From IMG/VR virus record IMGVR_UViG_3300048880_000152, positions 1 to 31,061 of that record: a DNA stretch of 31,061 nucleotides. One strand, 5' to 3'. The translations under genes and the position numbers were made by a program. The stretch is from a virus (Duplodnaviria > Caudoviricetes). Shown in pieces: positions 1-31,061 of this stretch. The notes beneath the pieces are model-generated. The model saw only the letters and a program-made list of their open reading frames with translations, searched no databases and had not been told where the DNA came from. Every line of letters begins with the position of its first letter. Positions within the stretch are counted from its first letter, which is position 1.

Positions 1-2
1 AT

Positions 3-1982
3 TTGAGTTATTGGCAGAGCCAGGCGGAGTCGGCTCGTGAGAGTCGTCGGAACGAATGGCCGGGCAAGGGGACGAACGGGCAGAAGGAAGGTCCGGACGC
101 CTTCCCTTGGCAAGGGGCATCTGATTTAGAGGCAAATCTTATAAATCCTTTGATCGACGGGGACGTGGCGTTATTGACGGGCAGCCTGAACAAGGGGAAT
201 CTACTCGCCTCGCCAATCGAGTCCGGCGACATTACTACGGCCAAGACCGTTACGGACTTCATGCGTTGGAGGCTCGACTCGATGTCGGAGCTTCCACGGG
301 AAGCGGGAGTCGCGGCGAATCTATTGCTCGAACAGGGCATCGCCTTTCTGGGCGTGTACTGGAAGCGGGAAATAAAACGAGTTTACAAGCCTATCTCAAT
401 CGCGGAGATCGAGCAGCAAGCCCCGGAAGTGGCTGCGGCCATCCTCGATCCTGACATGAAGGAGACGGTCGTCGAGATGTTGCAGGGAGTATTCCCGAAC
501 CTTCGCAAGGGGCGAATTACCCGGATGGTAAATGAGCTTCGGAAGGATGGAACTACGGAGATTCCTTCGGAGAAGGTAACGGCCAACCGCCCCTCGGTAA
601 AGGCGTATGAGCTGGGCCGCGACTTGATCGTGGACTCGAACGTGCTGGACTTGCAGAACGCCAGAGCGGTTTACTGCGTTCATTATCTCACGCCCGAGCA
701 GGCCAAGGCGATGGAGACGACTGCGGGCTGGGATTCGGACTTCGTGGACGACGTGATAGAAAATACGCAGGGGGCGTTTCCGGCTCAAGGAACGGAGGTA
801 TATAATACTTACGTTACGGGCGGCTACGGCTCGCTGGATCAGTACGAGGGCTTGATTCGCCTCATTACCTGTTACAGGAAAGAAATCGACGAGGACGGCG
901 TCCCGATTTGTACGACGACCATTTTCAGCGAGTCGGTCGAAGGGTATGCCAAGTATACTACAGACATGTACGGCGATGGCTATCCATTCGTCGCAATAAC
1001 TCGCGAACACTTGTCCCGCAGGCTGTTCGACAGCCGGGGCTATCCCGAATTACTTCGCTCCTACCAGTTGGCCGTAAAGACCGAGATGGACGCTCGAAGA
1101 GACAGGGCGAGCATGTCTACCGTCCCGCCTATGGAAGTGCTTATCGGCAGAAAGCCCGAGCAGGTCGGACCCGGTTCTGTAATACCTGTCCGCCGGCGAG
1201 GCGAAGTCGGCTTCATGGAAATTCCGAAATACTCGCCTGCATCCACCGAGGTGGAAATGCAGCTCCGCCAACTGGCCGACAAAGTGACTGGCAGGGCGAC
1301 AAGCGAAGCGGATGCCGTCGAGGCGAACGTTATGCGTCAAGCATTGGTCAACAACTGGCTGCACGGCTGGACACAGGTACTTCGCCAGTTCTGGGCGATG
1401 GAAAGGCAGTATGGAAATCCTGAACAGTGGTTCAGAGTTACCGGCTCGGAGCAGGGCGTTCAGCTTCTCATGGACGAGGCGGCGGACGACTATGACTTTC
1501 GCCTGTCATGGAATGCGAATAATGCGGATGAAGCGGCAGTCGTCAAAAAGCTTGAGACTGTCGGCACGATCCTTTCTCAATTCGATAGAAGCGGGCAAGC
1601 TCGCTACGACGTTTTCCTCCAGACTTTCCTAGAGGCAATCGATCCGGGGCTTGCCTCGAAATTGATAGCTCCTGCGCAGGAAGCCACGAACAAGGAGATC
1701 ATGGAGACGAGCGAGGACATCGCAAAAATCTTCAGCGGTCAGGTCGTAAATGCTCCTGAAAATGCCAACGTTCAGCTAAGAATGCAAATGCTACAGCAGT
1801 ACATGCAGGGGACGGAAGAAATCCCTGCATCGGACGTTCAGGAAAGAATGCAAACCGACGAACAGTTTGCGGCCAGACTTAAAAATTATGCTTCTCAATT
1901 AGAGTTCCAGCAGACTCAACAGAGAAACGCGCTCACGGGCCAGCTAGGAGCGCCGCCCGGCAACGTTCCGGCGACTGGTTGA
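3..1982 (+). CDS. Portal (head-tail connector) protein, probably 5'-truncated by the window edge
   Basis: 659-aa open frame from the window start, ahead of scaffold and capsid genes. Podovirus portal-like segments (FPWQGASD, YPFVAITRE...SRGYPELL, KTEMDARRDRAS) and a Gln-rich C-terminus. Confidence 0.85.
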   Translation: MSYWQSQAESARESRRNEWPGKGTNGQKEGPDAFPWQGASDLEANLINPLIDGDVALLTGSLNKGNLLASPIESGDITTAKTVTDFMRWRLDSMSELPREAGVAANLLLEQGIAFLGVYWKREIKRVYKPISIAEIEQQAPEVAAAILDPDMKETVVEMLQGVFPNLRKGRITRMVNELRKDGTTEIPSEKVTANRPSVKAYELGRDLIVDSNVLDLQNARAVYCVHYLTPEQAKAMETTAGWDSDFVDDVIENTQGAFPAQGTEVYNTYVTGGYGSLDQYEGLIRLITCYRKEIDEDGVPICTTTIFSESVEGYAKYTTDMYGDGYPFVAITREHLSRRLFDSRGYPELLRSYQLAVKTEMDARRDRASMSTVPPMEVLIGRKPEQVGPGSVIPVRRRGEVGFMEIPKYSPASTEVEMQLRQLADKVTGRATSEADAVEANVMRQALVNNWLHGWTQVLRQFWAMERQYGNPEQWFRVTGSEQGVQLLMDEAADDYDFRLSWNANNADEAAVVKKLETVGTILSQFDRSGQARYDVFLQTFLEAIDPGLASKLIAPAQEATNKEIMETSEDIAKIFSGQVVNAPENANVQLRMQMLQQYMQGTEEIPASDVQERMQTDEQFAARLKNYASQLEFQQTQQRNALTGQLGAPPGNVPATG

Positions 1983-2107
1983 TGGGCCACGTCCAGAAAG
2001 AGCTTTATTTACTGGTAGTTTTTTCAATGTTCTTCTTCGAGCGCGAGGCCATTACCGACGTTCTTTTCCTAATCCTCGCTCAAATCGCTAAAATATTTTT
2101 CACATGA
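1982..2107 (+). CDS. Small hydrophobic protein (41 aa, MGHVQKELYLLVVFSMFFFEREAITDVLFLILAQIAKIFFT)
   Basis: Translated by hand. TGATG overlap with the portal stop and ATGA overlap with the next start, so it fills the gap exactly. Confidence 0.65.
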   Translation: MGHVQKELYLLVVFSMFFFEREAITDVLFLILAQIAKIFFT

Positions 2108-2313
2108 CTTTAACGGAAGCTTTAAAACAGATGCGCGCGCGCGAGGACTGGGACGTCATCGTCGGATACGTTCGCACCGAGCTGGAAACGGCGATGCTGG
2201 ATTTTCAGTCGCCCGATCAGATCGACAATCCTCAGAAATTGGCTCGACTGGCCGGAGAGATCGCGGCCTTAGATCGGCTGATTCGAGTCTTCAGTCATGC
2301 CGAGGAGGACTAA
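2104..2313 (+). CDS. Hypothetical protein (69 aa), small post-portal protein
   Basis: Coupled ORF with an LARLAGEIAALD helix. Small ORFs are usual at this position after podovirus portals. Confidence 0.7.
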   Translation: MTLTEALKQMRAREDWDVIVGYVRTELETAMLDFQSPDQIDNPQKLARLAGEIAALDRLIRVFSHAEED

Positions 2314-2488
2314 TCTAACGCCGCATGAGCAGTTTGCTCACGAAGTGCGGGCTTTGCTCCATCGATATTTAGAAGAGTCGGACCTCGACGACTATACCCT
2401 TGCCGAAATTATGGAACACGCCCTCGGCCAGTGGATGAACGAGGACGTGGTCGATTTTTCGGGCGACATGGACCTCGATGACGGCTGA
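2297..2488 (+). CDS. Hypothetical acidic protein (63 aa)
   Basis: Overlaps both neighbours by a few codons and tiles the operon. Confidence 0.6.
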   Translation: MPRRTNLTPHEQFAHEVRALLHRYLEESDLDDYTLAEIMEHALGQWMNEDVVDFSGDMDLDDG

Positions 2489-2873
2489 TTACCGGGATTC
2501 GGCGAAATCGCAGGGCAGCTACTACGAGAGCCTGTTTACGACTGAATGCCTGAAGCGGGGCATCGCGGTCAGCCAGCCCGAAGGGGATTATTTGCCCTAC
2601 GACGTCATCACTGATAGCCGGCTCGGCCTGAAAAGAGTTCAGATCAAAGGAACGCGCTACCGCGAAAACAGCGGCTACAAGGTGGTCATCGCCAGCTATG
2701 CCCCGGACGCTTTCGACTTCATGGCCCTGTACGTCGACCAGCCTGACTTTCGGGCGTGGTACGTATTCCCGAAAGCCCTCCCCGGAAAGGCCAAGGCGGT
2801 AAAATTGTTTCCGCACAACCCGACGAGCAAGGGAAAATACGAGCCGTACAAGGCCGCCTTCCACCTCCTGTAA
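2478..2873 (+). CDS. PD-(D/E)XK endonuclease, group I intron-associated (I-Ssp6803I-like) family
   Basis: Pattern G..E......LKRG..VS.P.GD..PYD.I.D......RVQIK followed by FDFMALY. Confidence 0.8.
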   Translation: MTADYRDSAKSQGSYYESLFTTECLKRGIAVSQPEGDYLPYDVITDSRLGLKRVQIKGTRYRENSGYKVVIASYAPDAFDFMALYVDQPDFRAWYVFPKALPGKAKAVKLFPHNPTSKGKYEPYKAAFHLL

Positions 2874-2900
2874 AGTCGATGAAAAATTAGCCGGCCAAAG

Positions 2901-2909
2901 TGCTAAGAT
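2901..2909 (+). promoter_or_regulatory. Candidate extended -10 promoter (TGcTAAGAT) upstream of scaffold/capsid
   Basis: TGn plus TAAGAT in the intergenic gap, with no well-spaced -35. The same motif recurs at 24150-24158. Confidence 0.35.
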
Positions 2910-2965
2910 TAAATCCGGCGGACCTAGTCCGCAGGTAAGACGGCGAACTTCAAAAAAACGCAGAT

Positions 2966-3964
2966 ATGGATACGGAAACAATTACTACCGAGGCTCCGGG
3001 TAAAGACACGGGAGCAGAAGACGATAGCGCAGGCAATCCGACCACGGTCGAGGATTTGGCAAACTCATTTATCGAGAGAGTCGAAGAATCGCCCGAACCG
3101 GACACGCCCGAATCCGAGGCCAGTGAAACGGCAGAAGCGGAGGAGGGGGACGCCGCAGACGTTCTTTCACAGTCAAAGTCCGAGGAAGAGGAAGCGGAAG
3201 AGGACTCGGAGGCCGAAGAGGCCGAAGAGGAATCGGAAGTCGAACCGCCCAAGGGTTTGGGAAAGCTTTTGAAACAGGTAAGTCGGTTGACTAGCCGGGC
3301 CAAAGGCAGCGAGGAGAAAGTCGAGGCCTTACAGGCCGAGATCGCCACCTTGAAATCCCAACCGCAAGAGCAGGCATCGCCGCAAGGCTCGCCGGCGCTT
3401 GAGGAGATAGCCGATCTGGCGAGTCTGGAAAAGGTTCGTCAGGAAGCCATCGCCGCAAAGAAATGGGCAGTTCAACATCTAGGAAAGGATTACGTCGAGG
3501 ACGGGGACAAAGAGTATACCGGAGATGAAATCCGCGAGATATTCGGAGCCGCCGACGATTACCTTACCGAGAAAATTCCGCAGCGGGCGCAATTCCTACA
3601 GGCGAAGCAGCAGTGGGCATCGGACACGAGTTCGACCTTCACTTTCTTAGCCGAGCAGGAGGGCGAAAGCTACGAGCTTTACCAGCAGGTCCGGAATGGC
3701 CCGCAGTACAAGCAGATGCTGGACGGCCTACCTAACGGGGATTTCGTAGCCGCTACTCTGGTAACGGGGATACAGGCACTGAAAGCCGAGTCGAAGGGGA
3801 AGAAGCCGGCCAAAAAGCGGTCCGCAAAAACTCCGCCGACAACGCTCGAAGAATCAGTAGCTCCGCCGCCACAACCGAAGGACGACAGACAGAAAAAGAG
3901 GGTCAAGGACGCGATTGCAGGGGGAAACATATCAGCAGACCAATTCGCAGACTTACTTACTTAA
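2966..3964 (+). CDS. Capsid scaffolding protein
   Basis: Very acidic low-complexity N-terminus, coiled-coil middle and basic C-terminal part, directly upstream of the capsid gene. Confidence 0.8.
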   Translation: MDTETITTEAPGKDTGAEDDSAGNPTTVEDLANSFIERVEESPEPDTPESEASETAEAEEGDAADVLSQSKSEEEEAEEDSEAEEAEEESEVEPPKGLGKLLKQVSRLTSRAKGSEEKVEALQAEIATLKSQPQEQASPQGSPALEEIADLASLEKVRQEAIAAKKWAVQHLGKDYVEDGDKEYTGDEIREIFGAADDYLTEKIPQRAQFLQAKQQWASDTSSTFTFLAEQEGESYELYQQVRNGPQYKQMLDGLPNGDFVAATLVTGIQALKAESKGKKPAKKRSAKTPPTTLEESVAPPPQPKDDRQKKRVKDAIAGGNISADQFADLLT

Positions 3965-3994
3965 TCATTTAAAATTCAATAGGAAAACAAAATT

Positions 3995-5233
3995 ATGGCC
4001 GTAGCAACTAGTTACAATGTAACAGCAACACAAGGCGCGCGTGAGTCGCTCGCCAACACGCTCCGATTCGTCGAGCCGACCACCACGCCCCTATATTCTA
4101 CACTTAAACAGTCCGCCGCGCCGAAGGCAGTCCTGACCGAGTGGTTAGCCGATGTCCTCAGTGCGCCGGAGCTAGGCGGAACGCTCGACGGCACTGATCT
4201 CGACTTCAGCACCGACTTCACTGACCAAATAAATTCTCGAGTTCGCCTAGGCAACCGGGTCCAGACAGCCAGAAATGCGTACGCCGTTTCACGTCAGGCT
4301 CAGATGATTTCAGTCGCGCCGGGCGAAAGTCTCACGGCAGCCTCCAAGGCTAAGAGTCTTCTGGAGCTTAAACGCTCGCTGGAAGCCATCATCGGCTCGG
4401 GCGCGTCTCAACGCACAGGCTCAGGATCAGTAAAAGCCCTGTCCCAAGGACTAGGCGTTTGGTCCGATCCGGCCGCAGTAGCAGCCGACGTTCCGGCCAG
4501 TGTTCGCTCGGTCAGCGGCAGTCGGTTTAACCTGACTGAATCTTCCGGGGGGGATACGATGGCCGAATCCGACCTTCGCGCACTGCTCCAAGCGGTTTAC
4601 GAGGCAAGCGGGACTAAGACCGATTACCGACTTTTTGCCGGCCCAAATTGTGTCAACGAAATTTCGGATTTTTCGAGAGCTGACGCCGGGTCTTCGACTT
4701 TCAATCAAGAAGTCGGAGGAGGTCGTTTGACCCTCAGTATCACAGAATATAACTCATCGTACGGCAGTTTAAAGGTCATACCGGACCTCTTCTTAGGTAG
4801 AGAAGAGTCGAAAGCAATAACTGCTTCGACCTCCGCTTCGCCTTCCGTAATAACGTCCGCCGCGCATGGGTTGACCAATGGCGATCAGATAACGATTACT
4901 AATTCGCTAATCAACACGGCGATCAATGGCATCCGCCTAGTAACAAATGCCACTACCGACACGTTCAAAACTACGGACACGTCGGGGGCCGCAATCAACG
5001 GCAACGGCACTGGAACTACTGGCGAATGGGTTCGAGAAACAAACACTACCGAATCGGTATTAAACTCGAATCGCGCATATCTCTTGCCCGGCGACGACAC
5101 AGTCAGCCTCAAGTTCTTGGAAGGGATTACCAGTCAGGACTTGCCCGACCTCGGAGCCGGACCAAGAGCCTTCGTGGAAGCGATGATAACGCTTTGCGTT
5201 ACCAATCCTCGCGCACTCGGATCGATAGTTTAG
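3995..5233 (+). CDS. Major capsid protein (DUF5309/SU10-like) with an inserted beta-rich domain
   Basis: RESL...P..TP...EWLAD.L, R.RLGN.VQ, ELKRSLE and Y.SSYG.LKVIPDLFL motifs. Lies after the scaffold and before a strong terminator. Confidence 0.85.
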   Translation: MAVATSYNVTATQGARESLANTLRFVEPTTTPLYSTLKQSAAPKAVLTEWLADVLSAPELGGTLDGTDLDFSTDFTDQINSRVRLGNRVQTARNAYAVSRQAQMISVAPGESLTAASKAKSLLELKRSLEAIIGSGASQRTGSGSVKALSQGLGVWSDPAAVAADVPASVRSVSGSRFNLTESSGGDTMAESDLRALLQAVYEASGTKTDYRLFAGPNCVNEISDFSRADAGSSTFNQEVGGGRLTLSITEYNSSYGSLKVIPDLFLGREESKAITASTSASPSVITSAAHGLTNGDQITITNSLINTAINGIRLVTNATTDTFKTTDTSGAAINGNGTGTTGEWVRETNTTESVLNSNRAYLLPGDDTVSLKFLEGITSQDLPDLGAGPRAFVEAMITLCVTNPRALGSIV

Positions 5234-5261
5234 TTTTACAGTTTTAGGGATGGGTTTAATA

Positions 5262-5300
5262 GGGGGCCGGCTTTGGGGAAGGCCGGCTCCCTTTTTTTTT
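5262..5300 (+). terminator. Rho-independent terminator after the capsid gene
   Basis: 13-bp stem GGGGGCCGGCTTT/AAGGCCGGCTCCC (two G-U pairs), GGGG loop, then nine Ts. Confidence 0.92.
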
Positions 5301-5318
5301 AACAGTTAATTGGCGTAA

Positions 5319-5627
5319 ATGAGTGTTAATATAATCGTAAGAAAAGGCCCGAAGCGAGGCCGAGTAAGCGATTCCGAAGTTTCGGAGTCATTGGCAAAGC
5401 GAATCGACCGCGAGCAGGCTCAAGAAAAGGCGGGCTATCGGGATCGGATGCGAAAGATTCGCGCTCACGCCGACAAGAACGTTCGGGGGGGCGGAGACTT
5501 CAAGCCCGCCGCAGTTTACGACATGGCGACTTACATGCGGCATGAGCAGCAGAATCCGGGCTGTATGTCGGATGCCACTTACAAGCGTGAATTTCTCCGC
5601 GACAATCCCGAATGCAAGCTCGATTAG
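5319..5627 (+). CDS. Hypothetical phage protein (102 aa)
   Basis: First ORF after the terminator, ending EFLRDNPEC; abuts the next start. Confidence 0.75.
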   Translation: MSVNIIVRKGPKRGRVSDSEVSESLAKRIDREQAQEKAGYRDRMRKIRAHADKNVRGGGDFKPAAVYDMATYMRHEQQNPGCMSDATYKREFLRDNPECKLD

Positions 5628-6263
5628 ATGCGAGTCGTAACTTACAGCGATTTCAAGGACAGGTACACTTCGGCAATCGGAGTGGACACGCTCCTTGCCA
5701 CAGAGGAGACGGCCCTCAAGAGGAGCCTGAATGACAGAGTTCGCGGAGCATGGACAAGGTCCAAATGGCCCGAGCTGATAAACGTTTTGACGAAGACTGT
5801 CGCCGCAGTTTCGTCCGCCACTTTAAAGGCCGACAAGGCCGTCCAGATCGACGATGACGACAACCTATTCGACGTATACGCCGTCTGGGACAAAGTCCCT
5901 TGGGAGGATAGAACCGCGAGGCAAATAAGCTACAGCCTGCTGGGCGGTTGGCTGGTCCTGCCGGCGGACACTTCGGAAACGACCGTCTACGTAGTCGGAT
6001 CGCAAGTTCCGAGCAATGACTATGGCGGGGCGGAAACGGACCTTCCGCAATTCCTCGAAAGGCATCTACTCTCTGCCGCAATCGCAGACCATTATCGGGC
6101 TGAAGCCCAGAACGAAAAGAGCAATCTAGAGGAGCAAAAGGCAGAGGAATATTTGCTTCAGGAAATCGACAGGGTCGAACGCCTCCAGCAACAAAATAGA
6201 ATCGTCATCAATTCCTATCCGGCCATTTGGCCAACAGTTTTAATCACGCAAACCACGGTATAA
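5628..6263 (+). CDS. Putative head-tail adaptor (tail tubular protein A-like)
   Basis: About 210 aa, position after capsid, helical N-terminus with WTRSKWP and C-terminal LPQFLERHL...AIAD. Function inferred from synteny. Confidence 0.6.
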   Translation: MRVVTYSDFKDRYTSAIGVDTLLATEETALKRSLNDRVRGAWTRSKWPELINVLTKTVAAVSSATLKADKAVQIDDDDNLFDVYAVWDKVPWEDRTARQISYSLLGGWLVLPADTSETTVYVVGSQVPSNDYGGAETDLPQFLERHLLSAAIADHYRAEAQNEKSNLEEQKAEEYLLQEIDRVERLQQQNRIVINSYPAIWPTVLITQTTV

Positions 6264-6264
6264 A

Positions 6265-6519
6265 ATGGGACAAGTAACAGTTTACAATCTTAGCGGCGGA
6301 GGAGGCTCGCTTTACATAAAAGACACGGCGGCTCACGCCGGGGATTTCTTCGCGCTCCAATGTACGGCGACAACGGTTTTCGCAGACCTGACTGGTAATA
6401 TGGAAAATGAAACGAATTTCATAGTGGACGCCACGGAATTCGCCGCCGGCACGGTAATATATGGCCGTTATTCTTCAATTTCGCTGACTTCCGGAAGCGT
6501 AATCGCATACAAGGCTTAG
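6265..6519 (+). CDS. Small virion structural protein (84 aa)
   Basis: Beta-rich ORF ending AGTVIYGRYSSISLTSGSVIAYK, within the structural operon. Confidence 0.65.
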   Translation: MGQVTVYNLSGGGGSLYIKDTAAHAGDFFALQCTATTVFADLTGNMENETNFIVDATEFAAGTVIYGRYSSISLTSGSVIAYKA

Positions 6520-6520
6520 T

Positions 6521-6757
6521 ATGCCCATAGCAGGCATATCTTTAGGCACGGGCCTAGGCGGAGGGACTGCCGCGACGATTAGCGGTTCGCCGTCTGGCGG
6601 CGGGGCTGCCGTGTTCATCGTAGGCGTAGTGGACACGCAAGCTAACATTCTCGCACGTTCCAGCGATAACGCAGGGACTATAGCCTACGGAACGGATACG
6701 GATAATTTCTACGTATTCGACGGTGCGCTCTGGTTTAACTATCCGGAACAACAATAA
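6521..6757 (+). CDS. Small tail-fibre-associated protein (78 aa)
   Basis: Gly-rich N-terminus plus a GTIAYGTDT...YVFDG..W module shared with the next gene. Confidence 0.65.
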   Translation: MPIAGISLGTGLGGGTAATISGSPSGGGAAVFIVGVVDTQANILARSSDNAGTIAYGTDTDNFYVFDGALWFNYPEQQ

Positions 6758-6762
6758 TTATT

Positions 6763-7755
6763 ATGTCAACGTTACAAACATGCACTTCTAGCACTCGCCC
6801 GACACACGGCGCGGGAGTTATCGCCTACGAAACGGACACCACGCGAACAATAATCTCGGACGGATCAAATTGGCATCTTTACATGCCGGATTTATTTTCA
6901 CGGGCAACTTGCGTATTTTCCCTCCGTCAAATCGTTCCGGATTACACCGGCAACTGCGTGAAGGTACGCCGATCCAGCGACGACGGCGAGGCGGACATAG
7001 GTTTTACCGACACGGGAGTGCTAGACCAAGCGGCGCTTCTAACGCACACCGGGACTACCGGAAGCGACACGGGATACGTCGTCACATGGTACGACCAAGG
7101 GCCGTATGGTATGGACGGTACGATGTCTACCGCCGCGCAACAGCCTGTCATCGTATCGGCGGGGGCGGTAGTCGTAAGCAACTCCAAACCGTCCATTCAG
7201 TTCGGCGGCGTAACGTGGCTAAAAAGCGTTGTTCGCGTTACGTGGACTCCGAACACGCAATGCTGGAACAACAAGACCGGTTCGCCCACGGCGGGTCTAG
7301 CGGTATGCGAATTGACGGTTGGCGGCGGCACGCAAAGCGAAATGCTTATGGGTACAGCCGTGACAGGAGATAGCTATAGTTATCGCTATGGCGATAATAT
7401 CGGGGCTTACGGCACAAGCGGGAACATTTATTTCCGAAGAACTCAAGCCGTTAATAGTGTGGGCATCACACTAGACTCCTCTGCGGCATTGGTCAGCAAC
7501 ACTCAATCCATCGCGTGGTGGAATTATGACGGCACTACTACCGGTATTTCCTCTGACGGAGGTTCGGAAGTAACGACTACCACGGCCCCAAACCTATATA
7601 CCGGCTACACACAGCAATGCATTGGATCGGGGAACGGAAGCGGCTACGATTCATGGGAAGGAAAAATCTCGGAGCTAGTATTCTATCAAGTGGGGCGGGC
7701 ATCGCAGAAAGCCGCCATACTCGCCAACGTCAACACCTTCTACGGGACATATTAA
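6763..7755 (+). CDS. Tail fibre/receptor-binding protein with a concanavalin A-like (LamG/arabinofuranosidase B-like) domain
   Basis: FSLR...YTG..VKVRRSSD..EADIGF, GYVVTWYDQ, QP.IVS.G and C-terminal GKISELVFY. Confidence 0.7.
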   Translation: MSTLQTCTSSTRPTHGAGVIAYETDTTRTIISDGSNWHLYMPDLFSRATCVFSLRQIVPDYTGNCVKVRRSSDDGEADIGFTDTGVLDQAALLTHTGTTGSDTGYVVTWYDQGPYGMDGTMSTAAQQPVIVSAGAVVVSNSKPSIQFGGVTWLKSVVRVTWTPNTQCWNNKTGSPTAGLAVCELTVGGGTQSEMLMGTAVTGDSYSYRYGDNIGAYGTSGNIYFRRTQAVNSVGITLDSSAALVSNTQSIAWWNYDGTTTGISSDGGSEVTTTTAPNLYTGYTQQCIGSGNGSGYDSWEGKISELVFYQVGRASQKAAILANVNTFYGTY

Positions 7756-7756
7756 G

Positions 7757-7975
7757 ATGACACTCAAAGGCTATCGGTACTCGACGAAAACAGCGGCAAC
7801 GGCGGCGCAGGACGAACTAAACGAACAGTTTGGTTTTCCGGCCGGGGACACGCTCCGGGCAGTGGGCGTGGAAAAGCACGATGGAAAATGGTACATTCGT
7901 TGGGACGCTACCTACGCCTCACAGCTAGGAGAGCCTACCGACTACGAGTTGCCGGACCCACCTCCGATTGAATGA
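7757..7975 (+). CDS. Hypothetical protein (72 aa), possible fibre accessory or chaperone
   Basis: Coupled ORF directly after the fibre gene. Confidence 0.6.
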   Translation: MTLKGYRYSTKTAATAAQDELNEQFGFPAGDTLRAVGVEKHDGKWYIRWDATYASQLGEPTDYELPDPPPIE

Positions 7976-8394
7976 GGCTTCTCGCCACAATGACTTTAGC
8001 CATGCTCACTTTGTCCGGATGCTCCCGAACCGGTTTTTACGCTCCTCTCGGCGCGACTGTCGGCGGGGCCGTGGGAGCGGTTGGCGGTCCAGTAGCCTCC
8101 GGAGGCGGCGCGCTGATAGGATGGTCCGTAGGCAAAGGGGCGGCCCTCGTAGAGGAGAACAAGGATTTAGTCAGTACCGTGGATGCCTTGAGCCGGGGCG
8201 ACGTGTCAGCGATTGTCTCGGCCCAGATGAAGGGCCAGCAAAGTACCATCGAGAAGGCTACGGATACGATCTGGACGGCCCTGAAAGTCGCCGCTCTCTG
8301 TATACTCGGAGTTCTAGCCATCCCTCTTTTCATTACCCGGTCGAACACGAAGAAAATTAACAAAATTTGCGAGAAAAATGACAAAGCTACTTGA
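7972..8394 (+). CDS. Lipoprotein with glycine zipper and C-terminal transmembrane helix (unimolecular spanin-like topology)
   Basis: Signal peptide ending in lipobox LSGC, GxxxG repeats, and hydrophobic VAALCILGVLAIPLFI followed by a basic tail. Confidence 0.6.
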   Translation: MRLLATMTLAMLTLSGCSRTGFYAPLGATVGGAVGAVGGPVASGGGALIGWSVGKGAALVEENKDLVSTVDALSRGDVSAIVSAQMKGQQSTIEKATDTIWTALKVAALCILGVLAIPLFITRSNTKKINKICEKNDKAT

Positions 8395-8524
8395 AATCTT
8401 TAACGGCCTTTCCAAGAGGGGCAAAATTCTAACGGGCTTCGCGCTTATCATAGTTGCCATAGCCGTAATCGAACTATTCAGCGGATGCTCGAACCTCGAA
8501 CTAGCGAAAACGTGGAAATTCTAG
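8378..8524 (+). CDS. Small membrane protein or lipopeptide (48 aa, MTKLLEIFNGLSKRGKILTGFALIIVAIAVIELFSGCSNLELAKTWKF)
   Basis: Translated by hand. Basic residues, a hydrophobic stretch, then FSGC; fills the gap between neighbours. Confidence 0.6.
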   Translation: MTKLLEIFNGLSKRGKILTGFALIIVAIAVIELFSGCSNLELAKTWKF

Positions 8525-8667
8525 CCGACCGCACGATCTGGGGGGGCATAGGCGGCCTCGTAACTGCCACTGGCCTAGCCCAGTGGAGCCATCTGGCGAG
8601 CCTTATAGCCGCCTGCTGCACCGCCGTATTCATGTGCATCCGCATCTACCAAGTGCTTAAAAAGTGA
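8512..8667 (+). CDS. Holin-like small membrane protein
   Basis: Probable GTG start at 8512 (ORF track starts at 8485). Two hydrophobic segments and a basic C-terminus (RIYQVLKK). Confidence 0.5.
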   Translation: MEILADRTIWGGIGGLVTATGLAQWSHLASLIAACCTAVFMCIRIYQVLKK

Positions 8668-9356
8668 GCATCTCGACGACATTGATCCGGAAAGGCCGAG
8701 TTTTCGTAAAAACGGATGGCGGCCAACCCGTGGCAATCGGGCAGGATGCCGCCGGAACTGGAAGCGTTAAAGCGTCCAGACTCCCTGACCTGTACAATCA
8801 GACCGAGGTGGATTCGCAAGCCACGGATATTACCGAGACTGAAATTGCCGCTCTCGATCTGGGCAGCGCCTCCAGAGACTCGACTTCCGACTTTGCCACT
8901 GCCGCCCAAGGGACGACAGCCGACGACTCCCTTCAAAAGGCTAGTAATCTTTCCGACCTCGCGGCGGCATCGACCGCCCGGACGAACCTCGGACTAGGCA
9001 CGGCGGCAACTGCCGCGACTAGCGACTTCGCAACTGCGGCCCAAGGCGCAACGGCGGACACGGCCCTGCAAGCCGCGAACAATCTTTCCGACCTAGCGGC
9101 AGCGGCAACTGCCCGGACGAATCTGGGCCTCGGAACAATCGCCACGCAGGCCGCGAACAGCGTGGCCCTTACCGGCGGGGCGGTCAGCGGGACGACTATA
9201 ACTCTGCGAACCTACAGCGTGGCAACTGCCCCCTCGGCATCGCCCGCCGGACAGATCATTTTCGTGAGCGATGGAAATAGCGGCGCGGCAACGGCAGCAG
9301 TTTCGGACGGCTCGAACTTCAAAATAGTGGCCCTCGGAGCCACGATAACGACTTAG
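8664..9356 (+). CDS. Tail fibre protein with duplicated 45-aa repeat
   Basis: Two copies of DFATAAQG.TAD..LQ.A.NLSDLAAA.TARTNLGLGT, a typical fibre shaft motif. Confidence 0.75.
   Translation: MSISTTLIRKGRVFVKTDGGQPVAIGQDAAGTGSVKASRLPDLYNQTEVDSQATDITETEIAALDLGSASRDSTSDFATAAQGTTADDSLQKASNLSDLAAASTARTNLGLGTAATAATSDFATAAQGATADTALQAANNLSDLAAAATARTNLGLGTIATQAANSVALTGGAVSGTTITLRTYSVATAPSASPAGQIIFVSDGNSGAATAAVSDGSNFKIVALGATITT
8889..9140 (+). repeat. Tandem coding duplication, period 135 bp
   Basis: Copies start at 8889 and 9024, diverged mainly at synonymous sites. Confidence 0.85.
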
Positions 9357-9360
9357 AAAA

Positions 9361-9825
9361 ATGGCTAATACCAAAATTACGAACCTTACGGCATTTCCGG
9401 ACGAAAAACCGGCGATTGACGACGTCCTCGCCATCGTCGACATTTCGGGGACGGCCACTACGAAAAAGATTACCGTGGAGAATCTGATGAAATCGGATTT
9501 GACGGGCAACGTTACTGGCAACGTTACCGGTAATTTAACAGGCGACGTAACGGGCGATTTAACAGGCAACGTTACGGGTAACGTCACGGGCAACTTAACG
9601 GGCAACGTTACGGGCAACACTTCCGGCACTGCCGCCACAGTAACTACCGCCGCCCAGACTGCCATTACATCGCTGGGAACTCTTACCTCTTTGAAAGTGG
9701 CGACTAGCACCCCGGCCTCGGCTTCCGCCACCGGGACAGTCGGCACTATCGCATGGGATACGGGCTACATTTACGTCTGCACGGCAACGGATACTTGGGA
9801 GCGCGTGGCAATCGCAACATGGTAG
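9361..9825 (+). CDS. Short tail fibre protein with [LV]TG[ND] repeats
   Basis: N-terminal KIT.L...DD.L.IVD...TKKITV.NL fibre motif, tetrapeptide shaft, C-terminal GTIAWDTGYIYVCTATDTW. Confidence 0.75.
   Translation: MANTKITNLTAFPDEKPAIDDVLAIVDISGTATTKKITVENLMKSDLTGNVTGNVTGNLTGDVTGDLTGNVTGNVTGNLTGNVTGNTSGTAATVTTAAQTAITSLGTLTSLKVATSTPASASATGTVGTIAWDTGYIYVCTATDTWERVAIATW
9499..9618 (+). repeat. Ten 12-bp tandem units encoding [LV]TG[ND]
   Basis: LTGN VTGN VTGN LTGD VTGD LTGN VTGN VTGN LTGN VTGN read directly. Confidence 0.9.
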
Positions 9826-9826
9826 A

Positions 9827-11458
9827 ATGAGAAAATTTCGCCAAATAGGAAAGCTGGACTCTCCCATGCGGGAGGTCGGCGATGCGTTAGTTCGCGGCAT
9901 CATGTCCCGCGAGGACTCGGCCCTACTTCCTTCCGGCTTCGTAGCGGATGCCCAGAACGTCCGGATGGAGGACGGCACGGCGACGACTCGCAACGGCTAC
10001 GTCCAGAAAGTGTCGCTCGGGGCGACTACTTACTCGGCGAATTACTTCGGCGGCATAGGCTCTGACCGCTCGAACAACGTCGCTCTTTTCAAGGTAAAAT
10101 CGATGGAACTTTGGGACGGGTCCGGCACTTCGACCGTTCGCTTCGACCAAAACTTAATCCTGCTGGAAGGTGGATCGGATTTAACTCAGTACGTCCTGCT
10201 AACTGAATCCGGGGATTCGCTCGTTCAGGAGGCGAACGTCTTCGTATCGCTCGGCACTTTTCCAAATAGTAACGACGGCCTTCAGTTCTCCAACAAGGAG
10301 ATCGTATTCAAGGGGCTGGGCGAAACGCTTCCAGTCTCATTGACGGCCCTCTACCTAGGCGGCCCTGCTCAGACATGGGACGGCAACGAGGTAAACGACG
10401 TTCGAGATTTCGTCGTAGACCCCGGCATTCCGGAAACGGACTATGGAATAGTCGTAGGCGACAGGATGGCCATCCAGAGCGATAAGGACCAGATAGCATT
10501 TTCCGACTTAGCCAACCCGTCGAATTTCGACGTCCTCAATAAATTTACCTTCGGCAAGGGAGATGGCGACGACGTCGTAGGAATGGCTCCCGTGCCTGAA
10601 AACGCCGCAATCGTTTTCAAGCGCCGATCCACTTGGGCGATCTCGGATTTGGAGCTATTGCCGAATGCGGCCATGACGCAAGTCAGCGCCAACATAGGAT
10701 GCGTTTCCCGGCATACCATTCAGAACATCGGTTCGGCAATATTCTTTCTTTCGGATAAGGGCGTGTACGCCTTCGACGTAGGCGTGGATGCAAGCAACAC
10801 GCGTGGAGTCCTCACGCAGTTCGACCTCCGATCCGAACCGCTTTCCAAGCCGATCAACGACCAGATTTTAGCCGAGGACATGGTGGAAGCCCAGACCTCC
10901 GCTCGCAGCGTCTACTTCAACAATCGCTACTATCTGGCATTCAAAAACGGCACTGGAACGAGGATTTACATATTCAATTCGGAAATCGAGGCATGGGAGT
11001 CTCGCGACGAGTATACCTTTTTAATAAAGGACTTCGTTCGCCGTTCGGACGACACAAACGAACGGCTCTACGCCGCGACTGATGACGGCAAGCTCATCCT
11101 CTTAGAGCAGGGAGCCTTGGAGGGCGCGGGAAAAGTCGCATGGACTTTGGACACTCGCCACTACGGCGGAAACAATCTGGACGTCGAAAGTTTCAGGCGA
11201 GGCAGCTTCGCCGGCGAAACTTTAGAGTCGAGCGTCAGCCTGACCGTCACTCTGAACGCCCGCGATCCCGACTCTACTTCATCCTTCACGCCGAGCATTC
11301 CCTCGACTGCCGACGAAAATTTTCTCACACGTTTTAGCCTTCGGAAAAGAGGGCAGAGCCTCCAGTACCAATTCGCCGGCTCGGGCAGGATGAAGCTTCG
11401 AGGAATGCGGGCCGAGCTGACCGACGATTCCAATAATTTAACCACGAAATACGAATAG
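9827..11458 (+). CDS. Tail tubular protein B/nozzle (P22 gp10-like stabilisation protein)
   Basis: 543-aa beta-rich protein with AQNVRMEDG...RNG, IAFSD...P..F, VFKRRS.W, IGCVSR.TI and FFLSDKGVY motifs typical of propeller nozzles. Confidence 0.75.
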   Translation: MRKFRQIGKLDSPMREVGDALVRGIMSREDSALLPSGFVADAQNVRMEDGTATTRNGYVQKVSLGATTYSANYFGGIGSDRSNNVALFKVKSMELWDGSGTSTVRFDQNLILLEGGSDLTQYVLLTESGDSLVQEANVFVSLGTFPNSNDGLQFSNKEIVFKGLGETLPVSLTALYLGGPAQTWDGNEVNDVRDFVVDPGIPETDYGIVVGDRMAIQSDKDQIAFSDLANPSNFDVLNKFTFGKGDGDDVVGMAPVPENAAIVFKRRSTWAISDLELLPNAAMTQVSANIGCVSRHTIQNIGSAIFFLSDKGVYAFDVGVDASNTRGVLTQFDLRSEPLSKPINDQILAEDMVEAQTSARSVYFNNRYYLAFKNGTGTRIYIFNSEIEAWESRDEYTFLIKDFVRRSDDTNERLYAATDDGKLILLEQGALEGAGKVAWTLDTRHYGGNNLDVESFRRGSFAGETLESSVSLTVTLNARDPDSTSSFTPSIPSTADENFLTRFSLRKRGQSLQYQFAGSGRMKLRGMRAELTDDSNNLTTKYE

Positions 11459-11460
11459 TC

Positions 11461-13008
11461 ATGGCCAACACTAGATTTTCTTCGGGCGAGTTAGTCACTG
11501 CCGACAAACTCAACACAGTCAACCCGTCCATCATTTCCACCGGCGGGAGCGAGGCCAGAACGTTAGCGGACAGAGCAGCGGCCATCGCGAACGTTCTGGA
11601 TTTCGGCGCGGACAATACGGGGGCTACGGACGCGAAAGCGGACATAGAAAACGCGATCACTTTTTGCTCGTCCAACAATGTCGGGGTATTGTATTTCCCG
11701 GCCGGCACTTATTCGATTTCAGGACGTATAACTTTAAATACGGAACTACTCGTAGTTGGCGATGGGAGGTCGAACACGACTATCACGACAGCCGGTGACA
11801 CTAGTATCTTCAACATAAACGAAAACATAACCGTGCGGGACATGTCGTTGACGCATGGCGTAACTGATTTCGCAACCGGTGCAACGTTTTCGCTGGAGCA
11901 TCGGACGGCGTTTCGCTTGACGGTTGAAAACGTTTACATGAGCGGAGCGTCTTACGATGGCATTTACGTCGCGAACGCTGCCGCCGATTTGATCGTTCGC
12001 GATTGTGAGAGTGATAATTACGGACGGCTCTCTTTGGCTGTTACCGAGGCTAAAGACGTGGTCATTGATGGCTTTAAAGGCGAGTCGGCGGAATTGACGG
12101 CTTTAGGGGACTGGATGGACTTCGAGCCTAATGCCGGTAAAAGCGTCCAGTCCGTCCATCTAAGTCGCGTGACGAATGGCGTTTCCATATGGGAAGCCAA
12201 CGGCCCTGTCCGAAATACGGTCATAGAAAACTGCGATCTCGACGTACTGAATTTAAAAGGCAACTCTTCGGGGACGGGAAAAACGACGATCTTGGGCAGC
12301 GACGTCGCGGATTGGACGGATCAATACGGGACGTTCATCGGGGGAACTATCTCGATTATCGACCCGGTAAAAACAGGGACAAACCTAATCCCCGATTCGC
12401 GGACGCCCGGAACTCACGATGATTTCTGGAATCTCTACTACAGCCCGACCATCGTAGAAGACTATACGGAGTTCGATAGCACCGGGTCCACCGCTGAAAG
12501 TTCGTCCATAGACACTGCGGATCGTATAGCGGTAACCGCCGGAGATATAATCAGTTTCGGCGGCGAGATTCGACGGATAGCCGGCGCAACTGCGAATAAT
12601 CTAACGGGCATTTACATAACCGTTTACGATAGCACTCCCACCGCGCTCGGAACGTTCGCTCTCTCCGCCATTTCGACCGTAGGCACTGACTTTTTCAAAC
12701 AGAATCACATCTTTAAATGCCCGACGTCCGCCGCCTCAATCGGGATGACGATAGGGGTGGGGACTATTACTGCGATTACCATAGGCGTAAAGAACGTATT
12801 TCTGTACAAAGACACGGCGAATACGGACTACGTCGACGGCGTACTTTACCAAGACATCCGAAATACGGCAGCACCTAGCGCCGGATACCACTACAGTGGC
12901 GAGAGAGTATTGGACGTCACGCCTTCCGCCGGGGGAACTGCCGGTTGGATATGCACCGCTTCCGGAACTCCCGGCACATGGAAAACATTCGGAACAATTG
13001 CTTCTTAA
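11461..13008 (+). CDS. Tailspike/depolymerase, right-handed beta-helix (pectate lyase 3-like)
   Basis: ARTLADR...NVLDFGA...G.TD....I..AI......LYFPAGTY, N-terminal F.SGE.VTA.KLN anchor, C-terminal P.AGG..GWICT.SGTPGTWK.FG module. Confidence 0.85.
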   Translation: MANTRFSSGELVTADKLNTVNPSIISTGGSEARTLADRAAAIANVLDFGADNTGATDAKADIENAITFCSSNNVGVLYFPAGTYSISGRITLNTELLVVGDGRSNTTITTAGDTSIFNINENITVRDMSLTHGVTDFATGATFSLEHRTAFRLTVENVYMSGASYDGIYVANAAADLIVRDCESDNYGRLSLAVTEAKDVVIDGFKGESAELTALGDWMDFEPNAGKSVQSVHLSRVTNGVSIWEANGPVRNTVIENCDLDVLNLKGNSSGTGKTTILGSDVADWTDQYGTFIGGTISIIDPVKTGTNLIPDSRTPGTHDDFWNLYYSPTIVEDYTEFDSTGSTAESSSIDTADRIAVTAGDIISFGGEIRRIAGATANNLTGIYITVYDSTPTALGTFALSAISTVGTDFFKQNHIFKCPTSAASIGMTIGVGTITAITIGVKNVFLYKDTANTDYVDGVLYQDIRNTAAPSAGYHYSGERVLDVTPSAGGTAGWICTASGTPGTWKTFGTIAS

Positions 13009-13041
13009 TCCGTCCAACCATCACGATGTCGCAAACTTAAA

Positions 13042-13416
13042 ATGGGCCATATAAAGACAGACCTGCTTACCAAGCTGAAGGGCTACGCGCCCTTCGAGCA
13101 GATAGCCCTGCTTTACGAGGACAAAAAGAAATTCTTCGCCGAACTGAACAACTATCTAGTCGGCGGGCTGGTAGTATCATCGCCAAAGCTTTTTATGATG
13201 CTCAAGCCAATCGACAAGGCAGTCGAACCGAGCGGGCAATGGTTCGCCGAAAAGCCTGACACTTGGTACGTCCGCTGGGCGGCGGGAGCAGGCGGACTCA
13301 AGGCTATGATGGACGCCGTCGAACCATTACCGTTCGTCATGTTCCGGCGAGTTACTCCGAACGGCGAAACGAAATTAAGAACTTATCGATGGGAAAAAAT
13401 GTACGGGAAATTATGA
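13042..13416 (+). CDS. Hypothetical protein, possibly acetyltransferase-like (position of T7 gp13)
   Basis: 124 aa directly ahead of ejected-type genes, with DTWYVRWAAG. Fold call is inference. Confidence 0.55.
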   Translation: MGHIKTDLLTKLKGYAPFEQIALLYEDKKKFFAELNNYLVGGLVVSSPKLFMMLKPIDKAVEPSGQWFAEKPDTWYVRWAAGAGGLKAMMDAVEPLPFVMFRRVTPNGETKLRTYRWEKMYGKL

Positions 13417-14384
13417 ACGATCCATTTAGAAACGCCGCAAACACTTTGAACGAGGCAGCGCCTCCGGGCGAAAGACTCGCATACGTCAACCCGCAGGAAG
13501 AGGCGGGACTGATGGCCGCAGGAGGGCAGGGGAATCCCGCCGCCGGAGGCATCCCTAGCTACAAAAAAGGGGACGTGGAAGCTCCGCCTCCTCGCGACTA
13601 CGGCAAGGAAACTGCCGACACCCTTCAGGCTCAGATAGATTTATCTAGACCACTTTTAGCGGCAGAACAAGAGACTCGCCCCGAATACGCCAACCTAGAA
13701 AGGCGCATCCAGTTGGAGCAACTCGGCATCCCTGCGGACATCGGACTGCTGGAGGCATTCGAGGACTACATCGCTCCGAGCCTAGTTCGCCAAGAACGAG
13801 CAGGCGTCCAAGGCGATATCGATATGTTGCGCGAACTTGGCCCGCAACTGGTTCAGGCTCAACGAGCCGCCGATCCATTGGCCGAATCTCTCCGCCAAAG
13901 CGTGATGACCGAAGCTCTCGAAGACATGCAGGCAGGCGGAGGAATGACCGCCGAGGAAACTCGCGATACTGATCAGCAGTCTCTTGCAATGGCGGCCCAG
14001 CGAGGTCTGGTCGGTCAGAACGTCTCCGACTACGCCAGAATGAAAGCCAAGATATCGGGCGATAGAGGGGCAAAGGCCCAGCGAATGCAAAACGCAGCAG
14101 CGGCCTACAAGATGGCCCCATTCGACGCATTTTTAGGGATGACTGGACAAAGACTGAACACCGGCTCCAACGTGGCCCAACAATTCGGCACGGCGGGATT
14201 CGGACTCGACGCTTCGCCGGCGATCTTCAACCCGGAATCGGCTTACGCCGGCGCATTGAGTACGCAGAACTGGCAGGGACAGATGGACGCCAAAACGGCC
14301 ACGGCTGCGAATAAGGCGGCAATGATCTCCAACATGATACAGGGCGGGGCCAGTGTAGCTGCGGCCTATGCAATGCCCGGATAA
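13413..14384 (+). CDS. Internal virion (ejection) protein
   Basis: Likely start is ATG 13413 (ATGA overlap), not 13263. Ala/Gln/Gly-rich and helical with a hydrophobic C-terminus. Confidence 0.65.
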   Translation: MNDPFRNAANTLNEAAPPGERLAYVNPQEEAGLMAAGGQGNPAAGGIPSYKKGDVEAPPPRDYGKETADTLQAQIDLSRPLLAAEQETRPEYANLERRIQLEQLGIPADIGLLEAFEDYIAPSLVRQERAGVQGDIDMLRELGPQLVQAQRAADPLAESLRQSVMTEALEDMQAGGGMTAEETRDTDQQSLAMAAQRGLVGQNVSDYARMKAKISGDRGAKAQRMQNAAAAYKMAPFDAFLGMTGQRLNTGSNVAQQFGTAGFGLDASPAIFNPESAYAGALSTQNWQGQMDAKTATAANKAAMISNMIQGGASVAAAYAMPG

Positions 14385-14408
14385 GACTCGTAAAAGGAGG
14401 ATAAAACT

Positions 14409-15776
14409 ATGGCAAGAATACCATTTTACGGAAGAGGGCCTGCGCCGCAGATCGCCCGCATGAATATGCAGGAGGCCACGGCTCCGGGTAGAAACTGGGG
14501 CGCGGCGTTCGAGTCGATTGGCCAGACGGTGGGGCAGGCGGTCGAAAAGCATCGCGAGCATAAGAAAGCAAAAAAGAAGGAACGCGACTTCATCGATGCT
14601 TTCGAGGCTCGTATTTCTAAAAATCCGGGGTTTGCTGAAAGTTACGGGATAAATTCAGACGACACGGAAGAGATTCGCCTCACGGGAAAGATAATTTACA
14701 ACAGCCCCGAAATGCGCCCCGTTATTCAAGACTTTTCCCGCTTCCAAGAGAAGGAAAGGGCGAGGGCCGGGACAACGGAGTATCTGGACTTAATGCTGCC
14801 TTCGCAGGCCGAGACTGTCGAGCCTTCGGATTCTGGAATTAGAGACTTCTTCGCCCAAGGGCGGGCTGACGCTGCGGCGGCGGGGCTAGGCTCGATCCAA
14901 TCTCCTTCCGCTTTTACCGCTCGACTTGAGGGGATGCCGCCAATCAAAAGCCCGGAGGCCAAGCAAATGCTTCTAGGCCGCCAGCTTGAATTGCAGAAGG
15001 CAGAGACTGCGGGGAAACTCGCCGAAAGGGAGTTGGCCATCAAGGAGGGGACGGCAAACTTCGCCGGACTGAAAGCCGGGTTGGACGTTAAAGCAGCCAT
15101 GCAAAAGCCCACCGCAGACCTACGCAAAGAGTTTATAGCCTTACCAAGCGTGAAGGACTACAACAAGGTCAGCGCCGCCTACGAGAAAGTGAAAGTTGCC
15201 GCAAAAGGGGCAGGCCCCGCAGACGACATTTCCTTGATATTCGGCTACATGAAGATTCTTGATCCGGGCAGCACGGTCAGGGAAGGAGAGTTCGCCACTG
15301 CGGCGAATGCCGGAGGCGTTGACACAAAAATCTGGAATCTTTACAACAAATTAAAAACGGGCGAGAGATTGACGCATGATCAGCGGGAAATGTTTAGGAA
15401 ATCCGCAGAAGATACCGCCCAAGCGCAGTTCGATGAACTTGCCACCTACGTGGATTTTTATTCCGAAGTAGCTGGCAGGCAAAATGCGGCAATCGAAGAT
15501 ATAGTGCCGGCCGAGTTCCTAGAGATTCGCCGCGCCGGATTGTCGGGGGACAGGGCCGTAAAGGCTCCGACGAACAAACCGGGGGCGACATTCAAGACAC
15601 TACTCCGAGGGAAGTTGGAGGACGTCACGATTATCGGACCGGATTTACTTCCGGGCTTTATTGTAGTAAGGGATGCCGCCGGGGAGTTCCACAAGGTTGA
15701 GGCAGCCCAGTACGAGCCGATTACAACGGACTCTTCAGGTCGGCCCTTAACGGGCCTTCGGGCCGAAAGTCCCTAA
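14409..15776 (+). CDS. Internal virion (ejection) protein
   Basis: Strong SD AAGGAGG upstream. Helical, with a DISLIFGYMKILDPGSTVREGEFA segment; lies between two other ejected-type genes. Confidence 0.65.
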   Translation: MARIPFYGRGPAPQIARMNMQEATAPGRNWGAAFESIGQTVGQAVEKHREHKKAKKKERDFIDAFEARISKNPGFAESYGINSDDTEEIRLTGKIIYNSPEMRPVIQDFSRFQEKERARAGTTEYLDLMLPSQAETVEPSDSGIRDFFAQGRADAAAAGLGSIQSPSAFTARLEGMPPIKSPEAKQMLLGRQLELQKAETAGKLAERELAIKEGTANFAGLKAGLDVKAAMQKPTADLRKEFIALPSVKDYNKVSAAYEKVKVAAKGAGPADDISLIFGYMKILDPGSTVREGEFATAANAGGVDTKIWNLYNKLKTGERLTHDQREMFRKSAEDTAQAQFDELATYVDFYSEVAGRQNAAIEDIVPAEFLEIRRAGLSGDRAVKAPTNKPGATFKTLLRGKLEDVTIIGPDLLPGFIVVRDAAGEFHKVEAAQYEPITTDSSGRPLTGLRAESP

Positions 15777-15782
15777 ATCCCT

Positions 15783-18700
15783 ATGGCAGCCTCTCCTTAT
15801 CCGGTAGCCAGTCCCCTGACACAGGAGGATTTTAACTACCTAGAAGCGGCCTCGCGTCCAGCGATGCCGTTAAGTCTGGAAGACATGACTTCCAGCTATG
15901 AACTTTTCAAGACCCTCAAGAAAGAAGGGGCGTTCAAGGGGAACGTCGCCAAGGCGGAAGGCGTTATCGATACCGGCGTTGAGGCCGGGAAGATGATATG
16001 GGAGGGCGGTTCGCATTTACTCTCCGACATATTCTCATGGGACGAGGACGAGGGGGGCAACGTAACTGCCCTCGGGATGCTGCCGTACTGGGGCAGGGAT
16101 GCGTTTCGGCGTGTGACGGGCGGCAGGACCAACCAACAGATCGCAGAAGCGGAAGCCACTGCCCAGCAGACCGGCGGTAACGTCCTACTGAACTGGAAAC
16201 ATTTAAAGGCCGGTGGAGGCAGAGTGATCGACAGGATGATGGAGGACGACGACTCCGAGGAAGACCTCCAGTCGTCTTACAAGTACTGGAAGCGTGTAGC
16301 TGAACTGGAAAAGCAACGAGCAGGCGTGGCCGTAGAATACGCCAAGGACGACGATTGGAAGACCGCAGGCATGCAGCCCGAGATCGTCGAGCTTATGGCA
16401 TCGGGAAAAGCTACGCCGGACCAGAAGGCGGCAATGGGTGGATCACTCATCATGGACCCGATAAACTGGATTCCATTCGGAGTAGCGACGAAGGCTCTCG
16501 GGGTAGGCGGCAGAGGTACTCTGACGGGGGCCAACCGGGCGTTGATTCAAGACACTTTGAAAATGATTTCCCAGCAACGCGCACTGGAGCAAGTAGTGAA
16601 AGCGGCTCCGGGGTCGGTCCAAGGCTGGCGCGTTGGGGGCAGGGCAGGACTTCAGGCAGGCCGCGAGGCGGTTCGGGCCGGCGAGGCTATTCAAGTCCTC
16701 GAACGGAAGATAGCCGAGAATGCGGTAAAGTTGGCTCCAATCGCCAAGAAGCGGGACATTGGCCTGCGAGCATTTGCCGAAGGGCTTGAGGAGGGAAGCC
16801 CAGCAAGACTAATGATTGAGAACGCCTTGGAGGGCGTTCCGATCAAGAGCAGCGCTCCCCTTGCCGCCACGGTGGTCGGAGGCGCGACTGTAGCCGCAGG
16901 AAAAACCGCCGAGAACATAGGGTCCGTCCTCGACTTCCTTTCTACCATTGCCCCCGAAACAGCTATCACTCTTTTGGGGAAATTTGGAATGTCGGAAATC
17001 GACGCCGTCAGCCTGATGAGCGGCAGCGCATCGAAGTGGGGAATGAGGGGAGCGGCAGGAGCAGGCGCATTCGCCCTTTTAGGAGCCGACGAAGATGACG
17101 TTTTGCTGGCTATGGCAACGGCCCTCGGCCCTGCGTTTCTTTCCCGCTATGGCCGCGACATGGCCTTGGCGGGGAGGGAGATGATGAAAGCGGAGCAGTA
17201 CTTGCCCTACTTCAGAAGACTTCGCTCGACCAATCCCGAGCGCCTCATAGACCAAGCCATAGACAGAACTACGTTAGGCTCGACGTACGGATCGAGCTTT
17301 CGCCGGTCTTATGGGGCGGCGGAGGGCGGACTCAAGAGAAGGGCCTTTGGACTTACCGACGAAACGGGAGCAATCGGCAGGCTAGGCCCCGGCTCGGCAG
17401 CATTGGCTCGATTTCTGGATGACAGCAAGCTCGGCCGGGTAGCCGAAACAGGAGGACGCATCGGAGCAGCTACAATCCCCGCCGCCGGAATAGGCGCAGG
17501 ATTCGGGTACGTCGCCGGAGGAGGGGAAGACATAGACCCGACCCTCCAAGGGCTTGGCATGGGGTTGACGCTTGGCATGGGGGGAGCCGCCTTCGGGCAT
17601 TTCCGCAGGTTCGACAACCCCGCTCAACTCGTTAAAGCTCGCTATGGCGATTGGCTCCACTTCAAGGACAACTACCTTCCGGCAGGGCAAAAAGAGGCGT
17701 ATTTCAAGATGCCGCGAGAAAAGCAACTCGCGATGGCCTCGATGCAGTTGCGCCACCCCGACCTCGTCATGCATTTCGAGAACAAGGGGAAGGACGGTTC
17801 GCCGGGACATCACTACGTCGAGGACCAGACCAGCCATATCGCAATAAACGTAGACTCTCCCCGCGCACTGGAGTTCGTCCTTTCCCATGAAATCATCCAC
17901 GACATCGACAAACGAGGCGGGATGCAGAAATTCGACGACATTCTCCTCGGCAATCCCTTGACAGAGCAGCCCGGAGTTTATACGGAACGAGTCACGCCCG
18001 AGACTAAGTCAAAGTACCCCGACTTGGAAATAGGCGAACCGATCCTAATCGGGGAGGCGGGAAGCCCGACCAACCCTCGCCGCTACAAGACCAACTCCGA
18101 CTTCGAGGCCCTTCGCAAGGACTACGGCGAACAGATAGGCGCTACCGAGGGTGCGGAGGGCGTAGTGATGACCGACCATAGGACGGTCCGGGAAATCGTA
18201 GGCGAGCATGGCCCCGACTTCCTCCTGAAGGACAAACGCCGCTACCGCGACCTGCACGAAGGACCGCTGGGAGCGATGATGCGTACACTCATGGAAACGG
18301 AGTTAGTCCAAAATCGTCCCCTACTCAAGAATTTGATCGGCATTCTCGGTGGAGGCTTTCGGCCCGAAGGCCCGCTAATGGCCGACAATGCCATCTTCCG
18401 TAAACTTCGCAGGACGCCTGCCGTGACTGAATTGATACGCAAGTACAACCGGAAGCTCGAAGGCTTGGACCCGGAGACAAGAGCCAAGAAATTCCCACTT
18501 CCCGAAAGCGAAAACACTTTTGAGGTCAAGGGGGCGGACTTCGCCAAGCACCCCGGCCTGCAAGACCTTCTCCGCGCCGGCACGTTTTTCCGAGTCAACC
18601 AAGACGGCACTCTTTCGACCAGCCACGCAATGACTCCTCGCGAAAGGAACAAGTACGACAAAAGCTTTTCGGAAGCCTTGAAAGCCGCCATTGAAGCTGC

Positions 18701-21700
18701 GGACGCCAAGGGCGAGCTATCGGCAGGCCACGTTAGACCTTCCGCTAAAGTAGATGGAAAGTTCGAGGGAACGTTTCTTTCGGACAAAGTGATCGACGTC
18801 GTCGAGCAAGCGGGGGGGTGGAACAAGGAACAGATTGGTCTTCTTAGAGACTTAAACGAGAAACTGAAGTCCGGCGAAGGGAATGAGTTTTTAATCTCTT
18901 ACTTCAAGGCGACGACCAAAGGCGGTCGGAAATACGTTAACGCCAAAGTCGAACATTTGACCGAAGTCCCCTACGGGATTGAAATCACGAAGGCGGGCAA
19001 CATCAACTTTCGCACCGTTTCCATCGACCAACTCGTCAAGAACGTCGAGAAACTGGTCAGGACGCAGAAGGCCGAGGTAAGTCGCCTGTACGGGTCTGAC
19101 GAGGCCCTCGCAAAGGATTTAATCCTAGACGACTTGGATACTTACCACCGCAACCACGCCGCAGGACGACCCGGAGCGACTGGACTTCATGCCGACCCTC
19201 AAACTGCCGAGGCAAGGCGCAACCTGCTGAACTCGGCGTTCGGCGAAGGCCGCAAAGGCCAACTTGACGCCAACCCTTGGCTTGCCGGTCTTACGGGAAG
19301 TAAGGCCACTAGACCCGTCTACCGTTCTCGCCGTATCGAACGCATCGGCAAAGTGGTACAACTTTCGGGCAAGAGGCCAATCTCTTACGAGAAGATTGCC
19401 GAGAACTTCATGCCCCGCCGCCGCAGTCCCGACGACACGATTCCGCTGCCATTCCCCGAACTGCCCGGCGACATACCCGGCGAAGGATTCGCCCGCATGG
19501 TCGACGTCGGGAAGACCAAGTCGGAGCTGGCCGAGGCCGCCAGGTTGGCGGACGAGCAGAAGGGCTGGCGCGCAGGCAACGTCAGGACGCCGGATGCGTA
19601 TGGGCGGGACAAGCTGTTTATGCCGGCCGCCGAGGCAGGCGCTCCGAAGGGGAAAGAGAAATGGTCCGCCGAACAATGGCGGAAGAAAGGAACGGATTCG
19701 CCGTTCTTCCGGGCGTGGTTCGGAAAGTCGAAAACGCTCGAATATCAAGGGACTGGCGGCAAAACCCCGCTCCCGTGGATTCATCATGGATCACTCGGGC
19801 AGGGCGGCCCGGAAAGCATGATCCCGGGGACTCCCAGCCGAGGAGGCGGCTTCATAAGGGCCATATGGCTTTCACAACCAAATCCTCGGGGAGATGCTGG
19901 GAAAGTCCCAACCGGCCACGCCGACCGCGGACCTATGACCCTCCTTTATGCTCGGGCTAATAAAATCTGGGACTGGAGAAATGATGCTCACTTGAACGCG
20001 CTCGCCAAACGCCTTTCGGCGGAGGCCGAAAAAAACAATTTCAAATGGGACGCCGAGAATTGGAAAACCATAGTCCGCGATGAGAGTGGAAGCGCCGCCC
20101 ATCTAAACGATTTTGTTTCGGACATAAAAGCTCTCGGCTTCGATGCCGCCCAAATCGGCGACCGGGGCGAACTAGTGATTTTCGACGCCGCAAAAAACGT
20201 GAAGTCGGCGGACAACCGAGGGACGTTTTCCCCGTCCGAAGGGAACATTCTTTTTATGCCGGCCGAAAGCAAGGGCCAGCAGAAGAAAATTCTACTGCGG
20301 ACGAAGCAAGAAATGAGCGATGCGGTGGACAGTCTCGCCGCCCAGCGGGGCATAAGCCGGAACGATGCTCTGAACGAACTCCTGAACTCGGCCCTGCTCG
20401 ACCCTCAGAGGCCAGTGGGCAAGCGGTCTGAAAGTGATATCACATTGGCTTTGACGCCGGAAGAGAATGCCCTGCTCGAAAAAACGGGAATTGGCCCGGA
20501 AGAGAGCGCCGAATACAAGGCGGCAATCGCAAAAAGACGGGCGATTTCAGAACGCGAAATAGGCGTTAAAAATAGACTTTATATGCCGGCCGACCGCGCA
20601 CTCGGACTTCCGGACAATATTCGGGACGATGTATTGCCCGGAATAAAGCAGGACAAATTTAGCCGGGCGCAGCTTGAAGCGGCCCTATTGAAATCGGCAG
20701 GCTCGAAAGCCTACGCCGAGGAGATCGGCCTAATGGACTGGCTGAAGGACCGCAAGAGCGTAACGAAGGGCGAGGTGGACGCCTTCGTCGCCGAGAACGC
20801 TCCTAGGCTGCTGGAGTACGTCCGCGATGATAGGAGGGACATGCCGTCTCCGAAATTCTCCGACTCCCAAGAACCGGGCGGGACGAATTACCGTGAAATA
20901 GTTGTTAAGCTGCCGGTCGAGGCTTTAAATAAACCCGAATTGCGGAAAGTAGCAAAACTCGAACAGGAGGCCGAGCTGCATCGCGTTGCCCGGAAGGAAG
21001 CGGAGGCCGAGGGAGATAGAATTCTTAGCAATGAAATAGCCCACGAACAAAGTGCGATAAATAATAGAATCGAAAACCTTAAAACTGGAAAAACATTCAA
21101 AGATGATATTCACTTCGGAGACAACGTCCTGCTCTGGCTTCGCCTGAACGACCGCATCGATGCGGGCGGCAAGAAGGTACTCTTCATCGAGGAACTGCAA
21201 TCCAATTGGCATCAGAAGGGCCGCAAAGAGGGGTATGCGAAGCGGGGGGAGCTTGGGGAAATCCCAGACGCCCCCTTCAAGAAGAACTGGCCGGCCCTCG
21301 GCCTCAAGCGGACAATCCGCGAAGCCCTCGAAAACGGCTATGACCGAATCGCATGGTTGGACGGCGAGGGGCAGGCGGCGAGGTATGACTTGAGTAGACA
21401 GGTGGAGGCGATTGCAGTCCCAGTAGTTGGGTCGAGTAGCAGATCGGTGCGGATTGATTCGAAGGACGGCAATTCATTCAAATTGAATGTCGATGCTAAT
21501 GGAAAGGTAAAAGGACTTTATCCCGCCGAACAGTTTACCGGGAAGCAACTCGACGAAGTAATTGGCAAAGAGTTAGCTAAAAAAGTCATGGCCTTTGAAT
21601 CTCCCAATAGTTTAACTGGACTCGACCTCAAGGTAGGCGGCGAGGGCATGAAGTCCTTCTATGACCGCGAACTCGTCTCCATCGCCAACAAGATTTCAAA

Positions 21701-23372
21701 GAAGATAGGCGGCGGGAAGGTCAGGCGGGAGACAATCCCGAGCGCTCCACCACTAAGAACTCTTCCCATCTCCCACGTCCTCGACCTCCCGAAGAATCCG
21801 CAGGCCGTTGAGAACCTCCGACTCTACATGCCAGCCCAGAAAGCCCCGTCCGACTCCCGAGTCCCGACCATCCTGCGGGACTTACCGGCGAAGGGCAGGG
21901 GAGCGGGGAAGGCTTTTATGCCGGCCGCAAAGCCGGAGAGCGTGTCGCCGAATACGGTCCAATCATGGGACGTCGATCCGAGCTTTCCGGGGAAGTACAC
22001 AAGAGGGCAGGCCAAGAGCAACGACGACGTCGGCAAACTCTTTCAGGAGAAATACGTCGAGAAATACGGCGAGCCTATCGACCCTTACGACTATACTCCG
22101 GAAACGACCGGCTGGCTGGGCGGCATGTTGTACGACGAGGCGAAAGTCGCATTGGCCAGAGCCGGCAATGCGGTGGACTGGTACACGAAGGCAGTCGCCG
22201 AGGCCATGACGATAGCCGAGGAAATCTTTCCCGAAATAAAGACTTCAGCCGCCGCCAAGGACAACTTTCTAGGGGCATTGGCAATTACCAGCCAGAACAT
22301 GCGAGTTCTGGACAACGCCAGAGCCGCAGTCCACCAGTACGACTACAAGCAGAAGCACGGCGTGTTCGACTATAAGAAGAAGCACGGCGGCAAGGCGAAG
22401 ATGATTACCGAGAATCTTCGGATGTTCGATGAGATGGAATCGAGGATGACAGACTTTTCCGACTTTTTGGACACTGACTTTACCGTCAAGGAATTGACCG
22501 AGTTCGGCCAGAAATTCTTCGGCAAAGAAAAATTTACCATCGAGGGACGAATCAACGATCAAGTAAAAGGCTCTGCGGTCTTCGGGCCGAAGATCGGGCA
22601 AGGATTTTTCCAGAATTTAAAAGGCAACTACCTTCCCGTTACTATCGACCTCTGGCTGCGGCGTACCTTTGGACGTCTCACGGGCCGATCCGTATCGATT
22701 AAACTGAAACGCGACGACATCGGCAGACTCATTTATTCCCATCGCAAGAACAAAGGGAAGCGGAAGGCGAAGGATTTTGAACTTCCGGAGTTTTTGGAGA
22801 AGCTCCAAATAACGGGCGGATTCACAAAAGACGGCAGAATGAATTTTAAGATTTCCGAAAGCGCGTTCGAGCGGCTTTTCGGGGAGCATGGGCAGGGCAT
22901 GGCCAACGCCGAGATAGTATTCGACCTGACCAAACGGCTGGCGAAGGACTGGAGCCGGGAATATAGCACTACCGACCGAGCAGTCGCCAAATTGAAGGCG
23001 GAACTGGCCAGCCGGAAGAAAGCCGGCCTGCCGGTCAAGCAGACGACTGCGAGGCTGGAAAAGGCGGAGGCGGCTAAAGCGAAGCTGCTGGAAGAAAAAC
23101 CCCTCTGGGCATTTGCTTCGTCGTCGATCAGCGGAAAGCTAAAGCCCATCGACATCCCGACTGCGCAGGAGCGGACGGTCATCGTGGACGCCTTCAACGT
23201 CGCCCTGAAGAAACTAAAGGCCGAGGGGTATGACTTGACTCCGGCGGACCTTCAGGCTACTTTATGGTATCCGGAAAAGGATATATGGGCCTTCCTCAAG
23301 GGCGACAAAGCCGAATCCCTAAACCTGTCATACGATAAAGCGATGGAGATTATTCGCGATGAAAGACGTTAA
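15783..23372 (+). CDS. Giant internal virion/polyvalent protein (2529 aa): hydrophobic N-terminal part, HExxH metallopeptidase motif, ART-like, ribbon-helix-helix-like and further modules
   Basis: Uninterrupted 7.6-kb ORF and last large gene of the virion operon. HEIIH at 17886-17900; F.AWFG.SK...HHG...VKSA.NRGTF module; six [F/Y]MP motifs. Confidence 0.8.
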   Translation: MAASPYPVASPLTQEDFNYLEAASRPAMPLSLEDMTSSYELFKTLKKEGAFKGNVAKAEGVIDTGVEAGKMIWEGGSHLLSDIFSWDEDEGGNVTALGMLPYWGRDAFRRVTGGRTNQQIAEAEATAQQTGGNVLLNWKHLKAGGGRVIDRMMEDDDSEEDLQSSYKYWKRVAELEKQRAGVAVEYAKDDDWKTAGMQPEIVELMASGKATPDQKAAMGGSLIMDPINWIPFGVATKALGVGGRGTLTGANRALIQDTLKMISQQRALEQVVKAAPGSVQGWRVGGRAGLQAGREAVRAGEAIQVLERKIAENAVKLAPIAKKRDIGLRAFAEGLEEGSPARLMIENALEGVPIKSSAPLAATVVGGATVAAGKTAENIGSVLDFLSTIAPETAITLLGKFGMSEIDAVSLMSGSASKWGMRGAAGAGAFALLGADEDDVLLAMATALGPAFLSRYGRDMALAGREMMKAEQYLPYFRRLRSTNPERLIDQAIDRTTLGSTYGSSFRRSYGAAEGGLKRRAFGLTDETGAIGRLGPGSAALARFLDDSKLGRVAETGGRIGAATIPAAGIGAGFGYVAGGGEDIDPTLQGLGMGLTLGMGGAAFGHFRRFDNPAQLVKARYGDWLHFKDNYLPAGQKEAYFKMPREKQLAMASMQLRHPDLVMHFENKGKDGSPGHHYVEDQTSHIAINVDSPRALEFVLSHEIIHDIDKRGGMQKFDDILLGNPLTEQPGVYTERVTPETKSKYPDLEIGEPILIGEAGSPTNPRRYKTNSDFEALRKDYGEQIGATEGAEGVVMTDHRTVREIVGEHGPDFLLKDKRRYRDLHEGPLGAMMRTLMETELVQNRPLLKNLIGILGGGFRPEGPLMADNAIFRKLRRTPAVTELIRKYNRKLEGLDPETRAKKFPLPESENTFEVKGADFAKHPGLQDLLRAGTFFRVNQDGTLSTSHAMTPRERNKYDKSFSEALKAAIEAADAKGELSAGHVRPSAKVDGKFEGTFLSDKVIDVVEQAGGWNKEQIGLLRDLNEKLKSGEGNEFLISYFKATTKGGRKYVNAKVEHLTEVPYGIEITKAGNINFRTVSIDQLVKNVEKLVRTQKAEVSRLYGSDEALAKDLILDDLDTYHRNHAAGRPGATGLHADPQTAEARRNLLNSAFGEGRKGQLDANPWLAGLTGSKATRPVYRSRRIERIGKVVQLSGKRPISYEKIAENFMPRRRSPDDTIPLPFPELPGDIPGEGFARMVDVGKTKSELAEAARLADEQKGWRAGNVRTPDAYGRDKLFMPAAEAGAPKGKEKWSAEQWRKKGTDSPFFRAWFGKSKTLEYQGTGGKTPLPWIHHGSLGQGGPESMIPGTPSRGGGFIRAIWLSQPNPRGDAGKVPTGHADRGPMTLLYARANKIWDWRNDAHLNALAKRLSAEAEKNNFKWDAENWKTIVRDESGSAAHLNDFVSDIKALGFDAAQIGDRGELVIFDAAKNVKSADNRGTFSPSEGNILFMPAESKGQQKKILLRTKQEMSDAVDSLAAQRGISRNDALNELLNSALLDPQRPVGKRSESDITLALTPEENALLEKTGIGPEESAEYKAAIAKRRAISEREIGVKNRLYMPADRALGLPDNIRDDVLPGIKQDKFSRAQLEAALLKSAGSKAYAEEIGLMDWLKDRKSVTKGEVDAFVAENAPRLLEYVRDDRRDMPSPKFSDSQEPGGTNYREIVVKLPVEALNKPELRKVAKLEQEAELHRVARKEAEAEGDRILSNEIAHEQSAINNRIENLKTGKTFKDDIHFGDNVLLWLRLNDRIDAGGKKVLFIEELQSNWHQKGRKEGYAKRGELGEIPDAPFKKNWPALGLKRTIREALENGYDRIAWLDGEGQAARYDLSRQVEAIAVPVVGSSSRSVRIDSKDGNSFKLNVDANGKVKGLYPAEQFTGKQLDEVIGKELAKKVMAFESPNSLTGLDLKVGGEGMKSFYDRELVSIANKISKKIGGGKVRRETIPSAPPLRTLPISHVLDLPKNPQAVENLRLYMPAQKAPSDSRVPTILRDLPAKGRGAGKAFMPAAKPESVSPNTVQSWDVDPSFPGKYTRGQAKSNDDVGKLFQEKYVEKYGEPIDPYDYTPETTGWLGGMLYDEAKVALARAGNAVDWYTKAVAEAMTIAEEIFPEIKTSAAAKDNFLGALAITSQNMRVLDNARAAVHQYDYKQKHGVFDYKKKHGGKAKMITENLRMFDEMESRMTDFSDFLDTDFTVKELTEFGQKFFGKEKFTIEGRINDQVKGSAVFGPKIGQGFFQNLKGNYLPVTIDLWLRRTFGRLTGRSVSIKLKRDDIGRLIYSHRKNKGKRKAKDFELPEFLEKLQITGGFTKDGRMNFKISESAFERLFGEHGQGMANAEIVFDLTKRLAKDWSREYSTTDRAVAKLKAELASRKKAGLPVKQTTARLEKAEAAKAKLLEEKPLWAFASSSISGKLKPIDIPTAQERTVIVDAFNVALKKLKAEGYDLTPADLQATLWYPEKDIWAFLKGDKAESLNLSYDKAMEIIRDERR

Positions 23373-23529
23373 GAAAAAACCCGCCATCTACAATTTCAGT
23401 CATGAAGACGGCATCGCGCATCAGATGTCGGAGAAGCAGCGGACCGGTTTTATTGATGCTCTGGACAAACTCCATCAGAAAAAGATTCGAGCTAAAAAAG
23501 CGCGGGGAAGAAAAGACTCGACTGCCTAG
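23359..23529 (+). CDS. Small basic protein (56 aa, MKDVKKKPAIYNFSHEDGIAHQMSEKQRTGFIDALDKLHQKKIRAKKARGRKDSTA)
   Basis: Translated by hand. GGAG 10 nt before the ATG, overlaps the end of the giant gene, and its TAG lies within the RNA element below. Confidence 0.55.
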   Translation: MKDVKKKPAIYNFSHEDGIAHQMSEKQRTGFIDALDKLHQKKIRAKKARGRKDSTA

Positions 23530-23566
23530 CGGCAGGACGCCGGTGCGACTCCGGCCTTCTCCACCA
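23504..23566 (+). ncRNA. Minimal tmRNA-like RNA: tRNA-like domain only, no mRNA-like domain
   Basis: Acceptor GGGGAAG/CTTCTCC with G3-U70, discriminator A and encoded CCA. Stemless D-loop AAAAGACTCGA, helix CTGCC/GGCAG closed by TAGC, GAC linker, T-arm GCCGG-TGCGACT-CCGGC. Confidence 0.8.
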
Positions 23567-23758
23567 TTGCCCGATCCAGCCGAGCGAATTACCTCGGCTA
23601 AACAAGCCCATAATTAGGCTCTAAATTCGGCGCGGAGTTATGCCCGGAAAGCTATTTCGATAGCGTCAGTTCTGTCCTGTAATGGCAAATAACTGTAGTT
23701 TAGGCTTGTGAAGGGGCAACTTTTGGCTAGTCTTTGTCGCAAGCGGTATTTAAGCAGT

Positions 23759-24142
23759 ATGACTACGAAGAAAAGAGAAAACGCCAACGACTGGAAAGTG
23801 ATCATTTCATTCGAGGGGGAAACGAGAACGGCCTTCGCGAAGCATGAGTTACTGCTCAGAGTGAAATTTGCGGAGGCGGTCAAGCGTAACTGGAAGGAAT
23901 CGGCACTGATGCGATTCGATGAGGCCGAGCGACTCGATGCCTCCACTTGGTACGGGAAGACGTATACCTCCAGCGGAAAGCTACTAGAATATAAAGTGAT
24001 CTGGCGAGTCGATCTAATCAAGCAAGCAGCCGCTCGTCTAGGGGCTTTGGGAGGAGCCGCAGGCCGAGGAAAGGCAAAAAGGCGAGGGAACTCCGAATAT
24101 TACAAAAGGTTGAGAGCAAAGCAAAACAAGAGGAAAAGCTAA
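23759..24142 (+). CDS. Hypothetical basic protein (127 aa)
   Basis: Probable start ATG 23759. C-terminal AAARLGALGGAAGRGKAKRR...YYKRLR basic segment. Confidence 0.65.
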   Translation: MTTKKRENANDWKVIISFEGETRTAFAKHELLLRVKFAEAVKRNWKESALMRFDEAERLDASTWYGKTYTSSGKLLEYKVIWRVDLIKQAAARLGALGGAAGRGKAKRRGNSEYYKRLRAKQNKRKS

Positions 24143-24384
24143 TGAAGCATGATAAGATAATTAGCGAGAGTTAGCCTCAGAATAAGTTTAACTTTTAAAA
24201 TAAGAGGGAAGAGCATTAAATCTTGAACGGAAGTCAAATGTGTCCAGTCTCAGCTATCGTAAGCCACATCCACCTAATTGAGGACAGGCTGGACATTAGG
24301 TTCGCACTATATGCATTATTTGAAGAAAATCTAAATTTTGTGTGAATAACTTTCGTTCAGTCTGTCTTCGGAAAAACCATCCGA
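24143..24384. promoter_or_regulatory. AT-rich intergenic region before the replication module (candidate promoter or origin)
   Basis: Long gap without a credible gene, visibly AT-rich. Contains TGaTAAGAT (24150-24158) and an imperfect inverted repeat 24241-24250/24286-24295. Confidence 0.4.
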
Positions 24385-24576
24385 ATGACAGAAGACACAA
24401 CCCAGACCCAGAAGCCCCTATTAATAACACGGCAGGAGACGATGACTCTCCTCCAGTGCGGACCACGTACCCTATCACGTTGGGCCGCCAAATTCAAATT
24501 TGCGAAGCTCGGGCGGAATTTCGTCCGGGCTGACGTCGAAAAGAAGATTGCCGCCCTCGCCGAGGGGGCGGCGTGA
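24385..24576 (+). CDS. Helix-turn-helix DNA-binding protein (excisionase/MerR-like)
   Basis: LITRQETMTLLQCGPRTLSRW...RNFVRADVE pattern. Confidence 0.7.
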   Translation: MTEDTTQTQKPLLITRQETMTLLQCGPRTLSRWAAKFKFAKLGRNFVRADVEKKIAALAEGAA

Positions 24577-25028
24577 GGATAACGCTCGCTTCCGATCCCG
24601 GCAAGTCCGGAGGCTACGCCGTGGCATTCGGCTCGCTCGACAAGGTAGAGCTTTACCCGTGGAGCGAGGAGGACGAGTTCCTCGCCTACCTAGACGAGCT
24701 TTTCAACTACGAGGATTCAAAAGGAATCGAGGCAGTCGTCGAGCTAGTCCCGCCCTTCGTCGGCAAGGCGATTCCCGGCTCCGCCGCCTTCAAGCTCGGA
24801 TATAATTATGGATTCATCTGCGGCTCGATTCGAGCCAATCGGATTCCTCTTATACTCTGCCGCCCGCAGGAGTGGCAAAAAGGACTGCCGGGCTTGCAGG
24901 GCATTACAGGCAATCCTCGAAAGAAAAAGCTTCGCGATCATGCGGTCAGACTCTTTCCGAGCCTCAAAGGCGTAACGCTGAAGACATGCGATGCCCTGCT
25001 CATCCTCAACCATCATCTTTCACACTAA
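24573..25028 (+). CDS. RuvC-like Holliday junction resolvase
   Basis: DPGKSGG.A, VE.V, SAAFKLGYNYG, RPQEWQK and DALLI motifs. Confidence 0.85.
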   Translation: MRITLASDPGKSGGYAVAFGSLDKVELYPWSEEDEFLAYLDELFNYEDSKGIEAVVELVPPFVGKAIPGSAAFKLGYNYGFICGSIRANRIPLILCRPQEWQKGLPGLQGITGNPRKKKLRDHAVRLFPSLKGVTLKTCDALLILNHHLSH

Positions 25029-25051
25029 ACCTATAACTAAACATAAAAAAA

Positions 25052-25675
25052 ATGGCTATATTAACACAAACAACATCCTCGGACGGCCCCATTACGGGAT
25101 GGCCGGTCGAAGGACTCGCAACGCCGGGTCAGCACGTCGTCATCTGTCTAGCGACGAAAGACACGCTTGGGCATACTCGCCCGACCTACGAAAACCCCGA
25201 GGTCATGGAAACTCTCGACATGACGAGATTCTTGTTCGGCCTGCCTGACGGGTCGATGATTCAAACCGGGGAGATGAAAATCAGCTCGCATGAAAAGAGC
25301 CGGCTAATCGGATTCCTGACAGGCTGGCTTGCCGGCCCGCCGGTAATGGATGGAAGCTGGGACTACGTAGTAATGATCGGGAAGGGGGCGACGATTACCA
25401 TCGTCCATAAAGTGTCCCAGAAAGGTCGGACCTACGCCGACATCGCGAGCATATCTCCCGTGATGGAGCAGCTCGCCGGCCAAGTGCCGCAAATGGCGAG
25501 CTTCCAGATTCCCGCTTCATCGGCGGAAGTACCTGCCGCCCAGCCTACCCCTGTTCAGCCTGTCCAACAGGCCGCCCCTGTTCAGCAGGTTCAGCCTGCC
25601 CCGCAGGCCCAACCGCAAGTTCAAACCCAGCAGACGGCTCCCGGCTTCACGCAAGTCCAATCGCCTCCGTTCTGA
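25052..25675 (+). CDS. Putative single-stranded DNA-binding protein
   Basis: OB-fold-like N-terminal domain (GK.ATITI.H...GRTYA.I.SI.P), Gln/Pro-rich tail ending PF, replication context. Confidence 0.6.
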   Translation: MAILTQTTSSDGPITGWPVEGLATPGQHVVICLATKDTLGHTRPTYENPEVMETLDMTRFLFGLPDGSMIQTGEMKISSHEKSRLIGFLTGWLAGPPVMDGSWDYVVMIGKGATITIVHKVSQKGRTYADIASISPVMEQLAGQVPQMASFQIPASSAEVPAAQPTPVQPVQQAAPVQQVQPAPQAQPQVQTQQTAPGFTQVQSPPF

Positions 25676-25748
25676 TGCGTAGATTCATCCGAAAAACAAT
25701 CCACCGGCTGCTCGTAATTCGGCGAGCGGTCAGGGAGGCACTCCGACC

Positions 25749-26558
25749 GTGGCAGTCCTAAAGGAAAAGCCGAAGGAAGGCGGGAGTCATTTCTACGATC
25801 TTGCCGGCAAAGCCTGCCACAAGCAGATCGGCAAGAACGGTCTGGAAAGGAATACGACTTTGCGCGATGCCAGACCGCTCGGCCTGCTCCCCAGCGTGAC
25901 GGGCATTACCGGAATCTTCGCAAAGCCCGGCTTGGAGCGGTGGAAAAGAAATGAGTTATGCCGGATAGCCTTCGAGCTTGAGCCGATTGACGGGGAGACT
26001 CTTGAAGAGTTTACGGACCGATGCCTTGTAGCGCACCAGAAGCCCGTCGAAACGGCGGCTGACTTCGGGAGCGAAGTACATGACGCCCTCGATAAATACT
26101 TCGAGGGCAAACCGATTCCCGACCATCTGCTGGAGTACGTTCAGCCGGCATTCGATTGGAAGCAAAAAAACCAGTTGGAGTTCATCGAGCGGGAGAAAAT
26201 CCTCGTAAATCCTCAACACGGGTTTGCCGGGATGGTGGACATCGTCGGGAAAGGGGCGGATGGCCAGCAGTTCATAATCGACTGGAAAACCCGGAAGACC
26301 AAGCCGAAGCAAAAAGTAACTAGTTACGACTTTCAGGTCCACCAGATAGCGGCCTATGGCGGGACTTACTTCGGGGAGAAGGAAATTCTCGAGTGTAGGG
26401 TCTACGGGGCAAACTGCTACATATCATCCACCGAACCGGGCCGCTTCGAGGTAATAAGCTATTCGCCGGTGGAGCTGGCCGAGGCGTGGAAATCCTTCGT
26501 CGCCGCCTGCGAAATCTGGCGGAGTCTGAAGAAGTACGATCCGAGGCCGGGGCAGTGA
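25749..26558 (+). CDS. PD-(D/E)XK exonuclease (Cas4/RecB-like)
   Basis: LPSVT.I, AADFGSEVH, FAGMVD...IIDWKT and Q.AAY motifs. Confidence 0.85.
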   Translation: MAVLKEKPKEGGSHFYDLAGKACHKQIGKNGLERNTTLRDARPLGLLPSVTGITGIFAKPGLERWKRNELCRIAFELEPIDGETLEEFTDRCLVAHQKPVETAADFGSEVHDALDKYFEGKPIPDHLLEYVQPAFDWKQKNQLEFIEREKILVNPQHGFAGMVDIVGKGADGQQFIIDWKTRKTKPKQKVTSYDFQVHQIAAYGGTYFGEKEILECRVYGANCYISSTEPGRFEVISYSPVELAEAWKSFVAACEIWRSLKKYDPRPGQ

Positions 26559-26761
26559 AGCGAATCAAAACGAAGAACTTAGGGGCCGCCGGCTTCGACG
26601 GGAAAAGGGTCGAATCTAAGTCTTCGATAACTCTCTGGGTAACGCCGGAGTTCAAGCGAAAGGTCCGCATCTTGGCGGCGAACTCCGGGGATGGCCACTC
26701 GGTCAGCAACTATTTGCGTCTACTTTGCAAGGAGAAGTTCGAGAAGTCGGATGAAGTTTAG
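26555..26761 (+). CDS. Ribbon-helix-helix-like DNA-binding protein
   Basis: GTG start overlapping the upstream stop (GTGA). ITLWVTPEFKRKVRILA...SVSNYLRLL. Confidence 0.6.
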   Translation: MKRIKTKNLGAAGFDGKRVESKSSITLWVTPEFKRKVRILAANSGDGHSVSNYLRLLCKEKFEKSDEV

Positions 26762-27068
26762 GGGAATAGTAATGGGCCATCATCCGATTAACGTCGGAGC
26801 CATCGTCCAAGGGAATTACTCGGAAAAATGTTATCGGGTGGAACATTCGGGAGATTCCAAGGGCGGTGGTTGGTGGATTCAGGGGCGTGATCCGGAAAGC
26901 CAACATTCTTGCGGCTGGTTCAACGGCCTCGGCAAGCGGGACGGCAATGAGATTGAGATTCTGGACGACAGTCGCCCCGACGACAAGCTGCTTATCCTCT
27001 CCGAGCCTGACCCTTGGGAGCCTGACCCGGTCCATCCGGACCAAGATGAGTTCGATTTCGCAAAGTGA
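26751..27068 (+). CDS. Hypothetical protein
   Basis: Probable start ATG 26751; tiles between neighbours. Confidence 0.55.
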   Translation: MKFRGIVMGHHPINVGAIVQGNYSEKCYRVEHSGDSKGGGWWIQGRDPESQHSCGWFNGLGKRDGNEIEILDDSRPDDKLLILSEPDPWEPDPVHPDQDEFDFAK

Positions 27069-27280
27069 AAGGCAAAGTATTCAGCCTGAAAACGAAGGCC
27101 AAGGGCGGAATGGCTCACGAAAAGGCCAGCCATCCCTCGAATCTGGAATGGAGTCCCGGCCCGCGAATGTCGGCCTCCGACAAAGTGAAATTCAACTGGG
27201 CCTGCGAGCAGTTCTTCGAGGTCAGAGGAATGCGTCCGCCTTGGGCGAGGAAAAATTTGAAACTAAAAAATTATGAATGA
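27065..27280 (+). CDS. Hypothetical protein (71 aa)
   Basis: GTGA overlap with the upstream gene. Confidence 0.6.
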   Translation: MKGKVFSLKTKAKGGMAHEKASHPSNLEWSPGPRMSASDKVKFNWACEQFFEVRGMRPPWARKNLKLKNYE

Positions 27281-27461
27281 TGAAACGACTTACAAATGCC
27301 ACAGGGAAACTGTCATCGTGGGGAAGGACGGCAGGGAGGCTACTCTCACTTTCGATCTGGAGGCGGATGCTTGGCGGCTGGAAGCGGAAACGTTCCCTAC
27401 CCTTGAGGAAGGACTTCGATCCGCCGACTGCCTCTTGGCCCCTCCGGAAATAGAGGAATGA
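27273..27461 (+). CDS. Hypothetical protein (62 aa)
   Basis: Overlaps the upstream gene and has an ATGA overlap with the polymerase start. Confidence 0.6.
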   Translation: MNDETTYKCHRETVIVGKDGREATLTFDLEADAWRLEAETFPTLEEGLRSADCLLAPPEIEE

Positions 27462-29218
27462 TAGCCGCCGATACGGAAACTTTCTGGTCGAGGCAGTATT
27501 CGATTGCTCGGCTCGGGCTGGATCGGTACGTCATGCATCCGCAGTTCAAGGTAACGCTGGTCAGCCTGCACTCCCCCGACTTTGAATGGGTAGGAACTCC
27601 CGACCAGTTGCCGGTCGAGCGGTTGGCCGGCCAGACGGTATTGGCTCACAACGCCGACTTCGATGCCACGGTTTGCCGGATGGCCATCTCGAAAGGGCAG
27701 ATGCCGGACTTTCAAGCGGCCCGCTGGATTTGCACGGCGGACATGTCCGCTTGGCATCAGTATCCCCGAAGTCTGAAAGGAGCATACAAACATTTGTTCG
27801 GCGAAGACCTTTCTAAAGACGCGCGAGACGAAATGAAGGGGCTTACCCCGGAAGTAATAGCGGCCAACCCGGCCTTCAGAGAGTACGCCCTGTCGGACGC
27901 CCGAGCCTGCTATCGCATTTATGAAGCACTCGCCCCAAGTTTTCCGGAGTTCGAGTTTATCCTTTCAGAGCTAACTCGATTAATAGCCGCGCGAGGCTTG
28001 CCGGTGGATTCGCGACTCTGTCAGACCTTCATCGACGATCTGGACAAAATTAAGGATGGCTACGAGGCGGCCATTATTTGGCGAGCCGGCCACAACCCGG
28101 CTCCGATAACTTCGCCTCTGGCCCTCGGCGATGCCTGCCGACTCGCCGGCATCGAGCCGCCTACCTCGACTAACGAGGACGATCCGGCCTGCATGAAGTG
28201 GAAGTCGGCCCATCCCGAGCAGGCCAAGTGGCTCGATGCAATGTCCGGCTGGCGGAAGGCGAACAAGCTTCAAGAATCCCTTTATGGTTTAATCTTGAGG
28301 AAGCGTCCGGATAGCCGAGTAAGCACTCGACTGAAATTCTGCGGAGCGCAACATACTGCTCGGTTTTCCGGGTCAGGCGGACTGAACTTCCAAGCGATTC
28401 CTCGGGGCGAAATCAAGGGGATTAGCATGAAGAAATGCCTAGCCGCTCCCGCCGGCAAAGTTCTCGTCTCGGTGGACCTTTCTCAGATCGAGCCGCGAAT
28501 CCTTCACTGGCTTGCCGGCGACATGGAGTTCCTGTCGCTAGTGAGCGGAGGCATCGACCTCTACGAAGCTCATGGCAGGGCGTCAGGCTTGTATAACGAG
28601 GATGAGCCTATGAAGGACTTCGCCCCGGAGCTTAGACATCTCTGCAAGGCTCGGACGCTCGGCCTTGGCTACGGCTGCGGGGCCGGCAAATTTGCCTCCG
28701 TTGCGGAAGCCCTGACCGGCGGGAAGCTCAAGCTCTCGCCGGCAGTAGCTCGCCAGCAAGTGGCGGCATATCGCCAGCAGAATCCTCTGATCATTGCCCT
28801 CTGGGAAAAGGTCGAGGCATTCGTCCGACAACAGGCCAAGAACGAGCCGGAGTGCGCAGTCATCGAGACTCGATCCGGCAAGCCGATCCGATACTGGGAC
28901 GTCGAGTTCTCCGGCAAGAAGGACGAAATGTCCGGGTCAACCGTCAAGGGCGGTCCTCGCAAGAAATTGTATGGCCCGATGCTGGTGGAGAACCTCGTTC
29001 AGGCCACGGCTCGATGCTGTCTTGGCGAGATGCTCATAAAGGCCGAAGCCGCCGGCCTGCCGGTCTGCCTGCATGTCCATGACTCGATCACGGTCGAAGT
29101 GGCCGAGTCGGAGGGAGTGGCGGCCCTCGGCCTTCTGGTCGAGATTATGAGCAAAGCCCCAAGCTGGGCGGAGGGACTGCCTCTGGCCGCCGAGGGCGAG
29201 ATTCGGAGGCACTACTGA
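27458..29218 (+). CDS. polA: DNA polymerase family A with 3'-5' exonuclease, no 5'-3' exonuclease
   Basis: Exo motifs DTET, AHNADFD and YALSDA. Polymerase motifs TARFSG...NFQ, A (DLSQIEPR), B (R...KARTLGLGYG) and C (HVHDS). Confidence 0.95.
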   Translation: MIAADTETFWSRQYSIARLGLDRYVMHPQFKVTLVSLHSPDFEWVGTPDQLPVERLAGQTVLAHNADFDATVCRMAISKGQMPDFQAARWICTADMSAWHQYPRSLKGAYKHLFGEDLSKDARDEMKGLTPEVIAANPAFREYALSDARACYRIYEALAPSFPEFEFILSELTRLIAARGLPVDSRLCQTFIDDLDKIKDGYEAAIIWRAGHNPAPITSPLALGDACRLAGIEPPTSTNEDDPACMKWKSAHPEQAKWLDAMSGWRKANKLQESLYGLILRKRPDSRVSTRLKFCGAQHTARFSGSGGLNFQAIPRGEIKGISMKKCLAAPAGKVLVSVDLSQIEPRILHWLAGDMEFLSLVSGGIDLYEAHGRASGLYNEDEPMKDFAPELRHLCKARTLGLGYGCGAGKFASVAEALTGGKLKLSPAVARQQVAAYRQQNPLIIALWEKVEAFVRQQAKNEPECAVIETRSGKPIRYWDVEFSGKKDEMSGSTVKGGPRKKLYGPMLVENLVQATARCCLGEMLIKAEAAGLPVCLHVHDSITVEVAESEGVAALGLLVEIMSKAPSWAEGLPLAAEGEIRRHY

Positions 29219-29334
29219 TGAAACGCCTCTTCGAGTACGCCATCTACTGGGGCTTATTCCTCGTCGCCATAGCACTCTGGGCATGGGCCTTAACGGGATT
29301 TACCATCGCAGTCTTTTTCCCATTACCGAGATGA
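29218..29334 (+). CDS. Small membrane protein (38 aa, MKRLFEYAIYWGLFLVAIALWAWALTGFTIAVFFPLPR)
   Basis: Translated by hand. TGATG overlap upstream and ATGA overlap downstream. Confidence 0.6.
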   Translation: MKRLFEYAIYWGLFLVAIALWAWALTGFTIAVFFPLPR

Positions 29335-29810
29335 ATATGAATGAAAGACTAATTGGCCTATGCGGCCCCAAAGGCGTAGGCAAAACGACCTTCGCCCAGC
29401 AACAGGACGCCCGAGTTCTCTCATTCGCCAGCCCAATCAAGCGGATGTTGAAGCAGATTTTACCGCCGGGCGACTGGCTCGGAGAGCGGAAGGAAGACCA
29501 GCTTCCCGGCTTCCCCGAGGGAATAACGGCTCGCGTTATGCTTCAGACGCTCGGAACGGAGTGGGGCAGGGCAACGGTCGACCCGGATATCTGGGCAAAG
29601 GCCGCCATGCGGGAGGCCGAGTATTTTATGCATACCGATTCCAAAGTAATCTTCGACGACGTAAGATTCGCAAACGAAGCAGTGGCCATCCGGAACGCCG
29701 GCGGTCGGGTTTACCGGGTAAGCCGAAAGGATTTTGAAGTATCAACTGACAACCATATATCGGAACTCGGCCTGCCGGCTGAACTGATAGACGGGGAGAT
29801 AGAATTATGA
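29331..29810 (+). CDS. Deoxynucleoside monophosphate kinase
   Basis: P-loop GPKGVGKT, SFA.PIK, R..LQ.LGTEWGR and DDVRF.NE. Start placed at ATG 29331. Confidence 0.9.
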   Translation: MNMNERLIGLCGPKGVGKTTFAQQQDARVLSFASPIKRMLKQILPPGDWLGERKEDQLPGFPEGITARVMLQTLGTEWGRATVDPDIWAKAAMREAEYFMHTDSKVIFDDVRFANEAVAIRNAGGRVYRVSRKDFEVSTDNHISELGLPAELIDGEIEL

Positions 29811-29959
29811 GCGAAGAAAACTGGAAAAAAACGGTGGACGTCCGGCTAGGCGAGGAGCCGTTCCCCGCAGCCGAATATGAATGCACGAAGTGCGGCTACG
29901 TCTGGCCCGACACTGAAGAACCTCGATGCGTCTGCGAGGAAGAGGAGATCGAGGCATGA
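29807..29959 (+). CDS. Small acidic Cys-motif protein (50 aa; CTKC...CVC)
   Basis: Translated by hand. ATGA overlaps at both ends. Confidence 0.65.
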   Translation: MSEENWKKTVDVRLGEEPFPAAEYECTKCGYVWPDTEEPRCVCEEEEIEA

Positions 29960-30126
29960 CCGACCCGGACTTCAGCCACGAAGACGATCCGGAGGACGTG
30001 AAGCAGGACTGGATCAATAGACAGTCCCGCGAGGGCTGGACGACCTGCCCGGCCTGCGGGACGACCGTCCATGACGACGACATAGCGGAAGGAACAGGCT
30101 GCTTATGCCCGGACGATGAAGCTTAA
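29956..30126 (+). CDS. Small acidic Cys-motif protein (56 aa; CPAC...CLC)
   Basis: GAGGAG upstream and ATGA overlap; start at 29956 rather than 29926. Confidence 0.65.
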   Translation: MTDPDFSHEDDPEDVKQDWINRQSREGWTTCPACGTTVHDDDIAEGTGCLCPDDEA

Positions 30127-30979
30127 TAGCCAGTTTTCCATGTGGGCCGAGAAGTACGATTCGGGCGAACGCTTTCATGCCTTCCTGCTCGCTTTTACCG
30201 TGCAGATAGCTCAGGCCATGCCCGACTTCGACGAGGCGTATGCCTACTGCGAGAAAGCCCTCGTTCACTTCGCTCGGCGTGAGCTTCAGCCGAACGAGCT
30301 GACGAACGCATTGGCCGGGGCTTACGAGCGGATCGGACGAGATGACGTCGGGCGTGGCCCTCGCCGGGAAACGCTCGAGCCAACGGGCGACGTGGCCAAG
30401 CACTACGGAAAGGCCGGCTCTGTCGAGAGGCTCAAGGTCAAGTCTTGTCAGGACTTTCTGTACGGCGACAAAACGGGCGAACTCCTGCTCGATTTGTTCG
30501 AGCCTGACGAATGGATTTCCATCGCCCATAATGCATTCGATTCAGCCGGCTCGGTCAAAACGGCTCTCGAATGGTCGGCCTGTCCGGACCTAGCCGAGTA
30601 TCAGTTCATTTGCCCGAACGTATTTAATCCGCAGGCCGACTCCAGACGGGCCGTACACGCCGCCGGCTGGCGTTACATGGTACATGAAACGGATGACGCC
30701 GGCGTGGACTTCGACCAGCAGGTCGGGCCGATCCTAGCCCTCGAAGAAATCCTTCCACTGAAGCTGGTAACGTTCTCCGCCGGCAAGTCGCTTCATGCAT
30801 GGTATTCGCTTGCCGGCCAGCCCCACAAGGCTCGCGAATTTCTCGATGCCTCGCAACGGCTAGGCGGCGATCCGGCCTTCGAGCGATTCACTCAACTCTC
30901 ACGCCTGCCCGGCGGCTCACGCCCCGGTAAAGGCCCGCAGTCCATTCTTTTTCATTCCATCGGGCATAGAGTCGGATGA
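30116..30979 (+). CDS. Primase-like protein, archaeo-eukaryotic primase (RepB/PrimPol-type) superfamily
   Basis: CPN, YMVHETDD (ExD), SAGKSLHAWY and DP......LSRLPG motifs. Confidence 0.7.
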   Translation: MKLNSQFSMWAEKYDSGERFHAFLLAFTVQIAQAMPDFDEAYAYCEKALVHFARRELQPNELTNALAGAYERIGRDDVGRGPRRETLEPTGDVAKHYGKAGSVERLKVKSCQDFLYGDKTGELLLDLFEPDEWISIAHNAFDSAGSVKTALEWSACPDLAEYQFICPNVFNPQADSRRAVHAAGWRYMVHETDDAGVDFDQQVGPILALEEILPLKLVTFSAGKSLHAWYSLAGQPHKAREFLDASQRLGGDPAFERFTQLSRLPGGSRPGKGPQSILFHSIGHRVG

Positions 30980-31061
30980 CGCATCCGGACGCGAATTATC
31001 TTCTTTCGTTGTTGAACACCGCTGGAATCTCTCAATAAACAAAAATGGGCCGCCCCATCAG

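Follow-up and report, generated by a model that had tools for sequence, protein, structure and literature searches.

The window analysed here is a single virus record of 31 kb (31,061 nt), which encodes an SU10-type capsid protein, tail proteins, a 2529-aa protein, a resolvase, an exonuclease, a family A polymerase, and a nucleotide kinase. The phage appears to be podovirus-like. Its complete relatives measure 37-39 kb, one of them with direct terminal repeats, and the window is ~6.5 kb shorter than these. Among the nearest cultured phages, identity is no more than 34% for the capsid protein and below 29% for the polymerase in the top 15 matches. The 63-nt element that is the subject of this analysis (positions 23504-23566, + strand) lies on the coding strand, after the structural block and ahead of the replication genes.

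The last large gene of the structural block (15783-23372, + strand) encodes the 2529-aa protein, which has only a weak PHROG match to endolysin. Judging from its position, this protein is likely an internal virion protein, and the 63-nt RNA is likely co-transcribed with its gene. A promoter and terminator scan of positions 23000-24600 found no + strand promoter upstream of the element and no + strand terminator after it. Among close relatives the 2529-aa protein is a mosaic, in which blocks of 85-92% identity alternate with blocks of 29-51% identity or none. A 56-aa open reading frame (ORF; 23359-23529, + strand) starts inside the end of this giant gene, covers its stop codon, and continues into the element. 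Directly after the element, positions 23567-23700 are non-coding and contain small hairpins; this stretch is kept in four relatives that lack the element (L272, L273, L274, and L276) and is possibly a separate control region for the replication block.

Anatomy and classification of the 63-nt element

The minimum free energy (MFE) fold of the 63-mer consists of a 7-bp acceptor stem containing the pair G23506·U23560 (G3·U70), an unpaired D segment of 11 nt ending in UCGA, a 5-bp helix (P2) with a 4-nt loop, a GAC linker, a 5-bp T stem, the discriminator A73, and an encoded CCA. Specifically, the 5′ strand of the acceptor stem occupies 23504-23510, with G1 at 23504 (the predicted RNase P cut) and G3 at 23506, as supported by the sequence, the fold, and the pairs seen in the family. 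The stemless D segment follows at 23511-23521, where the RF00023 alignment and the family comparison place A23514-G23515 at the site at which most members have GG. P2 and its loop (23522-23535, loop at 23527-23530; RF00023 and fold) replace the pseudoknots and tag frame, and the ORF comparison puts the stop codon of the overlapping ORF (23527-23529) within this loop. The GAC connector and T arm (23536-23555, with G55 at 23545) are supported by RF00023, the fold, and the family comparison, and the 3′ strand of the acceptor (23556-23566, with U70 at 23560, A73 at 23563, and the CCA) by the sequence and the fold. The first-pass annotation had described the same anatomy on the + strand, and both the sequence and the MFE fold agree with it.

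The Rfam tmRNA model RF00023 matches the 63-mer from model position 1 to 374 with 42.1 bits (E = 9.7e-14), a score that does not reach the gathering score of 47, and the alignment reduces 314 model positions to 4 nt. This is the sole Rfam match with E < 3 across the window. The sequence-plus-structure match to tmRNA is strong, while the folding energy taken alone is weak evidence (z = -1.95, with 10 of 200 shuffles equally stable). Our family model R1 scores the element at 50.7 bits, with the window being part of its training set. The end-to-end RF00023 match thus agrees with the first-pass reading of an alanine tRNA-like domain of tmRNA whose message is absent. Of the programs that the first-pass annotation had suggested, Infernal with the Rfam models recovers the element through RF00023, with no listed match to permuted tmRNA, including RF02544, for the window at E up to 10, and ARAGORN does not call it (0 genes in the window). 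The two halves of the element stand in the standard order and are joined by a hairpin; they do not have the permuted two-piece arrangement.

ARAGORN and the fold reveal neither the D stem nor the anticodon arm with a 7-nt loop of a canonical tRNA-Ala. The resume codon, tag frame, and pseudoknots of a full-length tmRNA are likewise missing, and P2 holds only the 4-nt loop, with no tag reading frame. The element does show the structural features of molecules of the DS6A type, which consist of the tRNA-like domain (TLD) only: a 7-bp acceptor stem, G3·U70, A73, no D stem, the UCGA-P2-GAC junction, a T arm, and both ends of RF00023. A fold of a 247-nt precursor gave a probability of only ~0.17 for the acceptor and T stems, with the upstream coding sequence competing; this value is for naked RNA and varies with the stretch folded, and we give it little weight.

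Mycobacteriophage DS6A is listed with a “TLD only” tmRNA by Hudson, Lau and Williams 2014 (PMC4131195, Table 2), and this report and a later one (PMC11915505) supply the described phage example that the first-pass annotation did not know of. The latter (Nawrocki, Petrov and Williams 2025) describes a curated tmRNA database with 9 “standard, no CDS” genes among 97,179 (Table 3) and adds 65-bp plastid CDS-less tmRNA genes; DS6A is the only phage named as CDS-less in its text, and its Table S2 or the database may list more. The first-pass statement on message-less tmRNAs in protist mitochondria is in line with the CDS-less forms that this report gives for some mitochondria and plastids (PMC11915505). 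We located the DS6A element at positions 28478-28560 of JN698994 (L149:13479-13561); it is 83 nt long, scores 43.2 bits against RF00023, and is unannotated in the stretch of the GenBank record examined. It is a member of the same family as the window element. Both are phage genes with a tmRNA acceptor stem, a stemless D segment, a T arm, G3·U70, and A73; both lack the tag frame, the DS6A element is not the attP and the window element is unlikely to be one, and their RF00023 scores are similar (43.2 and 42.1 bits). The DS6A element, like the common 81-83-nt class, has a long P2 with a purine-rich internal loop and an inner hairpin, and its CCA is unencoded. In contrast, the window element has 63 nt, a bare 5-bp hairpin whose loop contains the stop codon of a conserved upstream ORF, an A18·G55 elbow, and an encoded CCA, and it belongs to an integrase-less podovirus-like clade. 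A blastn search of cultured phages returned no record covering 80% of the 63-nt query or of an 81-nt query.

Compared with standard tmRNA (ssrA, RF00023), the window element shares every feature of the tRNA-like domain but has none of the pseudoknots, no resume codon, no tag frame, and no stop (314 model positions); since these message parts are absent, it is unable to complete trans-translation. The CDS-less tmRNA of Mallomonadaceae plastids, at ~65 bp, is similar in size and also lacks the message (PMC11915505). However, a CDS-less organelle tmRNA is the only tmRNA of its organelle, whereas the window element would coexist with a full host tmRNA. The permuted mitochondrial tmRNA (RF02544) lacks the message too, but the window element is not permuted. 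Altogether, the 63-mer is a real RNA gene of the DS6A “TLD-only” kind, and so not a categorically new type. What is new is the conserved 56-aa gene that runs into the RNA and has its stop codon in the loop. In the open-access literature, we found no paper on a widespread phage TLD-only family or on the stop-codon overlap.

Conservation, covariation, and setting of the family

The 63-mer is identical (63/63) in three related contigs and matches at 62/63 positions in a fourth, with flank identities in the same contigs of 86-96% downstream and 46-81% upstream. Of seven close relatives that span the site, three have the element (two with the same flanks) and four do not, and the element is therefore dispensable; no copy was found in more distant related loci. 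Homology with the relatives that lack it restarts at or just after the CCA, and the DNA upstream of the element is coding and differs between carriers. At the syntenic position of one element-less relative (L290:7450-7540), we observed a tRNA-like T arm with a CCA, on which both ARAGORN and R1 are silent. In the contig of L317 (L280:8250-8500), the end of a homologue of the small ORF resembles the tail of the 56-aa ORF and keeps the D-segment motif without a T arm; this is possibly the 5′ remnant of a lost element.

To survey the family, we searched IMG/VR with a strict pattern, which found 29 viral stretches, and with a looser pattern that leaves the pairing of acceptor stem and P2 free, which found 119 loci in 13 of the 64 IMG/VR parts. 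The looser search extrapolates to ~610 viral stretches in IMG/VR, with ~5/6 of the sampled ones being real. We dropped 18 loci for imperfect acceptor or T stems (several resemble the 3′ ends of full tmRNAs) and 2 for long D segments, which left 99 of the 119 loci and 83 unique cores. The consensus structure of R1 is poor (MAFFT shifted the acceptor strand), and the use of R1 was limited to finding missed copies.

G1-C72, G2-C71, G3·U70, and A73 are present in 83 of 83 unique cores, with the acceptor stem unconstrained by the pattern, which shows selection on the identity elements for alanine. Acceptor pairs 4-7 vary with compensation, occurring in several Watson-Crick forms among these cores. 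P2 pairs 2-6 are paired in 91.6% of cases, compared with 42% when the arms are shuffled (maximum of 48.9% in 1000 shuffles), and T-stem pairs 1-3 in 98%, compared with 45%, over all 119 loci; the shuffles do not correct for relatedness, and the pair counts come from our own scripts, not from R-scape. The UCGAC and GGAC motifs were imposed by the search patterns, and their conservation is not independent evidence.

A further feature, absent from the first-pass annotation, is the A18·G55 swap at the elbow of the window element. Here we use tRNA numbering, in which we take D-segment position 18 and T-loop position 55 to form a tertiary contact. Pooling the cores of both patterns with the window and DS6A (97 cores), we found GG with U55 in 82, AG with G55 in 13, and UG with U55 in 2. 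The AG dinucleotide thus occurs in 13/13 G55 members and 0/84 U55 members, and in a rule-free check GG was found in 82/84 U55 members compared with 1/13 G55 members. The 13 AG/G55 cores represent ~8 lineages by eye, with the window included. Since this covariation of D loop and T loop concerns a tertiary contact that the search pattern did not impose, it argues for selection on the L-shaped fold. The structural selection that the first-pass annotation had suggested is therefore supported by covarying stems and elbow over 83 unique copies, and the outcome that it had named as grounds for rejection, a lack of conservation or covariation in related phages, is the opposite of what we observe.

Members are 63 to 85 nt long (mode, 81-82), the window copy being the shortest of the 83, and the CCA is encoded in 25 of the 83 unique cores. 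A long P2 with a purine-rich internal loop and inner hairpin is found in 63 of 72 long members and in DS6A, and is absent in the window. ARAGORN misses nearly all mini forms of the viral set; at 3 of the 99 loci, which are ambiguous, it calls a longer tmRNA that overlaps the element. A scan of GTDB gave 120 loci, of which one is a mini form whose genome encodes a full tmRNA as well; the other 119 lack a complete short acceptor stem by eye, being mostly ordinary tmRNA 3′ ends. Pattern searches for the host matched 0/301 sampled genomes, all of one phylum (with a looser G55-type pattern), and 1/61 genomes, and say little. One of 30 carriers also encodes a full-length tmRNA. An SmpB gene was found in none of 5 carriers, which would leave host SmpB as the partner.

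Several other RNAs were seen along the way. The record of L053 (G377) has a mini form at 46486-46567 and a full-length 392-nt tmRNA at 77588-77979. Viral contigs L353, L354, and L359 contain permuted tmRNA genes that have G55 in the T loop and share the T stem of the window element. Finally, L356 and L357 contain other tRNA-like RNAs with a G55 T loop, which ARAGORN misses or calls oddly; the one in L357 has an extended arm and no UCGAC junction.

In 59 of 77 loci across the family, the main coding strand encodes the element, and head-packaging genes are its commonest annotated neighbors (16 of 29 upstream, from 57 submitted, and 12 of 30 downstream, from 54 submitted), in counts that have no control set and in which lineages repeat. 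It is placed between genes for the terminase small and large subunits, terminase and portal, or protease and capsid. The 111 neighbor ORFs comprise 55 of 85 upstream, 54 of 78 downstream, and two small overlapping ORFs, near-duplicate and short ones having been left out by eye.

An ORF that ends inside the RNA

The 56-aa ORF, an overlap that the first-pass annotation does not mention, covers the first 26 nt of the RNA and terminates in the P2 loop; it has no PHROG or Atlas match, and its homologues form 14 clusters. A cut at G23504 would lie in codon 49, which would leave the mRNA of this ORF non-stop. Homologues occur in 12 of 32 related loci, of which 11 are element-less and have a stop codon of their own. 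Among 33 homologous sequences, which include the window's own allele and close copies, 32 terminate within the tail that the RNA encodes, either at the stop position of the 56-aa ORF or one codon later. In addition, L270 and L271 have an unrelated ORF of 72 aa whose stop codon coincides with that of the 56-aa ORF.

We compared the elements with tRNA genes for similar overlaps. An ORF of at least 80 codons crosses G1 in 17 of 102 elements compared with 7 of 139 tRNA genes (p = 0.004); limited to loci with an upstream ORF, the proportions are 17/70 and 7/59 (p = 0.11), and lineages repeat in these counts. The last base of an upstream stop codon is G1 itself in 7 of 102 elements and 0 of 139 tRNA genes. 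These seven loci are L011, L023, L033, L045, L047, L077, and L145, and their upstream genes include those for the terminase small (L011) and large (L047) subunits. In five loci (L032, L036, L057, L084, and L094), a portal-type ORF (four annotated as such) encloses the whole element in its 3′ end and stops 88-175 nt after G1. Therefore, the stop overlap is real in the window and recurrent, yet most elements lack it, and it could result from compaction.

There are precedents for such coupling. In Carsonella, processing of the smpB-ssrA RNA has been proposed to leave the smpB mRNA non-stop (PMC4131195), and for arfA of E. coli a non-stop mRNA arising through an RNA cut has been shown (PMC8012679). 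As in these two cases, a processing cut in the window is expected to strip the upstream ORF of its stop codon. What sets the window apart is that the gene concerned is a phage ORF of no assigned function and that the cut site is part of an RNA that may inhibit the same pathway.

Possible functions of the element

We give an even chance to a model in which the element, charged with alanine, competes for SmpB and thereby reduces ssrA tagging at a late stage of infection. In this model, host RNase P would probably excise the 63-mer from the late structural transcript by cutting at 23504, and the excised RNA would probably be charged with alanine. The charged RNA would then compete with host tmRNA for SmpB and stalled ribosomes, through predicted binding of SmpB and EF-Tu. 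Such competition would damp the ssrA tagging and degradation of phage proteins, presumably to the benefit of the phage, and the maturation cut would strip the upstream ORF of its stop codon as a side effect or as a secondary control.

What the data show directly is the anatomy and conservation of the element, its family, its place where the structural block ends, and its overlap with the 56-aa ORF. In favor of the competitor model are the RF00023 match at both ends, the invariant and covarying positions, the elbow covariation, and the frequent head-packaging neighbors, and this model has the only in vivo precedent, in a molecule of the DS6A type. Specifically, a DS6A-like molecule, chargeable or not, is reported to inhibit tmRNA strongly, perhaps via titration of SmpB (PMC4131195); this inhibition in E. 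coli by a TLD-only molecule is the work of Mao 2009, as cited (PMC4131195, PMC11915505). TLD fragments also bind SmpB in crystal structures (PMC3929946). However, the reported inhibition needed no charging, so that a plain sponge would leave the invariant G3·U70 unexplained (PMC4131195); this invariance favors entry into stalled ribosomes. Moreover, phage lambda-immP22 requires trans-translation (PMC2862035), and inhibition would thus not always be useful. Also counting against this model are the four close relatives that do without the element, the carrier with a full-length tmRNA of its own, and the low stem probabilities of the precursor fold. When the resume codon of E. coli tmRNA is changed to a stop codon, lambda-immP22 does not plate (EOP, 1.3e-5; PMC2862035). 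The first-pass annotation had offered two mechanisms, of which competition for SmpB has the DS6A-type precedent, and tag-free release is weakened by this plating result.

A second explanation, which we consider unlikely but worth retaining, is that the RNA handles stalled ribosomes actively and without a message. Alanyl-TLD and SmpB would take over the nascent chain, one or more untemplated alanines would be added, and another route would release the ribosome, so that rescue would occur without a tag or the chain would end in an RqcH-like alanine tail. The invariance of G3·U70 and A73 in 83/83 cores would be expected here, as it implies that charging matters, and SmpB with a TLD-only RNA yields template-free polyalanine in vitro (Shimizu and Ueda 2006, as cited in PMC3929946 and PMC2481249). 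The persistence of CDS-less tmRNAs in some mitochondria and plastids (PMC11915505) counts in the same direction. However, the element offers no frame or stop codon for termination by release factors, the resume-to-stop tmRNA fails to support lambda-immP22 (PMC2862035), and the sole in vivo report, as cited in PMC11915505, is one of inhibition.

At a slightly lower probability, the element could act chiefly in cis, as an RNase P site that divides the late transcript and deprives the upstream gene of its stop codon, thereby placing this gene under the control of trans-translation. This would account for the two unrelated ORFs that stop at the same loop codon, the shared end point of 32 of the 33 homologues, the excess of G1-crossing and stop-on-G1 ORFs over tRNA genes, and the five portal-type loci, with smpB and arfA as precedents. 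On the other hand, 85 of the 102 elements have no such long overlap, the excess shrinks once an upstream ORF is required and draws on repeated lineages, and genome compaction could account for the overlaps. The 56-aa ORF also has its own stop codon in the 11 element-less relatives, and a processing site could do without G3·U70 and keep its D stem.

Some host defences are directed at the acceptor ends of tRNAs or at tmRNA. Anticodon nucleases would be unable to cut an RNA that lacks the anticodon arm, and the element could act as a decoy or a replacement against such defences, a role that we regard as improbable. Enrichment in phages would fit this role (99/119 viral compared with 1/120 genome loci, the genome scan being swamped by ordinary tmRNA ends), and co-expression with head genes would be expected, but the tmRNA-specific junction and the P2 length classes are left unexplained, and only 14 of 70 long loci have a tRNA nearby.

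The reading as an attP site, or as a decaying remnant of a captured host ssrA, is largely refuted and very unlikely: ssrA is a common integration target (PMC11915505), a downstream 63-aa ORF weakly matches a PHROG labelled excisionase/regulator (4e-6), presence of the element is patchy with homology resuming around the CCA, and the incomplete window could be missing a gene, but the element has a complete 5′ half of its own and a core better conserved than its flanks, DS6A integrates at tRNA-Lys and not at its element (PMC10865867), five of five relatives that are 99-100% complete (none of which carries the element) have no tyrosine integrase or serine recombinase, and integrases number none among the 38 ORFs of the incomplete window, 0 among the 111 neighbor ORFs, 3 in 30 carriers picked for length (all tyrosine), and 1 in 12 near-complete carriers. 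This scarcity of integrases is in keeping with the first-pass preference for a tmRNA domain over an attP.

A bolder reading, at a probability that we put slightly below that of the cis role, is a trans-translation switch built by the phage. Maturation of the 63-mer would make the overlapping mRNA non-stop, and its protein would be ssrA-tagged and destroyed until the charged mini-tmRNA takes over SmpB and tagging gives way to untemplated alanine addition. If true, 63 bases would combine an inhibitor, a sensor, and a trigger, and terminase and portal genes of other phages would be gated in the same way, where the stop codon falls on G1 or the RNA lies inside the coding end. More broadly, if these elements inhibit or rewire trans-translation, they would form a widespread, unannotated class of phage RNA that targets host translation quality control, and would be naturally occurring inhibitors of a pathway that is being pursued as a target for antibiotics. 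The minimal natural scaffold is represented by the 63-nt copy, and its overlapping stop codon provides a direct handle on any coupling of RNA maturation and non-stop decay.
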